From an uncultured bacterium (GTDB lineage: Bacteria; Patescibacteriota; Dojkabacteria; SC72): a stretch of 64,000 nucleotides of DNA. Shown one piece after another: positions 1 through 64,000 of this stretch. Within the stretch, counting starts at the first letter, position 1. Each line of letters starts with the position of its first letter. The notes beneath the pieces were generated by a model, which ran no database searches, had not been told where the DNA came from, and saw only the letters and a program-made list of their open reading frames with translations. The position numbers were made by a program, and so were the translations under genes. The stretch covers positions 36,687 to 100,686 of the forward strand of contig CAIVJR010000009.1 of the NCBI GenBank assembly GCA_903906305.1. The letters run 5' to 3'.

Positions 1-539
1 CCAGAAATGAGAACAATTGCGCCAATATTTATAATGCTAGATAATGTCTTTAGATTATCAACCACATCCTTAAAGTACATAATCTCATCTATACTAGGGT
101 TGGTATCCTTTTCTTTGTTTACATTGGTAATTACCTGAAGCAAGCCATCAATATTGTATGCTCTAATCTCTAGGCTAGGGGGAAGTGAATCTGCTGTTAC
201 AGTAGATATTAGGTCTGGATTGTCTGCAAAGTCTAGTTTGTATATGGATAGGGCATCCTCTTGAGAGACATATTTAATATCGGATATGAGAGTAGGGTCA
301 TATAGCTTGTCTCTGAGAGTTAGGATATCTGCTTCTGAAGTATCTTTCTGAAAGAAGATTATAACTTGGGAACGTTGTTCATAATATTTAACTGCAACTC
401 TACTTAATATCGCAGCGCTTACAAAGAAAGAAGTTATTGCTAATACAATAGTACTAACAAATATCGTAGCAAATGAAAGCCATCTATTTCGTCTCACATT
501 CTTTTTTGTTGTATCGAATACCTTTGATGTTTTAGTCAT
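1..539 (-). CDS. ftsX: Cell division permease FtsX, N-terminal part (partial; runs off window start)
   Basis: Minus-strand ATG at 537-539 translates to MTKTSKVFDTTKKNVRRNRWLSFATIFVSTIVLAITSFF..., with the FtsX-like TM1 plus periplasmic domain; lies immediately downstream of ftsE and overlaps it by 8 nt; no ORF-track entry because it is truncated. Confidence 0.7.
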   Translation of the reverse strand, partial: MTKTSKVFDTTKKNVRRNRWLSFATIFVSTIVLAITSFFVSAAILSRVAVKYYEQRSQVIIFFQKDTSEADILTLRDKLYDPTLISDIKYVSQEDALSIYKLDFADNPDLISTVTADSLPPSLEIRAYNIDGLLQVITNVNKEKDTNPSIDEIMYFKDVVDNLKTLSSIINIGAIVLIS

Positions 540-1446
540 GTTTTTCTTTATTTAAATAATTTTTTACATATTTTTCTAAATCATCTTTTTGTTCATGGGA
601 GAAATTTAAATTCCCTAAATCAGTATCTGTGAGATTCAAGACCATTTCCATATCAGAGATTTTTGCTTTTTCTAAAATATCATTAATATCCTTACTTAAA
701 CCTTTAAATTTTTGATTTTTCTTTTCTTCGTCTTTCTTTTTGTCATCTTCTGTTTTCTTTGGTGTTTTAATTGTATCGTAATCACCATGATTGTCTGATA
801 TGACCTTTCCTTTTTCCATTCTTACAACCCTAGTTTTCATCTCATTAACAATGCCCCTGTCGTGGCTAATTATCATAACAGTAGTTCCACCTTTGTTTAT
901 CTTTTTTAATATATCTAACACTTGGAATGCATTGTCGGGATCTAAGTTACCAGTAGGTTCGTCAGCTATGAATAGCTCTGGATTGTTGGCTAAAGCTCTA
1001 GCTATTGCTCCTCGTTGTTGTTCTCCACCTGATAATTGATGTGGAAATAGATTTTTTCTGTCTTGAAGTCCAACAGTTTCTAAAAGATAGTCCGTAGTTT
1101 CCTTAATTTCTTTGTCTTCCTTTCCTAAAATATCTAATGCAAAGTTAATATTCTCCTCTAACGTCTTAGAGCTAAGCAATTTAATATCTTGGAATACAAC
1201 ACCTAATCTCTGTCTATATGTAGGTAATAGCTTATTGGGGATATTAGGGACATCGATATCTTTGAAAAATATACTACCTGATGTAGGAACCTCTTCTCTA
1301 ATTAATAGTCTCATGAGTGTAGTTTTACCGGCTCCGGAAGGTCCAACTAAGAAAAAGAATTCTCCTTGTTCTACACTAAAATTGATATTATCTAGTGCAG
1401 TTATATCACCATCATATTTTTTACTTACTTTGTCAAAAAGTAACAT
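532..1446 (-). CDS. ftsE: Cell division ABC transporter ATP-binding protein FtsE, with a roughly 80-aa Lys/Glu/Asp-rich C-terminal tail
   Basis: Walker A GPSGAGKTT, ABC signature LSGGEQQR, Walker B/D-loop IADEPTGNLD, H-loop ISHD; ftsE-ftsX gene order. Confidence 0.9.
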   Translation of the reverse strand: MLLFDKVSKKYDGDITALDNINFSVEQGEFFFLVGPSGAGKTTLMRLLIREEVPTSGSIFFKDIDVPNIPNKLLPTYRQRLGVVFQDIKLLSSKTLEENINFALDILGKEDKEIKETTDYLLETVGLQDRKNLFPHQLSGGEQQRGAIARALANNPELFIADEPTGNLDPDNAFQVLDILKKINKGGTTVMIISHDRGIVNEMKTRVVRMEKGKVISDNHGDYDTIKTPKKTEDDKKKDEEKKNQKFKGLSKDINDILEKAKISDMEMVLNLTDTDLGNLNFSHEQKDDLEKYVKNYLNKEKHD

Positions 1447-1482
1447 GGCAGTTGTAGACAGTTTAAGTACTTAGTATATATA

Positions 1483-2568
1483 TTACTGTAATCTTATCTC
1501 CGCTTCAACAAACTCCTCTAAATTCCCATCCAACACGGACTCAGGATTTTGTGATTCTATACCTGTCCTCAAATCTTTAACTAATTTATATGGATGTAGT
1601 ACATAATTTCTAATTTGATTTCCCCATCCTGCGATTTTGTAATCCCCCTTTATCTGAGAGATTTCTTCAATTCGCTCATCCATTTTAATTCTCAAAAGCT
1701 TTGCTTTCAATACCTTCATAGCCGTTTCTCTGTTTTGTTGTTGGCTTCTTTGTTCGGATGATTGAACGGTGATACCTGTAGGAATATGAGTAATCTGTAC
1801 TGCTGAAGATGTTTTGTTAACATTCTGCCCTCCAGGGCCTCCAGCTCTAACAGCTTTGAAATCTAAATCTGTATCTGGAATTTGAATATCCATATCTAAA
1901 TCTTCCATAATTGGGAGAACCTCAACACCGGCAAATGTGGTTTGTCTTAAACCTTGAGCATTAAATGGAGATATCCTAACTAATCTGTGCACACCGTGCT
2001 CTTTCTTTAGGTATCCAAATACATATTGTCCAGTTACTTCCATTGTTACGGTTACTATTCCTGTTTCTCCACCATTGAGTATCTCAGATATATTGTATTT
2101 CCATCCCATTTTGTCAAAATACATTGTATACATTCGCATTAATATACTTGCCCAATCATTGGCTTCAGTACCACCTTGTCCAGCGTGAATAGTAATCATT
2201 ATGTTCGCTTTATCATATTTACTAGAAAGAAATTTCCTTATGGAAAATTTATCGAATCTTTGTCTAAGGGATTCATATTCTTCAATTAATTGATTTTGAT
2301 CAGTTTCCTTCTCAATGGAATTGAAGAGTTCAACTAAAGAATTAACGTCCTGTTCTAGCTTTTCAGCAGTTTCAATTTCTTCTCTAAGTTGGCCAGCTTC
2401 TTCCATAATTTTTTTTGCAGATTCAGTATCTTTCCAGAAATCTTCTTGTATAGTCTCATCTTCTAAAACTATTAACTTGGATTTTTTAGAACCCAAATCC
2501 AGACTTATTAAAGTATCTGCAATATCTTTCTGTAAATCTTGTATATCTTTTTTGCGTAAATCTACCAT
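1483..2568 (-). CDS. prfB: Peptide chain release factor 2 (single uninterrupted ORF, no programmed frameshift)
   Basis: GGQ motif (AGGPGGQNVNKT) and SPF tripeptide (RISPFNAQG), which is diagnostic of RF2 rather than RF1. Confidence 0.85.
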   Translation of the reverse strand: MVDLRKKDIQDLQKDIADTLISLDLGSKKSKLIVLEDETIQEDFWKDTESAKKIMEEAGQLREEIETAEKLEQDVNSLVELFNSIEKETDQNQLIEEYESLRQRFDKFSIRKFLSSKYDKANIMITIHAGQGGTEANDWASILMRMYTMYFDKMGWKYNISEILNGGETGIVTVTMEVTGQYVFGYLKKEHGVHRLVRISPFNAQGLRQTTFAGVEVLPIMEDLDMDIQIPDTDLDFKAVRAGGPGGQNVNKTSSAVQITHIPTGITVQSSEQRSQQQNRETAMKVLKAKLLRIKMDERIEEISQIKGDYKIAGWGNQIRNYVLHPYKLVKDLRTGIESQNPESVLDGNLEEFVEAEIRLQ

Positions 2569-2609
2569 ACCGTATATTATATTGAAGTAATCAATTAACT
2601 GCCATAGCT

Positions 2610-4259
2610 ATGTTTGATTTCTTAAAGCCAAAGCACTTAGAATCTACTTCTACTAATAATATTGTGGATAAAAAGGATTTAGTTACTTTAATCATTTTAG
2701 ATGGTTTTGGTGTACATCCTGATCCTGTAGGTAATGCTGTGCTTGCTGCAAAGACTCCATTTCTTGATACTGCATGGACCTACGGAAGGTCTACTTTGAT
2801 ACATGCTTCAGGTACTCATGTGGGCTTACCTTCTGAGGAAGCTGGGAATAGTGAAGTTGGACATGTTAATCTCGGAGCTGGAAGTGTGGTGTATCAAACA
2901 TTACCAAGAATTAATGATGCTATTGAAGCCCATGACTTAGACAAAAACCCAGTTATAGCTGAGATGTTTCAAACAATTAAAAAGAAAGGTACCCATCTTC
3001 ATTTAACGGGAGTGTTGAGCGCGGCGGGCGTACATGGCCATATTAAGCATTTGTTTTCATTGTTAGAAATTTGTAAGGCGAATGGAATTGATCCATACAT
3101 TCATGTAATGCTTGATGGAAGAGACGCTCCTCCTCATGATGGATATTTGTACATGGATAAACTAAAACAGAAGATGAGAGAGTTGGGAATCGGTCATGTT
3201 GCTTCCATACAGGGTAGATTCTATGGAATGGATAGGGATAGTCGATGGGAGAGAACCAAATTGGCATATGATGCAATGATTGGTTTGGCAGAGGATAATT
3301 TTGAAGATCCAAGCGAAGCAATACAGAAAGCATATACCAATGGAGAAGATGATCAGTTTTTTAAACCAAGAATGTGTATACAGAATGGCCTTCCTTTGGG
3401 AGCAATTAAGGATGGAGATGCTGTACTCTTCTGGAATTTTAGAGAGGATAGGGCAAGACAGATAACCAAGGCGTTTGTAATGAAAGATTTTCCACATTTT
3501 AACAGACGTAACTATCCAAGGGATGTATATTTTGCAACAATGACTGGTTATGAGGAAGGGCTTACTGCACATGTAGTATTTCCACCTCAACCAGTTAGAA
3601 AATCGCTTTCTGAAACTTTAGCTGATTATGGCAAATCTCAATTCCATATCTCTGAAACCGAAAAACATATGCACGTGACATACTTCTTTAATGGTGGTGT
3701 GGAATTTACCCATCCGGGTGAGGTATTTTTCAATATCCCTTCTCCTAAAGTAGATGACTACTCGGTAGTTCCAGAGATGAGTGCGCTAACCATCACTGAT
3801 GAGACATTAAGAAAGATTCAAGATTTAAAGAAGAAATATTACAATTTCATACTCATTAACTATGCAAATCCTGATATGTTAGGCCATACAGGAGATTTTA
3901 ATGCTACAGTAAGAGGAAACGAGATAGTGGATCAGTGTGTTGCCAATGTCTCCAAAGCGGTATTAGGTGCAGGTGGAACGGTAATCATAACCGCAGATCA
4001 TGGAAACTGTGAGACGATGGTAAATAGGGTAACGGGCGAAATAGATATCGCGCATACAAATAACCCAGTTCCATTAACTATTCTTTCGAATCCAAGTGAG
4101 ATACAAACTAAAGTAGGTATCCCTGTTGTTAAAATTGGAACTGGACCAAAAGCCAAAGCTACGGGGTTACTAGCAGATTTAGCGCCAACATGTTTAGGCG
4201 TATTAGGAAATGATATTCCTGCAAATATGACAGGAGTCGATATACGAAAAATGTTATAG
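2610..4259 (+). CDS. gpmI: 2,3-bisphosphoglycerate-independent phosphoglycerate mutase (iPGM), copy 1
   Basis: Catalytic-Ser region ASGTHVGLP, NSEVGHVNLGAG, MLDGRDAPP, ITADHGNCE; 549 aa. Confidence 0.9.
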   Translation: MFDFLKPKHLESTSTNNIVDKKDLVTLIILDGFGVHPDPVGNAVLAAKTPFLDTAWTYGRSTLIHASGTHVGLPSEEAGNSEVGHVNLGAGSVVYQTLPRINDAIEAHDLDKNPVIAEMFQTIKKKGTHLHLTGVLSAAGVHGHIKHLFSLLEICKANGIDPYIHVMLDGRDAPPHDGYLYMDKLKQKMRELGIGHVASIQGRFYGMDRDSRWERTKLAYDAMIGLAEDNFEDPSEAIQKAYTNGEDDQFFKPRMCIQNGLPLGAIKDGDAVLFWNFREDRARQITKAFVMKDFPHFNRRNYPRDVYFATMTGYEEGLTAHVVFPPQPVRKSLSETLADYGKSQFHISETEKHMHVTYFFNGGVEFTHPGEVFFNIPSPKVDDYSVVPEMSALTITDETLRKIQDLKKKYYNFILINYANPDMLGHTGDFNATVRGNEIVDQCVANVSKAVLGAGGTVIITADHGNCETMVNRVTGEIDIAHTNNPVPLTILSNPSEIQTKVGIPVVKIGTGPKAKATGLLADLAPTCLGVLGNDIPANMTGVDIRKML

Positions 4260-5054
4260 CAGGTACCCAAATATCAATATTAAGATTCCCAGAATTATTC
4301 TATATATTCCAAACGCAGATAACCATTTATCTCGACTAATCTTTTTAAGCATGATTAGTGAGAAGCAACCCACCAAAAATGGAACAAGAATTATAATTCC
4401 TAAGTTAATGAAGCCTGTTAATGTAACATCTCCCATTACAGGAATACCTGTATCTTTGACCATTTTTAATATCTCCCATATTGGTGCTCCAATCAAAACT
4501 GGAAGTCCCAAAATCAAACTGTATTCAAATGCGGTGTATTTTTTCAATCCTAACCCAATCCCTGCTAGAGTTGTAATACCAGATCTTGAAGTGCCCGGTA
4601 TTAAAGCTACTGCTTGTGCGAATCCCATTAGTAATGATTGCTGCCACGTAATATTTTCCATATCTTCGACACGACCATCATCTTTTTTGTTTTGAACTAT
4701 AATCATAATAATGCCCCAGAATATTAAAGATACAGCTATAATCCAATTATCATGTAGTACTTCTTCAATCTTTGATTCGAAAAGAATTCCGAGAATTGCT
4801 GAGGGAATGACAGAAAGAATGATTTTAAGATAGAAGCCCCACTTCTTTTTTGTGAAGAAATTTGTAAATAACTTTTTCCAGAAAAATGCCAATATTGCGA
4901 TAGTGGTACCGATATGTAGAGATGCTAATAGTAGGGTTGAAGTTGGAATTTCCATAACTTTTCCGAGAATAATTAGGTGGGCACTACTAGATATTGGAAG
5001 TAATTCTGAAAATCCCTGAGTTATTGCTAGCACCAATAGTTTTATACTTTCCAT
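4254..5054 (-). CDS. uppP: Undecaprenyl-diphosphatase (BacA/UppP)
   Basis: N-terminal LAITQGFSELLPISSSAHLII UppP signature; polytopic membrane protein of 266 aa. Confidence 0.85.
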   Translation of the reverse strand: MESIKLLVLAITQGFSELLPISSSAHLIILGKVMEIPTSTLLLASLHIGTTIAILAFFWKKLFTNFFTKKKWGFYLKIILSVIPSAILGILFESKIEEVLHDNWIIAVSLIFWGIIMIIVQNKKDDGRVEDMENITWQQSLLMGFAQAVALIPGTSRSGITTLAGIGLGLKKYTAFEYSLILGLPVLIGAPIWEILKMVKDTGIPVMGDVTLTGFINLGIIILVPFLVGCFSLIMLKKISRDKWLSAFGIYRIILGILILIFGYLL

Positions 5055-5083
5055 TTATCTGATATTCTGAAGTAAGATATATT

Positions 5084-5788
5084 ATGTTAATATTTAATAC
5101 CGTGATAGTCAAAAAATATATAAAAACTATTCTTCTAACACTCATCCTTGTAGGATATCTTTTTGTATCTCCTGCCAAAGCTATTGAACCAACATTCTCA
5201 TTGTATCCAGCTGGAGGTGTGGTGACTAACAAAGATAATGGATTTACTGTTGATGTAATGGTTGATTCTGCAGGAGAAGAATTGATATCTGCAAGATTTG
5301 TCATTACCTACGATCCAGCATATATAAAACTGAAGAAAGCAGAGAAGAATAATGCAATGTTTGCTCAATGGCCCGAGGATGAGACAAGTATAGATAACAC
5401 CAATGGTGTAGTCATGCTTACTGGCTTCTCACAATCTGGAACTGATACCTTGTATACAACTAAAGGTGATCCTGAGGTCATGGCTCGTCTTTCATTTGAG
5501 GTAGTTCAGCTAGGTAAAACATCCTTGGATTGGGAATTTTCAGGAAGTGATGATAGCTTTAAATCTGTGATGTTAACCGATGGAAGTCCTCCAATAAATG
5601 TATTAAAAACCAAACCAGTATCAGCAACATTTACAATTGAAAAAGAGATTGTAAATACAGCTATTCCTTGGAATAGGTATGTATTAATAGGAGGAATGGT
5701 ATTCATACTCTTTGGTGCTTTCATGATGTTCTCTAGACCTAAAGGTTTTGGAAAGAAAGGAACCGTAGTTATATATGAAGAAGAATAA
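5084..5788 (+). CDS. Secreted protein with C-terminal TM anchor, hypothetical (possible cohesin-like beta-sandwich)
   Basis: N-terminal signal peptide (LLTLILVGYLFVSPAKA), C-terminal hydrophobic helix plus basic tail; no catalytic motif recognised. Confidence 0.45.
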   Translation: MLIFNTVIVKKYIKTILLTLILVGYLFVSPAKAIEPTFSLYPAGGVVTNKDNGFTVDVMVDSAGEELISARFVITYDPAYIKLKKAEKNNAMFAQWPEDETSIDNTNGVVMLTGFSQSGTDTLYTTKGDPEVMARLSFEVVQLGKTSLDWEFSGSDDSFKSVMLTDGSPPINVLKTKPVSATFTIEKEIVNTAIPWNRYVLIGGMVFILFGAFMMFSRPKGFGKKGTVVIYEEE

Positions 5789-6890
5789 CCAACAAAGAGT
5801 TGCCCTTGTAACGGAATCTCTCTGGAGTATGGGTGGAGCGAATAGGGTATTAGAGACCTTTGCTAAAATGTATCCTCAAGCTGATATCTATGCATTGTTT
5901 GGTGATACTGCTTCTCTCTCTTCTGGGCTTCAAAAGCACAAAATAACATATTCGGCATTAAACAGAAGGTGGTTCATAAAGCAGCTATACCGATATACCT
6001 ATCATCTCTGGCCATTACATATTGAAAAATTTGATCTTAGCCAATATGACCTAGTTATATCTTCTAGCTCAAGCGTAGCCTTTGGAGTTATAACCCCAAT
6101 GTCATGTAAACATATAGCATATATTCATTCTCCAATGAGATATCTTTGGGATTTGAAAGATGTTGGTATCAAAGATTTTGGATTCTTCAAGAGAGCTATT
6201 ACCAATTTTATTTTGGTATTCATAAGATTGTGGGAAACGTCTGCTTCTTCAAGACCAGATGTTTTAATTGCGAACTCACAATTTATCTCAAAGCGTATTC
6301 AGAAATATTGGGGAAGAAAACCAGATGGTGTTTTGACTCCTCCAATTCATTACTATGAGGGTGTCATAAAAGAGAAGGATGAAAGAGAGAAAAAGAATGG
6401 TAATAAATATGTTGTGGCCGGTGCGCCATTTGAATTTAACAAAAAAGGAGAATTTCTACTTGAGTGTATAAAGGATACAGATATAGTTTTGAAATTAATT
6501 GGTAGTGGATCGAAGGAACCAGGTTTGAGAAGAAAATATGCTAAATACAAAAATATTCAGTTCTTAGGAAAGATATCTGATGAAGAGAAATGGAATGTGC
6601 TTTCTAAAGCATCTGCCTTTGTTATGCCTGGCATCGAAGACTATGGTATCTTCCCTGTGGAAGCTATGTCTGCTGGTACTCCTGTGTTAGCTTACAAGGC
6701 TGGAGGAATATTGGAGAACTTAGTAGAGGGTGTTAATGGATATTTTTTTACAGAATGGAGTAAGGAGAATTTTAACAACGGATTAAAAAAAGTTCTAAAT
6801 GAAGAGTGGAATTACAAGAAAATATCCGAATCAGTTAAGAAGAATAACAATACGGAGGATATGTTTAAAAAGAAGTTTATGGAGTATTAG
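5775..6890 (+). CDS. Glycosyltransferase family 1 (GT4-type)
   Basis: C-terminal GT-B motif FVMPGIEDYGIFPVEAMSAGTPVLAYKAGG (E-x7-E-like); 371 aa. Confidence 0.7.
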   Translation: MKKNNQQRVALVTESLWSMGGANRVLETFAKMYPQADIYALFGDTASLSSGLQKHKITYSALNRRWFIKQLYRYTYHLWPLHIEKFDLSQYDLVISSSSSVAFGVITPMSCKHIAYIHSPMRYLWDLKDVGIKDFGFFKRAITNFILVFIRLWETSASSRPDVLIANSQFISKRIQKYWGRKPDGVLTPPIHYYEGVIKEKDEREKKNGNKYVVAGAPFEFNKKGEFLLECIKDTDIVLKLIGSGSKEPGLRRKYAKYKNIQFLGKISDEEKWNVLSKASAFVMPGIEDYGIFPVEAMSAGTPVLAYKAGGILENLVEGVNGYFFTEWSKENFNNGLKKVLNEEWNYKKISESVKKNNNTEDMFKKKFMEY

Positions 6891-6939
6891 TTGAATGTGG
6901 TATGGGTTTTTGATATTATCATACTGTTCTTAATGTAAT

Positions 6940-7015
6940 GCCGAGATAGCTCAGCTGGTAGAGCATTTGTCTGAAGAACAAAGGGTCCCCAGTCCGAACC
7001 TGGGTCTCGGCACCA
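6940..7015 (+). tRNA. tRNA-Phe(GAA), CCA encoded
   Basis: Cloverleaf folded by hand: acceptor GCCGAGA/TCTCGGC, anticodon loop CTGAAGA, T-loop TCCGAAC, 3' ACCA. Confidence 0.8.
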
Positions 7016-7018
7016 TTT

Positions 7019-7095
7019 GCGAGAGTAGTTCAGTTGGCTAGAACGACACATTGCCAATGTGTAGGTCGCGGGTTCGAACCCCGTCTCTCGCTCCA
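7019..7095 (+). tRNA. tRNA-Gly(GCC), CCA encoded
   Basis: Acceptor GCGAGAG/CTCTCGC, anticodon stem-loop ACACA-TTGCCAA-TGTGT, GGTTCGAAC T-arm, U73 discriminator, CCA; 3 nt after tRNA-Phe. Confidence 0.8.
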
Positions 7096-7153
7096 TTTCT
7101 CAATATGTAACAAAAGGTTGTATAATTTCCCATCAAATTATATTGAATTAAAG

Positions 7154-8053
7154 ATGCAACAATTAGCACGATTCGGTGTAGCTGGTAATCCTCCACATTT
7201 CTGGGAATCAAAATATTCAAAGGAAAGAGCCAATTCTCCCGAATGGTTAGATAGTATTGGTTTAGATGCCTTAGAAATTCAATGTACATATGGTATTAGA
7301 ATGCCAGATGAGAGAGCAAAGATGTTTTTAGAAAATTCTAAAAAATATAATATTGCACTTTCTATACACGCACCTTACTACATAAATATTGGTGTTGAAA
7401 ATCAAAAAACACTAGATAATTCAGTAAGCGAAATACAGAAAGCTATTGTACTTTGCAAAAAGCTAGACACTAAAAAGATCATATTTCATCCAGGAGGAAT
7501 CCCAAAATCTAGAGAAGAGTCATGTAACAAGGCTATTAAAACTCTCAAACGAGTTGAAGCAGATCTTATTTCAAATGATGTTTATTTATATCCAGAAATA
7601 GGAGGAAAATGTGGTCAATTGGGATCTCTGGAAGATATTATATTCTTTTGTAAAAATGTAAAAAATGTATACCCATGTTTAGATCTAGCACATTTGCATG
7701 CACGAACCAATGGAACTCTATACACAAAACAAGATTTCTTGAATGTATTTAAAAAAGTAGAGAATGAATTGGGAAATGATGCCCTACATAAGATACATAT
7801 CCATATGTATCCTGTCGATTTCGGAACTGGTGGTGAAAAAGCTCATAAAGCATTTGATGATTTGAAAGATAACACTCAACTTATTCTTGGAAGTGATCAT
7901 ACGGAAGAAAGATATACTCCAAGATATGAGCCATTTATAGAAGCTATTACTGAAATGAAATTGTATCCAACAATTATTTGTGAAGCTAAAGATTCTCAAG
8001 ATGTTGGAGCTTTGGCGATGAAAAAGTATTATAAGGGCCTTAACCATAATTAA
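7154..8053 (+). CDS. Xylose-isomerase-like TIM-barrel protein, AP endonuclease family 2 (endonuclease IV-like); the track ORF from 7034 overlaps tRNA-Gly and is trimmed to the first ATG after it
   Basis: ALSIHAPYYINIG and KIIFHPGG resemble the Nfo HDSYLINLG / NFHPGS metal-binding segments; about 300 aa. Confidence 0.5.
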   Translation: MQQLARFGVAGNPPHFWESKYSKERANSPEWLDSIGLDALEIQCTYGIRMPDERAKMFLENSKKYNIALSIHAPYYINIGVENQKTLDNSVSEIQKAIVLCKKLDTKKIIFHPGGIPKSREESCNKAIKTLKRVEADLISNDVYLYPEIGGKCGQLGSLEDIIFFCKNVKNVYPCLDLAHLHARTNGTLYTKQDFLNVFKKVENELGNDALHKIHIHMYPVDFGTGGEKAHKAFDDLKDNTQLILGSDHTEERYTPRYEPFIEAITEMKLYPTIICEAKDSQDVGALAMKKYYKGLNHN

Positions 8054-8133
8054 TTATTTAGTTAAATCATTTTCACTAGATTCTTACTACAGGTGGTAAT
8101 AGAATATGCATATTAAATTAACACATTGACCAT

Positions 8134-8754
8134 ATGAATGATCTTCATACTGTTCAGATGCAAATACTTAGAGAATTAATATTCAATCCTAAGTCAAAAT
8201 TCTCACAATTAAACATTGCAGGTATAACCAATGATCACTTCAGCTATCATATTAAGGTATTAATCGAAAAAGGATTAGTTAAAAAAGAAGGAAATAAATA
8301 CTCATTAACTACAAAAGGAAAAATGTTCTCTACAAAGATGGATACTTCCAATATGACAACTGAAAAACAACCTAAGGTAAGTGTATTAGTTAGACCAATA
8401 TTGATAAAGGGGAATAAAAAGTACTATGCAATACAGCAAAGACTAAAAGAACCATACTATGGTTACTTTGGTTTTATGTGTGGAAAGGTAAAATGGGGAG
8501 AAAAAATACTTGAAGCAGGAGCAAGAGAGTTGGAGGAAGAGATGGGTTTACATGGGGATATGTCACTCGACTTCGAACTACACGAAATGGTATATGACAA
8601 AGAAGGGAATATGTTAGAAGACAAATATTTCCATTGTATAACGGTAATAATTAAGGAAGATACATTAGTAATAAAGGATGAAGGTTGTGAAAATAGCTGG
8701 ATGACAAAGAAACAGTTTATGGAAATAACTCCTAAATATCACAATGAGGTATAA
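8134..8754 (+). CDS. Winged-HTH (MarR/ArsR-like) N-terminal domain fused to a Nudix hydrolase
   Basis: N-terminal roughly 70 aa helix-turn-helix followed by a perfect Nudix box, GKVKWGEKILEAGARELEEEMGL (GX5EX7REUXEEXGU). Confidence 0.7.
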   Translation: MNDLHTVQMQILRELIFNPKSKFSQLNIAGITNDHFSYHIKVLIEKGLVKKEGNKYSLTTKGKMFSTKMDTSNMTTEKQPKVSVLVRPILIKGNKKYYAIQQRLKEPYYGYFGFMCGKVKWGEKILEAGARELEEEMGLHGDMSLDFELHEMVYDKEGNMLEDKYFHCITVIIKEDTLVIKDEGCENSWMTKKQFMEITPKYHNEV

Positions 8755-8830
8755 ATATTTAATTGGTTTGAGAGTAGAGAGAAGGATAATATTGAACAAA
8801 CATATTTCATAGAGGGGTTTTAAACAACAC

Positions 8831-9385
8831 CTATTGTTTTGAAATCAATAGACTTCCAGTATATCCAATATATGCAAATACAATCGCTCTAATTGTTTTC
8901 CCAATAGTTACCGCTATTAAAAACTTCCACCATTTAATACCTAATGCACCTGCTGCTAAACCTGCTACATCAAACAATGGATTGGGAATTAGAGCTAAAA
9001 ACAATATTGCCCAAAGACCATACTTTTCAACTTGTAATTCAATCTTTTTGTATACCTTGCTAGATTTAACAATTCCACTTCCGCTATATCCTGCAAGATA
9101 GCCAACTAATTCTCCAAGAGATGAAGCAACTCCGACTGTAAGCCCAAGTAGTAAAGGGCTTGAAAATATTCCTCCAAGAAGAATGTTCAATGGCGCAAGC
9201 ACAGGGACAGGTACTAAGACTGTAGCATTACCAAGGAACATTAAAAGGAATATTCCAATATATCCAAATTGTTCTAAGTTACGTAGCTCTTTACTAAATA
9301 TTATGATTAATACTGATATAGCTATTGAAGCTAAGAGCATTAAGAGGTGTTTAATACCAAATTTTTCTTGTTTAGGTTCTTCCAT
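8831..9385 (-). CDS. DedA/VTT-domain family membrane protein
   Basis: Polytopic, with GYIGIFLLMFLGNATVLVPVPVLAPLN, which is DedA-like. Confidence 0.6.
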   Translation of the reverse strand: MEEPKQEKFGIKHLLMLLASIAISVLIIIFSKELRNLEQFGYIGIFLLMFLGNATVLVPVPVLAPLNILLGGIFSSPLLLGLTVGVASSLGELVGYLAGYSGSGIVKSSKVYKKIELQVEKYGLWAILFLALIPNPLFDVAGLAAGALGIKWWKFLIAVTIGKTIRAIVFAYIGYTGSLLISKQ

Positions 9386-9438
9386 TGTCTATTATACTGG
9401 TTATTTGTTAGATTCCAATTTTACTGTTAATATTAACT

Positions 9439-10329
9439 ATGAAATTAGCCACAAAACAAGCTAAATCAATATTAACTCCTAGCAAACTCCCAGGTGCAGA
9501 CTTCGTAGTAAATCCATATTCAGGATGTGCATTTGGATGTGTATATTGTTATGCAGAATTTACTAGAAAGTTCACAGGTCATTTGGATGATGAATGGGGT
9601 AAATATGTAGATGCAAAAATAAATACACCAGAGGTATTTGAAAAAGAGATAGCCAATTTAACAAAGAAAGTAATTAAGAAGAATGAATTTAAGACAGGGA
9701 ATAGACCAGTAATATTTTTTGGATCTGTAACAGACCCATATCAGGGAGTAGAAGCAAAGTATGAATTAACAAAGAAGTGTTTAGAAATAGTTGCGAAGTC
9801 AGATATTAAAAATGAGATTGAAATATCATTACTAACTAAATCTCCATTAGTAACTAGAGATATTGAAATACTAAAACAGATACCTAATCTAGAAGTGGGT
9901 ATGACCATATCATCAATTGATGACAATATTAGTAGAATATTTGAATGCTATGCTCCACCTAGTTCATTGAGAATATTGGCTTTGAAGAAACTTAATGAGG
10001 CAGGTATAAAGACATATGCATTTGTAGGACCATTACTTCCACATTTTGTTGCAAATGAAGGGAGCTTAAGGAAGTTGTTTAGAGAGATAAAGGAGTCGGG
10101 GACTAAAAAGGTATGGGCAGAACATATAAACCTTACTGGTAGTAAGATGGATAGATTAATAGATTTGGTAGGGGATCAATTAACGGAGGAGGAGCTGAAG
10201 CTTTTTAAAGAATCTCAAACAGATGAATACAAGATGAAATTAAGTAATATGATATTGGGTATTGTTAAAGAATTAGGATTGGAGTTGGTTGGAGGGAAGG
10301 TGATTGATCATATTAAATTAAGTAAATAA
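9439..10329 (+). CDS. Radical SAM protein, SplB-like (spore-photoproduct-lyase/DNA photolyase family, COG1533-like)
   Basis: CAFGCVYC = CxxxCxxC radical-SAM cluster motif near the N-terminus; 296 aa. Confidence 0.65.
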   Translation: MKLATKQAKSILTPSKLPGADFVVNPYSGCAFGCVYCYAEFTRKFTGHLDDEWGKYVDAKINTPEVFEKEIANLTKKVIKKNEFKTGNRPVIFFGSVTDPYQGVEAKYELTKKCLEIVAKSDIKNEIEISLLTKSPLVTRDIEILKQIPNLEVGMTISSIDDNISRIFECYAPPSSLRILALKKLNEAGIKTYAFVGPLLPHFVANEGSLRKLFREIKESGTKKVWAEHINLTGSKMDRLIDLVGDQLTEEELKLFKESQTDEYKMKLSNMILGIVKELGLELVGGKVIDHIKLSK

Positions 10330-10332
10330 TTC

Positions 10333-10860
10333 ATGAAAATCATAAAAGCAGACCAGACCAATTTAGATGTGGTGTATGGAATAATTCACGAATGCTCACT
10401 TTGGCTTCAAAAGAAGGGGATGGATCATTGGATGGGTTATTATACCGAGGAATTAATTCGGCACAAATTTGATACTGGGGAGATATTCCTTCTTAAGGAA
10501 GAGGGTAAGTTTGTAGGAACTATGTCTGCAAGTAGCCAGGAGCCATATTATTATTCAGAAAATAAAGATGGTGATAACGGTATGCCTATTAATCATACAT
10601 TGAAATTCACACCTGGGAAAGCCTGGTATGTGTCGGCTTTAGCCGTTTTGCCAGAATTCCAGGGTAGAGGCTTAGCTAAGGGATTGCTTTTGTATATTGA
10701 AAATTATGCAAAGGAAAAAGGAATAGAGTTTCTTAGAATGGATGCAAGGGGTGATTATACTGATTTAATAAATATGTATCTGAGATGGGGATTTAAGAAA
10801 ATTGGGAGTATGCCAGACCCGGATAGCGAGTATTTCTTAATGGAAAAAAGTATAAAATAG
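10333..10860 (+). CDS. GNAT family N-acetyltransferase
   Basis: LAVLPEFQGRGLAKGLL acetyl-CoA-binding motif. Confidence 0.75.
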   Translation: MKIIKADQTNLDVVYGIIHECSLWLQKKGMDHWMGYYTEELIRHKFDTGEIFLLKEEGKFVGTMSASSQEPYYYSENKDGDNGMPINHTLKFTPGKAWYVSALAVLPEFQGRGLAKGLLLYIENYAKEKGIEFLRMDARGDYTDLINMYLRWGFKKIGSMPDPDSEYFLMEKSIK

Positions 10861-10911
10861 ATATTTCAAACAAGGCTTTCAAATTGCACGGGTAGTATGT
10901 AAACTAGACAT

Positions 10912-11724
10912 ATGGATATTGATATACAAAAACAGCCCACTAATCATATAAAGGATAGAATATTAAGATTCAAACCAATTGCCTTTATTAAAAAGAATCT
11001 CCCCATATTCATTGTACTCTTTGTCTTTTTGCTAACTCTCTTAGTTGGAATATGGAATATTAAAAAATATACATTAACTGTTGTACAAGGATTAGATCTC
11101 CCTCAAAATGTTACAACCCTCATAGACAAATATATGGAAGAAAAATTAATTGGAAGAAATTACTTCTCTTTTTCTACAACCTCATTTGAAAAAGATATGC
11201 TCAAATCAGTACCATATATAAAGGAAGTAAATATTGAAAAAGTAATACCAAATAAATTAGAAGTATTTGTAGATCTATACAGACCCGCAAGTACAGCTTT
11301 ACTTAGAGACACGGAGTGTTACCTTCTCTCTGGAGAAGGTATTGTTCTGGATACCATATGCAAAGAAGATACTGCTAATTGTTGTAAAAACTATGCCACA
11401 GACAATTCACTATATATCTTTACCTCTTCAGATGTAGATAGCTCTCCATTAACAAATGGAAAGCAAGGATTACTCATAATGGAAAGTATCTACAAAGTTG
11501 TTAAGGTGGTAAATACATATGGATATGAAATAAAGGAGATAACATTTGTCAGTAATATATTGGAAATCACCACTAAAACAGATCAATCTTTTAAATTCAG
11601 TATGTCTGAAGACCTAGACCTACAATTAGAAAGATACATCTCGGTTGCAAATAGGGTGAAAAGTGATAACCTTGAGTTTAAGTCAATAGATTTTCGTTTT
11701 GAAAGACCAGTATTAAAAAACTAA
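10912..11724 (+). CDS. FtsQ/DivIB-like cell division protein (bitopic, POTRA-like)
   Basis: Single N-terminal TM (IFIVLFVFLLTLLVGIW) then extracytoplasmic domain; sits immediately upstream of ftsA-ftsZ. Confidence 0.5.
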   Translation: MDIDIQKQPTNHIKDRILRFKPIAFIKKNLPIFIVLFVFLLTLLVGIWNIKKYTLTVVQGLDLPQNVTTLIDKYMEEKLIGRNYFSFSTTSFEKDMLKSVPYIKEVNIEKVIPNKLEVFVDLYRPASTALLRDTECYLLSGEGIVLDTICKEDTANCCKNYATDNSLYIFTSSDVDSSPLTNGKQGLLIMESIYKVVKVVNTYGYEIKEITFVSNILEITTKTDQSFKFSMSEDLDLQLERYISVANRVKSDNLEFKSIDFRFERPVLKN

Positions 11725-11768
11725 TTCTTGCTAAAACGAAGATTTTTGATTATATTATTAGAAAGGAC

Positions 11769-11796
11769 TTGTTAAATTGTGGTCTTTTTATATAAT
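11769..11796 (+). promoter_or_regulatory. Candidate sigma70-type promoter for ftsA (TTGTTA, 16 nt spacer, TATAAT)
   Basis: Read directly from the sequence, 33 nt upstream of the ftsA ATG. Confidence 0.35.
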
Positions 11797-11828
11797 TAAT
11801 TAGTAAAATTAACTCTGCCTTAAAAAAC

Positions 11829-13127
11829 ATGGCACGCAAAATAATAACAGCAATAGATTTAGGTTCCTCTAAGGTTACAACAGTAATTTCTTCTGTTGAA
11901 GATAATCAAACCCCATCTGTAATCGGAGTATGTTCACATACTAGTAAGGGAATTAAGAAGGGTGTGGTAGTAAATATCGATGATGCAACAAATGCAATAT
12001 CTGAAAGTGTATTAGCTGCTGAAAGAATGGCAGGTGTTACAGTTTCTGATGTATATGTATCCATAAATGGTGAACAGGTAACAAGCCTTAATAACAAAGG
12101 TGTTGTTGCAGTTGCAGGTTCAGAAATTACAATTGATGATACATACAGAGCAATTGAAAATGCTAGAACATTGTCTTTACCAGATAATTTAAATCCAATC
12201 CACATAATACCTCGAGAATTTGTAGTAGATAACCAGGGTGGTATTAAATACCCAATCGGAATGAGTGGAGGAAGATTAGAAGTAGAAACACATATAATCA
12301 CAGCACCTAATTCATATTGGCAGAACATTAGAAAATGTGTAGAACAAGTAGGTTTAAATGTATATGATGTCATATTTGCTGGTTGGGCATCATCTCTTTC
12401 TGTTTTAACAGAAACTGAAAAAGAACTAGGTGTAACTATGCTAGATATAGGTTCAGGTACTACAAGTATTACAATATTTGAAGAAGGTTCCATTATCTAC
12501 AGTAGTTGTATTCCTTTAGGTGGAAACAGTATCACAAGTGATATCGCAATTGGGCTTCAAGTTTCGCTTGAAGAAGCTGAAAAGATCAAGTTGAATATGT
12601 CAGATATATTGGATAATAAGGTTGCTGTTGCTAAGGGTAAAGGTATGGATTCTACACCTGCACTCTTGAGAAGAAAAGACGAACCAAAAGAAAAGAAAGT
12701 GAAGATGGATGATATTGATTTAAGTGGATATGGAATTGAAAAGCGAATATCAAAAGATATTTTACAAAAAATTGTAGAAGCAAGATGTGAAGAAATATTT
12801 GAAATGGCAAAAGAGAATGTTTCGAAATCAGGATATAATATTGGAATGCCTGCAGGAGTTGTTTTAACGGGTGGAACTGGCTTACTAAGGAACATTACAA
12901 AAATAATACAAGGAATATTTGGAGTATCTGCAAGAATTGGATATCCATCAGGATTGACAGGTATGACAGAAGAAATATCTGATCCATCATACGCTTGTGT
13001 ACAAGGTTTGATTAAACATGCAATGGATGATGATGTAGATATTAGTTCTGCAAATGACAAGAAGAAATCAAACGTAAAAGGATTTGTAGGAAAGTTAGGT
13101 GAGTGGATGAAATCTTTACTGCCTTAA
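11829..13127 (+). CDS. ftsA: Cell division protein FtsA
   Basis: Actin-like ATPase motifs (IDLGSSKV, DIGSGTT, LTGGTG); precedes ftsZ. Confidence 0.9.
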   Translation: MARKIITAIDLGSSKVTTVISSVEDNQTPSVIGVCSHTSKGIKKGVVVNIDDATNAISESVLAAERMAGVTVSDVYVSINGEQVTSLNNKGVVAVAGSEITIDDTYRAIENARTLSLPDNLNPIHIIPREFVVDNQGGIKYPIGMSGGRLEVETHIITAPNSYWQNIRKCVEQVGLNVYDVIFAGWASSLSVLTETEKELGVTMLDIGSGTTSITIFEEGSIIYSSCIPLGGNSITSDIAIGLQVSLEEAEKIKLNMSDILDNKVAVAKGKGMDSTPALLRRKDEPKEKKVKMDDIDLSGYGIEKRISKDILQKIVEARCEEIFEMAKENVSKSGYNIGMPAGVVLTGGTGLLRNITKIIQGIFGVSARIGYPSGLTGMTEEISDPSYACVQGLIKHAMDDDVDISSANDKKKSNVKGFVGKLGEWMKSLLP

Positions 13128-13151
13128 ATAAATTTTAGTGTTTAAGACACA

Positions 13152-14366
13152 ATGTTAGTTACAACCAATGTAGATCCAGTAGCAAAAATTAAGGTAGTAG
13201 GAGTAGGTGGTGGTGGTTGTAATGCAATCAACACTATGATTACTGACTATGATATTCCAGGAGTTGATTTCATGGCCTTCAATACAGATGCACAGGCATT
13301 AAAGATGTCTCAAGCTCCAGTTACATTACAATTAGGTGAGGAATTAACAAGAGGATTGGGAGTAGGTGGAAATCATGATATGGGAGCACAAGCCGCTGAA
13401 GAAAGCCTTGATCAAATACAAGAATTCTTAGAAGGTGCAAACATGGTATTCATTACTGCAGGTATGGGTGGAGGAACAGGTACGGGTGCAGCACCAATAA
13501 TTGCAGGTGTTGCTAAGAATATGGGTGCATTAACTGTAGCTGTTGTGACCAAACCATTTGAATTTGAAGGTAACAAAAGAAGAGAAATAGCCGAAGAAGG
13601 CATTGCTGCTTTGAAAGACAAGGTTGATACGTTGATTGTTGTGCCTAATCAAAGATTACTAGAAATCGTTGACGAAAGTGAAAAGCTATCGTTCATTGAT
13701 GCAATGAAAAAGGTTGATTCAGTATTGGCAGAAGGTGTAAACAGTATATCAAACTTGATTAGCGAAACTGGATATATTAATGCAGACTTCAATGATGCGA
13801 AATCTGTAATGCAGAACGCAGGTACTGCCCTTATGGGTATTGGAAGAGCAAGTGGTGAGAATAGGGCAGAGAATGCAGCAAGAGCAGCTACAAACAGCCC
13901 ACTCCTTGATATGTCCATTGAAGGCGCAACTGGAGTTCTTTACAATATTGTTGGGTCTGATTTAACCCTTACTGAAATTAGCCAGGTATCTGAGTTAATC
14001 AAGGAAGCTGTAGATCCATCTGCAAATATCAAATTTGGAGCTCAAATCGATCCAAGTGCTGGGGATGTACTAACTATTACAATTGTTGCAACAGGCTTTG
14101 ATGAAAACAAACAAGTATTCACTAAAAAACAGAAGGGTGTTGATGAGAATGTAAGAACATTTGGATTCAAACCTAGAGCTGAGGAAGTAAAACCAGAGCC
14201 AGAAATTGATACTGAGGAAGATGATGTATTAGAATCCTTTGAGAAAGCAGATCTTCAGGAAGAGGATGAGCAAGAGAAGTCAATACCTTCATTGCCAAAG
14301 AATAATTATGAAGATGGTGATGATCCTTTGGATATCCCAACCTTCATGAGAAGAAACAAAAAATAG
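13152..14366 (+). CDS. ftsZ: Cell division GTPase FtsZ
   Basis: Tubulin signature GGGTGTGAAP and GVGGGGCNA; C-terminal conserved peptide DIPTFMRR. Confidence 0.95.
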   Translation: MLVTTNVDPVAKIKVVGVGGGGCNAINTMITDYDIPGVDFMAFNTDAQALKMSQAPVTLQLGEELTRGLGVGGNHDMGAQAAEESLDQIQEFLEGANMVFITAGMGGGTGTGAAPIIAGVAKNMGALTVAVVTKPFEFEGNKRREIAEEGIAALKDKVDTLIVVPNQRLLEIVDESEKLSFIDAMKKVDSVLAEGVNSISNLISETGYINADFNDAKSVMQNAGTALMGIGRASGENRAENAARAATNSPLLDMSIEGATGVLYNIVGSDLTLTEISQVSELIKEAVDPSANIKFGAQIDPSAGDVLTITIVATGFDENKQVFTKKQKGVDENVRTFGFKPRAEEVKPEPEIDTEEDDVLESFEKADLQEEDEQEKSIPSLPKNNYEDGDDPLDIPTFMRRNKK

Positions 14367-14390
14367 GCATTGTGTTAGAATTTGTTATCT

Positions 14391-15719
14391 ATGAATTCCC
14401 TATTAAACAAATCAAGGACATTTCTATCGATTGATTGGAAAATTCTATTCCCAACAATTTTACTATCCATATTAGGTTTGATAACTGTTCTTTCGACCAC
14501 TATTTTACCCGAAGGGGGGTATGGTGATTTAGGAATTGTTTGGAAACAGGTAATCTCCCTAGGTATTGGCTTTATTCTTTTCTTCATTATATCCATCATA
14601 GATCTGTCATATCTAAAGTATTGGCAAGTTATGTTAGTTATATGGATAGCCACAGTATTCCTGTTGGCTTTAACGCTAATAATTGGACCAGAAATAAATG
14701 GAGTTAGGAGATGGCTTTACATTGGTGGAACTCAAATACAGCCATCTGAAATAGCAAAATTCGCAGTCATAGTTATAACCGCAGGAATATTCTCCATGCG
14801 AGGCAAATTAAATGAACTAGTACTTTTTGCAATTACCTTTCTCTCTACCGTTGCCTTCTTCATTCTCATATATCTTGAACCAGGAGGAAGTATGTCTCTC
14901 CTGACATTAGCAATCTGGTTCCTTATGACTTTCTTAGCATTGAGTAACCCACTTAGAAATACATTATTAATATTTATAATAGCTAGTGTATCAGGGGGAT
15001 TCTTGATTGCTGCAGTAACAGGCAATTGGATATGGTATCTAACAATTATACTTGGTATTGTACTCACTATATTTATTTTATACTCAAAGACTAATTGGAA
15101 ATCATTGGCGGTAGGAGGATTAGCATTAGGTTTTGTATTAGGAATTTTCTTTACAATATCTTGGGATACAATACTCCATGACTATCAAAAAAATCGAATC
15201 ATTGCATTTATTAATCCTACAGAACAAACAGTTCTAGAGGATGAAGGATTCAACGTTAATCAGTCAAAGATTGCAATTGGATCAGGGCAATTACTAGGTA
15301 AAGGCTTCGGTAATGGAACTCAAAGTAAGAGAAATTTCCTACCAGAGCATCAGACAGACTTCATATTTGCTTCTTTTGCAGAAGAATTTGGGCTAGTAGG
15401 GAGTGTGTTTGTATTGGGATTATATGGATTTTTAATCGTATATTGTTTTGTAGTTGCTATTAATGTCATACAGAATCCGTTGCACTCACTAATATGCATA
15501 GGGGTGGGGATTAAACTCCTCTTGGAGGTATTTATAAACTTAGGTACAAATATGGGGACTATACCGGCTACAGGTATCCCACTGCCACTGATGAGTGCAG
15601 GAGGGACTATAACCATAATGACATTGGTATGTTTAGGATTGGTTCAAAACATTGCAGTGAGACATAAGCAGGGGAATAGAGACAAGAGCGGAGAGATCTT
15701 GGATGTGTATGAAGATTAA
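14391..15719 (+). CDS. ftsW: SEDS-family peptidoglycan glycosyltransferase FtsW/RodA (the track ORF starts at a TTG at 14382; first ATG is at 14391)
   Basis: Ten-TM SEDS architecture with conserved C-terminal GGTITIMTLVCLGL and PATGIPLPLMSAGG motifs. Confidence 0.8.
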   Translation: MNSLLNKSRTFLSIDWKILFPTILLSILGLITVLSTTILPEGGYGDLGIVWKQVISLGIGFILFFIISIIDLSYLKYWQVMLVIWIATVFLLALTLIIGPEINGVRRWLYIGGTQIQPSEIAKFAVIVITAGIFSMRGKLNELVLFAITFLSTVAFFILIYLEPGGSMSLLTLAIWFLMTFLALSNPLRNTLLIFIIASVSGGFLIAAVTGNWIWYLTIILGIVLTIFILYSKTNWKSLAVGGLALGFVLGIFFTISWDTILHDYQKNRIIAFINPTEQTVLEDEGFNVNQSKIAIGSGQLLGKGFGNGTQSKRNFLPEHQTDFIFASFAEEFGLVGSVFVLGLYGFLIVYCFVVAINVIQNPLHSLICIGVGIKLLLEVFINLGTNMGTIPATGIPLPLMSAGGTITIMTLVCLGLVQNIAVRHKQGNRDKSGEILDVYED

Positions 15720-15742
15720 TATCTAATATTCTCTCCTATTTA

Positions 15743-15771
15743 TTGACATTTTAACCATATTCCATTAAAAT
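15743..15771 (+). promoter_or_regulatory. Candidate sigma70-type promoter for rplU (TTGACA, 17 nt spacer, TAAAAT), implying a very short leader
   Basis: Read directly; the -10 element ends 8 nt before the rplU ATG. Confidence 0.35.
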
Positions 15772-15779
15772 CCTTACTC

Positions 15780-16136
15780 ATGACAGAAACAAAGAAAGAA
15801 ACCAAAACAATAGAAAAAGCAGTAGAAAACAAGTTCGCAGTAATCAAAATTGCTGGAACTCAGTTAAAAGTATCTGAAGGACAGGAATTTGAAGTAAGAA
15901 AAATTGAAGGTAAAAAAGGTGATGTAATCGAAATAACAGACGTTCTTCTAATCTCTGATGGTGATAAAGTAACACTTGGGACCCCAATAATAGAGGGTGC
16001 TAAAGTAGTATTAGAAATCACTTCTCAGAAAAAAGGAGAAAAGGTTAACGGCTTCAAGTTTAGTGCAAAATCTAGAAATAGAACACACTTTGGAGCAAGA
16101 CAGTTAATCACAAAGGTTCTCGTTAAGAAGATATAA
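15780..16136 (+). CDS. rplU: 50S ribosomal protein L21 (bL21)
   Basis: FAVIKIAGTQLKVSEGQEF... matches the bL21 N-terminus; followed further downstream by rpmA. Confidence 0.9.
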   Translation: MTETKKETKTIEKAVENKFAVIKIAGTQLKVSEGQEFEVRKIEGKKGDVIEITDVLLISDGDKVTLGTPIIEGAKVVLEITSQKKGEKVNGFKFSAKSRNRTHFGARQLITKVLVKKI

Positions 16137-16141
16137 CTATA

Positions 16142-17329
16142 ATGTCCAAACAATATTTTTTCGAGGCAGGAAGTTTCCAAGATCTCTCATACACCGAGCT
16201 AGTTTCAGTTTTCAACCTCTATGGCGTTAGCAAAGACCGTATTCAAAGATTCACAGACAAAGTATTCATAGTTAGAGATAACGAAGTATCCGAGGAAATT
16301 GTAAAAAAGATTTACAACAGACTAGGTGGATTCGTTAGATATGGATATCTCTTAGATCAGGTAGATACTTTCTTAGCAGAATATATAGCTAAAGAAACCA
16401 AAGTAACATTTGGAGTAAGTGTATTAGGTAATAGTCATTCAAAAGATCATGTCTTTTTAAGAAAACTTTCAAACGAATTGAAGGATGAGTTAAAAAGAAA
16501 TGATATATCTTCAAGATTCATTAGACCTTTAAGTGGTGAAACAGAACTCAATGCAGCACAGGTATTGAAAAATGAAATAGTAGAGAAAGGCTTTGAGTTA
16601 TGTATCATCAAAAGTGAAAATGCTGAAATATATGGCTGTACAATGGGTGTACAAGATATCGAAGGTTTTGCAATGCGAGACTATGATAGACCACACACTG
16701 ACGTAAAGATGGGTACATTACCACCAAAGTTAGCAAGAATGATGATTAATCTGGCTGGACTTAAAGAAGGTATAATCTGGGATCCATTCTGTGGATCAGG
16801 AACTATACCAATGGAAGCTGCAGTATTAGGATTTGATATATTAGGGTCTGATATTGATGAAAATGCACTAGAATATACCGAAAAGAATATTGAATGGGCA
16901 TCAGACAAAGGACTAATCGGAATTATTAAATATGATATCTTCCATTTAGATGTAAAAGAACCAGATAACCGAACATTAGCAAAATTAAGAAAAACACCAA
17001 TATCAGCCGTAGTTTGCGAACCATTCATGGGTCCACCTCAAAGAAGTGTACTTTTTTCTGGTAAGGCAGAACTATTTTTGAAACGTGTAGAAGAGCTTTA
17101 CAAAGGCCTTTTTGATATATTACATGAAGTAACTCACGAAGGATTTGTCGTCGTTATGATTATCCCTTCTTACAAAACATCATGGGGTTGGAAAACAATT
17201 GGAGTAAGAGATATCGTTGGAAAGCGATGGGAAGTATTAAATACCGAACTTTCTGGTGGTAGGGACTTGAAGTGGAGCCGTAAAAATAGTATTATCACTA
17301 GGAACATTTTCATATTACGCAGAAAATAA
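16142..17329 (+). CDS. Class I SAM-dependent RNA (m2G-type) methyltransferase with an N-terminal THUMP-like domain (RlmL/Trm14-like, COG0116)
   Basis: DPFCGSGTIPMEAAVLG SAM-binding motif; 395 aa; inserted between rplU and rpmA. Confidence 0.6.
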   Translation: MSKQYFFEAGSFQDLSYTELVSVFNLYGVSKDRIQRFTDKVFIVRDNEVSEEIVKKIYNRLGGFVRYGYLLDQVDTFLAEYIAKETKVTFGVSVLGNSHSKDHVFLRKLSNELKDELKRNDISSRFIRPLSGETELNAAQVLKNEIVEKGFELCIIKSENAEIYGCTMGVQDIEGFAMRDYDRPHTDVKMGTLPPKLARMMINLAGLKEGIIWDPFCGSGTIPMEAAVLGFDILGSDIDENALEYTEKNIEWASDKGLIGIIKYDIFHLDVKEPDNRTLAKLRKTPISAVVCEPFMGPPQRSVLFSGKAELFLKRVEELYKGLFDILHEVTHEGFVVVMIIPSYKTSWGWKTIGVRDIVGKRWEVLNTELSGGRDLKWSRKNSIITRNIFILRRK

Positions 17330-17365
17330 CTGAGTAATATATATATTAATTGTTAAGATAGCACA

Positions 17366-17632
17366 ATGTCACATGTCGTAGGTGCAGCAAGCACATCAAA
17401 CAATGGCCATGTAGCAGGTAAAAGATTAGGTGTTAAGAAATTTGCTGGAGAGGCTGTAAGAGACGGAAATATTATTGTTAAACAAAAAGGTTCTGTATAC
17501 CATCCAGGTAAGAACGCTTACATGTCTAAAGACTACTCCATACACGCTAATATAGATGGCTTTGTACAGTTTAGAAGAATGACTGGCTTCAAAAGAGGAC
17601 AGTACTTCATAGATATTGTAGAATCACTCTAA
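17366..17632 (+). CDS. rpmA: 50S ribosomal protein L27 (bL27)
   Basis: GKRLGVKKFAGE...HPGKN is the bL27 signature; 88 aa. Confidence 0.9.
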   Translation: MSHVVGAASTSNNGHVAGKRLGVKKFAGEAVRDGNIIVKQKGSVYHPGKNAYMSKDYSIHANIDGFVQFRRMTGFKRGQYFIDIVESL

Positions 17633-18384
17633 TGGCTAAATCCAAGTTCGTACAGATTGAGAGTAAAAATGCTCTACTTGAGTTATTAAAAGAGGGTAGG
17701 GATTTTGAAAGATTGTATGTAGCAACAAGCGCCTTTAAAGATCCAATCACAAAAGAAATTGTAGAAGTAGCAGCAGCTAGAAAAATCCCAATGTTAAGAG
17801 TTTCAAAGAAAATCATTAACAGACGTCTTCGAACTTCCACATCTGAAAGTGTAATTGGTTATATGTATTCTCAGAATAACTGGGAATTAGAGGAACTATT
17901 AAATCACTTAACCGCAGATGGTAACAAACAACCATTCTTCCTTATTCTTGATGAGTTAAAATATACCCAAAACATTGCAGCTATAATGAGATCAGCATTC
18001 GCAGCAGGTGTTAATGGCATTATTGTAAATCCTCAGGAAAAAGGTTTGGTTACTAACGAAACTATTAGAATATCCGAAGGCGCAGCAGAAAGAATCCCAT
18101 TAGTAGAAATGAGCCTCTTTGCAGCTATAAAGATCCTTAAGGACAATGATGTAAAGGTTGTTGGTGTAAATATGCAAGGTGAACATTATTTTGATGTAGA
18201 TCTTAGAGGTCCAGTGGCATTAGTACTTGGTGCTGAGGATACAGGAATATCAAATGGTATTTTAGAGAGATGTGATGTATTAGCATCAATTCCAATGAGA
18301 GAAGGTATTGGTTCTTTGAATGTAAGTGCAACTGGTGCAGTTATGGTATATGAGAAGCTTAGGCAGGAACTTAAAGGTTTCTAA
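17632..18384 (+). CDS. SpoU/TrmH-family RNA 2'-O-methyltransferase
   Basis: SPOUT motifs LGAEDTGIS, IPMREGIGSLNVSATGAVMVYE; start overlaps the rpmA stop. Confidence 0.8.
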   Translation: MAKSKFVQIESKNALLELLKEGRDFERLYVATSAFKDPITKEIVEVAAARKIPMLRVSKKIINRRLRTSTSESVIGYMYSQNNWELEELLNHLTADGNKQPFFLILDELKYTQNIAAIMRSAFAAGVNGIIVNPQEKGLVTNETIRISEGAAERIPLVEMSLFAAIKILKDNDVKVVGVNMQGEHYFDVDLRGPVALVLGAEDTGISNGILERCDVLASIPMREGIGSLNVSATGAVMVYEKLRQELKGF

Positions 18385-19232
18385 ATCAATTTCCCCATTA
18401 AGTCATTTAATTCCTCTAGTGAGTTGTATCTAATTACAACCTTTCCACCTTTTGTCATCTTGGTTATATGTGCTGTATATCCTAATTTTTGACTTAACTG
18501 TGTAGAGAATTTGTCTGTTGTTGGATCTGTTTTTTTCCAACTTCTGGTTGTTGAACCTTTGCCGTAGTTAATCTTTCTAACTAAAGCTTCGGTTTCTCTA
18601 ACACTCATACCTCTTTTTATGACAAGATCTGCAGCTGCTATTAATGATACTCTATCCTTAATACCAAGCAACGCTCTTGCATGTCCTTCACTTAATTTTT
18701 CGTTCAAAACTTCTTCTTTAACCTCATCTGGAATATTTAGTAACCTTATCTTGTTAGTTATTGCAACTCTACTTAATCCCATCTTCTTAGCAATGATATC
18801 TTGGGATATACCAAATTCATCTTGCATCTGTTTAAAGGCATAGGCTTCCTCCAGTGGATTTAAGTCTTTTCTTTGAACATTCTCAATGATTGCTAACTCA
18901 AGCATTTCTTGAGGAGAAGAATCTTTTAGAAGTACAGGTACAGTCTTCATTCCAGCTAATTGTGAAGCTCTAAGTCTTCTTTCTCCTGCAATAAGGAAAT
19001 ATCTGTCTGAATTCTTGTCCTTAGTTATGATTAATGGTTGTATGACTCCATGTTCTCTGATTGAATCCGCTATCTCTATCAACTCCTCAGGATCAATGTG
19101 CATTCTAGGTTGATATGGATTTGGCTGTATATTGTTAATATCAAAGTTTTCAACAAACGAGTTGTTGGTATTTGCCATTTCATTGGAATTGATTAATGCT
19201 GCTAATCCTCTTCCTAATCCTTGTTCGTTCAT
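18381..19232 (-). CDS. parB: Chromosome partitioning protein ParB/Spo0J
   Basis: ParB box LIAGERRLRAS, HTH, and GLGRGL near the N-terminus. Confidence 0.85.
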   Translation of the reverse strand: MNEQGLGRGLAALINSNEMANTNNSFVENFDINNIQPNPYQPRMHIDPEELIEIADSIREHGVIQPLIITKDKNSDRYFLIAGERRLRASQLAGMKTVPVLLKDSSPQEMLELAIIENVQRKDLNPLEEAYAFKQMQDEFGISQDIIAKKMGLSRVAITNKIRLLNIPDEVKEEVLNEKLSEGHARALLGIKDRVSLIAAADLVIKRGMSVRETEALVRKINYGKGSTTRSWKKTDPTTDKFSTQLSQKLGYTAHITKMTKGGKVVIRYNSLEELNDLMGKLI

Positions 19233-19259
19233 TTTAGTAAATATATATTAATTTAATAC

Positions 19260-20048
19260 TTAAAACCTTGCTATGAACTCCTGGGCTAATTTCTTGTAAG
19301 CCAGAGCTCCTGTGGATTTGTCGTCGTACTGGAATATGGTTTTACCATGGGATGGTGCTTCTGAAAGTCTAACATTTCGAGGTACTATGGATTTAAAGGC
19401 TGTATCTTTGAAGAAACTTAATACATCGTTAACTACACTTTCTGAAAGTTTGGTTCTACTGTCGTACATGGTCAATATGACGCCTCCAATTGTAAGATTG
19501 GGGTTTATACCTTTTATGAGCTTTGTTGTCTCTAAGAGCAACCCTAGCCCCTCTAGTGCGAAGTATTCACACTGTATGGGAATGAGAAGTTTGTCACATG
19601 CACTTAATGCATTGATTGTGAGTAATCCTAGTGAAGGAGGACAGTCAATGATGACATAGTCAAAGTCATCGACTAGTGTAGAAAGTGCTTTCTTAAGCAA
19701 CGTTTCTCTTGAGAGCATATTCACCATTTCTATTTCTGCCCCTGCAAGACTTAAGTGTGATGGTACCAAGAAAAGGTTAGGAGTAGAGGTAGATACAAAT
19801 ACAGTTGAAATTGGTACTTTGTTGACTAATACATCATATATATTTTTGTATGGTGGTTGGTCAGTAGATGTCCAGTTTGTTTTATCAAATTGTTGTGTAA
19901 ATCCCAATCCTGATGAGAGGTTGGCTTGTGGATCTAAATCAATGAGAAGTACTTTCTTCTTCTTGAGTGCAAGACTTGCTCCAAGATTCATTGCAGTAGT
20001 TGTTTTACCAACTCCTCCTTTTTGATTAGCTATAACGAATGTTTTCAT
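19260..20048 (-). CDS. parA: Chromosome partitioning ATPase ParA/Soj
   Basis: Deviant Walker A KGGVGKTT; ParA-family length; upstream of parB. Confidence 0.9.
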
Positions 20049-20085
20049 ATGCTTCTTCTAATTTATCATGTTTCACACTCGCGGT

Positions 20086-20712
20086 CTAGAGGTTTGTATA
20101 TGTTTGATGTTGAGCAATTCTGAAGTTGCTAAAAGGGAAGTACACTATCCATGCTTTCCCCTTTATATTTGCTTTTTCAATTGGTCCAAATGATCTTGAA
20201 TCTGAGCTGTGTTGTCGATTATCTCCACAGGCAAAGTACTTTCCTTCAGGTACGGTTATGGTTTCTCCTTCATGGAGATATTCTCCACCATTGGAATATA
20301 CTGATGCATCCAAATATCCAGACTCATCTAATTCTGTTCCGTTCACGTATATATGTCCATCTTTAAGCATTACTTGATCTCCAGGTAAGCCAATTATTCT
20401 TTTGATGAAGTCTTGGGTATCTGAATATTTAAATATGATTACATCCCCTCGTTTTGGTTCTGAAAATTTGTATACCATCTTGTTGGCCATTAAGTATTCT
20501 CCATCTTTGTATGTTGGATACATAGAGCTTCCAATGACTTCATGGGGGGTCATTATGAAGAGGTAGAGTACAATGGAGATTACTAATGCAACGACTATTG
20601 TTTCTAGAAATGAGAGTAGGAATTGTCCTATGGATGTAAATGCTCCAGCTATTTTCTCTGTTCCAGTTACTTTTTGTTCTTCTGTTTCGTACATTATATG
20701 GCAGATATACAA
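20086..20712 (-). CDS. lepB: Signal peptidase I
   Basis: S26 motifs SSMYPT (catalytic Ser), KRIIGLPGD, GDNRQHSSDSR. Confidence 0.85.
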   Translation of the reverse strand: MYICHIMYETEEQKVTGTEKIAGAFTSIGQFLLSFLETIVVALVISIVLYLFIMTPHEVIGSSMYPTYKDGEYLMANKMVYKFSEPKRGDVIIFKYSDTQDFIKRIIGLPGDQVMLKDGHIYVNGTELDESGYLDASVYSNGGEYLHEGETITVPEGKYFACGDNRQHSSDSRSFGPIEKANIKGKAWIVYFPFSNFRIAQHQTYTNL

Positions 20713-20800
20713 TTTAATGTGTAGACTCTGAAATTGTACAATTTTTAGGGAGGTTTGACAAAGATTCTAATGAATATATTAAAATCTTGAAATGAGGAAG

Positions 20801-20873
20801 TACCGCTACGGGGGATCGAACCCCGGTTTACAGGATGAAAACCTGTTGTCCTAGACCACTAGACGATAGCGGC
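20801..20873 (-). tRNA. tRNA-Glu(TTC), CCA not encoded
   Basis: Reverse complement GCCGCTATCGTCTAGTGGTCTAGGACAACAGGTTTTCATCCTGTAAACCGGGGTTCGATCCCCCGTAGCGGTA; anticodon loop TTTTCAT. Confidence 0.7.
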
Positions 20874-20931
20874 ATAATTAACCAATATGGATTCTAACAA
20901 AATAATCTGTGTTTGTGAAGTAAGAAAGGCT

Positions 20932-21180
20932 TTACTTAGAATGTTGTCTTTCCTTCTCTAACTGTCTTAAGAGCTGTTGTTCTTCTGCAAATGTAGCTCT
21001 TTGATATTGGTTAAGTTCTTTGTCGAATACATATCGTCTTTTACATTTACACTCCACCATGAATCTGTTGTTTGAAAGATTCCCTAATCTTTTTGCATTC
21101 TCTAATGAATTAGTACAACCTACACAAAGCTTTCTTTCGAGCAAGACTGATTGAAAAGGTCTAATGATGAACTTGAACAT
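20932..21180 (-). CDS. Small Cys-rich (zinc-ribbon-like) hypothetical protein
   Basis: CVGC ... CKCK spacing; sits between two tRNAs; weak support. Confidence 0.3.
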   Translation of the reverse strand: MFKFIIRPFQSVLLERKLCVGCTNSLENAKRLGNLSNNRFMVECKCKRRYVFDKELNQYQRATFAEEQQLLRQLEKERQHSK

Positions 21181-21201
21181 GTGTTGTTAGTAATAAATAA
21201 G

Positions 21202-21287
21202 TGCCGGGGACAGGAGTTGAACCTGCAAGGGATATTACTCCCACCTGCTCCTAAGGCAGGCGCGTCTGCCAATTTCGCCACCTCGGC
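21202..21287 (-). tRNA. tRNA-Leu(TAG), long variable arm, CCA not encoded
   Basis: Reverse complement begins GCCGAGGTGGCGAAATTGGCAGACGCGCCTGCCTTAGGAGCAGG...; anticodon loop CTTAGGA; 86 nt class II tRNA. Confidence 0.7.
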
Positions 21288-21321
21288 ATATATACTTACA
21301 AGGGATATTCTACTAAAGATG

Positions 21322-21615
21322 TTAACTTTCTTCAATGTCACCAAATACTTTGCCATATACTTTCACAAATCCAGCTTCTTTGTGTTTAGCATTTCTCAAA
21401 ACCTCTTCTTGTGTTAATGACTCCTGGGGGACATCTTCTCTAAGTTCATCAAACTTAACATGAGCTTTCATAGGTTGAACACCATCAGTATTAACATCTT
21501 TAAGAAGAGTAACAGATTCAAGGATTGTTTCCATCTGTGGTGTAAACTTCTCTAACTCTTCAGGTGTAAGAGTAATTCTAGAAAGTTCTGCTGTATGTTT
21601 AACGTCTATTTTCAT
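21322..21615 (-). CDS. gatC: Asp/Glu-tRNA amidotransferase subunit C
   Basis: 97 aa, GatC-like (TPEELEKFTPQMETILESV...DGVQPM); overlaps the gatB stop by 4 nt. Confidence 0.75.
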   Translation of the reverse strand: MKIDVKHTAELSRITLTPEELEKFTPQMETILESVTLLKDVNTDGVQPMKAHVKFDELREDVPQESLTQEEVLRNAKHKEAGFVKVYGKVFGDIEES

Positions 21616-23081
21616 TTCAGTAATTCTATTAATATATTCTTAACATCATTAGGGTTAGATGCACCCTTAGTAGCCTGCATAACCTGACCAACTAAGAAAC
21701 CCATTGTAGCTTCCTTACCACCTTTGTAATCTGATACAGCCTTAGGATTGTTGTCTAATACCTGCTTTACAATATCTTGTATATTCCCGGCATTGTCCGA
21801 AGCACTCTTTTCAAACATATCTAATTCATCAGAAATATCTTTGTTGTTTGAAATACAATCTTTTAACATTTCCTCAGCCTTGCCTTTAGTAATCTTTCCT
21901 TCTTTAAACTTCATAATTAACAATGAAAGATCATTCATATCTATTTCTTTGTCTCCTTCTAATGCAAATACTGTACCCATTAACCAGTTAGCTGCTTCCT
22001 GTGCAGCAATCTTAGCTTCTAATTTTTCAAAGAGTAGGGTTTGTAATTTTTCAAAGTAGGAAGCATCTTTTCTAGAAGCAGATATTACTTCTGCAGCATA
22101 CTGAGAAATACCCCAATCATTCATATATCTAGTTATCTTCTCATGCGGTAATTCCACTAATTCAGATTTAATTCTTTCAATATCATCATTAGAAACTTCA
22201 ATAACTGGGATATCAGGTTCAGGCATATATCGGTAGTCATCTGCAGTTTCCTTAGATCTTTGGAATTCTGTTATATTCTTGTTTGCGTTCCAACCTCTGG
22301 TTTGCTGTATTGGTTTCCTACCTTCTCCAAGTTCTTTGGTTAATCTTTCTACTTCAAATTCAATGGCTTTTTCAACGGCCGTAATGGAACCAATATTCTT
22401 AACTTCTACCTTTGGATTTAATTCGTAGTCTCCAATTGGTAATATCTTTCCATCTTTCTCTTCCCATCGACCTTTCTCTTGTATGGAAATATTTGGTTCA
22501 CATCTCATTTGACCCTTTTCCATATCTGCGTCAGAGATATTCAAATATCTAGCTATCTGTCTTATCTGTGTTGCAAAATCTTTCGCATCCTTAGCTGTTC
22601 TAATACATGGTTTTGTAACAATTTCGATTAGTGGAACTCCTGATTTGTTGTAGTCAATTAAGGAATAGTCGCTTTCTGATGTTGAGGTGTGATGTGTTGA
22701 TTTCGCGACATCTTCTTCCTGGTGTATTCTTTCAATCTTTACTTCAAAACCATTTGGCAATGTAACTGATCCATCTGAACAGATTGGATTTTTGTACTGA
22801 CTAATCTGATATCCTTTTGGTAAATCGGGGTAGAAGTAGTGTTTTCGGTCAAAGTAAATTTCATTAGCAATGGTGCAGTCGGTAGCCAATCCCATTAACA
22901 TACATAACTCGATAGCTCTTTTGTTTGGAACTGGTAATGCACCAGGTAATCCCATACATACTGGGCATACATGTGAGTTTGGTTCTTTCTGGAAGTATCC
23001 AGTAGGGCATGTGCAAAACATTTTTGAATTGGTTTTGGTCTGGACATGTATTTCTAGACCAATTATTGTGTCATATTCCAT
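21612..23081 (-). CDS. gatB: Asp/Glu-tRNA amidotransferase subunit B
   Basis: N-terminal IGLEIHVQ...KMFCTCPT and C-terminal GatB/YqeY domain. Confidence 0.9.
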   Translation of the reverse strand: MEYDTIIGLEIHVQTKTNSKMFCTCPTGYFQKEPNSHVCPVCMGLPGALPVPNKRAIELCMLMGLATDCTIANEIYFDRKHYFYPDLPKGYQISQYKNPICSDGSVTLPNGFEVKIERIHQEEDVAKSTHHTSTSESDYSLIDYNKSGVPLIEIVTKPCIRTAKDAKDFATQIRQIARYLNISDADMEKGQMRCEPNISIQEKGRWEEKDGKILPIGDYELNPKVEVKNIGSITAVEKAIEFEVERLTKELGEGRKPIQQTRGWNANKNITEFQRSKETADDYRYMPEPDIPVIEVSNDDIERIKSELVELPHEKITRYMNDWGISQYAAEVISASRKDASYFEKLQTLLFEKLEAKIAAQEAANWLMGTVFALEGDKEIDMNDLSLLIMKFKEGKITKGKAEEMLKDCISNNKDISDELDMFEKSASDNAGNIQDIVKQVLDNNPKAVSDYKGGKEATMGFLVGQVMQATKGASNPNDVKNILIELLK

Positions 23082-23101
23082 AGTCAGTAATGTTACCAGC
23101 T

Positions 23102-24181
23102 TTATGCTATTTCATCAAGGAAAACATCTCCTTCTGATGATTCTTTTGCTGAGATGTAATATGTTCCTCTTCCTTGTCCTTTGGCTTTGATATATCCCTT
23201 TTCCACCATGTCCTGAAGGTCTCTGTATGAGGTCATGAATGATATCCCCATCATCTTAGTATATTTGTTCCTTGCTACCTTAAAGTTTACTGCAAGGTAA
23301 TCCAACAGTTTTATCTGTCTTGGATTGAGTAATACCTCTATAGCTCCTTGGTTTCTTACCTTTTTGATATGTGTTTCTTTGTATTCCTTTGAGACTTCAA
23401 TTGCACAGTATGACATTGCATACAGGAATGCTTCCAAGAACATTGTCAGATCGTGTTTACCTTTGGAGAGTTTGAATGCTGATGTTAGATCTTCACCAAT
23501 GTATTCTAATGCTTTGGCATATGGGAATATGTTGTCTGGGTTGTAACCATAGTTCTTTGCCAATATTTCTAATGTTAGGATTGCGGTCATCTGATTTCCT
23601 GCTAGGAATGGTGCTTTGTCTATGAACTCGTAGAGTAATATCCCCAGCTTTATGAGGAAGTGGTTGTGATCTTTTCCATTTTTAACCCATTCAAATACGT
23701 CATTGAAGTAGTCATGTGGATCTACATTTGGGTAGAAGTCTCTGAATTTGTACCATGTGTCATATATTTCGTTTGGTTTTTCACTAAATCCTCTTAGTTT
23801 GGCTAAATCCCAATCATCAGCAATATTCTTCATCAATATCTTGTTGATGTGTGTACTTAACTCTATGGATGGTTTTAATGCGTTAGTTAATCCATATGAG
23901 TTTATGAAGTCTTTTACGTTTCTGAAGTTTGTGAATATTTTAAGATTTTTTCTTTGTGATGGTTGTTCTTGTCCTCTTTGTATTTGTAATGCTTTGTTGT
24001 AACCTACTGGATATCCAATTATCTCTCCAAGTTTTTCTGTGTCTTCTGCATCATATTTCTCATGTAGTACTGATTTGTATTTTTCTGGTAATGGGTAGTG
24101 ATTTATATCTGCTACAGCTAACTCATATTTGATGAGGTAATTGAGTATGAGGCTTGTTATTGTGTATTGTGGTGTTTTCAT
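23102..24181 (-). CDS. Fic/Doc-family-like protein with a degenerate Fic motif and C-terminal winged helix (the track ORF extends to 24259 through a TTG start across tRNA-Thr; trimmed to the first ATG)
   Basis: APFLAGNQMTAI occupies the position of HPFx[DE]GNGRxxR, so the catalytic His and the Gly-Arg are replaced; C-terminal HTH-like segment (YTKMMGISFMTSYRDLQDMVEKGYI). Confidence 0.45.
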   Translation of the reverse strand: MKTPQYTITSLILNYLIKYELAVADINHYPLPEKYKSVLHEKYDAEDTEKLGEIIGYPVGYNKALQIQRGQEQPSQRKNLKIFTNFRNVKDFINSYGLTNALKPSIELSTHINKILMKNIADDWDLAKLRGFSEKPNEIYDTWYKFRDFYPNVDPHDYFNDVFEWVKNGKDHNHFLIKLGILLYEFIDKAPFLAGNQMTAILTLEILAKNYGYNPDNIFPYAKALEYIGEDLTSAFKLSKGKHDLTMFLEAFLYAMSYCAIEVSKEYKETHIKKVRNQGAIEVLLNPRQIKLLDYLAVNFKVARNKYTKMMGISFMTSYRDLQDMVEKGYIKAKGQGRGTYYISAKESSEGDVFLDEIA

Positions 24182-24201
24182 TTGTTTATATATATTTAAC
24201 A

Positions 24202-24274
24202 AGCTAATGGGTGGCCTCGAACCACCGACCTTTCCCTTACGAAGGGATTGCTCTACCAACTGAGCTACATCAGC
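24202..24274 (-). tRNA. tRNA-Thr(CGT), CCA not encoded
   Basis: Reverse complement GCTGATGTAGCTCAGTTGGTAGAGCAATCCCTTCGTAAGGGAAAGGTCGGTGGTTCGAGGCCACCCATTAGCT; anticodon loop TTCGTAA. Confidence 0.75.
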
Positions 24275-24404
24275 TTAATGTAACGATATTGTAACAAAGA
24301 GGGGGAGGGAAAACAAATTGAAAAGTGACTATAGGGTTGGTATAATCTTAACGGATTAAAAGCCGTGGGCTTTTAGCAAAATTGTTCTTTAGAAGGGAGC
24401 GGGA

Positions 24405-24800
24405 ATGGAAGAAATTCGCAAGACGATTAAAATTGCTTCGCCTGTTACAGGGCAACAAATTCTTGAAGCAATTGAAAATATTGCTAAAAGAAAACTGGCA
24501 ACATTGATCAAGCGCAAAACGATTCTCATAGACGAAAAACAGGGCTATACTGTTGGTCTTGAATTTTTGCCTGCAGATTATGTGATGTGGCTTGTGATTG
24601 GGCATGGTCCCGTTGCGGATCGAACTTTGTTTCTGGAGGAATCATATTCTAAACTTTTTCTGCGTACGGAAAAGAACTTAGAATACAGACCATCGGATGA
24701 AGTCTATCAGCAACGATTTGGGATTGCTCAGGAATCAATCCAGGGCTTAATGACCAAATTTGTTGGAGAATTGGAGAAACTTCTTCTTCCAAAACCCTAA
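24405..24800 (+). CDS. Hypothetical protein (131 aa) with a strong Shine-Dalgarno site; part of the compositional island
   Basis: GGGAG 6 nt upstream of the ATG; GC-richer codon usage than the flanks; followed by a clean intrinsic terminator. Confidence 0.45.
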   Translation: MEEIRKTIKIASPVTGQQILEAIENIAKRKLATLIKRKTILIDEKQGYTVGLEFLPADYVMWLVIGHGPVADRTLFLEESYSKLFLRTEKNLEYRPSDEVYQQRFGIAQESIQGLMTKFVGELEKLLLPKP

Positions 24801-24807
24801 AGAACAA

Positions 24808-24848
24808 AACGGCCTGCTGGCACAACCAAGTGCCAGTGGCCGTTTTTT
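24808..24848. terminator. Bidirectional rho-independent terminator (ACGGCC-TG-CTGGCAC / loop AACCAA / GTGCCAG-T-GGCCGT, then T6; A/T runs on both sides)
   Basis: Perfect 7+6 bp interrupted stem read directly; 8 nt after the 24405..24800 stop and 8 nt after the convergent DUF1048 gene stop. Confidence 0.7.
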
Positions 24849-24855
24849 CTTATAC

Positions 24856-25197
24856 CTACTTCCCTAACTTCTTCATAATATCGTTGTTAAGTTTGTTCTT
24901 CCAAGACTCAGTAGCATGGAAAAGCTCATCACAAAATGCAGCAACATCCTTACCCGTAACATCAAGTACATTCTTGTTGTTCTTAACACCCTCTTCGAAT
25001 AGTCCAAGAAGATCTTCTAAGGTACTAAAGTCTCCCATATCATTCTCTGCTTCAAATCTCCATAGATTCCACATATAGTTTTTAATTTCTTCATATACTA
25101 TTTGGTAGTCCTTAGGCATTGCTTTAGCCCTTACCTCTAATTTCTTCCATTCCTTTTTCTGTTCCCAACCGGTTATCTTTATTAAAAAGTTTTTCAT
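24856..25197 (-). CDS. DUF1048-family protein (the usual partner of PadR regulators)
   Basis: 113 aa, N-terminal MKNFLIKITGWEQKKEWKKLE... typical of DUF1048; 4 nt downstream of PadR on the same strand. Confidence 0.55.
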   Translation of the reverse strand: MKNFLIKITGWEQKKEWKKLEVRAKAMPKDYQIVYEEIKNYMWNLWRFEAENDMGDFSTLEDLLGLFEEGVKNNKNVLDVTGKDVAAFCDELFHATESWKNKLNNDIMKKLGK

Positions 25198-25201
25198 TAT
25201 G

Positions 25202-25501
25202 TTATTTCTTTAATTTATTTATTTTTGATTCTACAAAGTTCCATCTATCCCAGAAGAGTTGTAATTGAATACGTCCAGCATCATTAAGGCTGTAAAACTT
25301 TCTTGCTGGTCCCATATCTGATGGTCTTTTGGTTATATCTACTAAATTATTTTTTTCTAACCTAAGTAAAATGGTATATACAGTTCCTTCAACTACATCT
25401 GTAAAACCAAGTTCATTTAGTTTGTTGGTTATTTCATATCCATAGGTTTCTCCTTGGCTTATGATTTTTAATACACAGCCTTCGAGTACACCTTTTAGCA
25501 T
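25202..25501 (-). CDS. PadR-family transcriptional regulator
   Basis: Winged-helix GETYGYEI...EGTVYTILLRLEKNNLV, the classic PadR signature; 99 aa. Confidence 0.85.
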   Translation of the reverse strand: MLKGVLEGCVLKIISQGETYGYEITNKLNELGFTDVVEGTVYTILLRLEKNNLVDITKRPSDMGPARKFYSLNDAGRIQLQLFWDRWNFVESKINKLKK

Positions 25502-25549
25502 TTCTGTTAAGTTTTCCGTAATATTCCTCCGTTTAAATTTAGTACTTCG

Positions 25550-25563
25550 TAATACGTATTACA
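25550..25563. promoter_or_regulatory. Perfect 14-bp palindrome GTAATACGTATTAC about 50 nt upstream of PadR; candidate autoregulatory operator
   Basis: Read directly from the sequence; PadR regulators bind dyad-symmetric operators in their own promoters. Confidence 0.3.
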
Positions 25564-25705
25564 GGTATATAGTAGTACGTAGTAGCGAGAATGTCAAGAA
25601 GATGAAAATGGGGGGATAACTTTATAGGGATTTTGTATTTGTTACCGTCCTTGTGGTTTGTTTAAGCTTTCGCTTATTAACCACAAGGACACTTGCTGAA
25701 CTCAA

Positions 25706-26437
25706 CTAATTTCTAGTATCAGATTTTGGACGAAATGCATGCGGAATTGCTTCATTAACAAAAAGGAATCTTTTGGGTTTTCGGCAGGCTAAGGCGCTTT
25801 TTTGTTTGGAATTATCGGGATTCGTAATGCTTTTTACTTTGAATGAACCTGTATCGTATTCAACCTTTCTGGCGTAGCAAGAGGTTTTATTTGGATCTCT
25901 ATATAAAATATATACCTTTTTATCTTCGTACATGATCCATAAAAATCCTGAAACTCCAGAGTCTTCAATCTTTGGGAGGTTGTTTAATAACCGTTCTTTT
26001 TCTTCATACTTTATTAACCAACCTTCCGTTACTTGTCCGCCTTGGTCATTAACTATTGCTAATTCACTTCGGAAAAGAACAACACTATCAAATTTTCCTG
26101 GAACTCGGATTGGTTTTGTTTTTTCTCGAATCAATGCCGCAACTAGTTTTGGATACTTGAGTGCATGGCCAATATGAGGTTGTTCTGATCCATGGTCAAA
26201 CTTGTTCTCGCGAATATAAAACAAAGCTTTTGCTGTTTTAAAACGGGGATTGTAATTTTTGAGGATTACAAAACAATTTGCGCTGAAAATAAGAATCTTA
26301 CCTTTAGGGTCGTTTTCAACGGTTGCCATCCCATCTACAGAGGGGAAGTATGAATCTGTTAAAATCAGCTCCTCTCCTCCTCCAATCTCGTACAAAATGA
26401 TTGATGAATCGAATCTATCTTTCTGTATCAGTCTCAT
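25706..26437 (-). CDS. Hypothetical protein (about 243 aa); the track ORF extends to 26464, but an internal ATG at 26437 is preceded by AAGGAG; part of the compositional island
   Basis: Strong SD AAGGAG with a 6-nt spacer; GC-richer than the flanks; no recognisable motif. Confidence 0.45.
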   Translation of the reverse strand: MRLIQKDRFDSSIILYEIGGGEELILTDSYFPSVDGMATVENDPKGKILIFSANCFVILKNYNPRFKTAKALFYIRENKFDHGSEQPHIGHALKYPKLVAALIREKTKPIRVPGKFDSVVLFRSELAIVNDQGGQVTEGWLIKYEEKERLLNNLPKIEDSGVSGFLWIMYEDKKVYILYRDPNKTSCYARKVEYDTGSFKVKSITNPDNSKQKSALACRKPKRFLFVNEAIPHAFRPKSDTRN

Positions 26438-26639
26438 ATGAAGCTCCTTTTGCTTAGTACTCACTCATTGTTTTGCTATGAATGGCTATATACTAACTAA
26501 TATATATAATTAGCATAGGGCCATCCACAGCTACTAGAAATTGTTAAAGATCTTAAGCTATTAAAAATATATAGATATTACGAAATAGCTATTCAGCATA
26601 AGGATTATATCACCGTAAGAAGGAAATAACTATGGGGTG

Positions 26640-26715
26640 TGGAGCGAGAGACGAGATTCGAACTCGCGACATTCTCCTTGGGAAGGAGACATTCTACCAA
26701 CTGAATTACTCTCGC
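26640..26715 (-). tRNA. tRNA-Gly(CCC), CCA encoded
   Basis: Reverse complement GCGAGAGTAATTCAGTTGGTAGAATGTCTCCTTCCCAAGGAGAATGTCGCGAGTTCGAATCTCGTCTCTCGCTCCA; anticodon loop TTCCCAA. Confidence 0.75.
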
Positions 26716-26787
26716 ATAATATTGTTATTCTACAAATAAAAAGGGACTATTTCTAGTCCCTTTCTTAAATCAATATTAATCTATTGG

Positions 26788-27156
26788 TTATTTAGACCAC
26801 TCAGTCTTAACAATGTCCCAATCACCTCTTAATTGATTACCTAATTTCTTAGCAGCTTCTGCAGTTACAGTACCATCCTTTTTAATCTCTTCTACAACCT
26901 CTGTTACCAATCCCATATACTTAGATTCATCAATCTTAGAACCGGCTTTCTTAAGTGCATCTAACTTTTTTTCTAACATCTTCTTTGTAGCTTCATACAT
27001 ATCTACAGCTTTCTCTGTATATTCCTTAGCTAGTTTCTTTAAATCTTCCTGTGTTTCTTTACCAGATTTGGGTGCTAAAAGAATACCGGCTGCAGCTCCA
27101 GCTATAGCTCCAATGAATAGTCCCTTAAAAAATGAAAATGTTTTTCCTTCGTCCAT
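26788..27156 (-). CDS. YtxH-like (DUF948) membrane-anchored protein
   Basis: N-terminal GLFIGAIAGAAAGILLAPKSGKETQEDL followed by coiled-coil; 122 aa. Confidence 0.55.
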   Translation of the reverse strand: MDEGKTFSFFKGLFIGAIAGAAAGILLAPKSGKETQEDLKKLAKEYTEKAVDMYEATKKMLEKKLDALKKAGSKIDESKYMGLVTEVVEEIKKDGTVTAEAAKKLGNQLRGDWDIVKTEWSK

Positions 27157-27294
27157 GATAGTTACAAAGTAAAATTATATATATCTCCATATTAGCCCAA
27201 GGAGGAAAAAATATCTACTTTTTCTGTTTAGTCATTTTAACAATGAGGTATGCAATGACTAAAAGTAACAAAGGGGTTACAACTGCTACTAAGA

Positions 27295-27972
27295 TTGTTC
27301 CAAAAGAGATTGTGTTCATGGATATATGGTAACATAATGGATATGGTATATCCAACATTAGATTTAGAAAAGAAACTTTGGAAAAAAGGTTTTAAAATTG
27401 TAGTAGGTATTGATGAGGCAGGAAGAGGACCCTTAGCTGGTCCTGTGGTTGCTGGTTGTGTATGTGTTACTTCTAAAGATCAGGTTGTAGAGATTGTTAG
27501 GGATAGTAAGAAGATGACCGAGAGGCAGAGGAATGAAGCATTTGATCTCATTATTCAAAAATCTCAAGGATATGGTGTAGGTATAGTTGATGCAAAGCGC
27601 ATAGACAAGGTTGGAATTAGACAGGCTGTGTTAGAAGCTATGACTAAGGCTGTGGAAGAGACTGAGAAGATGTTAAAACAGAGAGCTGAATATATTATTG
27701 CGGATGGGGGGATCATGTTAATTGATGGGTACAAGATGGAGAGCATAAACAAGGGGGATTTAAATCACTATTCCATAGCTGCAGGATCTGTATTAGCTAA
27801 GGTTACTAGAGACAGGATTATGAATCAGTATGCTAATCAATTTCCTAAATATGGGTTTGAGAAACATGTGGGATACGGTACTAAATTACATATGGATATG
27901 ATTAAGAAATATGGGGCGTGTGAGATACATAGGATGAGTTTTGCCCCGTTTAACAGTAAACCTATTGACTAG
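27295..27972 (+). CDS. rnhB: Ribonuclease HII (true start may be an internal Met, e.g. at 27337)
   Basis: VVGIDEAGRGPLAGPVVAGCV catalytic DEAGRG motif. Confidence 0.85.
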   Translation: MFQKRLCSWIYGNIMDMVYPTLDLEKKLWKKGFKIVVGIDEAGRGPLAGPVVAGCVCVTSKDQVVEIVRDSKKMTERQRNEAFDLIIQKSQGYGVGIVDAKRIDKVGIRQAVLEAMTKAVEETEKMLKQRAEYIIADGGIMLIDGYKMESINKGDLNHYSIAAGSVLAKVTRDRIMNQYANQFPKYGFEKHVGYGTKLHMDMIKKYGACEIHRMSFAPFNSKPID

Positions 27973-28022
27973 TATTATGGGACGAGATAATATTTAGTAT
28001 CCTTATTTTATAAATAACTTTT

Positions 28023-28526
28023 ATGAAACAAAATGACCCACAAGAGTCAGAGGTTTTTTCAGTAGAAGGTATTAAAGACCAAATATTTGATTGTATATTA
28101 ACTTGTGAGGTAGATGCATCATATTCTCATGACGGAAGTGATGATCTAGGTCGTTGGAGTGAAGTAAACAAAGTAATTGCAAATAGTTTGCACGAAATGA
28201 AAGCTATACCAAGTGAAAATGATATTTTGCCCGAAAGATCTCAATTGGTAGTTTGTAGATATGAAGAAGAAAATCCAATGTGGGGAGGGATATTTTTTAC
28301 AAGTAAAAGACATAAAAAAAATCTATTAGATGCTCTTCCAAATAGCTCTAGAGAGAAGTGTTCTGATAGACCATATTTTGGAGTTGTTGCTTTTAAAGAT
28401 GGGGTTGTACTCTTTTGTAGGTCATATGGAGGAGAAATGATAACTCCATCATTTGTACAAATAGAAGAGATAAACAAAAAACAGTTGAAATTTGTTAATA
28501 CATTGATTAATGCTTGGCTTGAATAA
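28023..28526 (+). CDS. Hypothetical protein (167 aa)
   Basis: ORF only; several Cys; no motif recognised. Confidence 0.4.
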   Translation: MKQNDPQESEVFSVEGIKDQIFDCILTCEVDASYSHDGSDDLGRWSEVNKVIANSLHEMKAIPSENDILPERSQLVVCRYEEENPMWGGIFFTSKRHKKNLLDALPNSSREKCSDRPYFGVVAFKDGVVLFCRSYGGEMITPSFVQIEEINKKQLKFVNTLINAWLE

Positions 28527-28586
28527 AAGCTTGTAAATATCGTATAAGCAATATATAATTCTTCCTATTCATGTATTTATATACAT

Positions 28587-28660
28587 GGGCCGCTAGCTCA
28601 TCCGGTTAGAGCAACTGCCTTTTAAGCAGTAGGTGCTGGGTCCGAGTCCCAGGCGGCTCA
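28587..28660 (+). tRNA. tRNA-Lys(TTT), CCA not encoded
   Basis: GGGCCGCTAGCTCATCCGGTTAGAGCAACTGCCTTTTAAGCAGTAGGTGCTGGGTCCGAGTCCCAGGCGGCTCA; anticodon loop CTTTTAA. Confidence 0.75.
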
Positions 28661-28727
28661 TTTTTCACTCTCTAGACTTATCCACATCCTTAACATATAA
28701 TAATGTATTAATCTAACCCATATACCA

Positions 28728-30065
28728 ATGATATCTAAGGTAGGGTTCGGAAGTAACGATATTAAATCTCAAACCGCCCAAACAGATCTGTATTCTAAAG
28801 AGCTCATATTTCAAGGAGCACTCAGATTCTTTTTGCATATTCCCAAAGATATAGACAAAAAAGCATTCAAGATAGCTAAAGATATACTTACAGAAATAGA
28901 AATATGGGAATTAGGATATGGGAATAAGAATTTTTCAAAGTTAAAAAACAATTCAATACTAGTAGGATATTTAGCATACAAATTTGGTGAACTCATAGGG
29001 CTGGATAAAAAGGAACTTTCAAATGTATATATTGCGGGTTTAGTACAGGACATAGGTAAGATATATATGTGTGATGGGAATAAAGCATTGGCATATGAAT
29101 ATATAACCTCACCATTAAAAAAAGGAGAAAAAGGATTTGATGAAATTGCTAAAGCATTAAAAAAATATCCATCGAAGACTAGAGAATATTTAGAAAAGAA
29201 AACTAAGCTAAACGGATATATTGTAGATTCAGCAACTAACTACCATGCAATATACAGTAATCTTTTTAAAGAAGGCTATCCCGATACTGACAAAGAAATA
29301 TCTCAATTAGATACGGTACTTTGGTTTGCAGATAGTTTAAGTGCTATTTCCTTTAGCAGTATTAATCAATTACAAAGAAACTACAGTAAGGATAGATACA
29401 TATCTTTGATTGAAGGATTTGAATTACTTAGAGAACAAACCGAAGAAAAGATTCCAAAGTTTTGGGGTAAAGCATCAAGTACTACTCTCATGAGTTTAGT
29501 ATTCACCATGATTATGGGTATGGTATCTACTTCTAAACTTCACGCCGCAAACTATACCTCTCAGGAGGTCATAGCCTTAGCTAATGAAGACAGAGCAACA
29601 TTGGGATTAGAACCATTAAATGCAGATGAGAAGCTTACCCAGGCGGCTCTAGACAAGGCAAGAGATATGCTGGAAAAGGGATACTGGGATCACTATGGTC
29701 CTAATGGTGAGACCCCATGGCAATTCATTAAGGGCAAAGGCTATGAATACAAAATAGCGGGGGAGAATCTAGCAAAGGGATATACTGATGCAAAGAAAAT
29801 GAATCAAGCATGGTTGAATAGTACAACTCACAGGGAGAATATTCTTAAACCCGAGTTCAACGAGATTGGTGTTGCTGTCGTAGATGGTACATTAGAAGGT
29901 CAGGATGTTACATTGGTTGTGCAGATGTTTGCTAAGGAAAAGGAAGAAACAAAAGTAGAGAGTACCAACAATGAGAGTTCAAATTTCCAGAGGAAAACAG
30001 AAGAGGGTATGTTGTTGAGTTTTAAGGATATATTGGAAAGGATAAGAGAACTTTTGAAGAGTTAA
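28728..30065 (+). CDS. Membrane protein: N-terminal HD/HDOD-like domain (degenerate), one TM helix, C-terminal extracytoplasmic CAP/SCP/PR1-like (YkwD-like) domain
   Basis: LVQDIGKIYM aligns with the HDIGK element of HD-type domains with His replaced by Gln; TM TLMSLVFTMIMGMVSTS; C-terminal GYWDHYGPNGE...HRENIL...FNEIGVAVV resembles CAP-domain motifs. Confidence 0.5.
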   Translation: MISKVGFGSNDIKSQTAQTDLYSKELIFQGALRFFLHIPKDIDKKAFKIAKDILTEIEIWELGYGNKNFSKLKNNSILVGYLAYKFGELIGLDKKELSNVYIAGLVQDIGKIYMCDGNKALAYEYITSPLKKGEKGFDEIAKALKKYPSKTREYLEKKTKLNGYIVDSATNYHAIYSNLFKEGYPDTDKEISQLDTVLWFADSLSAISFSSINQLQRNYSKDRYISLIEGFELLREQTEEKIPKFWGKASSTTLMSLVFTMIMGMVSTSKLHAANYTSQEVIALANEDRATLGLEPLNADEKLTQAALDKARDMLEKGYWDHYGPNGETPWQFIKGKGYEYKIAGENLAKGYTDAKKMNQAWLNSTTHRENILKPEFNEIGVAVVDGTLEGQDVTLVVQMFAKEKEETKVESTNNESSNFQRKTEEGMLLSFKDILERIRELLKS

Positions 30066-31504
30066 AGATTCAATACTACTCTTCCCACCTCATCTTCAAC
30101 ACCTTGTCCAAGATGTAATAGGGTTTGTTCATCAAAATGTTTTCCTATGAACTGTATACCCGTAGGCATACCATTAGACAATCCAGAAGGAACTGTTAAT
30201 CCTGGTAAACCGACTTCAGAACTACCCTCAGCTAATACATCCGCTATTTCTCCAAACAATGGATTATCTGCATCCTTGTCTCTTAATGCAACCGATGGAG
30301 TAGTAGGAGCTACAATAGCATCGTATTTACCTAATACATTTTCCAAATCTTCTCGTATTAACTGCCTAACCTGTTCTGATTTTCTAAAATATTCATCTGC
30401 ATATCCTGCTGAGAGTGAAAATGTCCCCGTCATTATTCTTCTCTTAGCTTCCTCTCCAAATCCTTCACCTCTGGTAGATTCATAGAATATCTTTACATTC
30501 TCATTCTTACTACCTTCTAAACCATATCTAGTACCATCATATCTAGCTAAGTTTGAGGATACTTCGCTCCTACAAGTAATGGTATACACGGCTATACCAT
30601 ACTTGGGATCCATAATGTTTACCTCTTCCACTATGGCACCTAAACTTCTTAATATATTTACTGAATTTTCAAAATTCTTTCGAACACCTTCTTCAATATC
30701 TAGTTCTAAATATTCCTTAGGTAATGCTAATCTCATCCCCTTTATCTTGTTTACATCTAATTGTGCTAAATAGTCCTGTATTGGAAGTTTTGAAGATGTA
30801 AAATCATGTGGGTCATATCCTGCAATTATACCTAACATATATGCAGCATCTTTAACCGTCTTAACTATTGGTCCTGGGCAATCTAAAGATGATCCCATTG
30901 CTAATACTCCATACCTTGGTACTCTTCCATATGTTGGTTTAAGTCCAACAGTTCCACACCATGAGGATGGTAATCTAATGGAGCCTGCAGTTTCAGTGCC
31001 TAGAGAGCCTGTACACATGTCTGCAGCAATTGCAGCAGCCGAACCTCCACTTGATCCTCCTGGTAGTGTTTCTTTGTTCCAAGGGTTTCTAGTAGGTCCG
31101 TAGTATGATGTAATTGTGGATGATCCATGACAGAACTGATCGAGGTTGGTTTTACCTAAGATTATAGCTTCTTCATTTAGTATTCTTTTAGTTACTGTTG
31201 ATTCATATACTGGGGTGTATCCATCTAGTATGTGCGATGCAGCTGTGGTTGGTATATTCTTTGTTGAGAAGATATCTTTAACTGCAATTGGTATCCCTGC
31301 AAGTTTTTTGTCTTTTAATGTATCAAAGTTGTTGTCAAAATTAGATGCTTTCTTTAGGGCATTTTCGGCATCTACAGTTATGTATGCATTGAGTTCTTTG
31401 TCTAACTTACCGATTCTTTGGAGGTAGTAATTAGTTACTTCTGTAGCTGAGATGTTCTTTGAAAGTAGTTTTTCTCTGAGTTCTGTAATGCTAAGATTTT
31501 CCAC
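30062..31504 (-). CDS. gatA: Glu-tRNA(Gln) amidotransferase subunit A (amidase signature family)
   Basis: GGSSGGSAAAIAA amidase signature; 480 aa. Confidence 0.9.
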   Translation of the reverse strand: MENLSITELREKLLSKNISATEVTNYYLQRIGKLDKELNAYITVDAENALKKASNFDNNFDTLKDKKLAGIPIAVKDIFSTKNIPTTAASHILDGYTPVYESTVTKRILNEEAIILGKTNLDQFCHGSSTITSYYGPTRNPWNKETLPGGSSGGSAAAIAADMCTGSLGTETAGSIRLPSSWCGTVGLKPTYGRVPRYGVLAMGSSLDCPGPIVKTVKDAAYMLGIIAGYDPHDFTSSKLPIQDYLAQLDVNKIKGMRLALPKEYLELDIEEGVRKNFENSVNILRSLGAIVEEVNIMDPKYGIAVYTITCRSEVSSNLARYDGTRYGLEGSKNENVKIFYESTRGEGFGEEAKRRIMTGTFSLSAGYADEYFRKSEQVRQLIREDLENVLGKYDAIVAPTTPSVALRDKDADNPLFGEIADVLAEGSSEVGLPGLTVPSGLSNGMPTGIQFIGKHFDEQTLLHLGQGVEDEVGRVVLNL

Positions 31505-31543
31505 CAGTTGTGTTAAGAATATATTAATTACTATGCAATTCTA

Positions 31544-32137
31544 TCAAAGAATCCACAAAATGAGAATGGATATGGTTGCAGATACTAATGTTCCTATGAT
31601 GGTTTGCATAACGGTATGCTTTTTCAATATAACCCTAGAGGCTGCAATGAGTGGTGTGAAAAGGAATATTAGTGGTAGGAAGGTTGCATATGGGAAGAGG
31701 TATATGAGAGTGAAGAAGAGGAGTGTAGAGAATGTCATATGTCCACTCATTTTCCAATACAGGGTGACTATGGTTAGAATACATTGGGCAACAAAGATAG
31801 CTAGGGTAATATGTATGAGTGTTGTGTCTTTAACAAGGAAGGATGTGAGAAGGAATAGCGCAAGGTAGCCAATTGTAGTTATTGTGAAGTAGGGTGGTCT
31901 TTCTTCCCTTTTAGTGAATTCGTAGTCGGAGATCTTTCCCATTCTATGTAGTATGACAAATGGTGCTATGGTTACCAATATGTACAGTAATGGGAAGAGG
32001 AGTTTGTAGAATATGCTTACATCAGATACCGCAAATGCAATGGTTGGTACTAGAATCATGGTTAGGAAACCATTAAATATTTCTGAGATGATTCTTGAGA
32101 CTTTGAGTAGTATATTCTTTTTCATATATCTAACCAT
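31544..32137 (-). CDS. PAP2-family lipid phosphatase (membrane)
   Basis: KREERPP (KxxxxRP), SGH (PSGH-like), SRVILKKH (SRxxxxxH) acid-phosphatase motifs in a 6-TM protein. Confidence 0.55.
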   Translation of the reverse strand: MVRYMKKNILLKVSRIISEIFNGFLTMILVPTIAFAVSDVSIFYKLLFPLLYILVTIAPFVILHRMGKISDYEFTKREERPPYFTITTIGYLALFLLTSFLVKDTTLIHITLAIFVAQCILTIVTLYWKMSGHMTFSTLLFFTLIYLFPYATFLPLIFLFTPLIAASRVILKKHTVMQTIIGTLVSATISILILWIL

Positions 32138-32206
32138 TGTAGCTTAGATGGAGGCAGAAAAAAAGGCACAGTTGCCTGTGCCTTTTCTGAGACTAAATAT
32201 ATTCCC

Positions 32207-35200
32207 CTACTTTATATTTTTCTCTTTGTCCTCTTCTTCTTTTCTTCTTCTAGCAATTAAGAAGATTATGAAGGAGAGGAGTGATACTCCACCGATTACA
32301 TATACCCACCATGGAATTGGTTTTCCATCGGCTTCTTCGTTATTGGTATCTTGTGTACCTTTTACTTCTTCCTGATTTACAGGAGAGGATGTTTCTTCCT
32401 CTTCTTCAGTGGTTTCTACTCCTTGAACTGCTTCTGGTGTAACTTCAGCTACTGTTGCTGCACCTCTTACTGCTTGCTGAGGTACTGCTGCAACTATCAC
32501 ACTTGATGCATATGGATCATTTCCTTCAACTATTGTATTGGAATCACTTCTATTTCCAGCTGTATCTACTACATAGTATGTGAAGATATGCGTTCCTACA
32601 CTTAATGTATTGATTAAAGCTGTTATATCCCAACTGTAACCTGTTCCAAACAATGGTAAGCAGGTTTGGGTGTTTGTATCTATTACATAACAGACTTGAG
32701 AGAGCTCGGTGTTATCACTTAATGCTAGGGATCTTGGTGTTGTATCTCCTGTTGTGAATGTAGTTGCTGCTAATACCTGAGCCAAAGGATTTGTCTTATC
32801 AATCTTTACTACTTCGGATGTTTGTACTGCTTCAACATTCCCAGCCATATCCTCTGAGTAGAATGTTATCGTGTTCAAACCTTCTTCAGAAACTGTTACT
32901 GTATTTCCAATCTGTTCTGTACCACCATTGACTGAATAGTGTGTTAGGTAACATCCACTTCCATCAATGTCTGTACATGTTAAGGTTACTGTTACATCAG
33001 TGTTATGCCATTGCGAATCGATACCTGATGCTGTGGTTACAGGTGCAAGCATAGGGGTTGTGTATTCTGTGTATGGTGTGACTGACATTATATTTCCTGC
33101 TAAATCATGTACATTCTGTACTCCCCATTGTTGTTCTGGAGATAGGTACCAACCTGCGTTTAAGAATGTAACTGTAGCTGTGTTTGTTTCTGAATCATAA
33201 GTGATTGAAGCATCACCTAACAAATCTCCTGTCCCTCCAGCGGTTGGCCAGTTATTCAAGAAGTAATTTGTTGGGTTTGTTGCATCCGCCTCGTTCATTG
33301 GTTCACTAAATACAGCTTTGAAACCAGTTGCTGATGGGCTTGGAATGTCAAATATTAAGTCAACAGTTGGAGCTGTGTTATCAACATTAACGGTTAACCA
33401 TTCAACAGATCCAGCATCCTTATTATTTGCTGCATCTCTAGCTTCTAACTTGATGGTATATTGACCATCAGGAAGTGAGGTTGTATTCCAGTTTAAAAGT
33501 AGTTTATCTGTGAAAGAAGTAGTGTCATTAACAGTTCCTGGTCCTGCTACTTTTGTGCCACTACTATTTGTAATGACAAACCAGTAGTGATGTGGATTTG
33601 TATCAGTTACTGTTCCTCTAACTTCTATTGTAGCTGAAAGATGAGTAGATGTTGGAGAGGTGATCTCTACATCTGGTGCGGTTGTATCTACAATTAATGA
33701 ACCATAGTGGGTGGTAGAGGTTATGTTTCCTGCGTTATCTAATGTTCTAATATTGAAATACCAAATACCATCTGAAAGCACAGGGCTTGTTACATTGGTT
33801 GTCCCAACAGGTAACCAGTTTGAAGGAGAGATTATTGGTGTCTCTGGAGTATTTGAGAATGAGTAGTAGTATCCGGCAACACCACTAATTGCATCAGATG
33901 CTCCACTAAAGGTTATATCAATTGTATTATCATTCTTTGGTGTGTTTAAGGAGTGTGATGCTACAAAGGATGTTGGGTCTTGTGGTAATTGATTGTCCCA
34001 TATAAATGAGTCAGCAATTCCTGTTCCTGGGAGGGCGTGTACTTGATCCCATGCATAAGGAGTGAATGTGTATGTGACTCCATTTTGCAATGCAGGAAGA
34101 GTCTTCGTTAATGTCCAATTCTCATTTCCTGAGACATTGTGCAACATTGGGATAACTGTCCATGTATTTCCTATTAACCAATATCTGTTATTACTACTTC
34201 TCTTAAGCGTAACCATTACATTTGTTATTTCACTTACTGTATCTGAAGCTACACCTTTTACAAGAGGGAGGCTGTTAGGACCATAGAATGGGTTATCTAT
34301 GATTGTTTGAGATTGTGGTAAATTCTTATCTACCTTTCTTTCTACAATATTTGAAACAACTGTATTTCCAGCATTATCTTTAACCTTTGCGCTAATCTCT
34401 AATCCGGCGTTATCAAATAACTGGTTACTTGGTACACCAAATGTACATCTATTTCCTACAAGCGTTCCATTGCTCCACGTTGTTCCATTTAGTGTGTACA
34501 TACATGAAGTATGATCAATTCCACTTAATGAATCAGATACGGGTACGGTTATTAAGAAGCCTGTTTGTCCATTTACATACTTACTTAAATAGTCAACAAC
34601 GATATTTACATTTCCAATAGTAGGAAGAGTTGTATCATATGTGATATTTGTCATCATAGGGCTATGTTCCATATTCCCTGCGGTATCAATGCCTTCGGCT
34701 TTTATGTCAAATGTCCCTTCATATGGAGGGGTCCATTCATATCCCCAGTCAAATGGTAATGAGCTTGAGGTGTTATCTATTGAATCTATATAAGTCCAAT
34801 CAGAGGATAGGTCTGAGTTTCTGAAATACAAACTTACCGAAGATACATTATTTGCATCTGTAGATGTTCCTAATATATTTATTGCAGATCCGTTATTTGA
34901 ATTTGAAAGATTATTTCCAAACAATGAAACTGGAGCTATATTGTCTACAGTTATTTTCCAGGCATCTGTCCATGCTGATTTGTTTCCAGCATTATCGACA
35001 GCTTGTACTCTCCACCAGAAAGTAGCGTCAGCAACATTTACAGCTGTTTTGCTTGTTGTAGTAAAGGTTTGGCTCCATCTCAAGCTAGTTAGGTTTGAGT
35101 CATTGTAGCTTTCATAATTATAGTAAGCTACATCTGTGCTGGTATCTGACCAAACATTAGTTACTGAAGCACCATTTACATATACTCCGTCAGAAGGTGA

Positions 35201-37339
35201 TACTAAAACAGGAGTTGCTGGAGCTGTCTGATCATAGTAATAATGTACCCACTCACTCCAAACTCCTTCATTTCCTGCATTATCGAATGCTTGTACTCTG
35301 AAACTTACTCCGCCTTGTTCACTGATACTGGGAGTATGGTTTCTTTGGCTTGCTGTTGTTGTTCTGTATGGTGCTCCTGAGAATGTATGACCATCATCGT
35401 ATTTATATTCAATTCGGTACAATTGTATTCCTGATGGATCTGATACATCAGTCCAATCATTTAGAATAGTGTTGACATTAAAGTATTGTTCTGGTGTTGG
35501 AGATACAATTATTGGGGCTTCTGGCCCTGTTTTATCGTATGTGATTTCACAGAGAGATGTCCAATCTGAGACATTACCGGCTTTATCCTTTGCTCTTACC
35601 TTTATCTGGTGTAGTCCTTCATTTAAAGTTCCTGTATATTGTGAATTTGCAAAGAAGGAATTCCAAGTTCCTTGTCCACCAGTTGGGAGGGGATAGTTAA
35701 TGCTGTAATCATATCCGGCCAATGCGAAATTATCGGTAGAATCGTTCCAATCTACTGTATTAACTCCAACATTAGTAACTGCTCCACATGAGAACACAGG
35801 ATTTGAGAATCTAAGATTTTGTGGTATTGCAGGTACAGTATTATCTACTGTAATCTTCCATGCATCTGTCCATGAGCTTTCATTTCCAATTCCATCTATT
35901 GCCTTTACGTGCCAGTAATATTCCCCTTCTGGAGTCCCAGTTGTTGATATCTGAGAATCAGAAAGTGGAGATGAGGTGTAAACGGGTGATACAAAAGAAC
36001 CATCAGGATTTAGGCTTGGTGAAAGTGAAGATTGATATATGTATGATACAGGAGAGGAAGGATCTGTCACGGTAGTCCAATCGATTAATGTCTGAGAGGC
36101 TGTAGTTTTGAAACTATTATTCTCAGGGGATATGTGAGTAGGGATATCTACACTTCGATCAATCTCTAGACATCCAGTAACATTAAATGTGTAAGGCATA
36201 TTGACGGCATTATAATTATCCCAACCAGGGATTGCTCCATATGCAAACTCGCCCCATGTATATGCACTTGTTCCTTTTTTTACACCATATATATCTGAGA
36301 TTGCAGTATCGCCTTCAACACTTAAGGATATGGTACCGCTTGATATTGCCATTGTTAAATCGAGTATTCCATCTACTGGTATTGTGTAATCTCTGAAATT
36401 GCTTACAATTTCTCCACCTTGGTTTCCATCAGAAGGGCCAATTCTTACAAGTGTAGATGTTCGTCTAAAAATATATGCGTAAGCACCGCTCTGGTATCCA
36501 GTTTTTCCAGTTTCTAATAATCCTTTATCAAGTAAACCTACCATTGAAACTGCCCCTATAGGCATTGAATTAACATCTATTGTCCCAGTAAATATGGTTG
36601 CCGTATTATTTGGATCACAAACATAGGCTGGGTTACCCCATTGATATGCGTGAGAATATATTGATGGTGCTGTGCTACCTACATATCTTAAATACCAATT
36701 TCCAGCAGTAGAACTAGAGTCTTCAATTACTCCGACAGAACCTTCAAATGTAACAACAAATATGGTGAAATGGTCTAAATTGCTGATGGTTAATAAACTA
36801 CCATTCCCCACAACATTCTTAATATCTTTTGCATCTACTAATCCACTAACATTCTCAGCATATATAACCTTAGTATTATCTCCAACCTTAGGTAATGTAA
36901 GATCATATTCAAATGAACCATCCGTCATATCCGTTGTAATATCATATGCAACATCCGAAGCCGCATTAGTTGCTTTAACCTGTTCATCTGTTAGATATAT
37001 TGTTTTGATTGTAAGCGTACTTGAAACAGCAGGAAGTTTGGAGAAGGTAACAGTAACTGCAGGATTAATAGGGTAGGTATATGTCTCTCCAATTACAACA
37101 GGAGAAGAAGTAGTAGCAGATTCCCCAGAAGTCATCCATGTAGGCTTTGCAATCTCCTCAGGATCTGAAATACCCTCATCAAGAATATCTCCCTCAGTAT
37201 CAGTTACTACTGATTCGGTTGAAGCAGCATCCTGCACAGGCATAAGGGATTCTATGGCTAGAAGAGGTTGAGCAAATGTAAACAAAATGAGGAATGCAGA
37301 GGTAAATAACCTCAAACCGAAAGTAGAAGATCTCTTCAT
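32207..37339 (-). CDS. Giant (1710 aa) cell-surface protein with signal peptide, many Ig-like/Big/FN3-like repeats and a C-terminal TM anchor plus basic tail
   Basis: Signal MKRSSTFGLRLFTSAFLILFTFAQPLLA; recurring repeat endings DNAGNxS...W(T/S)(D/E)...TVDNTxP (e.g. SSWTDAWKITVDNTVP, SAWTDAWKITVDNIAP, WSEWVHYYYDQTAP); C-terminal WWVYVIGGVSLLSFIIFLIARRRKEE. Confidence 0.8.
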   Translation of the reverse strand: MKRSSTFGLRLFTSAFLILFTFAQPLLAIESLMPVQDAASTESVVTDTEGDILDEGISDPEEIAKPTWMTSGESATTSSPVVIGETYTYPINPAVTVTFSKLPAVSSTLTIKTIYLTDEQVKATNAASDVAYDITTDMTDGSFEYDLTLPKVGDNTKVIYAENVSGLVDAKDIKNVVGNGSLLTISNLDHFTIFVVTFEGSVGVIEDSSSTAGNWYLRYVGSTAPSIYSHAYQWGNPAYVCDPNNTATIFTGTIDVNSMPIGAVSMVGLLDKGLLETGKTGYQSGAYAYIFRRTSTLVRIGPSDGNQGGEIVSNFRDYTIPVDGILDLTMAISSGTISLSVEGDTAISDIYGVKKGTSAYTWGEFAYGAIPGWDNYNAVNMPYTFNVTGCLEIDRSVDIPTHISPENNSFKTTASQTLIDWTTVTDPSSPVSYIYQSSLSPSLNPDGSFVSPVYTSSPLSDSQISTTGTPEGEYYWHVKAIDGIGNESSWTDAWKITVDNTVPAIPQNLRFSNPVFSCGAVTNVGVNTVDWNDSTDNFALAGYDYSINYPLPTGGQGTWNSFFANSQYTGTLNEGLHQIKVRAKDKAGNVSDWTSLCEITYDKTGPEAPIIVSPTPEQYFNVNTILNDWTDVSDPSGIQLYRIEYKYDDGHTFSGAPYRTTTASQRNHTPSISEQGGVSFRVQAFDNAGNEGVWSEWVHYYYDQTAPATPVLVSPSDGVYVNGASVTNVWSDTSTDVAYYNYESYNDSNLTSLRWSQTFTTTSKTAVNVADATFWWRVQAVDNAGNKSAWTDAWKITVDNIAPVSLFGNNLSNSNNGSAINILGTSTDANNVSSVSLYFRNSDLSSDWTYIDSIDNTSSSLPFDWGYEWTPPYEGTFDIKAEGIDTAGNMEHSPMMTNITYDTTLPTIGNVNIVVDYLSKYVNGQTGFLITVPVSDSLSGIDHTSCMYTLNGTTWSNGTLVGNRCTFGVPSNQLFDNAGLEISAKVKDNAGNTVVSNIVERKVDKNLPQSQTIIDNPFYGPNSLPLVKGVASDTVSEITNVMVTLKRSSNNRYWLIGNTWTVIPMLHNVSGNENWTLTKTLPALQNGVTYTFTPYAWDQVHALPGTGIADSFIWDNQLPQDPTSFVASHSLNTPKNDNTIDITFSGASDAISGVAGYYYSFSNTPETPIISPSNWLPVGTTNVTSPVLSDGIWYFNIRTLDNAGNITSTTHYGSLIVDTTAPDVEITSPTSTHLSATIEVRGTVTDTNPHHYWFVITNSSGTKVAGPGTVNDTTSFTDKLLLNWNTTSLPDGQYTIKLEARDAANNKDAGSVEWLTVNVDNTAPTVDLIFDIPSPSATGFKAVFSEPMNEADATNPTNYFLNNWPTAGGTGDLLGDASITYDSETNTATVTFLNAGWYLSPEQQWGVQNVHDLAGNIMSVTPYTEYTTPMLAPVTTASGIDSQWHNTDVTVTLTCTDIDGSGCYLTHYSVNGGTEQIGNTVTVSEEGLNTITFYSEDMAGNVEAVQTSEVVKIDKTNPLAQVLAATTFTTGDTTPRSLALSDNTELSQVCYVIDTNTQTCLPLFGTGYSWDITALINTLSVGTHIFTYYVVDTAGNRSDSNTIVEGNDPYASSVIVAAVPQQAVRGAATVAEVTPEAVQGVETTEEEEETSSPVNQEEVKGTQDTNNEEADGKPIPWWVYVIGGVSLLSFIIFLIARRRKEEEDKEKNIK

Positions 37340-37521
37340 GAATTAAAAAGACATTTAATTTATGTTAAGAAGTTTTACTTTGAAAATAGTCGCCGCAAAA
37401 CCTCTCTGTACAGATCGGTTTCGCCATTAGCTCCTCTTGATTCATATAGCGACCAAAACGGAATCAAGTATCAATGCCCCTGTCCTATAACATACAATTT
37501 TTAAAATGGAAAATCAATACC

Positions 37522-39714
37522 CTAGGATTGTGTACCCTTAGAGACGATCATTAACCTATGCAAAGCTCTAGTCATACCCACATAGAGAAGCCTCCATGTT
37601 AATTCGGTATCAGGATACAAAGTATCATTCATATCCATGATTATTACAGAATCAAATTCCAAACCCTTAGCCTGTTCGATAGGGAGGATTAGAACCCCTT
37701 GTTTGTAATCGCTTTCGATATAGCTAACAACATCTCTATCAATATATTCTTCATATTTCTTTAATATATTGTATATCTCTGTAGCGTGATTTTTGTCTCT
37801 ACACAAAATTGCGCAAGTAACTGCACCTTTCTCAAACTGCAATTTAATCTTTTCAACCACAGTCTTGATGTCCTTTTCAGAAGATTTACTAAAATCATTA
37901 GGTAAATATATATTCTCAACAGGATCTCCATGTCTAAGTACAGCTTCAGGAAGCTTGTAACCCTCTGGGAATCTGTTCTTAAATATTTCATTAGCATAGT
38001 CAATGATCTCAACTGTAGTTCTGTAACATCTCTGAAGCTGATGGTATGAAGTCTCTTTTCTAGTCATCTGATCTGTAAGCTCTATGACGCCCTGCCAGTT
38101 CTTGATGTAGAAAGGAGGAATAATGGATTGAGCTAAATCTCCAGCAATGGTCAAATTCCCATTCTTTGCTACATTTAGTAATGTAGCTAATTGAATGTAG
38201 CTAATATCCTGGGCCTCATCAACCATGATATAGTCTCGCTCGATTGATTTTGTACCATATATTTTCTGATGAATGTAAACCATTGGTGCTAGATCTTCTA
38301 TTCGGTAGAATGTATTTTTTCCAGAAGCAGACATAGATTGAAGAGTATATTTTCCACATTCAGGATTAATGAGACTTGTTCTAAAGAGTTTTTTGTAGAG
38401 AGCATATATATTTATACTTCTATTAAAGTAACTCAATATCTCTCGCTTCTTCTCAACATCATCATTGAAATATGTATCTATATATCCTGTTTTAACTTGA
38501 TCGAACTGTCTTTGCGCAAATGCAAAATCTACAGAAAGCCCTAATCTTTCCTCCATATCAATATTTGGGAATTGTTCTTTAAGTTCGTAGTACCTCTTAG
38601 CAATTCTTTCTTTTCTAGAGTAGGGGATATGGTCTAAAAGGTTAGATTCAAACTCCTCAAAATATTTATCCAATATATTCAAAAATTCTATAGATCCCTT
38701 AAACTCTTTAAACTGTAAATTTTCTTCCAATGGAGATATTGTGTAGTTATCTGTCCAACCCAATATCTTCTTTCCCCAGAACATATATGTTTGGGTATCT
38801 ACTCTTTCGATACCTAGATCTGGTAAAACATCAGATACATAGTCTATGAACATTTGATTTGGAGCAATGATTAAGGAATTGCTTGCCCTAATACTTTCTT
38901 TATGTGCATAGAAGAGGTACGCAAGCCTGTGTAGGAGGATTGTAGTTTTACCACTACCTGCAACTCCTTGTATTAACACAGGTCTATTTATCTCTTCTCT
39001 AATGATTTCATTTTGTTGAGCTTGGATTGTAGAGACAATATCTTGTAGTTTTTGTCCAAGTCTTTCATTTAGTTGTGCTAGTAAGAATGCATCTGCTGCA
39101 GCGTTACCAGATTTAGCATCATATATTCCTCTGATTCTGGCTCTAGATATTTGAAATTGTCGTTTTTGTTGTAAATCTCCCTTTCTTTTTCCAACTGGTG
39201 CTACAAATGCCACGTTATCTGTTGGTCCTGAATTCTCGTAGTAAAGGTTTGCAATTGGTGCTCTCCAGTCGGTAATGATTGGGATGTGGGTTTCTTCGTC
39301 CATGAGTGCAAATTTCCCAATGTAAAGAATCAATGGTTTTTTAGTAGCACTATCATATGGTGTAAATACGATCTTTCCAAAATATGGGGAATCTAATGCA
39401 ATTAATTCTGTATTAATACGATCAACCAATTCATTTATCTGTCTTAATATGAGATTGTAGGTTCCTTTTGCAGCTTTGATATCGTCTTCACCAGATTCCA
39501 TGTTGATGATCTCAATTTGATGCTCGAGCTCCACCTCTAATCGCTCTAATCGTGGGATTAGCTGTTTGATGAGTAGTACTTTCCTTTTCGTTACCTCTTG
39601 TAACTTAGGATACTCCTCCTGTTCAAGGGAAGATATATTGGAGAGGTCGGAAAATGAAGCCACTTCATCCAGATCCTTGTGTAAAGGATTCAGATATTTT
39701 TTGAATGATTGCAT
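37522..39714 (-). CDS. UvrD/Rep-superfamily SF1 helicase, HelD-like (helicase IV-like) with N-terminal coiled-coil region
   Basis: Walker A GVAGSGKTT, motif II DEAQD, CYRTT, C-terminal GLEFDSVII; 730 aa. Confidence 0.75.
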   Translation of the reverse strand: MQSFKKYLNPLHKDLDEVASFSDLSNISSLEQEEYPKLQEVTKRKVLLIKQLIPRLERLEVELEHQIEIINMESGEDDIKAAKGTYNLILRQINELVDRINTELIALDSPYFGKIVFTPYDSATKKPLILYIGKFALMDEETHIPIITDWRAPIANLYYENSGPTDNVAFVAPVGKRKGDLQQKRQFQISRARIRGIYDAKSGNAAADAFLLAQLNERLGQKLQDIVSTIQAQQNEIIREEINRPVLIQGVAGSGKTTILLHRLAYLFYAHKESIRASNSLIIAPNQMFIDYVSDVLPDLGIERVDTQTYMFWGKKILGWTDNYTISPLEENLQFKEFKGSIEFLNILDKYFEEFESNLLDHIPYSRKERIAKRYYELKEQFPNIDMEERLGLSVDFAFAQRQFDQVKTGYIDTYFNDDVEKKREILSYFNRSINIYALYKKLFRTSLINPECGKYTLQSMSASGKNTFYRIEDLAPMVYIHQKIYGTKSIERDYIMVDEAQDISYIQLATLLNVAKNGNLTIAGDLAQSIIPPFYIKNWQGVIELTDQMTRKETSYHQLQRCYRTTVEIIDYANEIFKNRFPEGYKLPEAVLRHGDPVENIYLPNDFSKSSEKDIKTVVEKIKLQFEKGAVTCAILCRDKNHATEIYNILKKYEEYIDRDVVSYIESDYKQGVLILPIEQAKGLEFDSVIIMDMNDTLYPDTELTWRLLYVGMTRALHRLMIVSKGTQS

Positions 39715-39776
39715 TCGAAATTTGGGCTAGAAATTACAGGGAGAAATGATACAGGATATGGTGATGCAAGTCAAAT

Positions 39777-40397
39777 TTAGACAATCTCTAAACCTAAAGC
39801 TGGTTGGCTAAAATGATCCCTGTTTAAATTCTTTTTTTCAGAGCATTTTCTAACTATGGTAAGAACTTCTTGTATGCGGTTTTGGTTATCAATATCTTTT
39901 TGTTCTTTTGAATATTTCAGAGCAGAAAGTAATAGCTGTTCTTCAAGTCTACCAAGTAAAAAGCCATTTTCAGGATTTTGTTCGAGTGTATGGGTAATAT
40001 GCCTTATGAGTATTTCCGCATTAATCCCAATAGGGGATGAGGCTATATCAATCAGTGTATCTTCTGGTAGGCCATATGTATCTACATCTACAAGTGTAGC
40101 TAGTTGACTTAGCCTAGCTTTGTTTAACGTCAGAAATTCTATTGTTGTTTCAGGAGTTAACGTTCTGATTTCAGCAGCTATTGAAAAAATACCAACTCGT
40201 TCTCGTAGATCTTCAATTGGAAGATTAGATAATTGAGGCGCTTGTTGTTGTATTTGTGCCTCACTAAGCCCCAATTCATCAAAAATCGTTTGTGCTGGTT
40301 GAGTATATGTCCAAAGACGTGGTTGCCACTCTATATTTGCTATTTCATTAAGACTCATAGTGTGCAAGATTATATCACAACACGTCTTGAAACTCAC
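39777..40397 (-). CDS. Hypothetical protein (206 aa)
   Basis: ORF only. Confidence 0.35.
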   Translation of the reverse strand: MSFKTCCDIILHTMSLNEIANIEWQPRLWTYTQPAQTIFDELGLSEAQIQQQAPQLSNLPIEDLRERVGIFSIAAEIRTLTPETTIEFLTLNKARLSQLATLVDVDTYGLPEDTLIDIASSPIGINAEILIRHITHTLEQNPENGFLLGRLEEQLLLSALKYSKEQKDIDNQNRIQEVLTIVRKCSEKKNLNRDHFSQPALGLEIV

Positions 40398-40435
40398 TCT
40401 CTTCTCAATATTTTGTAAATAGGATATATTTAACT

Positions 40436-40984
40436 ATGAGTAATCAATTAAAACTTTTTCTTTACATAGTCTTTGTAGTAGCAATATTTTGGTTTGTACA
40501 AACCAAATTCCATATATTTGATATTAAGTTTGGAAATATTACTCAAGAAGAATCCTCCCAATCAGAAGAAGAGACCAATGCTAATGTAACGCCTACAAAT
40601 TATGTAGAAATTGTTCTTGGTGCGAATGAATCTGTGAAAGTAAATGTTGAATTAGCAGATTCTGAGAGTGAAAGACAGGCAGGATTGTCATTTAAAAAAT
40701 ACCTAGGAGACTATGATGGAATGCTTTTTGTATTTAATACTGAAACTAACACCCCATTCTGGATGAAGGATATGCAAATACCAATTGATATGATATTCTT
40801 TGATTCACAAGGGTTTGTAGTGGATATGAAGGAGGCTCAAGCCCCTTGTACAACCACATATTGCCCATCAATATATTCAGCGAAAAGCTACATGTATGTT
40901 TTGGAAGTTAATTCAGGATTTGTAGAAAGAAATGGAATAGTTACTGGTGGAAGTATAGTTTTGCATATTGAATCTTTAAATTAA
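40436..40984 (+). CDS. DUF192 (COG1430) family protein with N-terminal TM anchor
   Basis: GLSFKKYLGDYDGMLFVF...PFWMKDMQIPIDMIFFD matches the DUF192 signature. Confidence 0.6.
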   Translation: MSNQLKLFLYIVFVVAIFWFVQTKFHIFDIKFGNITQEESSQSEEETNANVTPTNYVEIVLGANESVKVNVELADSESERQAGLSFKKYLGDYDGMLFVFNTETNTPFWMKDMQIPIDMIFFDSQGFVVDMKEAQAPCTTTYCPSIYSAKSYMYVLEVNSGFVERNGIVTGGSIVLHIESLN

Positions 40985-40997
40985 GTACTATATATAA

Positions 40998-41633
40998 ATG
41001 ATTCAGACATTAATTGATTGGTTAGTAAATATCATTGAAACAATTGGATATCCCGGAGTTATGCTTTCGATGTTCATTGAAAGTTTCTTTGCTCCAATAC
41101 CAAGCGAACTAATTCTTCCATTCTCAGGGTTTGTTGCTTCAAATGGATCATTAAATATATATTTAACGATAGTTTTAGCTTCCATTGCCGCATATCTAGG
41201 TACCTTACCCTTTTACTTTATTGGTAAATGGGGGAAAGAGAAAGTTGATTTGTTCTTTAGAAAATTTGGTAAATACCTATTTATCAAGGAAGAGGATTTG
41301 GACAAAGGCTATGCAATTTTTGCAAAGCATGGAAACAAGGTAGTATTTTTCGGAAGATTAATCCCTATTGTTAGGACTATTATTTCATTTCCAGCAGGTG
41401 TTGCGGATATGAATTTTGCGCTATTTAGTGCATATACATTAGCTGGAACCTTGATATGGTCTTCATTATTGGCTGGAGCGGGATATTTGCTTGGGGATAA
41501 TTGGGATGTTGTAAGGGGATATATCTCAAAATATGAAAAGGTGATTATTGTTATTGGGATATTGTTTGTAGCCTTGTTCATAGCCAAGGGAATCTATGAT
41601 CTTGTTAAGCGAAAACAAGGAAAGAAAGTCTAG
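40998..41633 (+). CDS. DedA family membrane protein (second copy)
   Basis: YPGVMLSMFIESFFAPIPSELILPFSGF, the canonical DedA N-terminal motif. Confidence 0.7.
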   Translation: MIQTLIDWLVNIIETIGYPGVMLSMFIESFFAPIPSELILPFSGFVASNGSLNIYLTIVLASIAAYLGTLPFYFIGKWGKEKVDLFFRKFGKYLFIKEEDLDKGYAIFAKHGNKVVFFGRLIPIVRTIISFPAGVADMNFALFSAYTLAGTLIWSSLLAGAGYLLGDNWDVVRGYISKYEKVIIVIGILFVALFIAKGIYDLVKRKQGKKV

Positions 41634-43159
41634 GTAGTCCTAATTAAAGACTGGCCATTCATTTCACTTGGTTTGGTAATTCCCATTATATCCAAGACTG
41701 TTGGAGCTATATCCTTTAATGATCCATATGGCAAAAACCTATTGTTTATATTTGTTCCTGCAATTATACATGGGACGGGATTTAACGAATGTTCTGTATC
41801 TACAGTACCATTTTCCAAATTTATCATCTCTTCTACATTCCCATGATCTGCGGTTATTATCACTGCACCCCCTTGACTCAAAAATTGATTAACCAGTTGA
41901 TGGGTACAGTAATCTACAGTCTGTACCGCCTTTATACCTGCATTTAATACACCTGTATGCCCAACCATATCTGCATTAGCAAAGTTCACTAGTGTAAAGT
42001 CATATGATTTTCCAGCAATAGCTTTTGAAAGTACACTTAACAATTGTGGTGCACTCATCTCTGGTTTTAAATCGTAGGTTGCAACTTGTGGTGATGGTAT
42101 AGCTACCTGATCTTCATTGGCATACACTACTGAAGCTCCACCATTGAAGAAGTATGTTACGTGAGGGAATTTCTCTGTTTCTGCGATTCTTAGTTGTCTG
42201 AAACCAACAGAATCAATTACTTTTCCTAGTGGAAGATTAACATACTGCTTAGGAAATACTACATGGGTAGGGAATCCTTTACTATATTCCACCATACCTA
42301 CAAAAAAGAGATTTTGTATATTGTCTCTTTTAAAATTACTAAAATTGGGAGCTGCAAATGCTTGGGCCAATTGTAGCGCTCTATCTGGTCTAAAATTCAA
42401 GAAGATTATGACATCATTGGTTTGTACCTTACTTTCATTGATTACAATTGGTTCCATGAACTCATCTGTTACACCTTTTTGGTAATATGTATCGATAGCT
42501 TCTCCATAGGTTGTGAATTTTTGTCCTATGTTTCTAGTAAGTAAGTAGTAGGCTCTTTGAGTTCTATCCCATTGATTATTCCTATCCATTGCAAAATATC
42601 TTCCAACTATTGTTCCAATCTTTCCAATTCCTTTGTCCATACAGTAATTATCCATATCTGTGAGATACTTAAGTGCAGCATTAGGGGGAGTGTCTCTTCC
42701 ATCGGTGAAAGCATGGATATATGTATTGTTTTCAAAATTTGATTTAGCAAGGAAATCTATGGCAGCCTTGAAGTGATCTATGTGTGAATGGGTAGATCCA
42801 TCGCTGAGTAATCCTATGAGATGGATGTTGCTTTTGTAGGTTTGGGCGTGTGCAAGTGCTGCTCTTAAGGTGTCGTTAGTATATATCATTCCCTTGGCTA
42901 TGGCATTGTTAATTCTTGGTAATGTCTGTGCCACTACATTGCCTGCTCCAAGGTTCAAATGTCCAACTTCGCTGTTTCCTCTTACATTTTTAGGCAGTCC
43001 AACCGCTTCACCAGAGGCCAAGAGGTATGTATGTGGGTATATATTCCAGAGTGTAGAAAGTTTCTGTGGATTAGCTAAAACTACCGCATTGCCGCTGTTT
43101 TTAGGGGCTGCACCGAGGCCATCTAAGACTATCATTAGAACTTTTTGTTTAGCATTCAT
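41630..43159 (-). CDS. gpmI: 2,3-bisphosphoglycerate-independent phosphoglycerate mutase (iPGM), copy 2, divergent paralogue
   Basis: LDGLGAAP, ASGEAVGLP (catalytic Ser), NSEVGHLNLGAG, FTDGRDTPP, ITADHGNVE; 509 aa. Confidence 0.85.
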   Translation of the reverse strand: MNAKQKVLMIVLDGLGAAPKNSGNAVVLANPQKLSTLWNIYPHTYLLASGEAVGLPKNVRGNSEVGHLNLGAGNVVAQTLPRINNAIAKGMIYTNDTLRAALAHAQTYKSNIHLIGLLSDGSTHSHIDHFKAAIDFLAKSNFENNTYIHAFTDGRDTPPNAALKYLTDMDNYCMDKGIGKIGTIVGRYFAMDRNNQWDRTQRAYYLLTRNIGQKFTTYGEAIDTYYQKGVTDEFMEPIVINESKVQTNDVIIFLNFRPDRALQLAQAFAAPNFSNFKRDNIQNLFFVGMVEYSKGFPTHVVFPKQYVNLPLGKVIDSVGFRQLRIAETEKFPHVTYFFNGGASVVYANEDQVAIPSPQVATYDLKPEMSAPQLLSVLSKAIAGKSYDFTLVNFANADMVGHTGVLNAGIKAVQTVDYCTHQLVNQFLSQGGAVIITADHGNVEEMINLENGTVDTEHSLNPVPCIIAGTNINNRFLPYGSLKDIAPTVLDIMGITKPSEMNGQSLIRTT

Positions 43160-43238
43160 AGGCAGTTGTATATATATTCTGGCATATTTTCGAAATTTAT
43201 TCTATAATTGCACCTGGTTTAAATATTATTACAGAAAA

Positions 43239-43703
43239 ATGGACAAAAACATATTAAAAAATATAGAGGAAGGTCAACTACAAAACAGACCTGATGTAAT
43301 GGTTGGTGATACAGTCAAATTACATATTAAAATCAAAGAAGGTAACAAAGAAAGAACTCAGATTTTTGAGGGTGTTGTTATATCTATGAAGGGTGCTGGT
43401 ATTGATGCAAGTCTAACTGTAAGAAAAATATCATATGGTATTGGTGTTGAAAAGATTCTTCCTATGCATTCTCCTGTTTTACAGAAGATTGAGATTGTTA
43501 AGAGAGGTACTGTTAGAAGAGCTAAGTTATACTTCTTAAGAGACAGAATTGGTAAGAGAGCTTTGAAGGTTAACAAGATTAAATCTATATACTTAACTGA
43601 TGAGGTTGCGGTTCCTGAAGTAGGAGAAGCTGCTGAAGAGGTTGTTACAGAAGTTCCTGTTGAGGAAGCTGTTGAAGTAGTTGAAGAAAAGACAGAAGCT
43701 TAG
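43239..43703 (+). CDS. rplS: 50S ribosomal protein L19 (bL19) with an acidic C-terminal extension of about 35 aa (the track ORF from 42870 is an upstream read-through; the ATG at 43239 is the likely start)
   Basis: bL19 core (RPDVMVGDTVKLHIKIKEGNKERTQIFEGVVIS...KRGTVRRAKLYFLRDRIGK) then EVAVPEVGEAAEEVVTEVPVEEAVEVVEEKTEA. Confidence 0.85.
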   Translation: MDKNILKNIEEGQLQNRPDVMVGDTVKLHIKIKEGNKERTQIFEGVVISMKGAGIDASLTVRKISYGIGVEKILPMHSPVLQKIEIVKRGTVRRAKLYFLRDRIGKRALKVNKIKSIYLTDEVAVPEVGEAAEEVVTEVPVEEAVEVVEEKTEA

Positions 43704-43724
43704 TATCATTAAAAATACTATCTT

Positions 43725-43801
43725 GCGGGGGTAGTTCAATTGGTTAGAATGTCTGTTTTCCAAACAGAGGGTTGCGGGTTCGAGCCCCGTCCCCCGCTCC
43801 A
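43725..43801 (+). tRNA. tRNA-Gly(TCC), CCA encoded
   Basis: GCGGGGGTAGTTCAATTGGTTAGAATGTCTGTTTTCCAAACAGAGGGTTGCGGGTTCGAGCCCCGTCCCCCGCTCCA; anticodon loop TTTCCAA. Confidence 0.75.
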
Positions 43802-43824
43802 TATTAAATAATCACATCTGGCAT

Positions 43825-44328
43825 ATGGCAAGACCAATGAACAAAAGCCAATTGGTTGAATTTTCCGAGAACGAATTCCATAGACTAACGACTCTAATTG
43901 ATACACTTACTCCTAAGCAGAGGGATTCTGAATATGTGTTTGATAACCGAACTCCCAAGGATATTGTCGCTCATCTATATGCTTGGCAACTAATGGAATT
44001 GAGTTGGTATAGTGACGGTGAGAAGGGATTGAAACCACAGATTCCTGCTCCGGGATATACTTTTAAAGACTCTCCTGCATTAAATGAAAAACTTTTTCAA
44101 GACTACAAAGATATTTCGTGGGATAAACTTATCAAATTGCTTATGGATTCTCACAACAAATTGCTTAGCATCATAAAAAGTCATACGAATGAAGAACTTT
44201 TTACTAAGAAAAAGTACGTTTGGACCGGCTCATCAGATATGGCCGTATACCTTAGATCTGCGCTTTCAAGCCATTATGTTTGGGCTATTGATTTAATAAG
44301 GAAGTATTTTAAAAAGCAGGCTAAGTAA
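43825..44328 (+). CDS. ClbS/DfsB-family (DUF1706) four-helix-bundle protein
   Basis: VAHLYAWQLMELSWY and ...HYVWAIDLIRKYF resemble ClbS/DfsB family segments; 167 aa. Confidence 0.5.
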   Translation: MARPMNKSQLVEFSENEFHRLTTLIDTLTPKQRDSEYVFDNRTPKDIVAHLYAWQLMELSWYSDGEKGLKPQIPAPGYTFKDSPALNEKLFQDYKDISWDKLIKLLMDSHNKLLSIIKSHTNEELFTKKKYVWTGSSDMAVYLRSALSSHYVWAIDLIRKYFKKQAK

Positions 44329-44373
44329 GCTTTGCTCTGTAACTTATCCACAATTTGTAATATAATCCTTTGT

Positions 44374-44943
44374 ATGCAAGACGCAGATGTCCCTATGTGG
44401 GATAAAGGAGATAAAACTGATGACTACGCTAAGGGCGGAGGTGGATTCCCCATGTTTGGAATGGGTAACGAAAAAGGGGAGAAATCTTCAGCCATAGAAG
44501 AAGCATATGAATTAGTATTAGGAAGAAAACCAACCTCAAGAGAACAGTCCTACTACAGATATTCTTCAGCTAAGAAAGAAGAAATCCTTAAGAAGCTATT
44601 AAATAGTGATGAACACAAAGAAGTAATAAAGAAAGGTAGAGATTACCCAGAATTAGAAGACAGAGAGAAATTAGGGCAGAGCACAATATTGAAATTAAAA
44701 CATAGCATCGATGACCAACAAGGAGAAGTAAATGAGATGAAATCTATGTTAGAAGAGAAGAATAAAGAAATTTTGGTATTGAGAGAAGAAAAAAATATAC
44801 CATTTGTAACTCAATCTTTCTTAGAGGGAAAAGGAAATATATATTACAGTGATACAACATTTAAACCAGTTCAAACAGAATCTAGATTACCCCAATCTTG
44901 GTTAGACAAACTATCTTACTTCATACAAAAAATATCAAAATGA
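44374..44943 (+). CDS. Hypothetical Lys/Glu-rich coiled-coil protein (the track ORF starts at 44332; first ATG at 44374 is preceded by TATAAT at 44361-44366)
   Basis: ORF plus charged heptad-like segments; overlaps the downstream HTH gene start by 4 nt. Confidence 0.4.
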   Translation: MQDADVPMWDKGDKTDDYAKGGGGFPMFGMGNEKGEKSSAIEEAYELVLGRKPTSREQSYYRYSSAKKEEILKKLLNSDEHKEVIKKGRDYPELEDREKLGQSTILKLKHSIDDQQGEVNEMKSMLEEKNKEILVLREEKNIPFVTQSFLEGKGNIYYSDTTFKPVQTESRLPQSWLDKLSYFIQKISK

Positions 44944-45143
44944 CTCCAAAACTATTTGCTAAAAGATTAAAACAAGCTAGAGAAGAGTATGGATATTCCC
45001 AAAAACAGTTGGGATTGAGAATAGGGTTATCGGATAAATCAATTAGTATATATGAAAAAGGGCAGGTATATCCTCCAGTTTCAAACCTAATTAGAATAGC
45101 TAAGGAATTGAAGAAAGATATTGATTTCTTTTTGAAGGACTAA
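44940..45143 (+). CDS. XRE-family helix-turn-helix transcriptional regulator (the track ORF from 44898 is trimmed to the ATG at 44940)
   Basis: KRLKQAREEYGYSQKQLGLRIGLSDKSISIYEKG is the HTH_3 signature. Confidence 0.75.
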   Translation: MTPKLFAKRLKQAREEYGYSQKQLGLRIGLSDKSISIYEKGQVYPPVSNLIRIAKELKKDIDFFLKD

Positions 45144-45769
45144 TGAGGTGGTGTCAACCAAACCTTTGTTCTCTTTAGTGCCTTTTTAGAAAGCTCGATA
45201 CCACCCCATATGGCTAAACCAGAAACTCCTATTAATACTAAAACCTCAATAACTACCAATATTGTATATTCTGGTGTAATAGGCTGAGATACTAAACCAT
45301 TACTAAGTGTTAACGAGTTATTCACTGTATTAGTGTAATTAGTATCATATTGCCAAGAAACAACACTAACCGTAATCTTGTACTCTCCACTCAATGTAGG
45401 CTTTATAACAGCCTTGTATTTGGATTCAACATCCTTAGTAACACTCACAAACTCCTTATGTCTAGGAGTTATTTTAATTGTAGAAGAGCTATCCCAAATA
45501 ATTTGCGTCTTAGCTGAATCAATATGCGGAACAATGGATATGGTATATGTAATACTCTTGTCTAAAGGTGATTGTCCACCTTCTGTAAGTGTAAGATCAA
45601 AGTATTTGTTTGTTGCCCTAGTAGTATTTTCATCAACTGTAGTCTCAAGGGTATATTCTCCCGATGTAGTATCTTCAGTTTCTGTTACAACCTCTTGGGC
45701 ATTAACAAAAGAGGACGAAAAAGCGGGAAAAATTATTAAAAGAGTTAGAATAGATAGTATTTTTTTCAT
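45140..45769 (-). CDS. Secreted Thr/Ser-rich protein with signal peptide and C-terminal TM anchor; last gene of the HEPN operon
   Basis: Signal MKKILSILTLLIIFPAFSSSFVNA; C-terminal ILVVIEVLVLIGVSGLAIWGGI plus basic tail; start overlaps the upstream gene by 4 nt. Confidence 0.5.
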   Translation of the reverse strand: MKKILSILTLLIIFPAFSSSFVNAQEVVTETEDTTSGEYTLETTVDENTTRATNKYFDLTLTEGGQSPLDKSITYTISIVPHIDSAKTQIIWDSSSTIKITPRHKEFVSVTKDVESKYKAVIKPTLSGEYKITVSVVSWQYDTNYTNTVNNSLTLSNGLVSQPITPEYTILVVIEVLVLIGVSGLAIWGGIELSKKALKRTKVWLTPPH

Positions 45770-46182
45770 TTTAATATCCTATGTATACTCATGTTATATA
45801 TTTTATATGCTTCTTCAGCTTCATTTTCACTTACATCTAAATCGTCATGTACAATCCTATTCCTTAGCTTATGTGCTTCCCAAAGTCTATCATATTCAGT
45901 TCTTTTAAACCTTTTATTTATCAATTTAAGATTATCTCCACATAGTTTGGTATTACCTAATCGATATTGAAGTGCTTTTGAGAGAATATTATCTAGTTTT
46001 ATGACCGTATCCCTTCTTCTAGCCAGGTCATCACTACTAGCACCTGCTTTAAGGGCCTCTAAGCTATTTAGCATGCGCGAAATACTCTTCTGCCTCTCTT
46101 TCCTAGTCCCTGAAGCAACCATGATGAAAAGGACTGCTACGGCTATTAGAATCAATATTGTAATTATTACTGCATTATCCAT
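45766..46182 (-). CDS. Membrane-anchored HEPN-domain protein (DUF4145-like, Rx4H motif)
   Basis: N-terminal TM IITILILIAVAVLFIMVA followed by RKERQK (positive-inside, so the domain is cytoplasmic); C-terminal EAHKLRNRIVHDD carries an R-x4-H HEPN motif. Confidence 0.5.
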   Translation of the reverse strand: MDNAVIITILILIAVAVLFIMVASGTRKERQKSISRMLNSLEALKAGASSDDLARRRDTVIKLDNILSKALQYRLGNTKLCGDNLKLINKRFKRTEYDRLWEAHKLRNRIVHDDLDVSENEAEEAYKIYNMSIHRILK

Positions 46183-48067
46183 TTTGCTTTGGTTTTATCT
46201 TGTTAGATATGAAATATATTAAATATACTACACCAGCGAATGTGATTAATGATATGGCTTTGGTTATTATTTGAATATATACCGGTGTTGTAATGTTGGT
46301 ATCTGATGCTGAAAGTACAGATTCTGAATAGTCTTCATTAGAGAACTCAATGCTCAAAGAGATATTTGTGATATCAGTGGTATTAGGAATGTTTAACTGT
46401 ATTGTTGCGCTTTGGGTAGGAAGTATAACTTGGGAATTAATATTGTTAACAGGATCTATATATTTTTTAATATCTGCGATGTTTGATTCACCAATTGTAT
46501 ACTTGTTTATGGCTATATTTCCTGTATTGGTAATATTTAGAAGTCCTTTGATATATTTTGATATTGTATTGTTGTTATCAAATACCAATTGAGTACTAAA
46601 TTTTAATTCAGGAGTTATCTCTTCTTGTGAGCTAGAAACTACCTTAAAGTCTGAATCTTTGTAGAAAGTAAGCTTAGGTGCAGAAGGCGATTTCCCTCGT
46701 TTTAATATGGCAATATGGTCAAAGAAAGCATTGCCGTAAAGTGGTTTTGTAGAGTAATCCTCAAGAAATGGATCCATTGTAATCCATCGTTTTTGAACAA
46801 AGTCGTAAGCCTCTACCCAGTAGCTGTAAAAACCATCGGAGGTATATCCAGAGATATTTGAGACAAAGCCAATAACCTGTCTTGTTGGGATACCATATTT
46901 TCGTAGGATTGTTACTAGGAAGTCAGTATAGTCGGCTGGAGTAGCTTCATTGGGGTTGGCTACTAAGTTATCAAATCCTACGCGACTATCTGTAATTACA
47001 CCATCAGCAAGATCTTTTTGTGGGTTGAGTCGCTCAACGGTGTATTGGTAAAGATATTTGTAAATTAATTCTTGTTTTCCTTCTTCCAAATCTTTTACAT
47101 TAGTAAAAGCATCGGTTATATCTAGCCCTTTATTCTTTAAATATGTGATTATCCTTATGAATTCTATTTTTTCTGTTGTTTTCCAGTATCCATGATTGGT
47201 AATCAAAAATGCTTCAGTAGAGTTCTCATCGGTGATTGGATTACGTTTTAAAATATGTCCATTAATCTTACAGTCAATTGTGCTTTCTGGACCAACTATA
47301 TATTTAAAAATATAGTTGCCATCCTCATCTTGCTCTGCTATGTTTGGTAATGGATCGAGTTTGTCCCAAACTATTGTCTGAGTAGTACTGTCTGAAGGTA
47401 ATATTAGCTCAAAGGTTTGATTTTGGTCTGTAAGTGAGTTAGTAAAGGTCTTTGATACTGTAAACTCATATGAAATGGCTTTCCCAAAAAGCATTGCTAT
47501 ACTGGAGTAGAGTGGCTTTAGAATTGTAATTTGATAGTTATCGTCTACACTTTTTATATTTTGTATTGCATCTGAAGTCCAAAGTGGTTCCCCTTTAGTT
47601 TTTGGGTATGTCAAAACCACACTGTTTGTAACTGCATCCTGTACAGAAGAAACAATATTTAATGACTCGGATGAAGTTATATTAGTATGGTATGTAATTC
47701 TTAAGGTTATTGGTGCATTACTTCTAACAAGTGAGTTATTAAAATCCACCAATATATCTGTTCCTCCGCTTCGTTTGTAGTTAGTACAACCTAATGGCTT
47801 TGATGATGTTACGTTGTAGCATTCTGCAGTGATATTCTCTTGTGGAATCGTGGTAGTAAAGTAGGATATTACCCTTGGTGTATTTGCAGAGATGGTTATT
47901 ATGGCTTGTGTATCAATAGTGGTGTCACTAATTCCATGAATAAAGTCGGAGGTAAGAGTGAATTGTTCTTCTACTGCATGAATATTTTGTGAAGAGAGAA
48001 GTAGGAATGAGATTACAAGGCTAAATAGCAACGGAATTTTCTTTAAATAGCCAGTCAAATTTCTCAT
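46175..48067 (-). CDS. Surface-anchored protein with a transglutaminase-like core whose catalytic Cys/His positions are substituted (predicted pseudo-enzyme); signal peptide plus C-terminal TM
   Basis: ADYTDFLVTILRKYGIPTRQVIGFVSN...SYWVEAYD...WITMDP parallels GxCxxFA...GIPAR.V.G...HAWVEVY...W...DP of the transglutaminase-like superfamily, with C->Y and H->S; signal MRNLTGYLKKIPLLFSLVISFLLLSSQNIHA. Confidence 0.5.
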   Translation of the reverse strand: MRNLTGYLKKIPLLFSLVISFLLLSSQNIHAVEEQFTLTSDFIHGISDTTIDTQAIITISANTPRVISYFTTTIPQENITAECYNVTSSKPLGCTNYKRSGGTDILVDFNNSLVRSNAPITLRITYHTNITSSESLNIVSSVQDAVTNSVVLTYPKTKGEPLWTSDAIQNIKSVDDNYQITILKPLYSSIAMLFGKAISYEFTVSKTFTNSLTDQNQTFELILPSDSTTQTIVWDKLDPLPNIAEQDEDGNYIFKYIVGPESTIDCKINGHILKRNPITDENSTEAFLITNHGYWKTTEKIEFIRIITYLKNKGLDITDAFTNVKDLEEGKQELIYKYLYQYTVERLNPQKDLADGVITDSRVGFDNLVANPNEATPADYTDFLVTILRKYGIPTRQVIGFVSNISGYTSDGFYSYWVEAYDFVQKRWITMDPFLEDYSTKPLYGNAFFDHIAILKRGKSPSAPKLTFYKDSDFKVVSSSQEEITPELKFSTQLVFDNNNTISKYIKGLLNITNTGNIAINKYTIGESNIADIKKYIDPVNNINSQVILPTQSATIQLNIPNTTDITNISLSIEFSNEDYSESVLSASDTNITTPVYIQIITKAISLITFAGVVYLIYFISNKIKPKQNG

Positions 48068-48755
48068 ATTTTCTTAATATTTGTTTTATTACAGGAGTCT
48101 TTGGGGTAATTCCATAGTTTAATATTATCTTATCCCAATCTAATTTTTCAGGTTCATTAACAATCTTGTAGTAAGGATTTCGGACAGTTTCCTGTTTGGC
48201 ATTCTTTCTAATAATATAATAGGCTAATCCGTTCTTATCATCAAGCACAACCTCAGGGCTTGCATTTATGCTTAAGAATTCAGCAAATATGAGGTTAGAG
48301 TTTTGTCTTGTATTCACGATTACTGCACTATAGCCAGCAGGAATTATCACCTTTTGTTCCTTTTTTGCTACGATTCGAATAATTCTATTATCCTTTGGAC
48401 TTCTGTATCTTTGCATCAATATTGTTGCTCCACCATATACAATATCTATTAATCTTGCGTATTTTGAACATCTTGTAGCTCTTGTTTTAACAAATTCAAT
48501 ACCTGCTAAGTTTGGTTTAAGCACAATGAAATTGATTTGTAGATCTTTTGAGGAATAGAGGTTGTCTAGATCGAGGTGTTTGTATTTCTTGTAAAATACG
48601 TCAGGGCATGTAAGCTCTTTGTTTAAGAGTTGTGGGCGGATATCATCTATGGAGACAGAGACTACTTCCTTGAAGCTTAAGTCTTTTATTTGTAAATCTT
48701 CACCATCGTAGACTAAAGGAAAACCTGAAGTCTTTTTAAGGTCAATTTTTGCCAT
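48021..48755 (-). CDS. Hypothetical cytoplasmic protein (244 aa), first gene of the HEPN/transglutaminase-like operon
   Basis: ORF only; overlaps the downstream gene by 47 nt. Confidence 0.4.
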   Translation of the reverse strand: MAKIDLKKTSGFPLVYDGEDLQIKDLSFKEVVSVSIDDIRPQLLNKELTCPDVFYKKYKHLDLDNLYSSKDLQINFIVLKPNLAGIEFVKTRATRCSKYARLIDIVYGGATILMQRYRSPKDNRIIRIVAKKEQKVIIPAGYSAVIVNTRQNSNLIFAEFLSINASPEVVLDDKNGLAYYIIRKNAKQETVRNPYYKIVNEPEKLDWDKIILNYGITPKTPVIKQILRKYEKFDWLFKENSVAI

Positions 48756-48779
48756 GACTAGTATTATACCACATCACTT

Positions 48780-49067
48780 TTATTCCCTTGAGAAGGATTT
48801 GAGGAGCTCAGAGAGGATAAAGGCTGCTATCATAAAGAAAACGAGAGCTACAATGGGTGTTAAGGAAAGCGTAAATCTATCTATCTGTATAGCGTTTGTA
48901 GTTATACCTTCAAATGGTTTAACGAATATATCGCTTGTATTCATAATCCAGCTTACAATTGTATTTTGTATATTAGCATTGATAATTGATAGTACAATTC
49001 GAGTCATTATTAAGGCCTCGATGAGCATTGTTGCGGTGTAAACCAATCTAATTAGTAGTTTTAACAT
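48780..49067 (-). CDS. YggT-family small membrane protein
   Basis: 95 aa; LIEALIMTRIVLSIINANIQNTIVSWI is YggT-like; preferred over the fully antisense 48754..49041 ORF. Confidence 0.55.
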   Translation of the reverse strand: MLKLLIRLVYTATMLIEALIMTRIVLSIINANIQNTIVSWIMNTSDIFVKPFEGITTNAIQIDRFTLSLTPIVALVFFMIAAFILSELLKSFSRE

Positions 49068-49069
49068 GG

Positions 49070-49819
49070 TTATAGATTATCAAGATTATCTGCATAATAG
49101 TCAAGTTCTCTCATAAATCTAGTGACTGTATTGGCCCAAACGTGTGCTGTGCCTTCCGCACATGGAGGACAATATGCAGGTTCGATTTCAAATGGTGTAA
49201 GTGTTACTCCATATCCCTGAGAAAGTCCTCGGGTAATTTCTTTAATTCCGTCTGGCCAAGTTGCAAACATGCTCCAACCACTTGGGCTCTTGTTAATTCC
49301 TCTCCATCCCCATGCATTGTTTGAATTTCCTCCTGGAACAATGTTCCCAAAAGCAGATTCTACACCTGAAATTGATGCTACAAGCCTCCAGTCTAGGCCA
49401 TATCTATCTGCCTCTGTAACAAATACATTTGCATACTGCGCCATTGGTGAATGATAGTCAGTTAGAAATTTGTTCATCGCTAAAATCCTAGGATCAACGG
49501 TTAAGAATCGTGACACACCAGATTTCTTCGTATCGGCAATATTTGTGGAAAGACTGTATTCTGGAGAGTAGATATGGATATCGAAAACAGGTGATAACGA
49601 GTTGATCTGAGTTTGAGAATTCTCTTGCGAAACTTTCTCTATGGCATCGACCATAACCTTCTCGTAGTGTGGAGATACAAAAACATAGTACAGAACAAGA
49701 ACTATGGCTACCATCAGTGCTCTAGTAATTCTAGAGTGATATAAAGACTGAATAGACAACTGTTTTAACTTAATACCCATTGGTTCTGGCATAATATCCA
49801 GTATAACAGAAAGGGGCAA
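49070..49819 (-). CDS. Membrane-anchored peptidoglycan hydrolase-like protein (lytic transglycosylase/glucosaminidase-like)
   Basis: Single TM, then GLDWRLVASISGVESAFG with E-S in an SLT-like context; weak assignment. Confidence 0.4.
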   Translation of the reverse strand: MPLSVILDIMPEPMGIKLKQLSIQSLYHSRITRALMVAIVLVLYYVFVSPHYEKVMVDAIEKVSQENSQTQINSLSPVFDIHIYSPEYSLSTNIADTKKSGVSRFLTVDPRILAMNKFLTDYHSPMAQYANVFVTEADRYGLDWRLVASISGVESAFGNIVPGGNSNNAWGWRGINKSPSGWSMFATWPDGIKEITRGLSQGYGVTLTPFEIEPAYCPPCAEGTAHVWANTVTRFMRELDYYADNLDNL

Positions 49820-49827
49820 TATTTGTT

Positions 49828-52800
49828 ATGTTTACTCATCTACATTTACATACAGAGTACTCTTTGTTGGATGCTACTATTAGAATTCCAGCACTGATTC
49901 AGAAACTTCAAGATTCAGGTATGACCTCTTGTGCCATCACGGACCATGGAAATATGTATGGAGCATTCAAATTCAAAAATGCCATGACTGAAGCTGGGCT
50001 TAAACCAATCATTGGTTGTGAAATATATGTTGCACCTAGAGGTATGGATTTGAAGGAATTTGGAATAGATAACAAATATAACCACTTGATATTGCTTGCA
50101 AAGAATCTCGAAGGATACAAAAACTTAATGAAGATAGTCTCCATAGCCCATATGGATGGTTTCTACTACAAACCTAGAATTGATTTTGAAACACTCTCAA
50201 AATATACAAAAGATATCGTGTGTACCTCTGCGTGTTTAGCAGGACCGATATCGAGACCATTGTTAGAAAGTAATTACAATCTAGCCCTAGAAACTGCAAA
50301 AAAGTATGCAGAAGCATTTAAGGATAACTTCTACATTGAAATCCAGCGCAATGGTATGGAAGAGCAGGAAAAAGTTAACGAAGGATTGATTAAAATTTCA
50401 AAAGAACTAAATCTTCCACTTGTTGCCACCTGTGATGCCCACTATCTGAATAGAGAAGATGCTGCAATTCAAGAAATTCTTTGGTGTATCAGTGATGGTA
50501 CTTCTATGGATGATCCTAAGAAACGTACCATGCCGACCAATGAGTTCTATGTTAAAACTCCAGAAGAGATGAGTGAGCTTTTCAAGGATATTCCTGAAGC
50601 TGTTGAAAATACGCAGAAAATCGCTGACATGATTGAGGAATATGAAATGTCCTTTGGAAGGATTGAACCTCACTATCTTGATCTTCCAGAAGAAGAAAAT
50701 ACATCAACATTCTTACACAAAGTGACGTTTGAGGGAGCTAAAGAGAAATATGGAGAAATAACTAAGGAGTTAGAGGAAAGATTGGAATATGAACTTAAGG
50801 TCATTGGAGACAAAGGCTACAATGATTACTTTCTTGTTGTGCGTGACTTTGTTAAGTTCTGTAGAGATAACGGTATTGTAGTAAGTATGAGAGGTTCAGG
50901 TTGTGGCTCAGCAGTAGCATATTGTATTGATATTACAAATATTGAGCCAATTGGTTGGGAGTTGTATTTTGAAAGATTCTTAAACCCTGAAAGAGAATCT
51001 CCCCCGGATTTTGATATTGATATTGCAGATAAACGAAGGGGAGAACTCATTGAATATACTATTCAGAAATATGGTGCAGATAATGTAAAACAGATTGGGA
51101 CGTTCAGCAAACTTCAAACAAGGCAAGCCATAAAAGATGTGGGGAGAGTTTTGGGAATTGATTTAGCCATAACCAATAAACTCGCAAAGATGGTTGAAAT
51201 AGTCTTTGGTAAGGCTAAAGATATGGACTATATGATTGAACATAACCCCGAATTTGCGGAATTAATTAATTCTTCAGACAAAACCCTAGAACTCAAGGAA
51301 ATTGTTAAAAAGGTTTCTGGAATAGCTCGTGGAACATCAACTCATGCGTGTGGCGTTATAGTTGCTCCAGAAGCTGTTGTGAACTTTTGCCCAATTCAAA
51401 GAGACTCACATGGGGGTGGCATTGGTATGACCCAATATGAAATGGCAGACGCAGAGGCTACAGGATTAATGAAATTCGACTTCCTAGGATTACGAAATCT
51501 TAATGTAATAGGTGAGGCTGTAAAAAAGGTGGAGGTAAATACGGGTATAAAGTTGAATCTTAGAACCCTGGATAAACATGATGCAGATTCTTTCAAAATT
51601 ATGCAGCAAGGCCATACCGTTGGAATATTCCAAATGGAAAGTGAAGGAATGAAAAGGGTCGTCAAATCTGTATTCCCAGAAACTCTGGAAGACGTTTGTT
51701 ACATATTAGCAGCATATCGTCCAGGCCCTATGCAATTCATCTCTGAATATGTAGCAGTAAAACAAGGTAAGAAAAAGGTTGAATATATATTCCCAGAGTT
51801 AGAGCCTATTCTTTGTGTTACCAATGGGGTAATAACCTACCAGGAACATATCATGAGTATTGTAAAAGAGATTGGCGGGTATACCATGGGTAATGCAGCC
51901 GCATTAATGAAACTGATGAGTAAGAAAAAATTCGATAAGGTTGAGCACGAAAAACCAATATTCATGGAAGGCGCTATGAAGAAAGGTTTTGATGAAACCA
52001 AACTTAATGAACTTTGGGAAAAATTGCTTTTGTTTGCAAACTACGGTTTTAACAAAGCCCACAGTGCATCGTATGCGACTGTTTCCTACTGGACTGCATA
52101 TCTAAAGGCCCACTATCCTTTGGAATTCATGGCAGCCCTTTTGGAAGGAGATTTAGATAACTTTGATCGTGTCATTATTGACCTTGATGAATGTGAAAGA
52201 TTAGATATTGATGTGCTTCCTCCTACAGTGAATGAAAGTAATTACTACTTTAAAGTGGAAGGGGATCATGCGATTAGATTTGGATTAGGCGGCATAAAGA
52301 ATGTTGGAGAAGATATTGTTAAAAGTGTCGTTGAAGAAAGAAAGAATAATGGGCCTTACCAACACCTCGATGATTTTGTGCACAGGCTTTTCCAATCTGT
52401 TACCAAACGTTCAATTGAGTATATGATTATGGCTGGAACTATGGATTCATTTGGTGACAGAAATGCACTGCTTCAACTTGTTCCAAATATCTATGAAAAG
52501 GAAAAGGTAAGAAACAAATCGCTTTCATTAGGACAGATAGATATATTTTCATTAGATCAGGATGCTTCAAAGAAGGAAGAAACTGTTGGAATGACACCAT
52601 TACCAAATATTGAAAAAACACCTGTAGCTCAAGCACTATCATGGGAGAAAGAGCTCCTGGGGCTATATTTCTCTAGTCATCCCCTTGATGCTTTCCAAGA
52701 ATTTTTTGAAAGTAAGAATGTCATTTCCATTCGTGATGCACTTGAAAACAAGAAGAACAATGACATGATTATACTTGGGGTTATGGTAGACAAAATACGA

Positions 52801-53223
52801 AAGATTTCTACTAAGAAGGGAGATATGATGGCATTTCTAACAATTGAAGACAAATCGGCTACTTCGGATGCAATTGTATTCCCTCGTACATATCAAGAAC
52901 TTAAGGATACCTTGGTTGAGAACAAACCTATGCTTTTGGCTGGAAAGATCAATGTAAAGGAAGGGGACAAGAGCATTATTGTTGAAAAGGCTAAATATAT
53001 TGATGAGGTTAAGTGTAAATCTGATTTTGAGGGGGTTACATTTAGAATTAAGCCAACACATACTGAGGATGAGATTGCCCAATTAAAGGCATTTATATCC
53101 AATTCTGAGGGTGATCTTGCTGTAAAGATAATTGTAGATAACGGGGAGAGTAAGAAGACGGTTATGTTAGCCAAGAAAATTCCAATGAATGAAGAAACAA
53201 AGAAATGGTTAAGGAAGTTCTAA
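49828..53223 (+). CDS. dnaE: DNA polymerase III alpha subunit
   Basis: PHP domain HLHLHTEYSLLD at the N-terminus, Pol IIIalpha catalytic core, OB fold; 1131 aa. Confidence 0.95.
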   Translation: MFTHLHLHTEYSLLDATIRIPALIQKLQDSGMTSCAITDHGNMYGAFKFKNAMTEAGLKPIIGCEIYVAPRGMDLKEFGIDNKYNHLILLAKNLEGYKNLMKIVSIAHMDGFYYKPRIDFETLSKYTKDIVCTSACLAGPISRPLLESNYNLALETAKKYAEAFKDNFYIEIQRNGMEEQEKVNEGLIKISKELNLPLVATCDAHYLNREDAAIQEILWCISDGTSMDDPKKRTMPTNEFYVKTPEEMSELFKDIPEAVENTQKIADMIEEYEMSFGRIEPHYLDLPEEENTSTFLHKVTFEGAKEKYGEITKELEERLEYELKVIGDKGYNDYFLVVRDFVKFCRDNGIVVSMRGSGCGSAVAYCIDITNIEPIGWELYFERFLNPERESPPDFDIDIADKRRGELIEYTIQKYGADNVKQIGTFSKLQTRQAIKDVGRVLGIDLAITNKLAKMVEIVFGKAKDMDYMIEHNPEFAELINSSDKTLELKEIVKKVSGIARGTSTHACGVIVAPEAVVNFCPIQRDSHGGGIGMTQYEMADAEATGLMKFDFLGLRNLNVIGEAVKKVEVNTGIKLNLRTLDKHDADSFKIMQQGHTVGIFQMESEGMKRVVKSVFPETLEDVCYILAAYRPGPMQFISEYVAVKQGKKKVEYIFPELEPILCVTNGVITYQEHIMSIVKEIGGYTMGNAAALMKLMSKKKFDKVEHEKPIFMEGAMKKGFDETKLNELWEKLLLFANYGFNKAHSASYATVSYWTAYLKAHYPLEFMAALLEGDLDNFDRVIIDLDECERLDIDVLPPTVNESNYYFKVEGDHAIRFGLGGIKNVGEDIVKSVVEERKNNGPYQHLDDFVHRLFQSVTKRSIEYMIMAGTMDSFGDRNALLQLVPNIYEKEKVRNKSLSLGQIDIFSLDQDASKKEETVGMTPLPNIEKTPVAQALSWEKELLGLYFSSHPLDAFQEFFESKNVISIRDALENKKNNDMIILGVMVDKIRKISTKKGDMMAFLTIEDKSATSDAIVFPRTYQELKDTLVENKPMLLAGKINVKEGDKSIIVEKAKYIDEVKCKSDFEGVTFRIKPTHTEDEIAQLKAFISNSEGDLAVKIIVDNGESKKTVMLAKKIPMNEETKKWLRKF

Positions 53224-53240
53224 ATTTATTTTAAATAAAT

Positions 53241-54203
53241 ATGGACCCAAACAAATCAGAAGGTGAGGGAAAAGAGATCAAACAAATAACTGTTGAAAGT
53301 GGTAGAACGGCAGAATTGTTTGATATGTACAAAACATCAGAATTAGGCACGTTATGGCCAATTGATTCTGAAAAATTTGAACAGATTTTGTTTGGTACGA
53401 ATGATACAAACAATGAAACAGAAGTGTTTATTGAAGAGGATGAAAATAATATCCAAGGGGTAATAGCTTTAAAATATAAAAAAGGAGATCCTGATAGTGC
53501 TGTAATTATATTTGAACAAGTAAAACCAGAAGAACAGAATAAAGGTATTGGCACTAGATTACTGCAAAAAGTTTTTGAAAGAGCAGAAGAGATAGGGAAT
53601 AAAAGTATTGCATTCGGAGGAAAAGTTGGTTCCTACTTTTGGCCTGGAATCCCAGAGAACTTACATTGTAACGATTTTTTCTCTAAACAGGGATTTGAGG
53701 TAAAGGATGGTCCAGTTGATATGCATCAAGAGATTACAAATTGGTTTGCAGATAAGAAGATTTTTGACCGAATTGAAGAACAAGGTATTTCTATACGTTT
53801 TGCAAGTGAGTTGGATAGTGACAGCATTTTACAATTTGAAAAAGAAAATTTTCCCAATTGGTACGATTCATATTACAAGCGTTTAATCACAAGAGAACAA
53901 TACGAGAAAGTTTTTTTTGCTGAAAAAGATGGAAAGATTCTTGCAGTTAGTGAATTGTGGGATGATGGGTGTAATTGGGATATGCTTTTTAAAGGAAAAG
54001 TGGGCGGAGGAGGTGCTCTAGGTGTATCTGAAAAGTATCAAGGCTTAGGTATTGGATTAGCAATGAAAGCTTGGGGAACCCAAAAATTAAAAGAGAGAGG
54101 TATACAAAACGTGTGGATTGGGTGGACCTACGCAGTTGGATTGTATGAAAAGCTAGGATTTAAAGTTTGGCGTAAATTTTCAAAAGCAACAAAGAAACTT
54201 TAA
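53241..54203 (+). CDS. Tandem-GNAT acetyltransferase (two acetyltransferase domains)
   Basis: QNKGIGTRLLQKVFERAEE and QGLGIGLAMKAWGTQKLKERG motifs in the two halves. Confidence 0.6.
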   Translation: MDPNKSEGEGKEIKQITVESGRTAELFDMYKTSELGTLWPIDSEKFEQILFGTNDTNNETEVFIEEDENNIQGVIALKYKKGDPDSAVIIFEQVKPEEQNKGIGTRLLQKVFERAEEIGNKSIAFGGKVGSYFWPGIPENLHCNDFFSKQGFEVKDGPVDMHQEITNWFADKKIFDRIEEQGISIRFASELDSDSILQFEKENFPNWYDSYYKRLITREQYEKVFFAEKDGKILAVSELWDDGCNWDMLFKGKVGGGGALGVSEKYQGLGIGLAMKAWGTQKLKERGIQNVWIGWTYAVGLYEKLGFKVWRKFSKATKKL

Positions 54204-54223
54204 CAAACTGGTATAATATACCC

Positions 54224-55687
54224 ATGAATGAAGCTATACAAACTAAATTAGAAGTACTCCCACATAAACCAGGAGTATATCGATTCCTAGATAAAACAGG
54301 AACTATACTTTACATCGGTAAAGCAATAAACCTCTACAATCGTGTTAGGTCTTACTTTAACAGTGACCTCTACGATAGACCAAGAATCAAACAAATGATG
54401 CCATTGGTAGTAGATTTAGAAGTCATAGAAACGAATAACGAAATAGAATCACTGGTATTAGAATCTGCGCTGGTAAAGAAATATAACCCACTGTACAACA
54501 CAGATCTTAAAGATGATAAATCATACGCATGGATATATATATCTACCAAAGACAAATTTCCAACAGTAAAAATTGTAAGAACTCTCAATGAAAAAGAATA
54601 TAAAAAAGGAGAATTATTTGGCCCATACCCAAGTGGTTTAGCTACTAAAAGAATCTTTACATATCTTAGAAAGCTCTACCCATTCTGCAACTGTTGTAAG
54701 GAAAATTCAAAAGAATCCCTATACTATTTCCTCGAACTATGCCCAGGACCATACCAAGGCCATATTACTGAACAAGATTACAGAAAGAACATTAATGAAA
54801 TCATAAAATTCCTTAAGGGAAGAAAGAAAGGACAGATTCAACAACTAGAACGAGAGATGAAAACCTATTCTTCTGAAAAACAGTACGAAAAAGCTGCAAA
54901 ATTAAGAGATAGGGTTAATGATCTTAAATATCTTGGAGAGAAAATTGAATTTACATACTTTGATACAGAAGAAGATTACAAAACAAGAAGAAAAAATACA
55001 TTAAAAAAGAATTTTGATGGATTAAGGATAGAATTGGGTATTGAAGACCTAAACCGTATTGAATGTTACGACATCTCAAATATCTCTGGGAAGGAAGCAT
55101 ATGGCTCCATGGTTGTAGCTCAGGATGGTGAAATCAAACGAAGTGAGTACCGAATATTTAAAATTAAGTCCATGGATACTCCAAACGATCCCGCAATGTT
55201 GACAGAGGTATTAACAAGAAGATTTGCAAACAAAGAATTTAGTACTTTGCCAAATATTGTGCTCATAGATGGTGGTAAATCTCAACTAGGTGTAGTCAAG
55301 AAGGCTATTCCTGAAGGTATATTCATTCTTGGTATTTCTAAAGGTAAGAGGCACAAACGCAAAGGTGGGAGACTTTTAGATGAATTCTGGGGTATGTATG
55401 GGGATGATATTCAACAATTGGATATACAAAATAGAAGTATATTGATTGATTTGAGAGATGAGGCACACAGATTTGCGATATTACACCATAGAAAAGCTAG
55501 ATCTAGAGATAGCCAAGCTTCTCAGTTAGAAACTATACCTGGAGTAGGAAAGATAAGAAGAAAGGCTTTGATGAGTGCATTTGGAAGCATTGAGAACATC
55601 AAGAAGAGTAGTGTAGATGAATTAGAAAAGATAGTTGGAAACAGAAAGATTGCAGAAGAAGTTTTTAATCATTTTAAAACTTCTTAG
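54224..55687 (+). CDS. uvrC: Excinuclease ABC subunit C (compact, 487 aa)
   Basis: GIY-YIG (GVYRFLDKTGTILYIGKAINLYNRVRSY), UVR segment (EKAAKLRDRVNDL), C-terminal HhH (IPGVGKIRRKALMSAFGSIENI). Confidence 0.85.
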   Translation: MNEAIQTKLEVLPHKPGVYRFLDKTGTILYIGKAINLYNRVRSYFNSDLYDRPRIKQMMPLVVDLEVIETNNEIESLVLESALVKKYNPLYNTDLKDDKSYAWIYISTKDKFPTVKIVRTLNEKEYKKGELFGPYPSGLATKRIFTYLRKLYPFCNCCKENSKESLYYFLELCPGPYQGHITEQDYRKNINEIIKFLKGRKKGQIQQLEREMKTYSSEKQYEKAAKLRDRVNDLKYLGEKIEFTYFDTEEDYKTRRKNTLKKNFDGLRIELGIEDLNRIECYDISNISGKEAYGSMVVAQDGEIKRSEYRIFKIKSMDTPNDPAMLTEVLTRRFANKEFSTLPNIVLIDGGKSQLGVVKKAIPEGIFILGISKGKRHKRKGGRLLDEFWGMYGDDIQQLDIQNRSILIDLRDEAHRFAILHHRKARSRDSQASQLETIPGVGKIRRKALMSAFGSIENIKKSSVDELEKIVGNRKIAEEVFNHFKTS

Positions 55688-56783
55688 TATCCTGAGGTTT
55701 AATATTCTCCAATATGAAATCAAAGAACGGGTTGTGCATTAAATTCGAATCAAGTACATATACAATGTTGTTGTAGCTGTCTGAGATGACTGCAACTTCA
55801 CGATCTTCTGAATTTGTACTGATTGTACCTCTAAGCCCTGCACCAAGGTTAGTAGAGATTACATAGGTATTGATTACTCCCCACCTGTCTTCTGAAGATA
55901 CATTTAGAGAGGTTACATAGTCATTGAGTGCATAGTCCAATGCTCTTGTTCCTGCTTTGTCTATAGGCACAAGATTTAGCTTTTCATCGGTTCCTATCTT
56001 TGTTAGGGAGAGTTGTTGTAGCGTACTGTCATATGATGATGATTTGTAAGCTATGATATATTCTTTGGGTACTTGTAGAACCCAAGGGAAATCAGGTAAG
56101 AGATCTTGTGATTCGTCATCGGTAAGCAAAAGCTCCATATCATTTTGTTGTTTTACTCGTTCAGACAATCCATTCTGTGCTTCTGTTGTGGTTATGGTTT
56201 CGTACCATATATCACTGTATTTAGAATATATTCTTAATCCAACGTTATCCTTTGCCCAATATTGGCCATATTCTTTGTCTGGTGCTTCCATAGCTACCAT
56301 TTGTACGAACTGCCACCCTAATGTGGGGAGTTGCTCGATGTAGAATTCAAAGGCATCATCAATATGGGTATTGTTAGGGAGTCGGTATGCGGAGTTCCCA
56401 TTGCTTAGGAAATTTTTAACTGAGTCTTGATTGGTACTGGCTTGGAATATGAAGACCGAATTGGGGTATGCAGGTATGTGTTCTAAGCCGGTGACATATG
56501 TTAATTCTTGATTTGTCTCTTTGTTTCTAAGATTGTTTATGAACATTACTGCAAAGTATCCTACGACTAAGAGTAAGCATCCAAGGAAGAAATATATGGA
56601 GAATTTGGGAATGGAGATAGGGGTTCTTCGTTTTCCTCTGTTGTTGCTATGTGATGCCTGTTTTATTTTGTTAAATATATTTGGTTTTGATGTTCTTATG
56701 GGTTTCGTCACTGATGTTTTTTTAGGCATGTAAACTCGAGCATCTTTCCTAAAGGTTGTTTTTCGGGGCTTTCTCAGATTCAT
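55674..56783 (-). CDS. Membrane-anchored hypothetical protein (the track ORF starts at 56894 inside tRNA-Gln; trimmed to Met38 at 56783)
   Basis: Basic N-terminus, single TM IYFFLGCLLLVVGYFAVMFI, large extracytoplasmic domain. Confidence 0.4.
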   Translation of the reverse strand: MNLRKPRKTTFRKDARVYMPKKTSVTKPIRTSKPNIFNKIKQASHSNNRGKRRTPISIPKFSIYFFLGCLLLVVGYFAVMFINNLRNKETNQELTYVTGLEHIPAYPNSVFIFQASTNQDSVKNFLSNGNSAYRLPNNTHIDDAFEFYIEQLPTLGWQFVQMVAMEAPDKEYGQYWAKDNVGLRIYSKYSDIWYETITTTEAQNGLSERVKQQNDMELLLTDDESQDLLPDFPWVLQVPKEYIIAYKSSSYDSTLQQLSLTKIGTDEKLNLVPIDKAGTRALDYALNDYVTSLNVSSEDRWGVINTYVISTNLGAGLRGTISTNSEDREVAVISDSYNNIVYVLDSNLMHNPFFDFILENIKPQDTKKF

Positions 56784-56852
56784 AGCTTTTATTATATATG
56801 GTTTGGGAGTTACAAGTATAGATATTTTTGTAGTATAATCTGCGAGATTTAA

Positions 56853-56923
56853 TGCGGGATCGTCTAATGGTAGGACATTGGCCTTTGAAGCCAAGTATCA
56901 TAGTTCGAATCTATGTCCCGCAA
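56853..56923 (+). tRNA. tRNA-Gln(TTG) with a U1-A72 pair, CCA not encoded
   Basis: TGCGGGATCGTCTAATGGTAGGACATTGGCCTTTGAAGCCAAGTATCATAGTTCGAATCTATGTCCCGCAA; anticodon loop CTTTGAA. Confidence 0.7.
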
Positions 56924-56945
56924 TATTATTTTTAATTCAAAAATA

Positions 56946-57314
56946 ATGAATCAAGATAATCCTTCTGAAATATCCAATGAAAAAACAGAAGGTTTTACTG
57001 GGCTTTCCCCTGAAGATCATGGATTATTAGATTCTTGTCCTGAAGATGAAACTGTCGTGAATTTACCTCCAGAGGAGCGTTGGGAACAAAGCGTGAAGTT
57101 ATCAGTGGAATTTGCGGAAAGTCTGCGCGAAAAATATAAAAATGATCCCTTGGCATTGGAAGAAATTGATATGTATGATGTGAGTACGGAATATCACGAA
57201 AAACATGCCCAATATGTATCGGCATTAAAATCTGGAGATACAAAACAACAGGAGGAATTACGACTTTGGTTTAGAGAACATTACCCATTAACAACGGAAA
57301 GAGACAAGGTTTAG
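56946..57314 (+). CDS. Hypothetical acidic protein (the track ORF from 56913 overlaps tRNA-Gln; trimmed to Met12)
   Basis: ORF only. Confidence 0.3.
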   Translation: MNQDNPSEISNEKTEGFTGLSPEDHGLLDSCPEDETVVNLPPEERWEQSVKLSVEFAESLREKYKNDPLALEEIDMYDVSTEYHEKHAQYVSALKSGDTKQQEELRLWFREHYPLTTERDKV

Positions 57315-57317
57315 TTA

Positions 57318-58250
57318 CTATCTATAAAATAAATACAATATCAACACCATATATGATATTAATATAAACAAACCCTCTTTCTTACTTATATAGAATTTCT
57401 TTCCTATTAATGCAGCTACAACCAATGCCAAGTTATACAAAACCAATATTACCAACTCATAAATATAATCATTAAAAGGAAGAGTAGTAACAAAAGAAGA
57501 AATACCAATAATAAAGAACAAATTAAAGAAATTAGAACCAATAATATTACCCAAACTTAAAGCATCCTTACCCTTCTTAAGCGCAACAACTGAAACAATT
57601 AGCTCCGGTAGAGAAGCACCAATAGCCAATATCGTAAAACCTGTAAAGCCTTCTGAAATATGTAATAACCCAGATAAATCAATAGCTGAATCTACTGCAA
57701 ATTTACCACCAGCAGTGATTAATCCAAGACTTAAAATAATTAACAAAGGATGAATTTTAGTATGACTTGGAGCGCTATCCATAGCCTTTTTCTTCTCTCT
57801 AAAATATACAAGTATGAAGTACGCTGCGAATATGATTAATAGAACTATTCCAGCAATCCAGTTGATCTGACCGTTAGTGAAGTAGAGTATAACGAGGAAT
57901 ATCACGACACTAAGTACTGAAAGAGGAATATCAAATTTAAGGTTAGCTTTATTAATCTTTATAGCACCAAAGAGGGCTGTAATTGCAAGTATAAATCCAA
58001 TATTAGCAATACAACTACCAATTATATTACTTGTAGAAACCGCAACATTACCCTGAGAAGCAGCTACAAAGCTAATTATAAATTCTGGTAGGGAAGTCCC
58101 AAACGCAACAATGGTTATACCAATCAAAAACTCAGGGATGTGATACTTTCTTGCAAGTGCAGAAGATTGATTGATAAATAATTCAGCACCTTGTACTAAG
58201 GCATAGATGCTAACTGCTAATATCGCGATACTAAGAATATATGACCACAT
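57318..58250 (-). CDS. Ca2+/cation antiporter, CaCA (YrbG-like) family
   Basis: Two alpha-repeat motifs GTSLPEF and GASLPEL. Confidence 0.8.
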   Translation of the reverse strand: MWSYILSIAILAVSIYALVQGAELFINQSSALARKYHIPEFLIGITIVAFGTSLPEFIISFVAASQGNVAVSTSNIIGSCIANIGFILAITALFGAIKINKANLKFDIPLSVLSVVIFLVILYFTNGQINWIAGIVLLIIFAAYFILVYFREKKKAMDSAPSHTKIHPLLIILSLGLITAGGKFAVDSAIDLSGLLHISEGFTGFTILAIGASLPELIVSVVALKKGKDALSLGNIIGSNFFNLFFIIGISSFVTTLPFNDYIYELVILVLYNLALVVAALIGKKFYISKKEGLFILISYMVLILYLFYR

Positions 58251-58251
58251 A

Positions 58252-59052
58252 TTACAGTCGTCTTAATTTATCGATGTTTGTTTTTACAGCCTCTTCTCCA
58301 ATCTTAATTAATTCAGTAGGGTCCTTTCCAAATGCTGTAAATTGGGTACTTGGATCGATGGCAAGATTCAGCTGCACATCAGCATTTTTCATATTAGACA
58401 TAGAGTTGTTGTAAAGGGAAATATCTATCATTGAGCTGATAACATCAATAAACGAAAGCTTATCAAAGTCTAACTTCTTAGGGAACATATTTGAGTATAG
58501 GTTTACACCTATTGTCCTTTGAGCTCCCATTGCTTTAACAACATCGATAGGTACTGGATCCGAGAATCCACCATCTACAAGAATATGCTCTTGATATTTT
58601 ACAGGTTTGAATATCAGCGGTATCGATATGCTTGCCCTTATGGCGTCTCTTAAGTTTCCCTCCTTAAAAACAACAATACTACCATCTACAATACTTGTAG
58701 CCACCGCTGCAAACGGAATCAAAGTATCTTGGATAAGGGTATCCTTCGGAATATATAGGTCTAGAATATCAAGTACTTTCTCACCCTTAAAAAGACTTGA
58801 TTTAAGTGACGGGTCAGAAAGGGCATTAAGAATATCCTTGTATCCTTTTGAATATGCTAATTCTTCAACCACTTTTATATCTTTTGTAAGAGCGTACAGG
58901 CCTCCAACAATTGAACCGATACTTGAACCAGATATATAGTCTATGGCTATGTTATTTTTCTCTAATTCTTTGATAACTCCGATATGTGCTAAGCCCATTG
59001 CTGCACCAGATCCCAATGCCAATCCAATTTTTCTTCTGAACAGTTTAAACAT
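58252..59052 (-). CDS. Patatin-like phospholipase
   Basis: GSGAAMG (oxyanion hole), GSSIGS (GxSxG), DGG. Confidence 0.8.
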   Translation of the reverse strand: MFKLFRRKIGLALGSGAAMGLAHIGVIKELEKNNIAIDYISGSSIGSIVGGLYALTKDIKVVEELAYSKGYKDILNALSDPSLKSSLFKGEKVLDILDLYIPKDTLIQDTLIPFAAVATSIVDGSIVVFKEGNLRDAIRASISIPLIFKPVKYQEHILVDGGFSDPVPIDVVKAMGAQRTIGVNLYSNMFPKKLDFDKLSFIDVISSMIDISLYNNSMSNMKNADVQLNLAIDPSTQFTAFGKDPTELIKIGEEAVKTNIDKLRRL

Positions 59053-59056
59053 GTTT

Positions 59057-61027
59057 TTAGTTATTGATATTAGATTGTATTTCTTTTATTTGATCTCTTA
59101 GTTCTGCAGCTTTCTCAAATTGCATACTATCAGCAGCAAGTAACATCTTAGCTTCTAATTTCTTTATTAACAATCGCTTCTGTTTTTGGTCTAATTTCTC
59201 AACATATTCATCATCAACATTTATTTCTTCTTCTTTCTCTACCAATGACCCTCTTATTTCTTTAATAATTGAGGTAGGGGTTATTCTATTTTCTTCGTTA
59301 TATTTCTTTTGGTAGTCTCTTCTTCTGTTGGTCTCAGAAATAGCATATTTCATGCTATCTGTCATATTATCTGCATACATTATAACTCGGCCTTGTACAT
59401 GCCTTGCAGCTCTTCCAATGGTCTGTACCAGACTGGTCTTAGATCTAAGGAACCCTTCTTTATCTGCATCCAAGATTATCACTAACGATACTTCTGGTAA
59501 ATCAATTCCTTCTCTCAGTAGATTAATGCCTACAATGACATCATATTTCCCTAATCGTAACTCTCTTAATATTTCAACTCTTTCAACAGTATCAATATCT
59601 GAATGTAGATATTGAACTTTAATACCAGAATCTTTAAGGTAATCTGTTAGATCTTCTGCCATGCGCTTCGTCAATGTTGTAACTAACACTCTTTGTCCAT
59701 TTGCGACATTCTTGTTTATCTCGGTTATTACATCATCAATCTGTCCTTCTGTCTTTCTAATTTCTATCTCAGGGTCTACCAAACCTGTTGGTCTTGTAAG
59801 CAGTTCTACAACACTCTTGTTGCTATCTTGCAGTTCATACTCCGAAGGTGTTGCAGATATATATACTGTAGTACCTTGTTTCTTAACAAATTCATTGAAG
59901 TTTAGTGGCCTGTTATCTCTCGCACTTGGCAATCTAAACCCATATTCAATCAAATTATCTTTTCTTGCTCTATCTCCATTGTACATACCACCAACTTGAG
60001 GGATTGTAATGTGAGATTCATCAATGAACAGGAGGTAGTCATCAGAGAAATAATCGAGAAGTGTATATGGAGGCTCACCAGTTTTTCTTCCATCAAAATA
60101 TATTGAATAGTTCTCCATACTTTTACAATATCCAACTTCTTGGAGCATTTCGATATCATAGTTGGTCTTTTGCTCTAATCTGTATGCTTCGATATCTTTG
60201 CCAATATTTTTTAAGAAAGCTACACGTTGCATGAGGTCTCGTTGGATGTTACCAACAGCCGATTTTATAACGTCATCAGAATATACCAATGATGTCGCAG
60301 GAAATATTAAGATTTCATTCATCTCCTGTATTTTGTGCTTGGATATTGGGTCTACCTTGAATATGTTTTCAATCGTATCTCCAAACATCTCAATCCTGAT
60401 GGAATATTCCTCATATGGTGGGAATATCTCTACAGTATCACCATTAATTCTAAATACTCCTGTATCAAAATCATATGTATCTCGAACATATCTCATCGTG
60501 ACTAATTCTCTAGCTAAAGCTGTTAGATTGAACTCGTGTCCTTTTCTTAATTCCAATGACTTGTTTTCATAGTTTGCTGGGTCTCCAATATTGTAGATAC
60601 ACGAAACTGAAGCTACTACGATAGTGTCTTTCCTTGTTAAAGCTGAATTCATCGCTCCAAATCTAAGATTCTCAATTGCCTTGTTTACTTGTGATTCTTT
60701 TTCAATGTAAAGATCCTTTGCAGGAAGATATGCCTCAGGTTGGTAGTAATCGTAGTATGAGACAAAATATTTTACAGAATTTTCAGGGAAGTATTCTTTG
60801 AACTCTTCATACAACTGCGCCGCAAGAGTTTTGTTGTGTGAAAGAATCAATGTTGGTCTGTCTAATTTCTGTATTACATTGGCCATGACAAATGTTTTTC
60901 CAGAACCGGTTACACCAAGCAATGTCTGCCTTTGTTTTCCATTACCAATATTTTCTAACAGTTCATTTGTAGCCTGTTGTTGGTCAGGAGAAATGACATA
61001 TGGTGCTTGTAATTTGAATGAATCCAT
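59057..61027 (-). CDS. uvrB: Excinuclease ABC subunit B
   Basis: GVTGSGKTF Walker A, DESH box, C-terminal UVR domain (MQFEKAAELRDQI). Confidence 0.95.
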   Translation of the reverse strand: MDSFKLQAPYVISPDQQQATNELLENIGNGKQRQTLLGVTGSGKTFVMANVIQKLDRPTLILSHNKTLAAQLYEEFKEYFPENSVKYFVSYYDYYQPEAYLPAKDLYIEKESQVNKAIENLRFGAMNSALTRKDTIVVASVSCIYNIGDPANYENKSLELRKGHEFNLTALARELVTMRYVRDTYDFDTGVFRINGDTVEIFPPYEEYSIRIEMFGDTIENIFKVDPISKHKIQEMNEILIFPATSLVYSDDVIKSAVGNIQRDLMQRVAFLKNIGKDIEAYRLEQKTNYDIEMLQEVGYCKSMENYSIYFDGRKTGEPPYTLLDYFSDDYLLFIDESHITIPQVGGMYNGDRARKDNLIEYGFRLPSARDNRPLNFNEFVKKQGTTVYISATPSEYELQDSNKSVVELLTRPTGLVDPEIEIRKTEGQIDDVITEINKNVANGQRVLVTTLTKRMAEDLTDYLKDSGIKVQYLHSDIDTVERVEILRELRLGKYDVIVGINLLREGIDLPEVSLVIILDADKEGFLRSKTSLVQTIGRAARHVQGRVIMYADNMTDSMKYAISETNRRRDYQKKYNEENRITPTSIIKEIRGSLVEKEEEINVDDEYVEKLDQKQKRLLIKKLEAKMLLAADSMQFEKAAELRDQIKEIQSNINN

Positions 61028-61071
61028 TTGATGATTTTAGCAGATATGGGTTTGTGTTAAAATACATACAT

Positions 61072-62925
61072 ATGGAAAGACCAAAACTAAACAGATTAAC
61101 AGCAGAGGTAGTGAATCAAATTGCAGCAGGTGAGGTTATTGAGCGTCCAGCTTCAGTTGTAAAAGAATTACTAGACAACGCTATCGATGCTAAGGCTGGT
61201 AAAATTACAATACGAATCAATGGTGGTGGTATGAAGATGATTGAGATTAGTGATGATGGTATTGGCATTCCAAAGGAAAATTTAGATGATATCTTTGATG
61301 CACACACAACTTCAAAATTAAGAAGCATCGAGGATCTAAATACTTTAATGAGCATGGGATTTAGAGGTGAGGCACTTTCTACAATAACCTCAATTGCTAA
61401 AGTTACGGTTGTTTCTAAATTTGAAGAAGATCAAATTGGATATGAGATCGGTTTCAGTGAGAATGGTAAATCTGAAATTAAAAAGAGTGCGAGAGAGAAG
61501 GGTACTTCTGTAAAAGTTGAAGATCTGTTCTACAATATTCCTGCTAGAAGAAAATATCTTAAATCTGAACAAACGGAATACAGAAAGATATATGAATTGT
61601 TGGCTAAATATTTTTTAGTGTATCCAAATATCCATTTTGTACTTGAAAAAGATGGAAAGAAAGTATTGAATTTACCTGAGGTTAAAGATGCAGAACAGGG
61701 TACTGTGCAATTGGAAAGAGTTAAGGATATATTTCCAGACAATACAGGGTTAGCAATTTTCTATGATGGCTCGGGTATCTCCATGAATGGCTATACGGCT
61801 CACCCTTCCTTGCATGGACCTAGGGTTATGAAGCAGTATGTTTTTATAAACGGACGCCCAATTACTGAACGTGGGATTGTTAGAGCTGTATATGAAGGCT
61901 ATTCTAGATATCTTCCCTTTGGTGAGAAGATTCCTTTTGTTTTAAATATTACAATTAGGCCAGATTTGGTTGATGTTAATGTACATCCAAGAAAAGAAGA
62001 AGTTAGGTTTGAGAATGCATTTAGGGTATATTCTGCAGTTCAAGAAGCGGTACAGCATACTTTAGAAAAAGCATTATCATACAATTCAAAAACATCAGAT
62101 GTAGGTGTTAATGAAACACCAAGTAGCAGTCAAAATAGCTTTGCAGATATGAGGAATAGGTTTGGAAATAGAGGAAATACACCTAGTAGCAATAGATCAT
62201 ATATGGATGGTGGAAGTGGGGATATCTCTTTTAACAACAAAGCTTCTTCTGTCAGAGATAGCCTACTCTTCTCAAAACAAGCTATGGAACAGAGTCCTAT
62301 GAATTTTGATTTCAAAAATGAAGAAAATATTATCTTTTCTAATGAAAATACAACATTTACGAATATATTTCAGATATTTGATAAATATATTGTGATTGAA
62401 TTCCCTGACGAACGTCTTTGGGTCATTGATCAACATGCAGCTGCAGAGCGTATCAATTTTGAAAGAATATCGAAGAATGAAAAAGACAAACAGAATATCC
62501 AAACGCTTTTAGTCCCGCAACAACTTACATTTACACAAGAAGAAAAGTTATTCCTAGAAGAATATATACAATTCTTCAAAAATTTAGGATTTGATTATGA
62601 AATTACTGTGAATGGAATTGATTTATATACTACTCCTGTTGAATTTACATTCGATATTGAAAAAATGTTTAGGGAGTTGTTTGAATTAGCTGATAACCCA
62701 GGTATACTTAAACAGAACTTTGAAAAATTAAGACATGATATATTAGCAACAATTGCTTGTCATACAAGTGTAAGGTCTGGGAAGAAGTTAGACAGAAGTG
62801 AGATGATAAGTATATTTAATGAGCTTTTAAAGTGTCAGAACCCGTACAGTTGTCCTCATGGGAGACCTGCAATATGGAAATTGACATTAGATTTAATTGA
62901 TAAAAATTTTGAAAGGACATACTAA
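61072..62925 (+). CDS. mutL: DNA mismatch repair protein MutL (the track ORF from 61018 is trimmed to Met19)
   Basis: GHKL ATPase N-terminus (AAGEVIERPASVVKELLDNAIDA, GFRGEAL) and C-terminal dimerisation domain. Confidence 0.9.
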   Translation: MERPKLNRLTAEVVNQIAAGEVIERPASVVKELLDNAIDAKAGKITIRINGGGMKMIEISDDGIGIPKENLDDIFDAHTTSKLRSIEDLNTLMSMGFRGEALSTITSIAKVTVVSKFEEDQIGYEIGFSENGKSEIKKSAREKGTSVKVEDLFYNIPARRKYLKSEQTEYRKIYELLAKYFLVYPNIHFVLEKDGKKVLNLPEVKDAEQGTVQLERVKDIFPDNTGLAIFYDGSGISMNGYTAHPSLHGPRVMKQYVFINGRPITERGIVRAVYEGYSRYLPFGEKIPFVLNITIRPDLVDVNVHPRKEEVRFENAFRVYSAVQEAVQHTLEKALSYNSKTSDVGVNETPSSSQNSFADMRNRFGNRGNTPSSNRSYMDGGSGDISFNNKASSVRDSLLFSKQAMEQSPMNFDFKNEENIIFSNENTTFTNIFQIFDKYIVIEFPDERLWVIDQHAAAERINFERISKNEKDKQNIQTLLVPQQLTFTQEEKLFLEEYIQFFKNLGFDYEITVNGIDLYTTPVEFTFDIEKMFRELFELADNPGILKQNFEKLRHDILATIACHTSVRSGKKLDRSEMISIFNELLKCQNPYSCPHGRPAIWKLTLDLIDKNFERTY

Positions 62926-63635
62926 TGAAAACAGGAACACTCTATTTAATACCTACCCCAATTGATAACAGAGAACTTAAAGATATTCTTCTCAAAGAAG
63001 ATATTGAAAAGATTGTCAAACTTAAAAACTTTGTTGTAGAAACACCAAAGAATGCACGTAGAAATTTGGGTAGTTTAGAGATGGAGACTCCAATGCGTGA
63101 GATAAATATGATGGAGCTTAGTGAGCATACAAAGAATAATGGTCTTAGAGAGTTACTAAAACCATTATACGAAGGACAAGATGTTGGTCTCATGTCTGAT
63201 GCAGGTTCCCCAAGTATCGCAGATCCAGGATTTAGACTCGTCATTGAAGCTCAAAATGCAGATATCCTAGTTGTTCCATTTGTTGGTCCTTCATCAATAA
63301 TTCTTGCTTTAATGGGATCCGGATTAAATGGACAAAGTTTTGCGTTTAATGGATATATTCCCAAAGATGTTGAAGAGTTAAGGAAAAGGATTCGACTTTT
63401 TGAGAGTTTAGCCTTGAAGCTAGGTCAAACTCAGATATATATGGATACTCCATACAGAAATCAAAAGTTGTATGAGCATACTGTTTCGGTTTGTAATCCT
63501 AATACGTACTTATGCATTGCTTTAAATGTTGGAGGGGAAGATGGATATATTAAAACAATGAGTATTGCTGATTGGAGGAAGAATGATATTCAACTTCCAA
63601 AACAACCTTGTTTATTTTTAATCAACCGAATTTAA
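62925..63635 (+). CDS. rsmI: 16S rRNA 2'-O-ribose C1402 methyltransferase RsmI-like (tetrapyrrole-methylase fold)
   Basis: GTLYLIPTPIDN and LMSDAGSPSIADPGFRLV parallel the RsmI TLYVVATPIGNL / ISDAGTPLISDPGYRLV motifs. Confidence 0.7.
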   Translation: MKTGTLYLIPTPIDNRELKDILLKEDIEKIVKLKNFVVETPKNARRNLGSLEMETPMREINMMELSEHTKNNGLRELLKPLYEGQDVGLMSDAGSPSIADPGFRLVIEAQNADILVVPFVGPSSIILALMGSGLNGQSFAFNGYIPKDVEELRKRIRLFESLALKLGQTQIYMDTPYRNQKLYEHTVSVCNPNTYLCIALNVGGEDGYIKTMSIADWRKNDIQLPKQPCLFLINRI

Positions 63636-64000
63636 TGCCAACCTTAATCGGTTCCATACCCACAACCCAATCTGATGATTTGGAATTAGCAAAGAGGATA
63701 TTAAGTGGACAAGAAAATATTGTAGATAGTACGGTTAATCTGCAAAAGAAATTAGAGGATATTTTTCAAAACAAAGATGTGTACCTTTTTAACCGAGGAA
63801 GAGAGGCTTTGTATTTTGCATTACAAACCCTAGGAATTGGCTCTGATGATGAAATTATAGTTCAAGCTATGACCTGTGTAGCCGTTGTTACTCCTATCCT
63901 TTGGTTAAAAGCCAAGCCAATATATGTTGATATTAATCAAGAAGATTTCAATATTGATATTACTGATTTAGAAAAGAAAATTACATCAAAAACCAAAGTA
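63635..64000 (+). CDS. DegT/DnrJ/EryC1-family PLP-dependent sugar aminotransferase, N-terminal part (partial; runs off window end)
   Basis: Translation MPTLIGSIPTTQSDDLELAKRIL...FNRGREALYFALQTLGIGSDDEIIVQAMTCVAVVTPILWLKAKPIYVDIN is typical of this family; ATG overlaps the rsmI stop (TAATG). Confidence 0.65.
   Translation, partial: MPTLIGSIPTTQSDDLELAKRILSGQENIVDSTVNLQKKLEDIFQNKDVYLFNRGREALYFALQTLGIGSDDEIIVQAMTCVAVVTPILWLKAKPIYVDINQEDFNIDITDLEKKITSKTKV

What the first reader, a model, noticed from the sequence alone, without database searches (positions are those of the whole stretch)
24275..26639. Foreign-looking compositional island between tRNA-Thr and tRNA-Gly(CCC) with a PadR-DUF1048 module
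About 2.3 kb between two minus-strand tRNAs is visibly GC-richer than its flanks. Its genes carry strong Shine-Dalgarno sites (GGGAG before the 24405 ATG; AAGGAG before the 26437 ATG), whereas most native genes in this window lack an SD. It holds a PadR regulator plus its typical DUF1048 partner, a sharply defined bidirectional GC-rich terminator (24808..24848) and two unknown proteins (131 aa and about 243 aa). The island abuts the 3' end of tRNA-Gly(CCC), which is a classic integration site. No integrase or obvious att repeat remains, so this could be an eroded integrated element.
Basis: partly seen in the sequence, partly recalled or inferred. Interest (0 to 1): 0.6.

Follow-up and report, generated by a model that had tools for sequence, protein, structure and literature searches.

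The report
Hypervariable cassette locus between two tRNAs
The 2.4 kb between two tRNA genes of this uncultured Dojkabacteria (CPR) genome is not foreign DNA but a home-grown gene-swapping hotspot: a conserved PadR-DUF1048 regulator pair is flanked by two slots where closely related strains carry unrelated or extremely divergent genes, one slot using the same promoter/terminator frame each time.

Summary
Most sequence observations hold: both tRNAs, PadR, DUF1048, the bidirectional terminator, two unknown ORFs, and strong SD sites in a genome that otherwise lacks them. The compositional claim does not. Interval GC is 0.360 against 0.355 for the window; only the left 580 bp is GC-richer.

In 26 Dojkabacteria loci the flanks (RNase HII, tRNA-Lys, YtxH, tRNA-Gly, X, tRNA-Thr, Fic-like, gatB) are syntenic. 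X ranges from 32 to 2365 bp with different cargo, and four species have it empty. So this is a real variable insert.

It is not foreign. All four genes have their nearest relatives in Dojkabacteria, at this same locus. There is no integrase, no att repeat and no phage signal. PadR-DUF1048 diverges in step with its flanks, which fits vertical descent.

Two slots turn over:
- ORF131 is one of a family of roughly 120-155 aa ORFs. Each sits in a conserved frame of promoter, 5'UTR hairpin, SD and terminator, in arrays of one to four.
- ORF243 has alleles only 23-30% identical in genomes whose gatB is 94-97% identical.

Best reading: a lineage-specific flexible locus maintained by recombination in conserved flanks. 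Cargo function is unknown.

The parts
24201..24275 (-). tRNA-Thr(CGT), the conserved left anchor of the variable interval.
   Evidence: ARAGORN and Rfam tRNA at 61.9 bits. It is present next to the Fic-like gene and gatB in 24 of the 27 related loci scanned for tRNAs whose sequence reaches this side; L010, L012 and L027 carry the flanking gene but no tRNA-Thr call.
24318..24346 (+). Cassette promoter: TTGAAA, 17 nt, TATAAT, with TG (extended -10). The spacer carries the motif CTATAGGGTTGG.
   Evidence: It matches 11 of 12 consensus positions in the promoter scan. The pattern occurs once in the 64-kb window. It recurs upstream of most of the 14 cassettes in relatives; 12 of 14 match the spacer motif. 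Homology with L094, L087 and L089 runs from tRNA-Thr exactly to 24346.
24356..24376 (+). Conserved 5'UTR hairpin (UAAAAGCC-GUG-GGCUUUUAG).
   Evidence: Predicted by folding. Two sequence types keep the hairpin across the 14 cassettes: AAAAGCC/GGCUUUU and GAAAAC/GUUUUC.
24382..24392 (+). Left arm of the cassette inverted repeat, TTGTTCTTTAG, just upstream of the SD AAGGGAG (24393-24399).
   Evidence: An 11-nt perfect inverted repeat with 24797-24807 (I19). All 14 cassettes have 7-12 nt of perfect complementarity at the same positions, including co-varying variants.
24405..24800 (+). ORF131, one member (family F3) of a fast-evolving superfamily of small ORFs held in cassette frames.
   Evidence: It has no match in Pfam, PADLOC or PHROGs. 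Only two homologues were found among 5.8 billion proteins, at 86% and 66%, both in the same interval. It aligns collinearly with the F4, F5 and singleton ORFs. dN/dS is 0.08-0.14, while dS (1.1-3.0) exceeds the flanks (0.4-0.9).
24797..24855 (.). Cassette 3' frame. The right inverted-repeat arm CTAAAGAACAA overlaps the stop codon and is followed by a bidirectional A-tract/hairpin/T-tract terminator shared by ORF131 and DUF1048.
   Evidence: Stability is shown by folding. The motif AAGAACAAAACGRCC occurs once in the window. It closes every cassette in relatives and is 98-100% identical inside the L089 array.
24856..25197 (-). DUF1048 (HAAS-type, LftS-like) partner protein. Its start lies 4 nt after the PadR stop.
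   Evidence: Pfam PF06304 at 1e-29. PDB sequence matches to 2hh6, 2o4t and 2o3l. Relatives at 96-81% identity in the same interval. dN/dS is 0.05-0.10.
25202..25501 (-). PadR-family winged-helix regulator of the short single-domain type. The true start may be the in-frame ATT at 25520-25522.
   Evidence: Pfam PF03551 at 3e-23. PDB 4esf at 3e-46, aligned from its residue 7. The leader is conserved.
25549..25597 (-). PadR promoter (-35 TTGACA at 25597-25592, -10 TACTAT at 25574-25569) and a perfect 14-bp palindrome GTAATACGTATTAC (25549-25562) just downstream. The palindrome is a candidate auto-operator.
   Evidence: Promoter scan. The palindrome occurs once without mismatch in the window. Promoter and an imperfect palindrome are conserved in 7 loci. 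Operator function is inferred, not shown.
25610..26639 (-). ORF243 unit, filling the slot next to the tRNA-Gly 3' end. It comprises an upstream region with a -10-like TGATATAAT (complement of 26604-26612) and the motif ACTATGGGGT (26629-26638), the SD AAGGAG, ORF243 (25706-26437), and a 12-bp perfect hairpin (25647-25690).
   Evidence: It has no DNA homology to any fetched locus between 25610 and 26639; homology resumes exactly at 26640. Relatives have 146-159 nt there (no gene) or an AAA-kinase-like gene. The hairpin folds at -26.1 kcal/mol, z -5.7.
26640..26715 (-). tRNA-Gly(CCC), the conserved right anchor of the variable interval.
   Evidence: ARAGORN and Rfam at 67.7 bits. It is conserved next to YtxH in relatives.

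Best explanation
The interval is a lineage-specific flexible locus of Dojkabacteria, anchored by tRNA-Gly(CCC) and tRNA-Thr(CGT). It is built from three modules that vary independently.

(1) Core module, present in some lineages: an autoregulated PadR-DUF1048 operon.
- PadR most likely represses its own promoter through the palindrome GTAATACGTATTAC, which overlaps the transcription start.
- DUF1048 most likely acts as the signal-transducing partner, as proposed for LftR/LftS and for HAAS-PadR dyads.
- This module is inherited vertically under purifying selection and has been lost repeatedly.

(2) Slot A, next to tRNA-Thr: one to four autonomous, moron-like expression cassettes.
- Each has a near-consensus extended -10 promoter, a 5'UTR hairpin, a strong SD, an ORF of roughly 120-155 aa from one hyperdivergent superfamily, and a strong bidirectional terminator.
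- The non-coding frame is conserved or homogenised, while the ORFs are replaced.

(3) Slot C, next to the tRNA-Gly 3' end: it holds an ORF243-family gene, an AAA-kinase-like gene, or nothing.

Turnover is most simply explained by homologous recombination. This would include unequal crossing-over within arrays and exchange between diverged Dojkabacteria, using the conserved tRNAs and the repeated promoter and terminator frames as crossover sites. No integrase would be needed.

Shown: the anatomy, the synteny, the distribution and the divergence patterns.
Inferred: the recombination mechanism, PadR auto-repression, and any role of the cargo.

My best guess for the cargo (about 0.3) is strain-specific conflict or immunity-type proteins kept diverse by frequency-dependent selection.
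For: Synteny
- The order RNase HII, tRNA-Lys, YtxH, tRNA-Gly, X, tRNA-Thr, Fic-like, gatB is conserved. X measures 32-2365 bp across 26 loci.
- A gatB+Fic tree shows the content is patchy even between sisters: L007 is empty while L127 carries four genes.

Lineage-internal origin
- DUF1048's nearest relatives are Dojkabacteria and Patescibacteria.
- They lie in the same interval.
- ORF131 relatives are all in this interval.
- ORF243 relatives P0005, P0006, P0008 and P0015 are also in this interval.

Vertical descent of the core module
- PadR and DUF1048 have dS 0.37-0.83 against 0.33-0.93 for the flanks, with dN/dS 0.05-0.15.
- Third-codon-position identity between L094 and L096 is 0.60-0.63 for the module against 0.52-0.61 for core genes.

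Replacement of slot genes
- ORF131 alleles have dS 1.1-3.0, two to four times the flanks, with dN/dS 0.08-0.14.
- ORF243 alleles are 23-30% identical in genomes whose gatB is 94-97% identical.
- blastn homology breaks at 24346/24798 and at about 25610/26640.

Cassette frame
- 14 cassettes share the same promoter, hairpin, SD and terminator layout.
- For the 79 cassette pairs with under 30% protein identity, promoter/UTR identity is 73% and terminator identity 77%. ORF DNA identity is 60%, close to the random level of 58%.
- Terminators within the L089 array are 98-100% identical.
- The frame motifs occur once in the window and, in the metagenome scan, only at this locus.

Regulator
- The PadR promoter and palindrome are conserved in 7 loci.
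- LftR/LftS is a PadR+DUF1048 operon (PMC4517056).
- The HAAS-PadR dyad model comes from bioRxiv 10.1101/2020.09.24.301986.
Against: - No recombination event is observed directly. The crossover sites are inferred from homology breakpoints between metagenome contigs from different samples.
- The 7-12 nt inverted repeat flanking every ORF and the recurring motif ACTATRGGGT are not needed by a plain homologous-recombination model. They could mark a site-specific process or an RNA-level function.
- PadR, DUF1048 and the AAA gene are 83-85% identical between L094 and L096, whose gatB is 71% identical. That could also reflect an old transfer.
- The synonymous sites used to argue for vertical descent are near saturation at that distance.
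- The function of ORF131 and ORF243 is wholly unknown. The ORF131 model is unusable (pLDDT 52). The ORF243 model (pLDDT 91) matches no solved or viral fold.
- Contigs come from MAGs and metagenomes, so some apparently empty sites could be assembly collapses. This is unlikely, because four independent species show it.
Confidence: 0.6

Rival explanations
1. One reading: an eroded integrative element or genomic island from outside the host lineage, inserted by an integrase at the 3' end of tRNA-Gly(CCC) and since decayed.
For: - The block abuts the tRNA-Gly 3' end.
- It is absent from several species.
- Its genes use SD sites in a genome without them.
- The ORF131 cassette is GC-richer, at the 98th percentile.
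Against: - Overall GC and tetranucleotide content are unremarkable.
- There is no att repeat and no integrase in 64 kb.
- The nearest relatives of all four genes are in Dojkabacteria at the same locus.
- The core module co-diverges with its flanks.
- There are no phage or defence-family hits and no viral contigs.
Confidence: 0.05
2. Purely vertical history. An ancestral multi-gene block between the tRNAs was differentially deleted, and the remaining ORFs diverged in place very fast, with no exchange between lineages.
For: - PadR-DUF1048 dS matches the flanks.
- The small ORFs form one superfamily, as tandem duplication would produce.
- No mobility genes are present.
Against: - In-place divergence cannot raise synonymous divergence of ORF131 alleles to two to four times that of adjacent genes, nor saturate ORF243 while gatB dS is about 0.7.
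- Strains with 93-97% gatB identity carry different families in the same frame: F3, F4 and F5 in slot A, and F9 or AAA in slot C.
- Non-coding frames are far more conserved than ORFs, with terminators 98-100% identical and ORF DNA at random level. That pattern needs gene conversion or exchange.
- L127 combines an F3 ORF with the other hairpin type.
Confidence: 0.15
3. A dedicated site-specific cassette platform, integron-like. A recombinase encoded elsewhere would recognise the short inverted repeats (TTGTTCTTTAG / CTAAAGAACAA), the terminator hairpin, or the ACTATRGGGT motif, and insert or excise ORF units.
For: - A perfect 7-12 nt inverted repeat flanks all 14 ORFs, with co-varying variants: GTTCTTA/TAAGAAC and TCTTAAAACTTT/AAAGTTTTAAGA.
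- The motif CTATRGGG is rare, with three copies in 64 kb, yet it sits at both ends of the interval.
- Arrays hold one to four cassettes.
Against: - No recombinase lies within 64 kb.
- Cassettes carry their own promoters, unlike integron cassettes.
- The inverted-repeat arms coincide with the A-tract of the terminator and a U-rich tract after the 5'UTR hairpin, so terminator design may explain them.
- The inverted repeat is inherited along with the frame, so the 14 instances are not independent.
Confidence: 0.1

Closest known systems
LftR/LftS operon of Listeria monocytogenes (PadR-type repressor plus DUF1048 protein); HAAS-PadR dyads
   Same: The gene order is the same: PadR, then DUF1048 in one operon, here with a 4-nt gap. 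Both proteins are short and soluble. A palindrome at the promoter is compatible with auto-repression.
   Different: - It occurs in a CPR bacterium. The Listeria paper listed LftS homologues only in Firmicutes and a few Actinobacteria.
- No target such as the lieAB transporter is evident nearby.
- No 'GxP' tripeptide is visible in this DUF1048 sequence.
- Regulation has not been tested.
Flexible genomic islands or hotspots next to tRNA genes (replacement and additive types described for marine bacteria; from my own knowledge)
   Same: The chromosomal position is fixed between conserved genes and tRNAs. Content differs between close strains. Highly divergent alleles occupy an orthologous slot, and cassettes vary in number.
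   Different: - It is tiny (0-2.4 kb) and sits in a reduced CPR genome.
- It has no integrase.
- The additive part uses a repeated promoter/terminator frame.
Integron gene-cassette arrays
   Same: Both are tandem arrays of short, unrelated ORFs separated by conserved, hairpin-forming repeats.
   Different: - No IntI is present.
- The conserved 3' hairpin is an intrinsic terminator with A and T tracts, not an attC with R''/R' cores.
- Every cassette has its own promoter and SD.
Phage 'morons' (autonomous promoter-gene-terminator units; from my own knowledge)
   Same: The unit anatomy is the same: own promoter, one small ORF, own terminator, inserted between unrelated genes.
   Different: It is chromosomal with no prophage context, has no PHROG hits and matches no viral contigs.

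Membership tests
tRNA-targeted integrative element / genomic island | Integrase (tyrosine or serine recombinase) in or beside the island. | tested here: not met
   No recombinase or transposase Pfam domain was found in the 4 island proteins, in the precomputed annotation of the flanking 10 kb on each side, or in 30 further window ORFs.
tRNA-targeted integrative element / genomic island | Direct repeat of the tRNA 3' part (attL/attR) at the far end. | tested here: not met
   The longest repeats between the tRNAs and the interval are 10 nt, which is chance level.
tRNA-targeted integrative element / genomic island | Composition and nearest relatives that point outside the host lineage. | tested here: not met
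   GC is at the 60th percentile and tetranucleotide distance at the 92.5th. The nearest relatives are in Dojkabacteria.
tRNA-targeted integrative element / genomic island | Present or absent at a conserved site between relatives. | tested here: met
   Empty sites of 32-84 bp occur in L007, L008, L020 and L023, and other cargo occurs elsewhere.
PadR-DUF1048 (LftRS-like / HAAS-PadR) regulatory dyad | A PadR winged-helix protein with a DUF1048 protein encoded immediately downstream on the same strand. | tested here: met
   PF03551 at 3e-23 and PF06304 at 1e-29, with a 4-nt intergenic gap. PDB relatives include 4esf and 2hh6.
PadR-DUF1048 (LftRS-like / HAAS-PadR) regulatory dyad | Auto-repression through a palindromic operator at its own promoter. 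| not testable with these tools
   A candidate exists: GTAATACGTATTAC at 25549-25562, downstream of the -10 box and conserved in 7 loci. Binding has not been tested.
PadR-DUF1048 (LftRS-like / HAAS-PadR) regulatory dyad | A kinked third helix with a conserved GxP motif in the HAAS domain. | tested here: inconclusive
   No G-x-P tripeptide appears in the 113-aa sequence. The paper linked DUF1048 to HAAS only by HHpred, and no structure was predicted here.
Integron | An IntI integrase with attI and a common promoter Pc; cassettes without promoters. | tested here: not met
   No integrase was found. Every cassette has its own TTGAAA-N17-TATAAT promoter and SD.
Integron | attC recombination sites (imperfect palindromes with RYYYAAC / GTTRRRY cores) at cassette ends. 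| tested here: not met
   Cassette ends are A-tract/GC-hairpin/T-tract terminators of the form ...AAAACGRCC-loop-GGYCGTTTTTTCTT. GTT followed by TTTT does not fit GTTRRRY.
Known anti-phage defence systems / phage genes | A match to PADLOC or PHROG profiles. | tested here: not met
   The four island proteins and four cassette variants gave no PADLOC match; the only PHROG hit was PadR to a generic transcriptional regulator.

The most novel reading that the evidence does not exclude
The conserved frames (promoter with the ACTATRGGGT spacer, 5'UTR hairpin, 10-12 nt inverted repeats bracketing SD plus ORF, and a hairpin terminator) may form a dedicated, integrase-independent or trans-served cassette-exchange platform. 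On this reading, ultra-small CPR bacteria use it to shuffle a hyperdivergent family of small cytoplasmic proteins, and the equally hyperdivergent ORF243 family with its unmatched fold, for host or phage conflict. The cassettes would be expressed by an SD-led translation mode distinct from the organism's mainly leaderless genes.
Probability: 0.12. Interest if true: 0.75.

Novelty: new variant of a known kind. Interest (0 to 1): 0.45.

Why it matters
- CPR/Patescibacteria genomes are small and streamlined, with little recognised mobile DNA. A 0-2.4 kb tRNA-anchored slot whose content differs between strains at 93-97% gatB identity shows where such genomes keep their strain-specific genes.
- It offers a compact, PCR-sized marker of strain diversity.
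- It yields two unannotated protein families to test: a small-ORF superfamily, and the 245-aa ORF243 family with a confident model that matches no solved fold.
- The contrast between SD-led, long-leader cassette genes and an otherwise apparently leaderless gene set makes translation-initiation choice in CPR bacteria directly testable.
- The PadR-DUF1048 pair extends the LftRS/HAAS-PadR dyad to CPR.

Tried and rejected
- Whole-interval GC and tetranucleotide deviation: not significant.
- att-type repeats: none.
- Integrase search across the window: none.
- Word-indexed homology search for ORF243: found only itself. The exhaustive HMMER search then found 25 distant relatives.
The 3-sequence alignment gave pLDDT 52, which is unusable.
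- PADLOC and PHROGs: no informative hit.
The A3 scan and the terminator-motif scan found only chance matches.
- Rfam on the interval: only the two tRNAs.
- Recent transfer of PadR-DUF1048 between distant Dojkabacteria: it was suggested by 83-85% against 71% amino-acid identity, but synonymous positions do not support it.
- PadR operator copies upstream of ORF131 or ORF243: only a 9-mer (TTCGTAATA) upstream of ORF243, too weak to use.
- Long-range 5'-3' pairing of the ORF131 mRNA: it appears in the centroid structure but not the minimum-energy fold, so it is inconclusive.
Full report
**1. What is in the sequence**

The window is a chromosomal stretch of an uncultured Candidatus Dojkabacteria (CPR/Patescibacteria) genome.
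- Its proteins occur identically on a 141-kb JGI metagenome contig.
- The closest gatB genes in the species-genome collection are all from Dojkabacteria MAGs; some are labelled 'uncultured Saccharibacteria'.
- ARAGORN finds tRNA-Thr(cgt) at 24201-24275(-) and tRNA-Gly(ccc) at 26640-26715(-).

Between the two tRNAs lie four genes:
- ORF131, 24405-24800 (+), with no Pfam match.
- DUF1048, 24856-25197 (-), Pfam 1e-29.
- PadR, 25202-25501 (-), Pfam 3e-23.
- ORF243, 25706-26437 (-), with no Pfam match.

The convergent ORF131 and DUF1048 share a hairpin that is a strong terminator on both strands: -32.6 kcal/mol (z -8.5) and -30.3 kcal/mol (z -4.8), each with a U-tract.

**2. Checking the compositional claim**

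The interval as a whole is not GC-rich.
- GC is 0.360 against 0.355 for the window, at the 60th percentile of same-size windows.
- Its tetranucleotide distance is at the 92.5th percentile.

Only the ORF131 cassette with its flanks (24276-24855) is unusual, at GC 0.402 and the 98th percentile. PadR is actually AT-richer than average at 0.31.

**3. Checking the SD claim**

- Of 55 ORFs of at least 100 aa, 47 have no SD-like 4-mer at -18..-4. The 8 that do equal the background rate of 15%.
- Instead, 20 of 55 have a -10-like hexamer ending 4-14 nt before the ATG, against 5.4% background. This suggests mostly leaderless mRNAs.
- ORF243 has the only AAGGAG in the set. ORF131 has AAGGGAG behind a leader of about 58 nt. 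PadR has GGAGG.

**4. Synteny**

Using gatB as bait, 80 loci were fetched.
- In the Dojkabacteria among them the order RNase HII, tRNA-Lys, YtxH, tRNA-Gly(ccc), X, tRNA-Thr(cgt), Fic-like 359-aa gene, gatB is conserved.
- X measures 36-84 bp in L007, L008, L020 and L023. It is 251-1203 bp in ten other species.
- Cargo is unrelated from species to species: dCMP-deaminase-like, GNAT-like, CPBP-like, ASCH-like and unknown genes (the names are my reading of the sequences and were not tested).
- None of the four window proteins has a tblastn hit in these 80 loci.

So the block is accessory, and the interval is a hotspot.

**5. The genes are not foreign**

DUF1048's best hits among 5.8 billion proteins form a continuous series. 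Dojkabacteria and Patescibacteria proteins score 96, 92, 86 and 73% and continue downward. Bacillota reach only about 42-46%.

The three best hits lie in the same interval of related genomes:
- L094 (gatB 97% to the window): tRNA-Gly, AAA-kinase-like gene, PadR, DUF1048, 121-aa ORF, tRNA-Thr.
- L096 (gatB 70%): AAA-kinase-like gene, PadR, DUF1048.
- L097: PadR, DUF1048, ParE.

A metagenome scan with the cassette terminator motif found 14 genuine matches, all at this locus.

Divergence measures fit vertical descent of the core module:
- dS of PadR and DUF1048 against close relatives (0.37-0.83) equals that of the flanking core genes (0.33-0.93). dN/dS is 0.05-0.15.
- At larger distance, third-position identity at conserved residues is 0.60-0.63 for the module against 0.52-0.61 for core genes.
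- The pair therefore behaves as a long-standing, selected resident. Its patchy distribution on a gatB+Fic tree implies repeated loss. Old exchange cannot be excluded.

No integrase, att repeat, PHROG or PADLOC match, or viral contig supports a mobile-element origin.

**6. Slot A: cassettes in a conserved frame**

ORF131 has only two detectable homologues, at 86% and 66%. Both lie between the same tRNAs on contigs whose Fic-like gene is 94% identical to the window's.
- L087 carries two small ORFs there.
- L089 carries four.
- Neither carries PadR.

Across 14 such units the layout is the same:
1. -35 TTGAAA, 17 nt, an extended -10 TGGTATAAT, with CTATRGGGTTGG in the spacer.
2. A small 5'UTR hairpin of two sequence types that preserve pairing.
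3. ATTGTTCTTTAG.
4. An SD (AGGAGG or GGGAG).
5. An ORF of roughly 120-155 aa.
6. A stop codon embedded in TAAAGAACAAAACGRCC, then hairpin, then GGYCGTTTTTTCTTTTATA.

The ORFs fall into BLAST families F3, F4 and F5 plus singletons. They align collinearly as one superfamily at 11-26% identity, with a near-invariant Tyr.

The frame is far better conserved than its contents:
- For the 79 cassette pairs with under 30% protein identity, the promoter/UTR is 73% identical and the terminator 77%.
- Terminators inside the L089 array are 98-100% identical.
- ORF DNA identity is 60%, against a random level of 58%.

Between the window and L094 (gatB 97%), homology runs from tRNA-Thr to the -10 box (24346) and resumes at 24798. 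A different ORF family lies in between.

ORF131 alleles show dS of 1.1-3.0, two to four times the adjacent genes, with dN/dS of 0.08-0.14. They are functional, old allelic lineages that have been moved between backgrounds, not fast-decaying sequence.

**7. Slot C: the ORF243 unit**

The segment 25610-26639 has no DNA homologue in any fetched locus. Homology resumes exactly at the tRNA-Gly 3' end. Relatives have 146-159 nt and no gene there, or an AAA-kinase-like gene.

An exhaustive HMMER search found 25 relatives of about 245 aa at 24-35% identity, none with an informative Pfam hit.
- Four of them (P0005, P0006, P0008, P0015) sit in the same interval.
- Their genomes have gatB 94-97% and the Fic-like gene 88-93% identical to the window's, yet they are only 23-30% identical to ORF243.
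- dS is saturated while gatB dS is about 0.7.
- A more distant member lies in a different context in another genome.

**8. The PadR-DUF1048 module**

- The PadR promoter (TTGACA, 17 nt, TACTAT) is followed by a perfect 14-bp palindrome, GTAATACGTATTAC. Both are conserved, with small changes, in seven loci. I infer auto-repression.
- DUF1048 starts 4 nt after the PadR stop.
- The closest characterised system is Listeria LftR/LftS, a PadR repressor with a DUF1048 protein in one operon whose mutant phenotypes are genetically linked (PMC4517056).
- DUF1048 has been merged into the HAAS superfamily, proposed to relay signals to its PadR partner (bioRxiv 10.1101/2020.09.24.301986).
- The PDB sequence relatives are 4esf and 6abq for PadR, and 2hh6, 2o4t and 2o3l for DUF1048.
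- Nothing ties the module functionally to the neighbouring slots. Slot genes occur without it in L087, L089, L118, L124 and L150, and it occurs without them in L096.

**9. Mechanism and open points**

The simplest mechanism for turnover is homologous recombination.
- The tRNAs and the repeated frames provide tens to hundreds of bp of near-identity.
- Array sizes of one to four cassettes fit unequal crossing-over.
- The excess dS of slot alleles fits import from diverged relatives.

Two features are not explained by this model:
- Every ORF is bracketed by a 7-12 nt perfect inverted repeat (TTGTTCTTTAG ... CTAAAGAACAA; window 24382-24392 and 24797-24807). Two variants co-vary. The arms coincide with the terminator's A-tract and a U-rich tract after the 5' hairpin, so terminator or attenuator design may account for them.
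- The motif CTATRGGG is rare, with three copies in 64 kb. It occurs in the cassette promoter spacer and again within 10 nt of the tRNA-Gly end, as part of the conserved upstream region of ORF243-type units.

A site-specific process or a shared regulator therefore remains possible.

**10. Verdict**

- The 'foreign, eroded integrated element' interpretation is not supported.
- What is there is a small, lineage-specific flexible locus with an unusual cassette frame and two hyperdivergent orphan protein families, beside an ordinary PadR-DUF1048 regulator pair.
- This is a new variant of known kinds (tRNA-linked flexible islands and moron-like or cassette arrays). It is of moderate interest, mainly for CPR genome dynamics and for the SD-versus-leaderless contrast.

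Noticed in passing
whole window (55 ORFs of at least 100 aa): Core genes appear leaderless. 20 of 55 have a TAnA[AT]T hexamer ending 4-14 nt before the ATG, against 5.4% background. SD-like motifs occur only at the background rate.
   Followed up: partly
window 27973-28585 (ORF167, 28023-28526), between RNase HII and tRNA-Lys: This is a second small variable slot. ORF167 is 85% and 79% identical in L094 and L097, only 29% in L118 (dN/dS 0.54), and has no tblastn hit in L007 and L008, where RNase HII sits about 70 bp from tRNA-Lys in L007 and about 670 bp in L008. Some relatives carry extra genes here.
   Followed up: partly
window 23102-24181 (-): The 359-aa Fic-like protein next to tRNA-Thr matches the PADLOC SoFic model (8e-10) and weakly matches Pfam Fic. 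It is nevertheless conserved at this position in about 20 Dojkabacteria loci, so it behaves as a core gene rather than a defence island gene.
   Followed up: partly
window 25502-25531 (-): About 24 nt between the PadR GGAGG (complement of 25526-25530) and the annotated ATG are conserved. They read in frame as ITENLTE from an ATT codon (25520-25522). PDB 4esf aligns from its residue 7, so PadR may start at a non-ATG codon. L096 lacks the ATT.
   Followed up: partly
window 24329-24336 and 26630-26637; also 36561 (-); L124, L150: The motif CTAT[AG]GG[GA] occurs only three times in 64 kb on both strands. Two copies bracket the interval, one in the cassette promoter spacer and one next to the tRNA-Gly 3' end. 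The tRNA-proximal copy is conserved in other ORF243-type units.
   Followed up: partly
window 24276-24316: The sequence TGTAACnnTATTGTAACA directly upstream of tRNA-Thr is conserved in all the Dojkabacteria loci compared, including those with an empty site. It may hold the tRNA-Thr promoter (TACAAT is the complement of 24288-24293), placed back-to-back with the cassette promoter. Where the interval is empty, the two tRNAs may be co-transcribed.
   Followed up: no
L094 6979-7557 and L096 6986-7567: An AAA_18/AAA_33 kinase-like protein of 192-193 aa fills the slot next to tRNA-Gly in place of ORF243. It is 83% identical between genomes whose gatB is 71% identical. It has only weak P-loop matches to BrxF and dNMP-kinase profiles.
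   Followed up: partly
L097 8388-8770: In one close relative the cassette slot beside DUF1048 holds a ParE-family toxin gene with a partial upstream ORF, which is probably its antitoxin.
   Followed up: no
L015, L016 and L018 intervals: More distant Dojkabacteria carry a dCMP-deaminase-like gene in the same tRNA-Gly/tRNA-Thr interval. It is paired with a 108-aa ORF in L015 and L016, or with a GNAT-like ORF in L018. The names come from reading the sequences only.
   Followed up: no

What the first reader, a model, noticed from the sequence alone, without database searches (positions are those of the whole stretch)
32207..37339. 1710-aa Ig-repeat surface giant with C-terminal anchor
Signal peptide, a long array of repeats sharing the motif DNAGNxS..W..W.ITVDNT.P (at least five clear copies), and a C-terminal TM helix followed by an RRRKEEEDKEK tail. 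Giant Ig-like surface proteins are candidates for host or partner attachment in episymbiotic small-genome bacteria. The acidic N-terminal region (ESVVTDTEGDILDEGISDPEE) may be a distal binding tip.
Basis: partly seen in the sequence, partly recalled or inferred. Interest (0 to 1): 0.5.

Follow-up and report, generated by a model that had tools for sequence, protein, structure and literature searches.

The report
Riboswitch-controlled giant adhesin with self-cleaving cap
A tiny-genome (Patescibacteria) bacterium encodes a 1710-residue membrane-anchored surface fibre, probably for attachment, that sits behind a c-di-GMP-type riboswitch and carries at its far tip a domain that looks like the self-cleaving GAIN/ZU5 modules of animal adhesion receptors.

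Summary
A 1710-aa ORF lies at 32207-37339 on the minus strand. It has an N-terminal signal-like segment, about 12 roughly 100-aa beta-sandwich modules and a C-terminal TM helix plus RRRKEEEDKEK tail. Ten modules carry the D-x-[AG]-x-N motif, and nine clearly pass a leave-one-out test. One repeat models as an FN3-like sandwich (pLDDT 94.7).

Verdict: a riboswitch-regulated modular adhesin, a new variant of known kinds. Ligand identity, self-cleavage and binding target are inferred, not shown.

The parts
37489..37517 (-). Promoter-like region read by eye: -35-like TTGATT (37517-37512), 17-nt spacer, -10-like TATGTT (37494-37489)
   Evidence: Sequence. The TATTGA(C)TT block is conserved in all orthologous and paralogous leaders. 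The strict consensus scan found no promoter, so this is a weak inference.
37404..37489 (-). c-di-GMP-II-like riboswitch aptamer (best Rfam model RF03169, c-di-GMP-II-GAG). P1 5' strand 37485-37479, pseudoknot loop GGUCGC 37454-37449, GGAGC 37434-37430, pseudoknot 3' strand GCGAAACC 37424-37417, P1 3' strand 37414-37408
   Evidence: 41.7 bits against gathering 40, full-length model match. The same hit lies upstream of syntenic orthologues. In a 34-sequence class alignment, 13 of 18 predicted pairs show compensatory changes. Coordinates.
37340..37403 (-). Candidate expression platform. GGUUUUGC (37402-37395) pairs with the aptamer strand GCGAAACC (hairpin 1). Alternative hairpin AGAGGUUUU (37405-37397) : AAAACUUCU (about 37376-37368). 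Start-codon helix CAU/AUG and CUUCUU/AAGAG
   Evidence: MFE folds (hairpin 1 -17.1 kcal/mol). Near-invariant in orthologues and in front of a paralogous giant. Chloroflexota relatives of the aptamer have true terminators built on the same aptamer strand. No canonical terminator was found here.
32207..37339 (-). Coding sequence of the 1710-aa giant surface protein (stop codon 32207-32209)
37253..37339 (-). Signal-peptide-like N-terminus (aa 1-29: MKRSSTFGLRLFTSAFLILFTFAQPLLAI)
   Evidence: Hydropathy. 144 of 156 long family members have the same feature. A type I signal peptidase gene lies at 20086-20712. Cleavage is not predicted by any tool.
37133..37252 (-). Acidic low-complexity linker (aa 30-69; 11 D+E, 1 K+R)
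   Evidence: family-wide composition.
36743..37132 (-). Conserved N-terminal beta-sandwich domain (aa ~70-199), GAIN/ZU5-like, with a candidate autoproteolysis motif H190-F191-T192 (36764-36772)
36119..36742 (-). Linker plus ConA-like jelly-roll module (aa 200-407), the candidate ligand- or glycan-binding head. This is the variable cassette.
33362..36118 (-). FN3/Big_13-type repeats R1-R9 (aa 408-1326). R7 is a divergent type.
32510..33361 (-). Three further Ig-like modules R10-R12 (aa 1327-1610). R11 and R12 are OmpL47-type.
   Evidence: NCBIfam barrel_OmpL47 best stretch 1447-1510. Leave-one-out scores 17.6 and 16.9 bits for R11 and R12. R10 is conserved at 58-78% in many relatives.
32318..32509 (-). 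Acidic C-terminal linker (aa 1611-1674) with two copies of a short (A/E)V(Q/K)G(V/T) motif
32249..32317 (-). C-terminal transmembrane helix (aa 1675-1697)
   Evidence: Hydropathy. Conserved KPIPWWVY..GG..LLSFIIFLIARRRKEEE in orthologues.
32210..32248 (-). Charged cytoplasmic tail RRKEEEDKEKNIK (aa 1698-1710)

Best explanation
The locus is one regulatory and structural unit of a Patescibacterium: a second-messenger riboswitch that controls a giant modular surface adhesin. SHOWN: the ORF and its repeats; the FN3-like fold of a repeat; the C-terminal TM helix and basic tail; a leader that matches the c-di-GMP-II-GAG model, is far better conserved than neighbouring genes and belongs to a class with covarying helices; a conserved N-terminal domain with an invariant H-[F/M/L]-T; a variable ConA-like module. 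INFERRED MECHANISM: (1) The aptamer binds c-di-GMP or a related signalling nucleotide. Binding locks GCGAAACC into the pseudoknot with GGUCGC. The downstream GGUUUUGC then cannot form the anti-aptamer hairpin, and the mRNA is completed or translated (ON switch). This is the logic seen in Chloroflexota relatives, where that hairpin is a true terminator. (2) The protein is exported by Sec and stays anchored by its C-terminal TM helix, with the basic tail inside the cell. (3) About 12 FN3/Ig-like modules form a stalk of tens of nanometres that holds the ConA-like head and the N-terminal domain away from the cell. (4) The N-terminal GAIN/ZU5-like domain cleaves itself between F191 and T192. The acidic N-terminal fragment stays bound non-covalently as a cap that force or ligand binding can remove. 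(5) The head cassette is exchanged between strains, which changes binding specificity.
For: Protein: ORF, hydrophobic ends, motif; leave-one-out repeat test; Big_13, Big_3_3, OmpL47-type domain above cut-offs; repeat profile against PDB: titin FN3 1.5e-09, chitinase A1 FN3 1.8e-08, SiiE; pLDDT 94.7; FN3 and bacterial Ig top hits. Riboswitch: RF03169, 41.7 bits, full length, conserved cores; same hit in 6 related loci; leader 96-97% identical, flanking genes 77-86%; 13 of 18 pairs with compensatory changes; relatives score 43-65 bits for RF03169 or RF01786; same leader in front of a paralogous giant, L156/L160/L165; terminators sharing the aptamer strand in Chloroflexota; the class precedes mostly secreted or surface proteins, 53 of 81 with an N-terminal hydrophobic segment. 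Known c-di-GMP-II riboswitches precede 'surface anchor protein' genes in Paraclostridium (PMC9481103). N-domain: fold; invariant H and T; 193/196 with the motif; 806 representatives, always within the first ~370-430 residues. Bacterial GAIN-like MAIN domains cleave F|S in HFS, and the fragments stay associated (bioRxiv 10.64898/2026.05.12.724683). Head module.
Against: The Rfam score is only 1.7 bits above gathering. All orthologous leaders are near-identical, so covariation comes from the wider class and not from this lineage. The ligand of the GAG variant is not established (my knowledge of Weinberg et al. 2017, which I could not read here). No GGDEF, EAL or other cyclase motif lies in the 64-kb window. 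No canonical terminator or SD sequence is present, so the ON/OFF direction and the level of control are guesses. For the N-domain I saw no residue-level superposition. Foldseek on the two-domain model ranked only ConA-like folds, so assigning the ZU5/GAIN hits to the N-domain rests on confidence, size and the motif. The domain order is the reverse of 'virtually all' MAIN proteins, so self-cleavage would not release the ectodomain. No sequence link to MAIN, ZU5 or GPS families was detected. Adhesion itself and any target are untested.
Confidence: 0.6

Rival explanations
1. The N-terminal domain is an ordinary, non-cleaving beta-sandwich. H-F-T is conserved for folding or for binding, and the protein is a single-chain fibre.
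For: No sequence relation to GAIN, ZU5 or MAIN families. Foldseek did not list them. The N-terminal position makes the 'release of ectodomain' logic of MAIN proteins inapplicable. Some ZU5 domains (ankyrin, UNC5) do not cleave (my knowledge).
Confidence: 0.3
2. The leader is not a ligand-sensing riboswitch here. The Rfam hit is a degenerate or borrowed aptamer, and the leader is conserved because it is a promoter/UTR cassette, a protein-binding site or an sRNA.
For: Score 41.7 against 40. Outer P1 pairs are mismatched. No terminator or SD sequestration of a standard kind. No cyclic-dinucleotide enzymes in the window.
Against: Full-length match with every conserved core, including both pseudoknot strands. 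The P2 sequence is different from relatives yet still paired. 96-97% conservation extends through aptamer and platform, also in front of a different gene. A downstream segment complementary to the pseudoknot strand mirrors real terminators in relatives.
Confidence: 0.12
3. The protein is chiefly a surface-tethered enzyme or nutrient-scavenging device. Its ConA-like module would be a GH16/PL7-type glycanase or a CBM feeding the cell, rather than a cell-cell adhesin.
For: ConA-like hits include PL7 alginate lyases, GH16 glucanases and the beta-sandwich modules of GH32/GH43 enzymes. MAIN proteins are enriched in glycoside hydrolases. Orthologues carry beta-helix modules.
Against: Similarity is at fold level only (4-14% identity), with no family hit in Pfam. 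Lectins, galectins and laminin-G score equally well. No catalytic motif was examined.
Confidence: 0.15
4. It is a structural envelope or S-layer-like component with no specific partner.
For: A repetitive Ig-like stalk, a TM anchor and wide distribution in Patescibacteria.
Against: Signal-dependent regulation, a strain-variable head cassette and one copy per locus fit an adhesin better than a constitutive lattice protein.
Confidence: 0.08

Closest known systems
c-di-GMP-II riboswitches (Rfam RF01786) and the c-di-GMP-II-GAG variant (RF03169) in front of adhesin, pilus or surface-anchor genes in Clostridia
   Same: Aptamer architecture (P1, P2, pseudoknot GGUCGC: GCGA-ACC). Position in the 5' leader of a large surface protein gene. 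Probable ON logic through competition for the aptamer's 3' strand.
   Different: The host is a Patescibacterium. The best model is the GAG variant, whose ligand is not established. No canonical terminator or SD is present. The leader is a cassette shared by two different giant genes.
MAIN domains (microbial GAIN domains; Brogan & Rudner, bioRxiv 2026, 10.64898/2026.05.12.724683) and eukaryotic GAIN/ZU5/FIIND autoproteolytic domains
   Same: Beta-sandwich fold related to GAIN_B/ZU5. H-hydrophobic-(S/T) in the turn before the last strand, followed by a hydrophobic strand. Occurrence on large secreted, cell-anchored proteins with FN3, Ig and lectin modules.
   Different: The domain is at the N-terminus, right after the signal peptide and an acidic linker, about 1500 residues from the anchor. 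MAIN proteins have the order SP - ectodomain - MAIN - anchor. Thr replaces Ser. The anchor is a TM helix, not a sortase or SLH signal. A separate sequence family of 806 representatives with no detectable sequence link. Cleavage is untested.
Giant non-fimbrial adhesins built of Ig-like repeats (SiiE, MpIBP, Embp, Mobiluncus adhesin)
   Same: Long tandem array of ~100-aa beta-sandwich modules presenting a distal binding module. SiiE BIg domains are among the sequence and fold hits.
   Different: No T1SS/RTX C-terminus and no LPXTG. Sec signal plus a C-terminal TM anchor. Much shorter (about 12 modules). Riboswitch control.
Leptospira OmpL47 (NCBIfam NF047441) and the OmpL47-type domain NF047446
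   Same: The domain model NF047446 matches 5 stretches (113.6 bits, cut-off 40).
   Different: The whole-protein equivalog fails (57 bits, cut-off 250). Only the domain type is shared.

Membership tests
FN3 / bacterial Ig-like (Big_13) repeat proteins | Tandem ~100-aa modules that pass the family profile threshold | tested here: met
   Big_13 54.1 bits (cut-off 27), 4 stretches. Leave-one-out HMM significant for 9-10 modules.
FN3 / bacterial Ig-like (Big_13) repeat proteins | Seven-stranded beta-sandwich fold | tested here: met
   AF2 pLDDT 94.7, all-beta. Foldseek top hits are FN3 modules and a bacterial Ig domain, TM about 0.65-0.73. Profile against PDB: titin and ChiA1 FN3.
Sortase (LPXTG) cell-wall-anchored proteins | LPXTG-type motif just before the C-terminal TM helix and basic tail | tested here: not met
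   No LPXTG in the window protein or its orthologues. TIGR01167 scores 13.7 bits, below the 15.9 cut-off, and covers only the TM and tail. No sortase gene in the window.
c-di-GMP-II-GAG riboswitch (RF03169) | Covariance-model score at or above the gathering threshold over the full model | tested here: met
   41.7 bits against 40, model positions 1-86 of 86. The margin is narrow.
c-di-GMP-II-GAG riboswitch (RF03169) | P1/P2 helices and pseudoknot strands supported by covariation | tested here: met
   Alignment A2: 13 of 18 pairs with compensatory changes. The window's P2 is different in sequence but paired. The pseudoknot strands are invariant, so they are uninformative.
c-di-GMP-II-GAG riboswitch (RF03169) | Variant-specific binding-site nucleotides, as distinct from canonical c-di-GMP-II | tested here: inconclusive
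   Rfam clan competition prefers GAG. Sequences with the same 3' core split 14:4 between RF03169 and RF01786. The defining paper could not be read.
c-di-GMP-II-GAG riboswitch (RF03169) | Ligand binding and ligand-dependent gene control | not testable with these tools
   Needs in-line probing or ITC and reporter assays.
MAIN / GAIN autoproteolytic domains | GAIN_B/ZU5-like beta-sandwich fold | tested here: met
MAIN / GAIN autoproteolytic domains | Conserved H-X(hydrophobic)-(S/T) in the beta-turn before the last strand | tested here: met
   H190-F191-T192 lies between model strands 182-188 and 193-198. H and T invariant in 80/80. Motif present in 193/196.
MAIN / GAIN autoproteolytic domains | Domain order: signal peptide - ectodomain - MAIN - anchor | tested here: not met
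   The domain ends at residue 199 of 1710. Family median end is 270, maximum 429.
MAIN / GAIN autoproteolytic domains | Sequence homology to YfkN MAIN (PSI-BLAST family) | not tested
The exhaustive profile search found a closed family of 806, with 768 at or below 1e-10, and no Pfam or PDB link.
MAIN / GAIN autoproteolytic domains | Actual self-cleavage, with fragments remaining associated | not testable with these tools
   Needs protein expression, T192A/H190A mutants and Edman or mass spectrometry.
T1SS/RTX giant adhesins (SiiE, LapA, MpIBP) | C-terminal RTX repeats and T1SS signal, no Sec signal peptide | tested here: not met
   The protein has an N-terminal signal-like segment and a C-terminal TM helix. 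The NCBIfam Ca_tandemer hit has E 0.12 only.
Leptospira OmpL47 (NF047441 equivalog) | Whole-protein score at or above 250 bits | tested here: not met
   57 bits. Only the domain model NF047446 passes.

The most novel reading that the evidence does not exclude
In Patescibacteria an orphan nucleotide-sensing riboswitch (the GAG variant, with a ligand other than c-di-GMP) times the deployment of giant host-attachment fibres. Their distal tip is a pre-cleaved GAIN-like 'breakaway' cap. Pulling or ligand binding strips the acidic N-terminal fragment and exposes the hydrophobic new N-terminus T-I-F-V-V-T-F next to a strain-specific lectin head. This would be an adhesion-GPCR-like tethered peptide used at the far end of the fibre to engage the host envelope, rather than to signal inward.
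Probability: 0.1. Interest if true: 0.9.

Novelty: new variant of a known kind. Interest (0 to 1): 0.62.

Why it matters
How ultra-small episymbiotic bacteria recognise and hold on to hosts, and how they decide when to do so, is largely unknown. This locus gives three testable handles.

(1) A riboswitch of a variant class without an established ligand sits in front of two different giant surface proteins, in a lineage for which I found no paper on c-di-GMP signalling. Identifying its ligand would reveal a signalling pathway in CPR bacteria.

(2) A family of 806 representative sequences has a GAIN/ZU5-like domain with an invariant H-F-T at the distal end of the fibre. This is the reverse of the arrangement just reported for bacterial MAIN domains. 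If it cleaves, it extends that mechanism to a new topology and a new function.

(3) A head cassette is swapped between otherwise syntenic strains. That is a plausible determinant of host range.

Tried and rejected
- **Sortase anchoring:** rejected. There is no LPXTG, the TIGR01167 hit is below its cut-off, and no sortase gene lies nearby.
- **Repeat-number variation as the cause of the length differences (1710 against 2029-2124 aa):** rejected. There are 9-11 repeat hits in every orthologue. The difference lies in the head region between the N-domain and the repeat array.
- **Acidic N-terminus as a binding tip:** rejected in favour of a generic linker.
- **Sequence-level link of the N-domain to known families:** none found. 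Pfam at E up to 10, NCBIfam, and PDB by single sequence and by profile gave only noise.
- **Independent fold check by Foldseek on the two-domain model:** it returned only ConA-like, laminin-G and galectin folds. The AFDB library was not available.
- **Consensus promoter/terminator scan of the leader:** nothing found.
- **GGDEF/EAL/HD-GYP motifs and Pfam annotation of the rest of the window:** only housekeeping genes.
- **Literature:** Weinberg et al. 2017 (which defines the GAG variant) could not be read. No paper in the library combines Patescibacteria/CPR with c-di-GMP or riboswitches.
- **First-pass ORF calling downstream of aptamers in high-GC genomes:** unreliable, so it was redone with the longest ORF.
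Full report
**1. The observation**

The window holds a 1710-codon ORF at 32207..37339, on the minus strand. The product starts with a basic and hydrophobic segment, MKRSSTFGLRLFTSAFLILFTFAQPLLA. It ends with a 23-residue hydrophobic helix (aa 1675-1697) and the tail RRRKEEEDKEKNIK.

The motif D[NTK]AGN occurs seven times. With the variants DGIGN, DAANN and DMAGN there are about ten copies spaced roughly 100 residues apart.

I tested the repeats without circularity. I built a profile from eight core repeats and scored the ninth against 200 shuffles of itself.
- R1-R5, R8, R9, R11 and R12 score 17-50 bits, with shuffle maxima of 8-17.
- R6 is marginal.
- R7 and R10 are other module types.

Pfam Big_13 and Big_3_3 and the NCBIfam OmpL47-type domain pass their cut-offs.

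**2. Organism and family**

An identical protein and about 100 relatives come from metagenomes. Every named relative is Patescibacteria/CPR, such as Moranbacteria, Pacebacteria and Dojkabacteria. The window is 32-39% G+C and otherwise encodes housekeeping genes: ftsQ/A/Z/W, parAB, gatA/B, dnaE, uvrC, RF-1 and a signal peptidase.

Five relatives (P0002, P0004, P0005, P0006, P0009; 2038-2124 aa) are syntenic. The gene order is UvrD-like helicase, leader, giant, PAP2, amidase.

**3. The repeats are FN3-like sandwiches**

A profile of 50 repeats matches FN3 domains of titin (1.5e-09), chitinase A1 (1.8e-08) and RPTP-delta. It also matches the BIg domains of the giant adhesin SiiE.

Repeat R4 modelled with that alignment has pLDDT 94.7 and is all-beta. 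Its Foldseek neighbours are FN3 modules and a bacterial Ig domain. With about 12 modules the ectodomain should be a rod some tens of nanometres long. That length is inferred from typical module sizes.

**4. A riboswitch in the leader**

Rfam finds one non-tRNA element in the window. It is c-di-GMP-II-GAG (RF03169) at 37404-37489 on the minus strand, 64 nt upstream of the giant's ATG. The score is 41.7 bits (gathering 40) over the full model, and all conserved cores are present: GGUCGC, GGAGC and UGGCGAAACCGA. Because the margin is small, I looked for independent support.

(a) *Conservation in orthologues.* The same hit lies upstream of the syntenic orthologues. From the aptamer to the ATG the leader is 96-97% identical. 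By contrast, the helicase 3' end is 85% identical, the first 590 nt of the giant 69-88%, and PAP2 77-82%.

(b) *Covariation in the wider class.* A pattern scan of species-representative genomes found at least 119 loci with the aptamer core. They are mostly Actinomycetota and Chloroflexota, plus one Saccharibacterium. An alignment of the window's aptamer with 33 of them gives P1, a short GC helix and P2. Compensatory double changes occur in 13 of 18 pairs. The window's P2 is entirely different in sequence yet still paired.

(c) *Strength of relatives.* Rfam scores 18 of these relatives at 43-65 bits. Fourteen score best as GAG and four as canonical c-di-GMP-II, so the two models form a continuum.

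(d) *A second giant gene.* A metagenome scan found the same leader cassette in front of a paralogous giant in low-GC contigs (L156, L160, L165). That protein starts MKKVSLKILQKV..., has 11-16 FN3-like repeats and has no N-domain.

(e) *What the class regulates.* Elsewhere the class precedes mainly secreted or surface proteins: TasA/camelysin-like, SpaA-type, collagen-like, subtilases, and large proteins of 827-1520 aa. Of 81 downstream ORFs, 53 have an N-terminal hydrophobic segment. Published c-di-GMP-II riboswitches likewise precede 'surface anchor protein' genes (PMC9481103).

**5. Expression platform (inferred)**

Directly after the aptamer, GGUUUUGC (37402-37395) is complementary to the aptamer's pseudoknot strand GCGAAACC (37424-37417). 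The resulting hairpin has -17.1 kcal/mol and dominates the MFE fold.

In Chloroflexota relatives the equivalent hairpin is a true terminator, for example AAACCGACCTCAGGGTCGGTTTTTT. That implies ON logic. The ligand holds the strand in the pseudoknot, and the terminator cannot form.

In the window the U-tract is displaced, and no canonical terminator or promoter is found. If the pseudoknot strands are held unpaired, AGAGGUUUU pairs with AAAACUUCU. Otherwise CUUCUU and CAU can pair with AAGAG and AUG at the start codon. Most genes here lack an SD sequence, so start-codon accessibility may be the controlled step. The direction and the level of control are not established.

**6. The N-terminal domain**

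Residues ~70-199 have no Pfam, NCBIfam or PDB sequence match. Even so, the domain occurs near the N-terminus of about 80 of the 100 relatives.

An exhaustive profile search finds a closed family of 806 representatives, 768 of them at or below 1e-10. In all 150 best hits the domain lies in the first ~370 residues.

These are the folds that self-cleave at H/S-hydrophobic-S/T (my knowledge).

The domain ends ...SNLDHF-TIFVVTF. H190-F191-T192 sits in the turn between the last two strands.
- H190 and T192 are invariant in 80/80 sequences, and only one other residue is invariant.
- Position 191 is F in 76, M in 3 and L in 1.
- In 196 members the motif is present in 193.

A May 2026 preprint shows that bacterial GAIN-like 'MAIN' domains cleave between F and S of HFS and stay associated. 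It also reports that virtually all have the order SP - ectodomain - MAIN - anchor. Patescibacteria are not mentioned. Here the order is reversed: SP, acidic linker, domain, then about 1500 residues, then the anchor.

Caveats:
- I did not see residue-level superpositions.
- Foldseek on the two-domain model lists only ConA-like folds.
- Cleavage is untested.

**7. The head cassette**

This module is absent from all syntenic orthologues. In its place they carry beta-helix, DUF4625 or other modules, about 500 aa in all. It is present at 44-65% identity in non-syntenic proteins.

At the DNA level the gene is a mosaic:
- conserved 5' end (aa 1-196)
- unalignable head
- 65-70% identical repeats
- conserved 3' end

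Repeat counts are similar, at 9-11.

**8. Anchor**

Orthologues share KPIPWWVY..GG..LLSFIIFLIARRRKEEE. None has LPXTG, and the LPXTG model is below its cut-off. The simplest reading is a type I membrane anchor.

**9. Synthesis**

The acidic 'tip' is a generic linker.

What is really there is a regulated device with these parts:
- a c-di-GMP-II-type (GAG variant) riboswitch leader
- a membrane-anchored FN3 stalk
- an exchangeable lectin-like head
- a distal GAIN/ZU5-like domain with the hallmark of self-cleavage

Each part has a known relative. The combination, the host lineage and the inverted position of the GAIN-like domain are new. I rate it a new variant of known kinds, with interest 0.62.

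Noticed in passing
window 32318-32509 (aa 1611-1674); C-termini of P0002-P0060: A short motif (A/E)V(K/Q/L)G(A/T/E) recurs once to several times in the acidic linker 15-40 residues before the C-terminal TM helix. Examples are EVKGT, AVQGV, EVLGA and QVLGE. It occurs in many unrelated-looking Patescibacterial giants and may be a processing or wall-attachment signal.
   Followed up: partly
P0010, P0015, P0042, P0045, P0057, P0060 (C-termini): Some N-domain family members end in a conserved multi-hydrophobic module instead of a single TM helix plus basic tail (...LRNPDCFTQGSGL..NNWF....GLAAKL.GK.LFEE). This is an alternative anchor type.
   Followed up: no
L156:1297-7030, L160, L165: A paralogous giant (1632 aa, 16 FN3-like repeat hits, N-terminus MKKVSLKILQKVFTS, no GAIN-like N-domain) carries the same riboswitch leader cassette. 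This suggests a small regulon of giant surface proteins.
   Followed up: partly
L012, L043, L045, L072, L078, L093, L100, L107, L114, L125, L128: An actinobacterial sub-type of the aptamer has an extra hairpin and a rearranged 5' half (...GATCCG...CACCGAC...GCACGGAGACA...). Where scored, the Rfam RF03169 matches are 115-129 nt long.
   Followed up: no
L097:3659-3741 and 7855-7938; L161:963-1000 and 5333-5370: Two separate aptamers of this class sit on one contig. Where read, each precedes TasA/camelysin-like genes with SipW-type signal peptides (A-F/Y-W/F-S/T).
   Followed up: no
window-wide (upstream regions listed): Most genes lack a recognisable Shine-Dalgarno sequence. Only 2 of 19 inspected have an AGG/GGA-rich stretch. 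This is relevant to how the riboswitch could control translation.
   Followed up: partly
window 2610-4259 (+) and 41630-43159 (-): There are two paralogous cofactor-independent phosphoglycerate mutase (iPGM) genes within 40 kb.
   Followed up: no
window 28728-30065 (+): A 445-aa protein has a CAP (cysteine-rich secretory protein) domain and a weak HDOD-like match (E 1.9e-4, below cut-off). A CAP-domain gene is also adjacent in the orthologous locus L003.
   Followed up: no
window 5084-5788 (+): A 234-aa protein has a cohesin-domain match (24.4 bits, cut-off 24.1), next to a group-1 glycosyltransferase.
   Followed up: no
window 7034-8053 (+) and 23102-24259 (-): The mechanical ORF starts overlap tRNA genes (tRNA-Gly 7019-7095; tRNA-Thr 24201-24275). 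The real start codons of the AP-endonuclease-like and Fic-like genes must lie further in.
   Followed up: no
L139:2228-2267 and downstream: This is a more divergent copy of the leader (79% identical). Its P2 is lengthened by a compensatory G-C pair, and it has a U-to-A change that falls in the loop of the alternative hairpin. The downstream ORF is broken at 82 aa (frameshift or assembly error).
   Followed up: partly

Follow-up and report, generated by a model that had tools for sequence, protein, structure and literature searches.

Dojkabacteria are uncultured, small-genome members of the CPR. To our knowledge, CPR-C4 is the only CPR protease of the transglutaminase-like/vasohibin type to have been characterized experimentally. 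Several transglutaminase-like proteins are inactive, among them the ciliary DRC7-type proteins. Inactive transglutaminase-like domains are also described in EPB42, in FBXO21, and in the NER scaffold Rad4/XPC (PMC10318531). The inactive transglutaminase-like domain of yeast Cyk3p is described as essential (PMC3386208) and as acting in septum formation (PMC3386208, PMC4758748). CPR-C4 itself is an active protease, small and homodimeric, whose triad is Cys61-His93-Leu115 (PMC9108980).

The window, which is the whole 64,000-nucleotide stretch of DNA that was analyzed, contains a gene for a transglutaminase-like protein of 630 aa at 46175..48067 on the (-) strand (ATG at 48067, stop codon at 46175-46177 in the ORF list). 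The window has no further copy, so the idea that it also encodes an intact paralogue was rejected. Judged by its sequence, the protein is the Dojkabacteria (WS6) orthologue within a large Patescibacteria family. Its homologues are full-length, at about 630 aa, and the N-terminus MRNLTGYLKK is kept phylum-wide. Across Dojkabacteria (61 species-level genomes) the gene occurs as one copy in a syntenic position, and the ORF lacks internal stops in 61 of the 61 genomes. A search of NCBIfam with the protein returned no family. The reading favored here, at a probability of roughly 0.6, is that the protein is a surface-anchored pseudo-enzyme whose dead core now binds a ligand without turnover.

Architecture and membrane anchoring

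Members of the family are built alike: a signal or anchor segment is followed by a β-domain, a helical linker, and the transglutaminase core, after which come an Ig-like domain and a C-terminal TM helix. All of the features given here by coordinate lie on the (-) strand. Residues 1-31 (47975..48067) comprise a predicted Sec-type signal peptide or signal anchor with a basic N-terminus and a hydrophobic segment (…SSQNIHA/VEEQ); hydropathy peaks over residues 6-29, and a helix is predicted at residues 5-23 with low pLDDT. One or more all-beta N-terminal domains follow at residues 35-275 (47243..47965). This region contains C83 and C94, which are both present in 124 family members, both absent in 121, and present singly in 1, a co-variation typical of a structural disulfide; the pair is a probable disulfide of the N-terminal domain. 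The helical linker ahead of the core (residues 286-346; 47030..47212) has model helices at 286-289, 301-312, and 329-346, and falls within the 226 residues that align to 3ISR. Beyond the core, residues 474-590 (46298..46648) make up an Ig-like beta-sandwich stalk with model strands over 474-589 and an N-T-G-N motif at 514-517, in which N514, G516, and N517 are invariant; its match to DUF7507 is weak (E=0.035). The C-terminal transmembrane helix (residues 596-624; 46196..46282) is seen both as a model helix and as a hydropathy peak, and it is followed by the basic tail NKIKPKQNG.

The terminal segments recur throughout the family. An N-terminal hydrophobic segment is present in 106 of 115 members, and all 115 carry a TM segment and a net-positive tail at the C-terminus; both termini are hydrophobic in 106, and internal TM segments are absent. 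No LPXTG-like motif is present in the 630-aa protein, which places it outside the sortase-anchored class, and the model and hydropathy point to anchoring by the C-terminal TM helix with its basic tail. Hydropathy and charge are in keeping with the claim, made from the sequence-only reading, that the protein is surface-anchored. The coupled C83/C94 pair is consistent with an oxidizing compartment and, with hydropathy and charge, suggests a type-I-like, membrane-anchored protein with an extracytoplasmic orientation.

The transglutaminase-like core

The disabled transglutaminase-like (papain-like) core occupies residues 365-460 (46688..46975). Its match to Pfam PF01841 (Transglut_core) scores 32.4 bits (gathering score 23; E=1.2e-7) and extends over model positions 51-108, the C-terminal half only. 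All 52 of the 52 aligned Dojkabacteria members match the same model, with a best E=2.6e-13. Sequence comparison with the PDB needed a mixed profile of the core only, which matched TgpA (E=1.6e-11), 3ISR (2.6e-6), TG2 (6.5e-4), and Rad4 (1e-3). PDB matches of the full-length sequence or the family profile (PEDF, an aminotransferase, a designed kelch protein, and a Fab) were rejected as spurious. The structure model (pLDDT 85, pTM 0.76) predicts a papain-like alpha+beta fold in which the helix that usually bears the Cys packs on the His/Asp sheet. The transglutaminase-like relationship proposed earlier is therefore upheld by an above-threshold PF01841 match and a fold that agree. A comparison with BTLCP-family models, proposed at the same time, fails at the sequence level, where no Peptidase_C93 match appears in Pfam at E<=10. 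The Rad4/XPC domain PF03835 stays below threshold in the 630-aa protein (15.6 bits against 27), with sub-threshold matches in 25 of the 52 Dojkabacteria members, a relationship at the level of the clan only. DUF2207 (PF09972) is not matched by the 630-aa protein or by the 52 Dojkabacteria members, and a precomputed match to it occurs in 4 among the 120 Cys-bearing relatives listed.

The catalytic triad and its loss

The position of the catalytic Cys is occupied by Pro377 (CCA; 46937..46939). In this column 69 of 259 relatives have Cys, always accompanied by His415 and Asp432, and the Cys column of the family profile aligns with human TG2 Cys277 (YGQCWVFAAVACTVLR) and with the catalytic Cys of TgpA. 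Tyr380 (TAT; 46928..46930) is, in the alignment to TG2 and TgpA, a conserved aromatic at Cys+3, equivalent to TG2 Phe280; of 259 sequences, 186 have Tyr and 70 have Phe at this position, whether they bear the Cys or not. The claim that the nucleophile Cys is Tyr therefore does not hold: motif matching by eye had put the nucleophile three residues off, and Tyr380 is rejected as a nucleophile because the Cys-bearing members also have Tyr or Phe there. The wider claim, that both Cys and His are substituted, survives with Pro377 and Ser415 at those positions in the alignments to relatives and to TG2. Ser415 (AGC; 46823..46825), correctly named as the replacement of the His, aligns with TG2 His335; the column is His in 222, Asn in 28, and Ser in 9 of 261 sequences. 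The triad Asp is retained as Asp432 (GAT; 46772..46774), equivalent to TG2 Asp358 and part of an invariant D-P motif (Asp in 260/261). A search for an intact Cys-His-Asp triad elsewhere in the protein found none, and its only cysteines are C83, C94, and C266. With the Cys and His gone, the protein cannot carry out thiol-based catalysis and is most likely a pseudo-enzyme. That reading, also made from the sequence, is strengthened by the loss of the set of active-site residues, the variability of position 377, and strong purifying selection.

Across the family the loss is graded. Among the 190 Cys-less relatives, residue 377 varies freely (P, A, S, N, Q, V, T, or D), and Tyr349, Glu379, Phe384, Leu414, and the DPTW..T motif, near-invariant in Cys-bearing members, are relaxed. 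The Dojkabacteria lineage lost the nucleophile Cys and, with it, several of these other active-site residues. In the sub-clade of the 630-aa protein the triad positions read P-N-D or P-S-D, and codon 415 is AAC (Asn) in the nearest orthologues and AGC (Ser) in L007, an orthologue with 97% identity. The His was thus lost later than the Cys and in this sub-clade only, from His to Asn to Ser, leaving Asp432 as the only triad residue to stay. The neighbor-joining tree is coarse, being midpoint-rooted and built from the core only with capped distances; its parsimony root state of “no Cys” is distrusted because the outgroup enzymes TG2, TgpA, and 3ISR have Cys.

Selection and gene neighborhood

Against L007, omega is 0.026 for the whole gene and 0.011 for the core; at 72% identity and below, orthologue comparisons have saturated dS, which leaves L007 as the only source of a clean omega. 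No other domain is as conserved as the core, where conservation peaks at residues 401-420, and the sub-clade that passed from His to Asn to Ser has no sign of relaxed selection. By these sequence measures the gene is under strong purifying selection and still functional.

A locus survey with the alignment query covered 67 loci, in Dojkabacteria only. Directly downstream, with an 8-nt overlap, is p138 (45766..46182), which encodes 138 aa with an N-terminal TM helix and no Pfam family; it keeps the same position and orientation in 60 of the 67 loci and is a possible partner. The next gene, p209 (45140..45769), overlaps p138 by 4 nt and is a second possible partner, present in 57 of the 67 loci; its 209-aa product has a signal peptide, a beta-rich region with a weak TIG match (E=0.016), and a C-terminal TM helix. 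Upstream lies a gene for a cupin-type glucose-6-phosphate-isomerase-like protein (48021..48755; Pfam GPI, E=1.7e-7), whose 3' end overlaps the start of the transglutaminase-like gene (TGL) by 47 nt, an arrangement kept in 63 of the 67 loci. The block p249, YggT, GPI-like, TGL, p138, and p209 recurs with overlapping stops and starts in nearly all Dojkabacteria loci; the SLT_2 match of p249 is sub-threshold (E=0.089). Synteny around TGL also takes in the housekeeping genes dnaE and iPGM, so the neighborhood yields no firm functional clue, and a functional operon was rejected for the same reason.

Function and alternative explanations

Since the catalytic Cys and His are gone and the core is nonetheless strongly conserved, the core most probably serves, by analogy with known inactive transglutaminase-like domains, as a non-catalytic binding module. 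Held off the membrane on the Ig-like stalk, the former substrate cleft would bind a ligand without turnover, most plausibly a peptide or protein, or a component of the cell envelope or of a partner cell. The dead core and its remodeled 401-420 loop are the most constrained part of the protein. With binding of this kind, the protein would serve in recognition, adhesion, or scaffolding at the cell surface.

Other explanations account less well for these data. That the triad loss is an alignment artifact, or the gene a decaying pseudogene or annotation artifact, is already refuted: the Cys was indeed misplaced by eye and the Pfam match is indeed partial, but three independent alignments (the family HMM, a MAFFT alignment of mixed cores, and the profile against TG2, TgpA, and 3ISR) concur on Pro377, Ser415, and Asp432, and the intact ORF in 61 genomes, an omega of 0.03, and the quality of the model speak against decay. 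It is very unlikely that the protein is still an enzyme with a non-canonical or migrated center, using another nucleophile or a hydrolytic site of His/Asp or of Asp/His451/Arg457. Active-site migrations and swaps are documented in the papain-like superfamily (PMC10318531), and the prevalence of His415 and Asp432 and the tight constraint on the core leave room for such a site; the His-bearing majority might conceivably use non-thiol chemistry. D382 never varies, H451 is found in 237 of 259 sequences, and only the Cys-less group has gained R457. However, the Cys-bearing members conserve D382 and H451 to the same degree, so these two do not mark a replacement site, and no core Cys, Ser, or Thr is conserved at 85% or more among the 190 Cys-less members. 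Moreover, 23 Cys-less full-length relatives have no cysteines at all, and the lone conserved pair, C83/C94, was rejected as a migrated nucleophile because it is coupled, disulfide-like, and in another domain. The surroundings of the old active site relaxed along with the Cys, and the protein's own sub-clade went on to lose the His under unrelaxed selection.

A further possibility, unlikely though with some points in its favor, is that the core is a structural spacer and that one of the other domains, the N-terminal beta-domain or the Ig-like one, carries the function, or else that the protein works as an envelope or division scaffold in a complex with p138, p209, and the upstream YggT and SLT-like proteins. 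The conserved p249-to-p209 block with its overlapping stop and start codons fits such a complex, as does the likeness of the N-terminal domain to the substrate-capping domain of M1 aminopeptidases and to OST1; Cyk3, whose inactive domain works in septum formation (PMC3386208, PMC4758748), offers a parallel. Yet it is the core, not the flanking domains, that is most conserved and has the lowest omega. The synteny extends to the unrelated dnaE and iPGM and may merely mean a stable genome, the SLT-like call on p249 is sub-threshold, and Cys-bearing relatives of the same architecture lie in another context, uvrA-TGL-uvrC. The non-catalytic binding module thus remains the preferred reading. A bolder version of it is speculative and, taken whole, doubtful: the Microgenomates group's ancestral surface enzyme, a cysteine protease or transglutaminase, would have become, in the ancestor of Dojkabacteria, a phylum-wide single-copy non-catalytic receptor whose dead cleft and 401-420 loop recognize a specific envelope component. 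If that component sits on a host or partner cell, the protein would be an episymbiotic attachment factor; if it is part of the cell's own wall, the protein would act during division with p138, p209, YggT, and the SLT-like protein, in the manner of yeast Cyk3.

Comparison with known systems

Among the closest known systems are the catalytically intact Microgenomates-type orthologues or paralogues (e.g., Candidatus Curtissbacteria; P0204, P0302, and P0339), which share the length (about 620-645 aa) and architecture of the 630-aa protein at about 17-21% full-length identity. Invariant in both are R362, D382, R389, G400, W417, W428, D432-P433, and P464. The relatives, however, keep Cys377, His415, Asp432, Tyr349, Glu379, Phe384, Leu414, and DPTW..T, whereas the 630-aa protein is without the Cys and His; they also have a longer loop ahead of the His and, unlike the Dojkabacteria loci, the genomic context uvrA-TGL-uvrC. 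Their core is presumably that of a surface cysteine protease, amidase, or transglutaminase; the literature searched contained no experimental characterization of these relatives, nothing on transglutaminase-like pseudoenzymes, and nothing relevant on a Dojkabacteria transglutaminase. Together the proteins offer a natural series for the study of enzyme-to-pseudo-enzyme change, from Cys-His-Asp in Microgenomates to loss of the Cys and then of both Cys and His. In the Dojkabacteria clade, the database label “transglutaminase domain-containing protein” should not be taken to mean enzymatic activity. One such dead enzyme, membrane-anchored and under strong constraint, is kept in every genome examined, and the protein is on that account a candidate surface recognition or scaffold factor.

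The transglutaminase-like putative cysteine protease of Cytophaga hutchinsonii (3ISR) and TgpA of Pseudomonas aeruginosa (6G49/6G4H) keep the catalytic Cys, unlike the 630-aa protein, and lack its LTA4H/OST1-like N-terminal domain, its Ig-like stalk, and its single C-terminal anchor. Proteins of the BTLCP/LapG type (Peptidase_C93) are small and soluble and keep Cys-His-Asp; the similarity of the 630-aa protein to LapG is at the level of the fold only. CPR-C4 shares with the 630-aa protein its bacterial radiation and its broad superfamily (PMC9108980), and was rejected as a member of the same family because its architecture differs and it is absent from the top structural matches.

EPB42, Rad4/XPC, Cyk3, FBXO21, and the DRC7-type proteins all belong to eukaryotes, are intracellular, and carry the domain in unrelated contexts, whereas the 630-aa protein is bacterial (CPR), predicted to be extracytoplasmic, and membrane-anchored, with an independent triad loss. 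Because transglutaminase-like domains without activity are already a familiar phenomenon, the Dojkabacteria protein adds little conceptually and is a tidy, unsurprising case of the known “dead enzyme” kind. Its likeness to the eukaryotic inactive domains is an analogy of outcome, not membership.

Domain architecture and membrane anchoring

The minus-strand frame at 46175-48067 is a genuine ORF encoding TGL, a transglutaminase-like protein of 630 aa. Pfam Transglut_core (PF01841) matches residues 369-433 over profile positions 51-108 of 108 (E=1.2e-7), and the 32.4 bits lie above the gathering score of 23. The segment from which the sequence-only reading had drawn the relationship (ADYTDFLVTILRKYGIPTRQVIGFVSN…SYWVEAYD…WITMDP) corresponds to residues 378-433. 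No NCBIfam model was found with the window protein, and PDB sequence searches with either the single protein or the full-length family profile as query returned spurious matches only. In the PDB, a core-only profile of mixed members finds TgpA (E=1.6e-11), 3ISR (2.6e-6), human TG2 (6.5e-4), and Rad4 (1e-3). Profile and fold features both place the window protein in the transglutaminase-like superfamily as a homologue, as had been proposed.

Structural model and fold searches delimit a helical linker (residues 286-346), the transglutaminase core (365-460), and an Ig-like β-sandwich (474-590). These searches and hydropathy show that residues 1-31 form an N-terminus both basic and hydrophobic; the model and hydropathy place a C-terminal transmembrane (TM) helix at 596-624, with the basic tail NKIKPKQNG behind it. 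In 106 of 115 Dojkabacteria members, and likewise in the Cys-bearing relatives, which have cysteine in the column of window residue 377, both termini are hydrophobic, the C-tail is net-positive, and internal TM segments are lacking. C83 and C94 occur together in 124 sequences, are both absent from 121, and occur singly in one, a pattern expected of a structural disulfide and compatible with a position outside the cytoplasm. The termini, the positive tail, and the cysteine pattern therefore uphold the earlier description of the protein as surface-anchored, in the form of a type-I-like membrane anchor with its bulk predicted to lie outside and its signal predicted to be cleaved. Anchoring of the LPXTG kind was rejected, as the window protein has no such motif.

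Register of the catalytic residues

In the Dojkabacteria family alignment, the column of Tyr380 is Tyr or Phe in all members. An exhaustive profile search for distant relatives gave 1,214 cluster representatives at E≤1e-3, of which 874 pass E≤1e-10; most are about 600-650 aa long and alignable end to end. Their motif, C-[TQM]-E-[FY]-T-D-L-F-I-A-L-A-R, places the Cys three residues upstream of the aromatic in that column. When 270 retrieved proteins were aligned to the family HMM, 259 sequences could be counted at the residue-377 column; it is Cys in 69, all of which also have His at 415 and Asp at 432. In the core-profile alignments, this Cys column falls on TG2 Cys277 (YGQCWVFAAVACTVLR) and on the TgpA catalytic Cys; the aromatic at Cys+3, the family His, and the family Asp correspond to TG2 Phe280, His335, and Asp358, respectively.

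The nucleophile position in the window protein is therefore Pro377 (CCA, 46937-46939, minus strand). The sequence-only reading had correctly seen both Cys and His as substituted, but its assignment of the nucleophile to Tyr was a three-residue misregister; on these alignments Tyr380 occupies the structural aromatic position, Cys+3. Its replacement of His by Ser holds at Ser415 (AGC, 46823-46825, minus strand), and the third triad residue, Asp432 (46772-46774, minus strand), is kept. The protein thus lacks two of the three catalytic features of active transglutaminase-like enzymes.

Loss of the active site

Among the 259 sequences, the combinations at 377/415/432 include C-H-D (69), P-H-D (56), P-N-D (28), A-H-D (25), N-H-D (20), S-H-D (19), and P-S-D (5, including the window protein). 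In addition to the Cys, residues conserved at ≥91% in the Cys-bearing group are Tyr349, Pro372, Glu379, Phe384, Leu414, and those of the DPTW..T motif; none of these positions is still dominated by its ancestral residue in the 190 Cys-less proteins, where Pro372 has fallen to 48% and Glu379 has become a conserved Asp. Arg457 is the sole residue specifically gained. No core Cys, Ser, or Thr is conserved at ≥85% in the 190 Cys-less members, and 23 full-length Cys-less proteins have no cysteine at all, so a migrated thiol nucleophile is excluded at family level. The family-wide pattern argues strongly for a genuine loss of catalysis in the Cys-less group, and such loss in TGL, the pseudo-enzyme predicted earlier, is well supported.

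In coarse NJ trees, all P-N-D and P-S-D sequences form one contiguous clade inside His-bearing Dojkabacteria. Codon 415 is AAC (Asn) in the nearest orthologues and AGC (Ser) in the window protein and its closest orthologue (L007), which indicates His(CAY)→Asn(AAC)→Ser(AGC) in two single-base steps. As reconstructed from these sequences, the loss of Cys dates to the base of the Dojkabacteria or close to it, the loss of His came later in the window's sub-clade, and Asp has always been kept.

Selection on the core and alternative explanations

Comparison with the 97%-identical orthologue gives a dN/dS of 0.026 for the whole gene and 0.011 for the core; in more distant comparisons synonymous sites are saturated and dN is still lowest in the core. 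The core is also the most conserved domain phylum-wide (mean major-residue frequency 0.69 vs 0.54-0.62 elsewhere), with a peak of 0.84 at residues 401-420, which comprise the loop and strand running into the former His; Cys-bearing relatives have a longer, dissimilar loop here. TGL evolves fast beside its neighbors (33-48% identity in most loci vs 57-78% for the adjacent GPI-like gene), as exposed proteins typically do. The gene is not decaying, and an artefact or pseudogene, of negligible probability, is refuted.

On the best explanation (probability about 0.6), TGL would be a membrane-anchored, outward-facing pseudo-enzyme, its former substrate cleft displayed on the Ig-like stalk, capped by an N-terminal β-domain, and binding a ligand without turnover. 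Such binding would imply a role in recognition, adhesion, or scaffolding; role and ligand are suggested by analogy. The core could instead serve only as a spacer within a complex of the envelope or of division, together with p138, p209, and YggT; this unlikely explanation is weakened by the core being under the strongest constraint in the protein. Residual non-thiol catalysis is less likely still, as His is also lost in the window's clade and constraint is not relaxed.

Distribution and gene neighborhood

Homologues at 37-97% identity and about 630 aa come from Dojkabacteria/WS6-type MAGs only. The window protein shares 97% of its residues with L007 and 72% with a protein from a 'candidate division WS6' genome. 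In the genome collection, 61 species-level loci were identified, nearly all one per MAG, one MAG giving two fragmentary contigs; no second copy was found within the 64-kb window. The Cys-bearing family is very large (of the 8,000 candidates scored, >4,500 clusters reach E≤1e-10) and, where a source is named, comes from Candidatus Curtissbacteria or other Microgenomates-type Patescibacteria. Named Cys-less members are all Dojkabacteria, even those only about 24% identical to the window protein. Many species-representative MAGs with this Dojkabacteria-specific gene block, among them those of L007 and L011-L013, go under the title 'uncultured Candidatus Saccharibacteria bacterium'; one is named 'Magasanikiibacteriota' and another 'Microgenomates', and some records read generically 'Patescibacteria'. 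Such titles are probably generic labels or mislabels.

At essentially every Dojkabacteria locus, a divergent dnaE is followed by p249, YggT, a cupin-type, glucose-6-phosphate-isomerase-like (GPI-like) gene, TGL, p138, and p209, and then by HTH, p203, and, farther on, iPGM. The block's first gene, p249 (49070-49819, minus), lies immediately before YggT (48780-49067) on the same strand and encodes a 249-aa membrane protein whose GVESAFG motif gives a sub-threshold SLT_2 (lytic transglycosylase) match (E=0.089). The 3' end of the GPI-like gene (48021-48755, minus) overlaps the TGL start (48067) by 47 nt (48021-48067). Exactly this length recurs in the annotated Dojkabacteria loci, at identities as low as 26% (L001-L004, L070, and the P0125 contig); the overlapped TGL N-terminus, MRNLTGYLKK, is conserved, so both frames are constrained.

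TGL overlaps p138 (45766-46182, minus) by 8 nt. The gene lies directly downstream in 60 of 67 loci; its 138-aa product combines an N-terminal TM helix with a helical domain and matches no Pfam family; by eye, 'LRNRIVHDD' in the helical domain contains a candidate R-x4-H, HEPN-like motif. With a 4-nt overlap, p209 (45140-45769, minus) follows p138 in 57 of 67 loci; its 209-aa product, with a signal peptide, a β-rich region weakly matching TIG (E=0.016), and a C-terminal TM helix, is a predicted second small surface protein. Both are candidate partners of TGL. An HTH_3 regulator ORF (44898-45143, plus) overlaps by 46 nt the preceding same-strand ORF p203 (44332-44943, plus; 203 aa, TTG start, weak DUF4214 match only), and in 53-54 of 67 loci both are conserved and converge on the TGL block. 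A 1,710-aa ORF at 32207-37339 (minus) with bacterial Ig-like repeats (Big_13, Big_3_3) probably encodes another giant surface protein of the organism.

Cys-bearing relatives with this architecture are encoded between uvrA and uvrC, an odd site for a protein predicted to be extracytoplasmic, or elsewhere. In two Curtissbacteria-type genomes, catalytically intact relatives (L068, 5001-6914; L069, 5001-6878) occur in the order uvrB … uvrA – TGL – uvrC – holin-like – CofD – SecG; the window's uvrB (59057-61027) is about 11 kb from TGL and non-adjacent. Because the block includes housekeeping genes and Cys-bearing relatives lie elsewhere, synteny is not taken as functional evidence.

Comparison with known systems

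Dead transglutaminase-like domains are well known. Cyk3p, whose inactive transglutaminase domain is reported to be essential (PMC3386208), is one precedent for the proposed binding role, and others are EPB42, FBXO21, and the NER scaffold Rad4/XPC (PMC10318531). The protein is not a BTLCP, the family that the earlier reading had also named for comparison, because no Peptidase_C93 match is present; CPR-C4, the one characterized CPR protease of the superfamily, was rejected as a relative. Databases label the protein 'transglutaminase domain-containing', and no paper on this family was found in the literature searched. What is new is modest: a correctly mapped dead site, a stepwise and phylum-wide loss starting from an intact Microgenomates-type ancestor, and evidence that the dead core is the part still selected.
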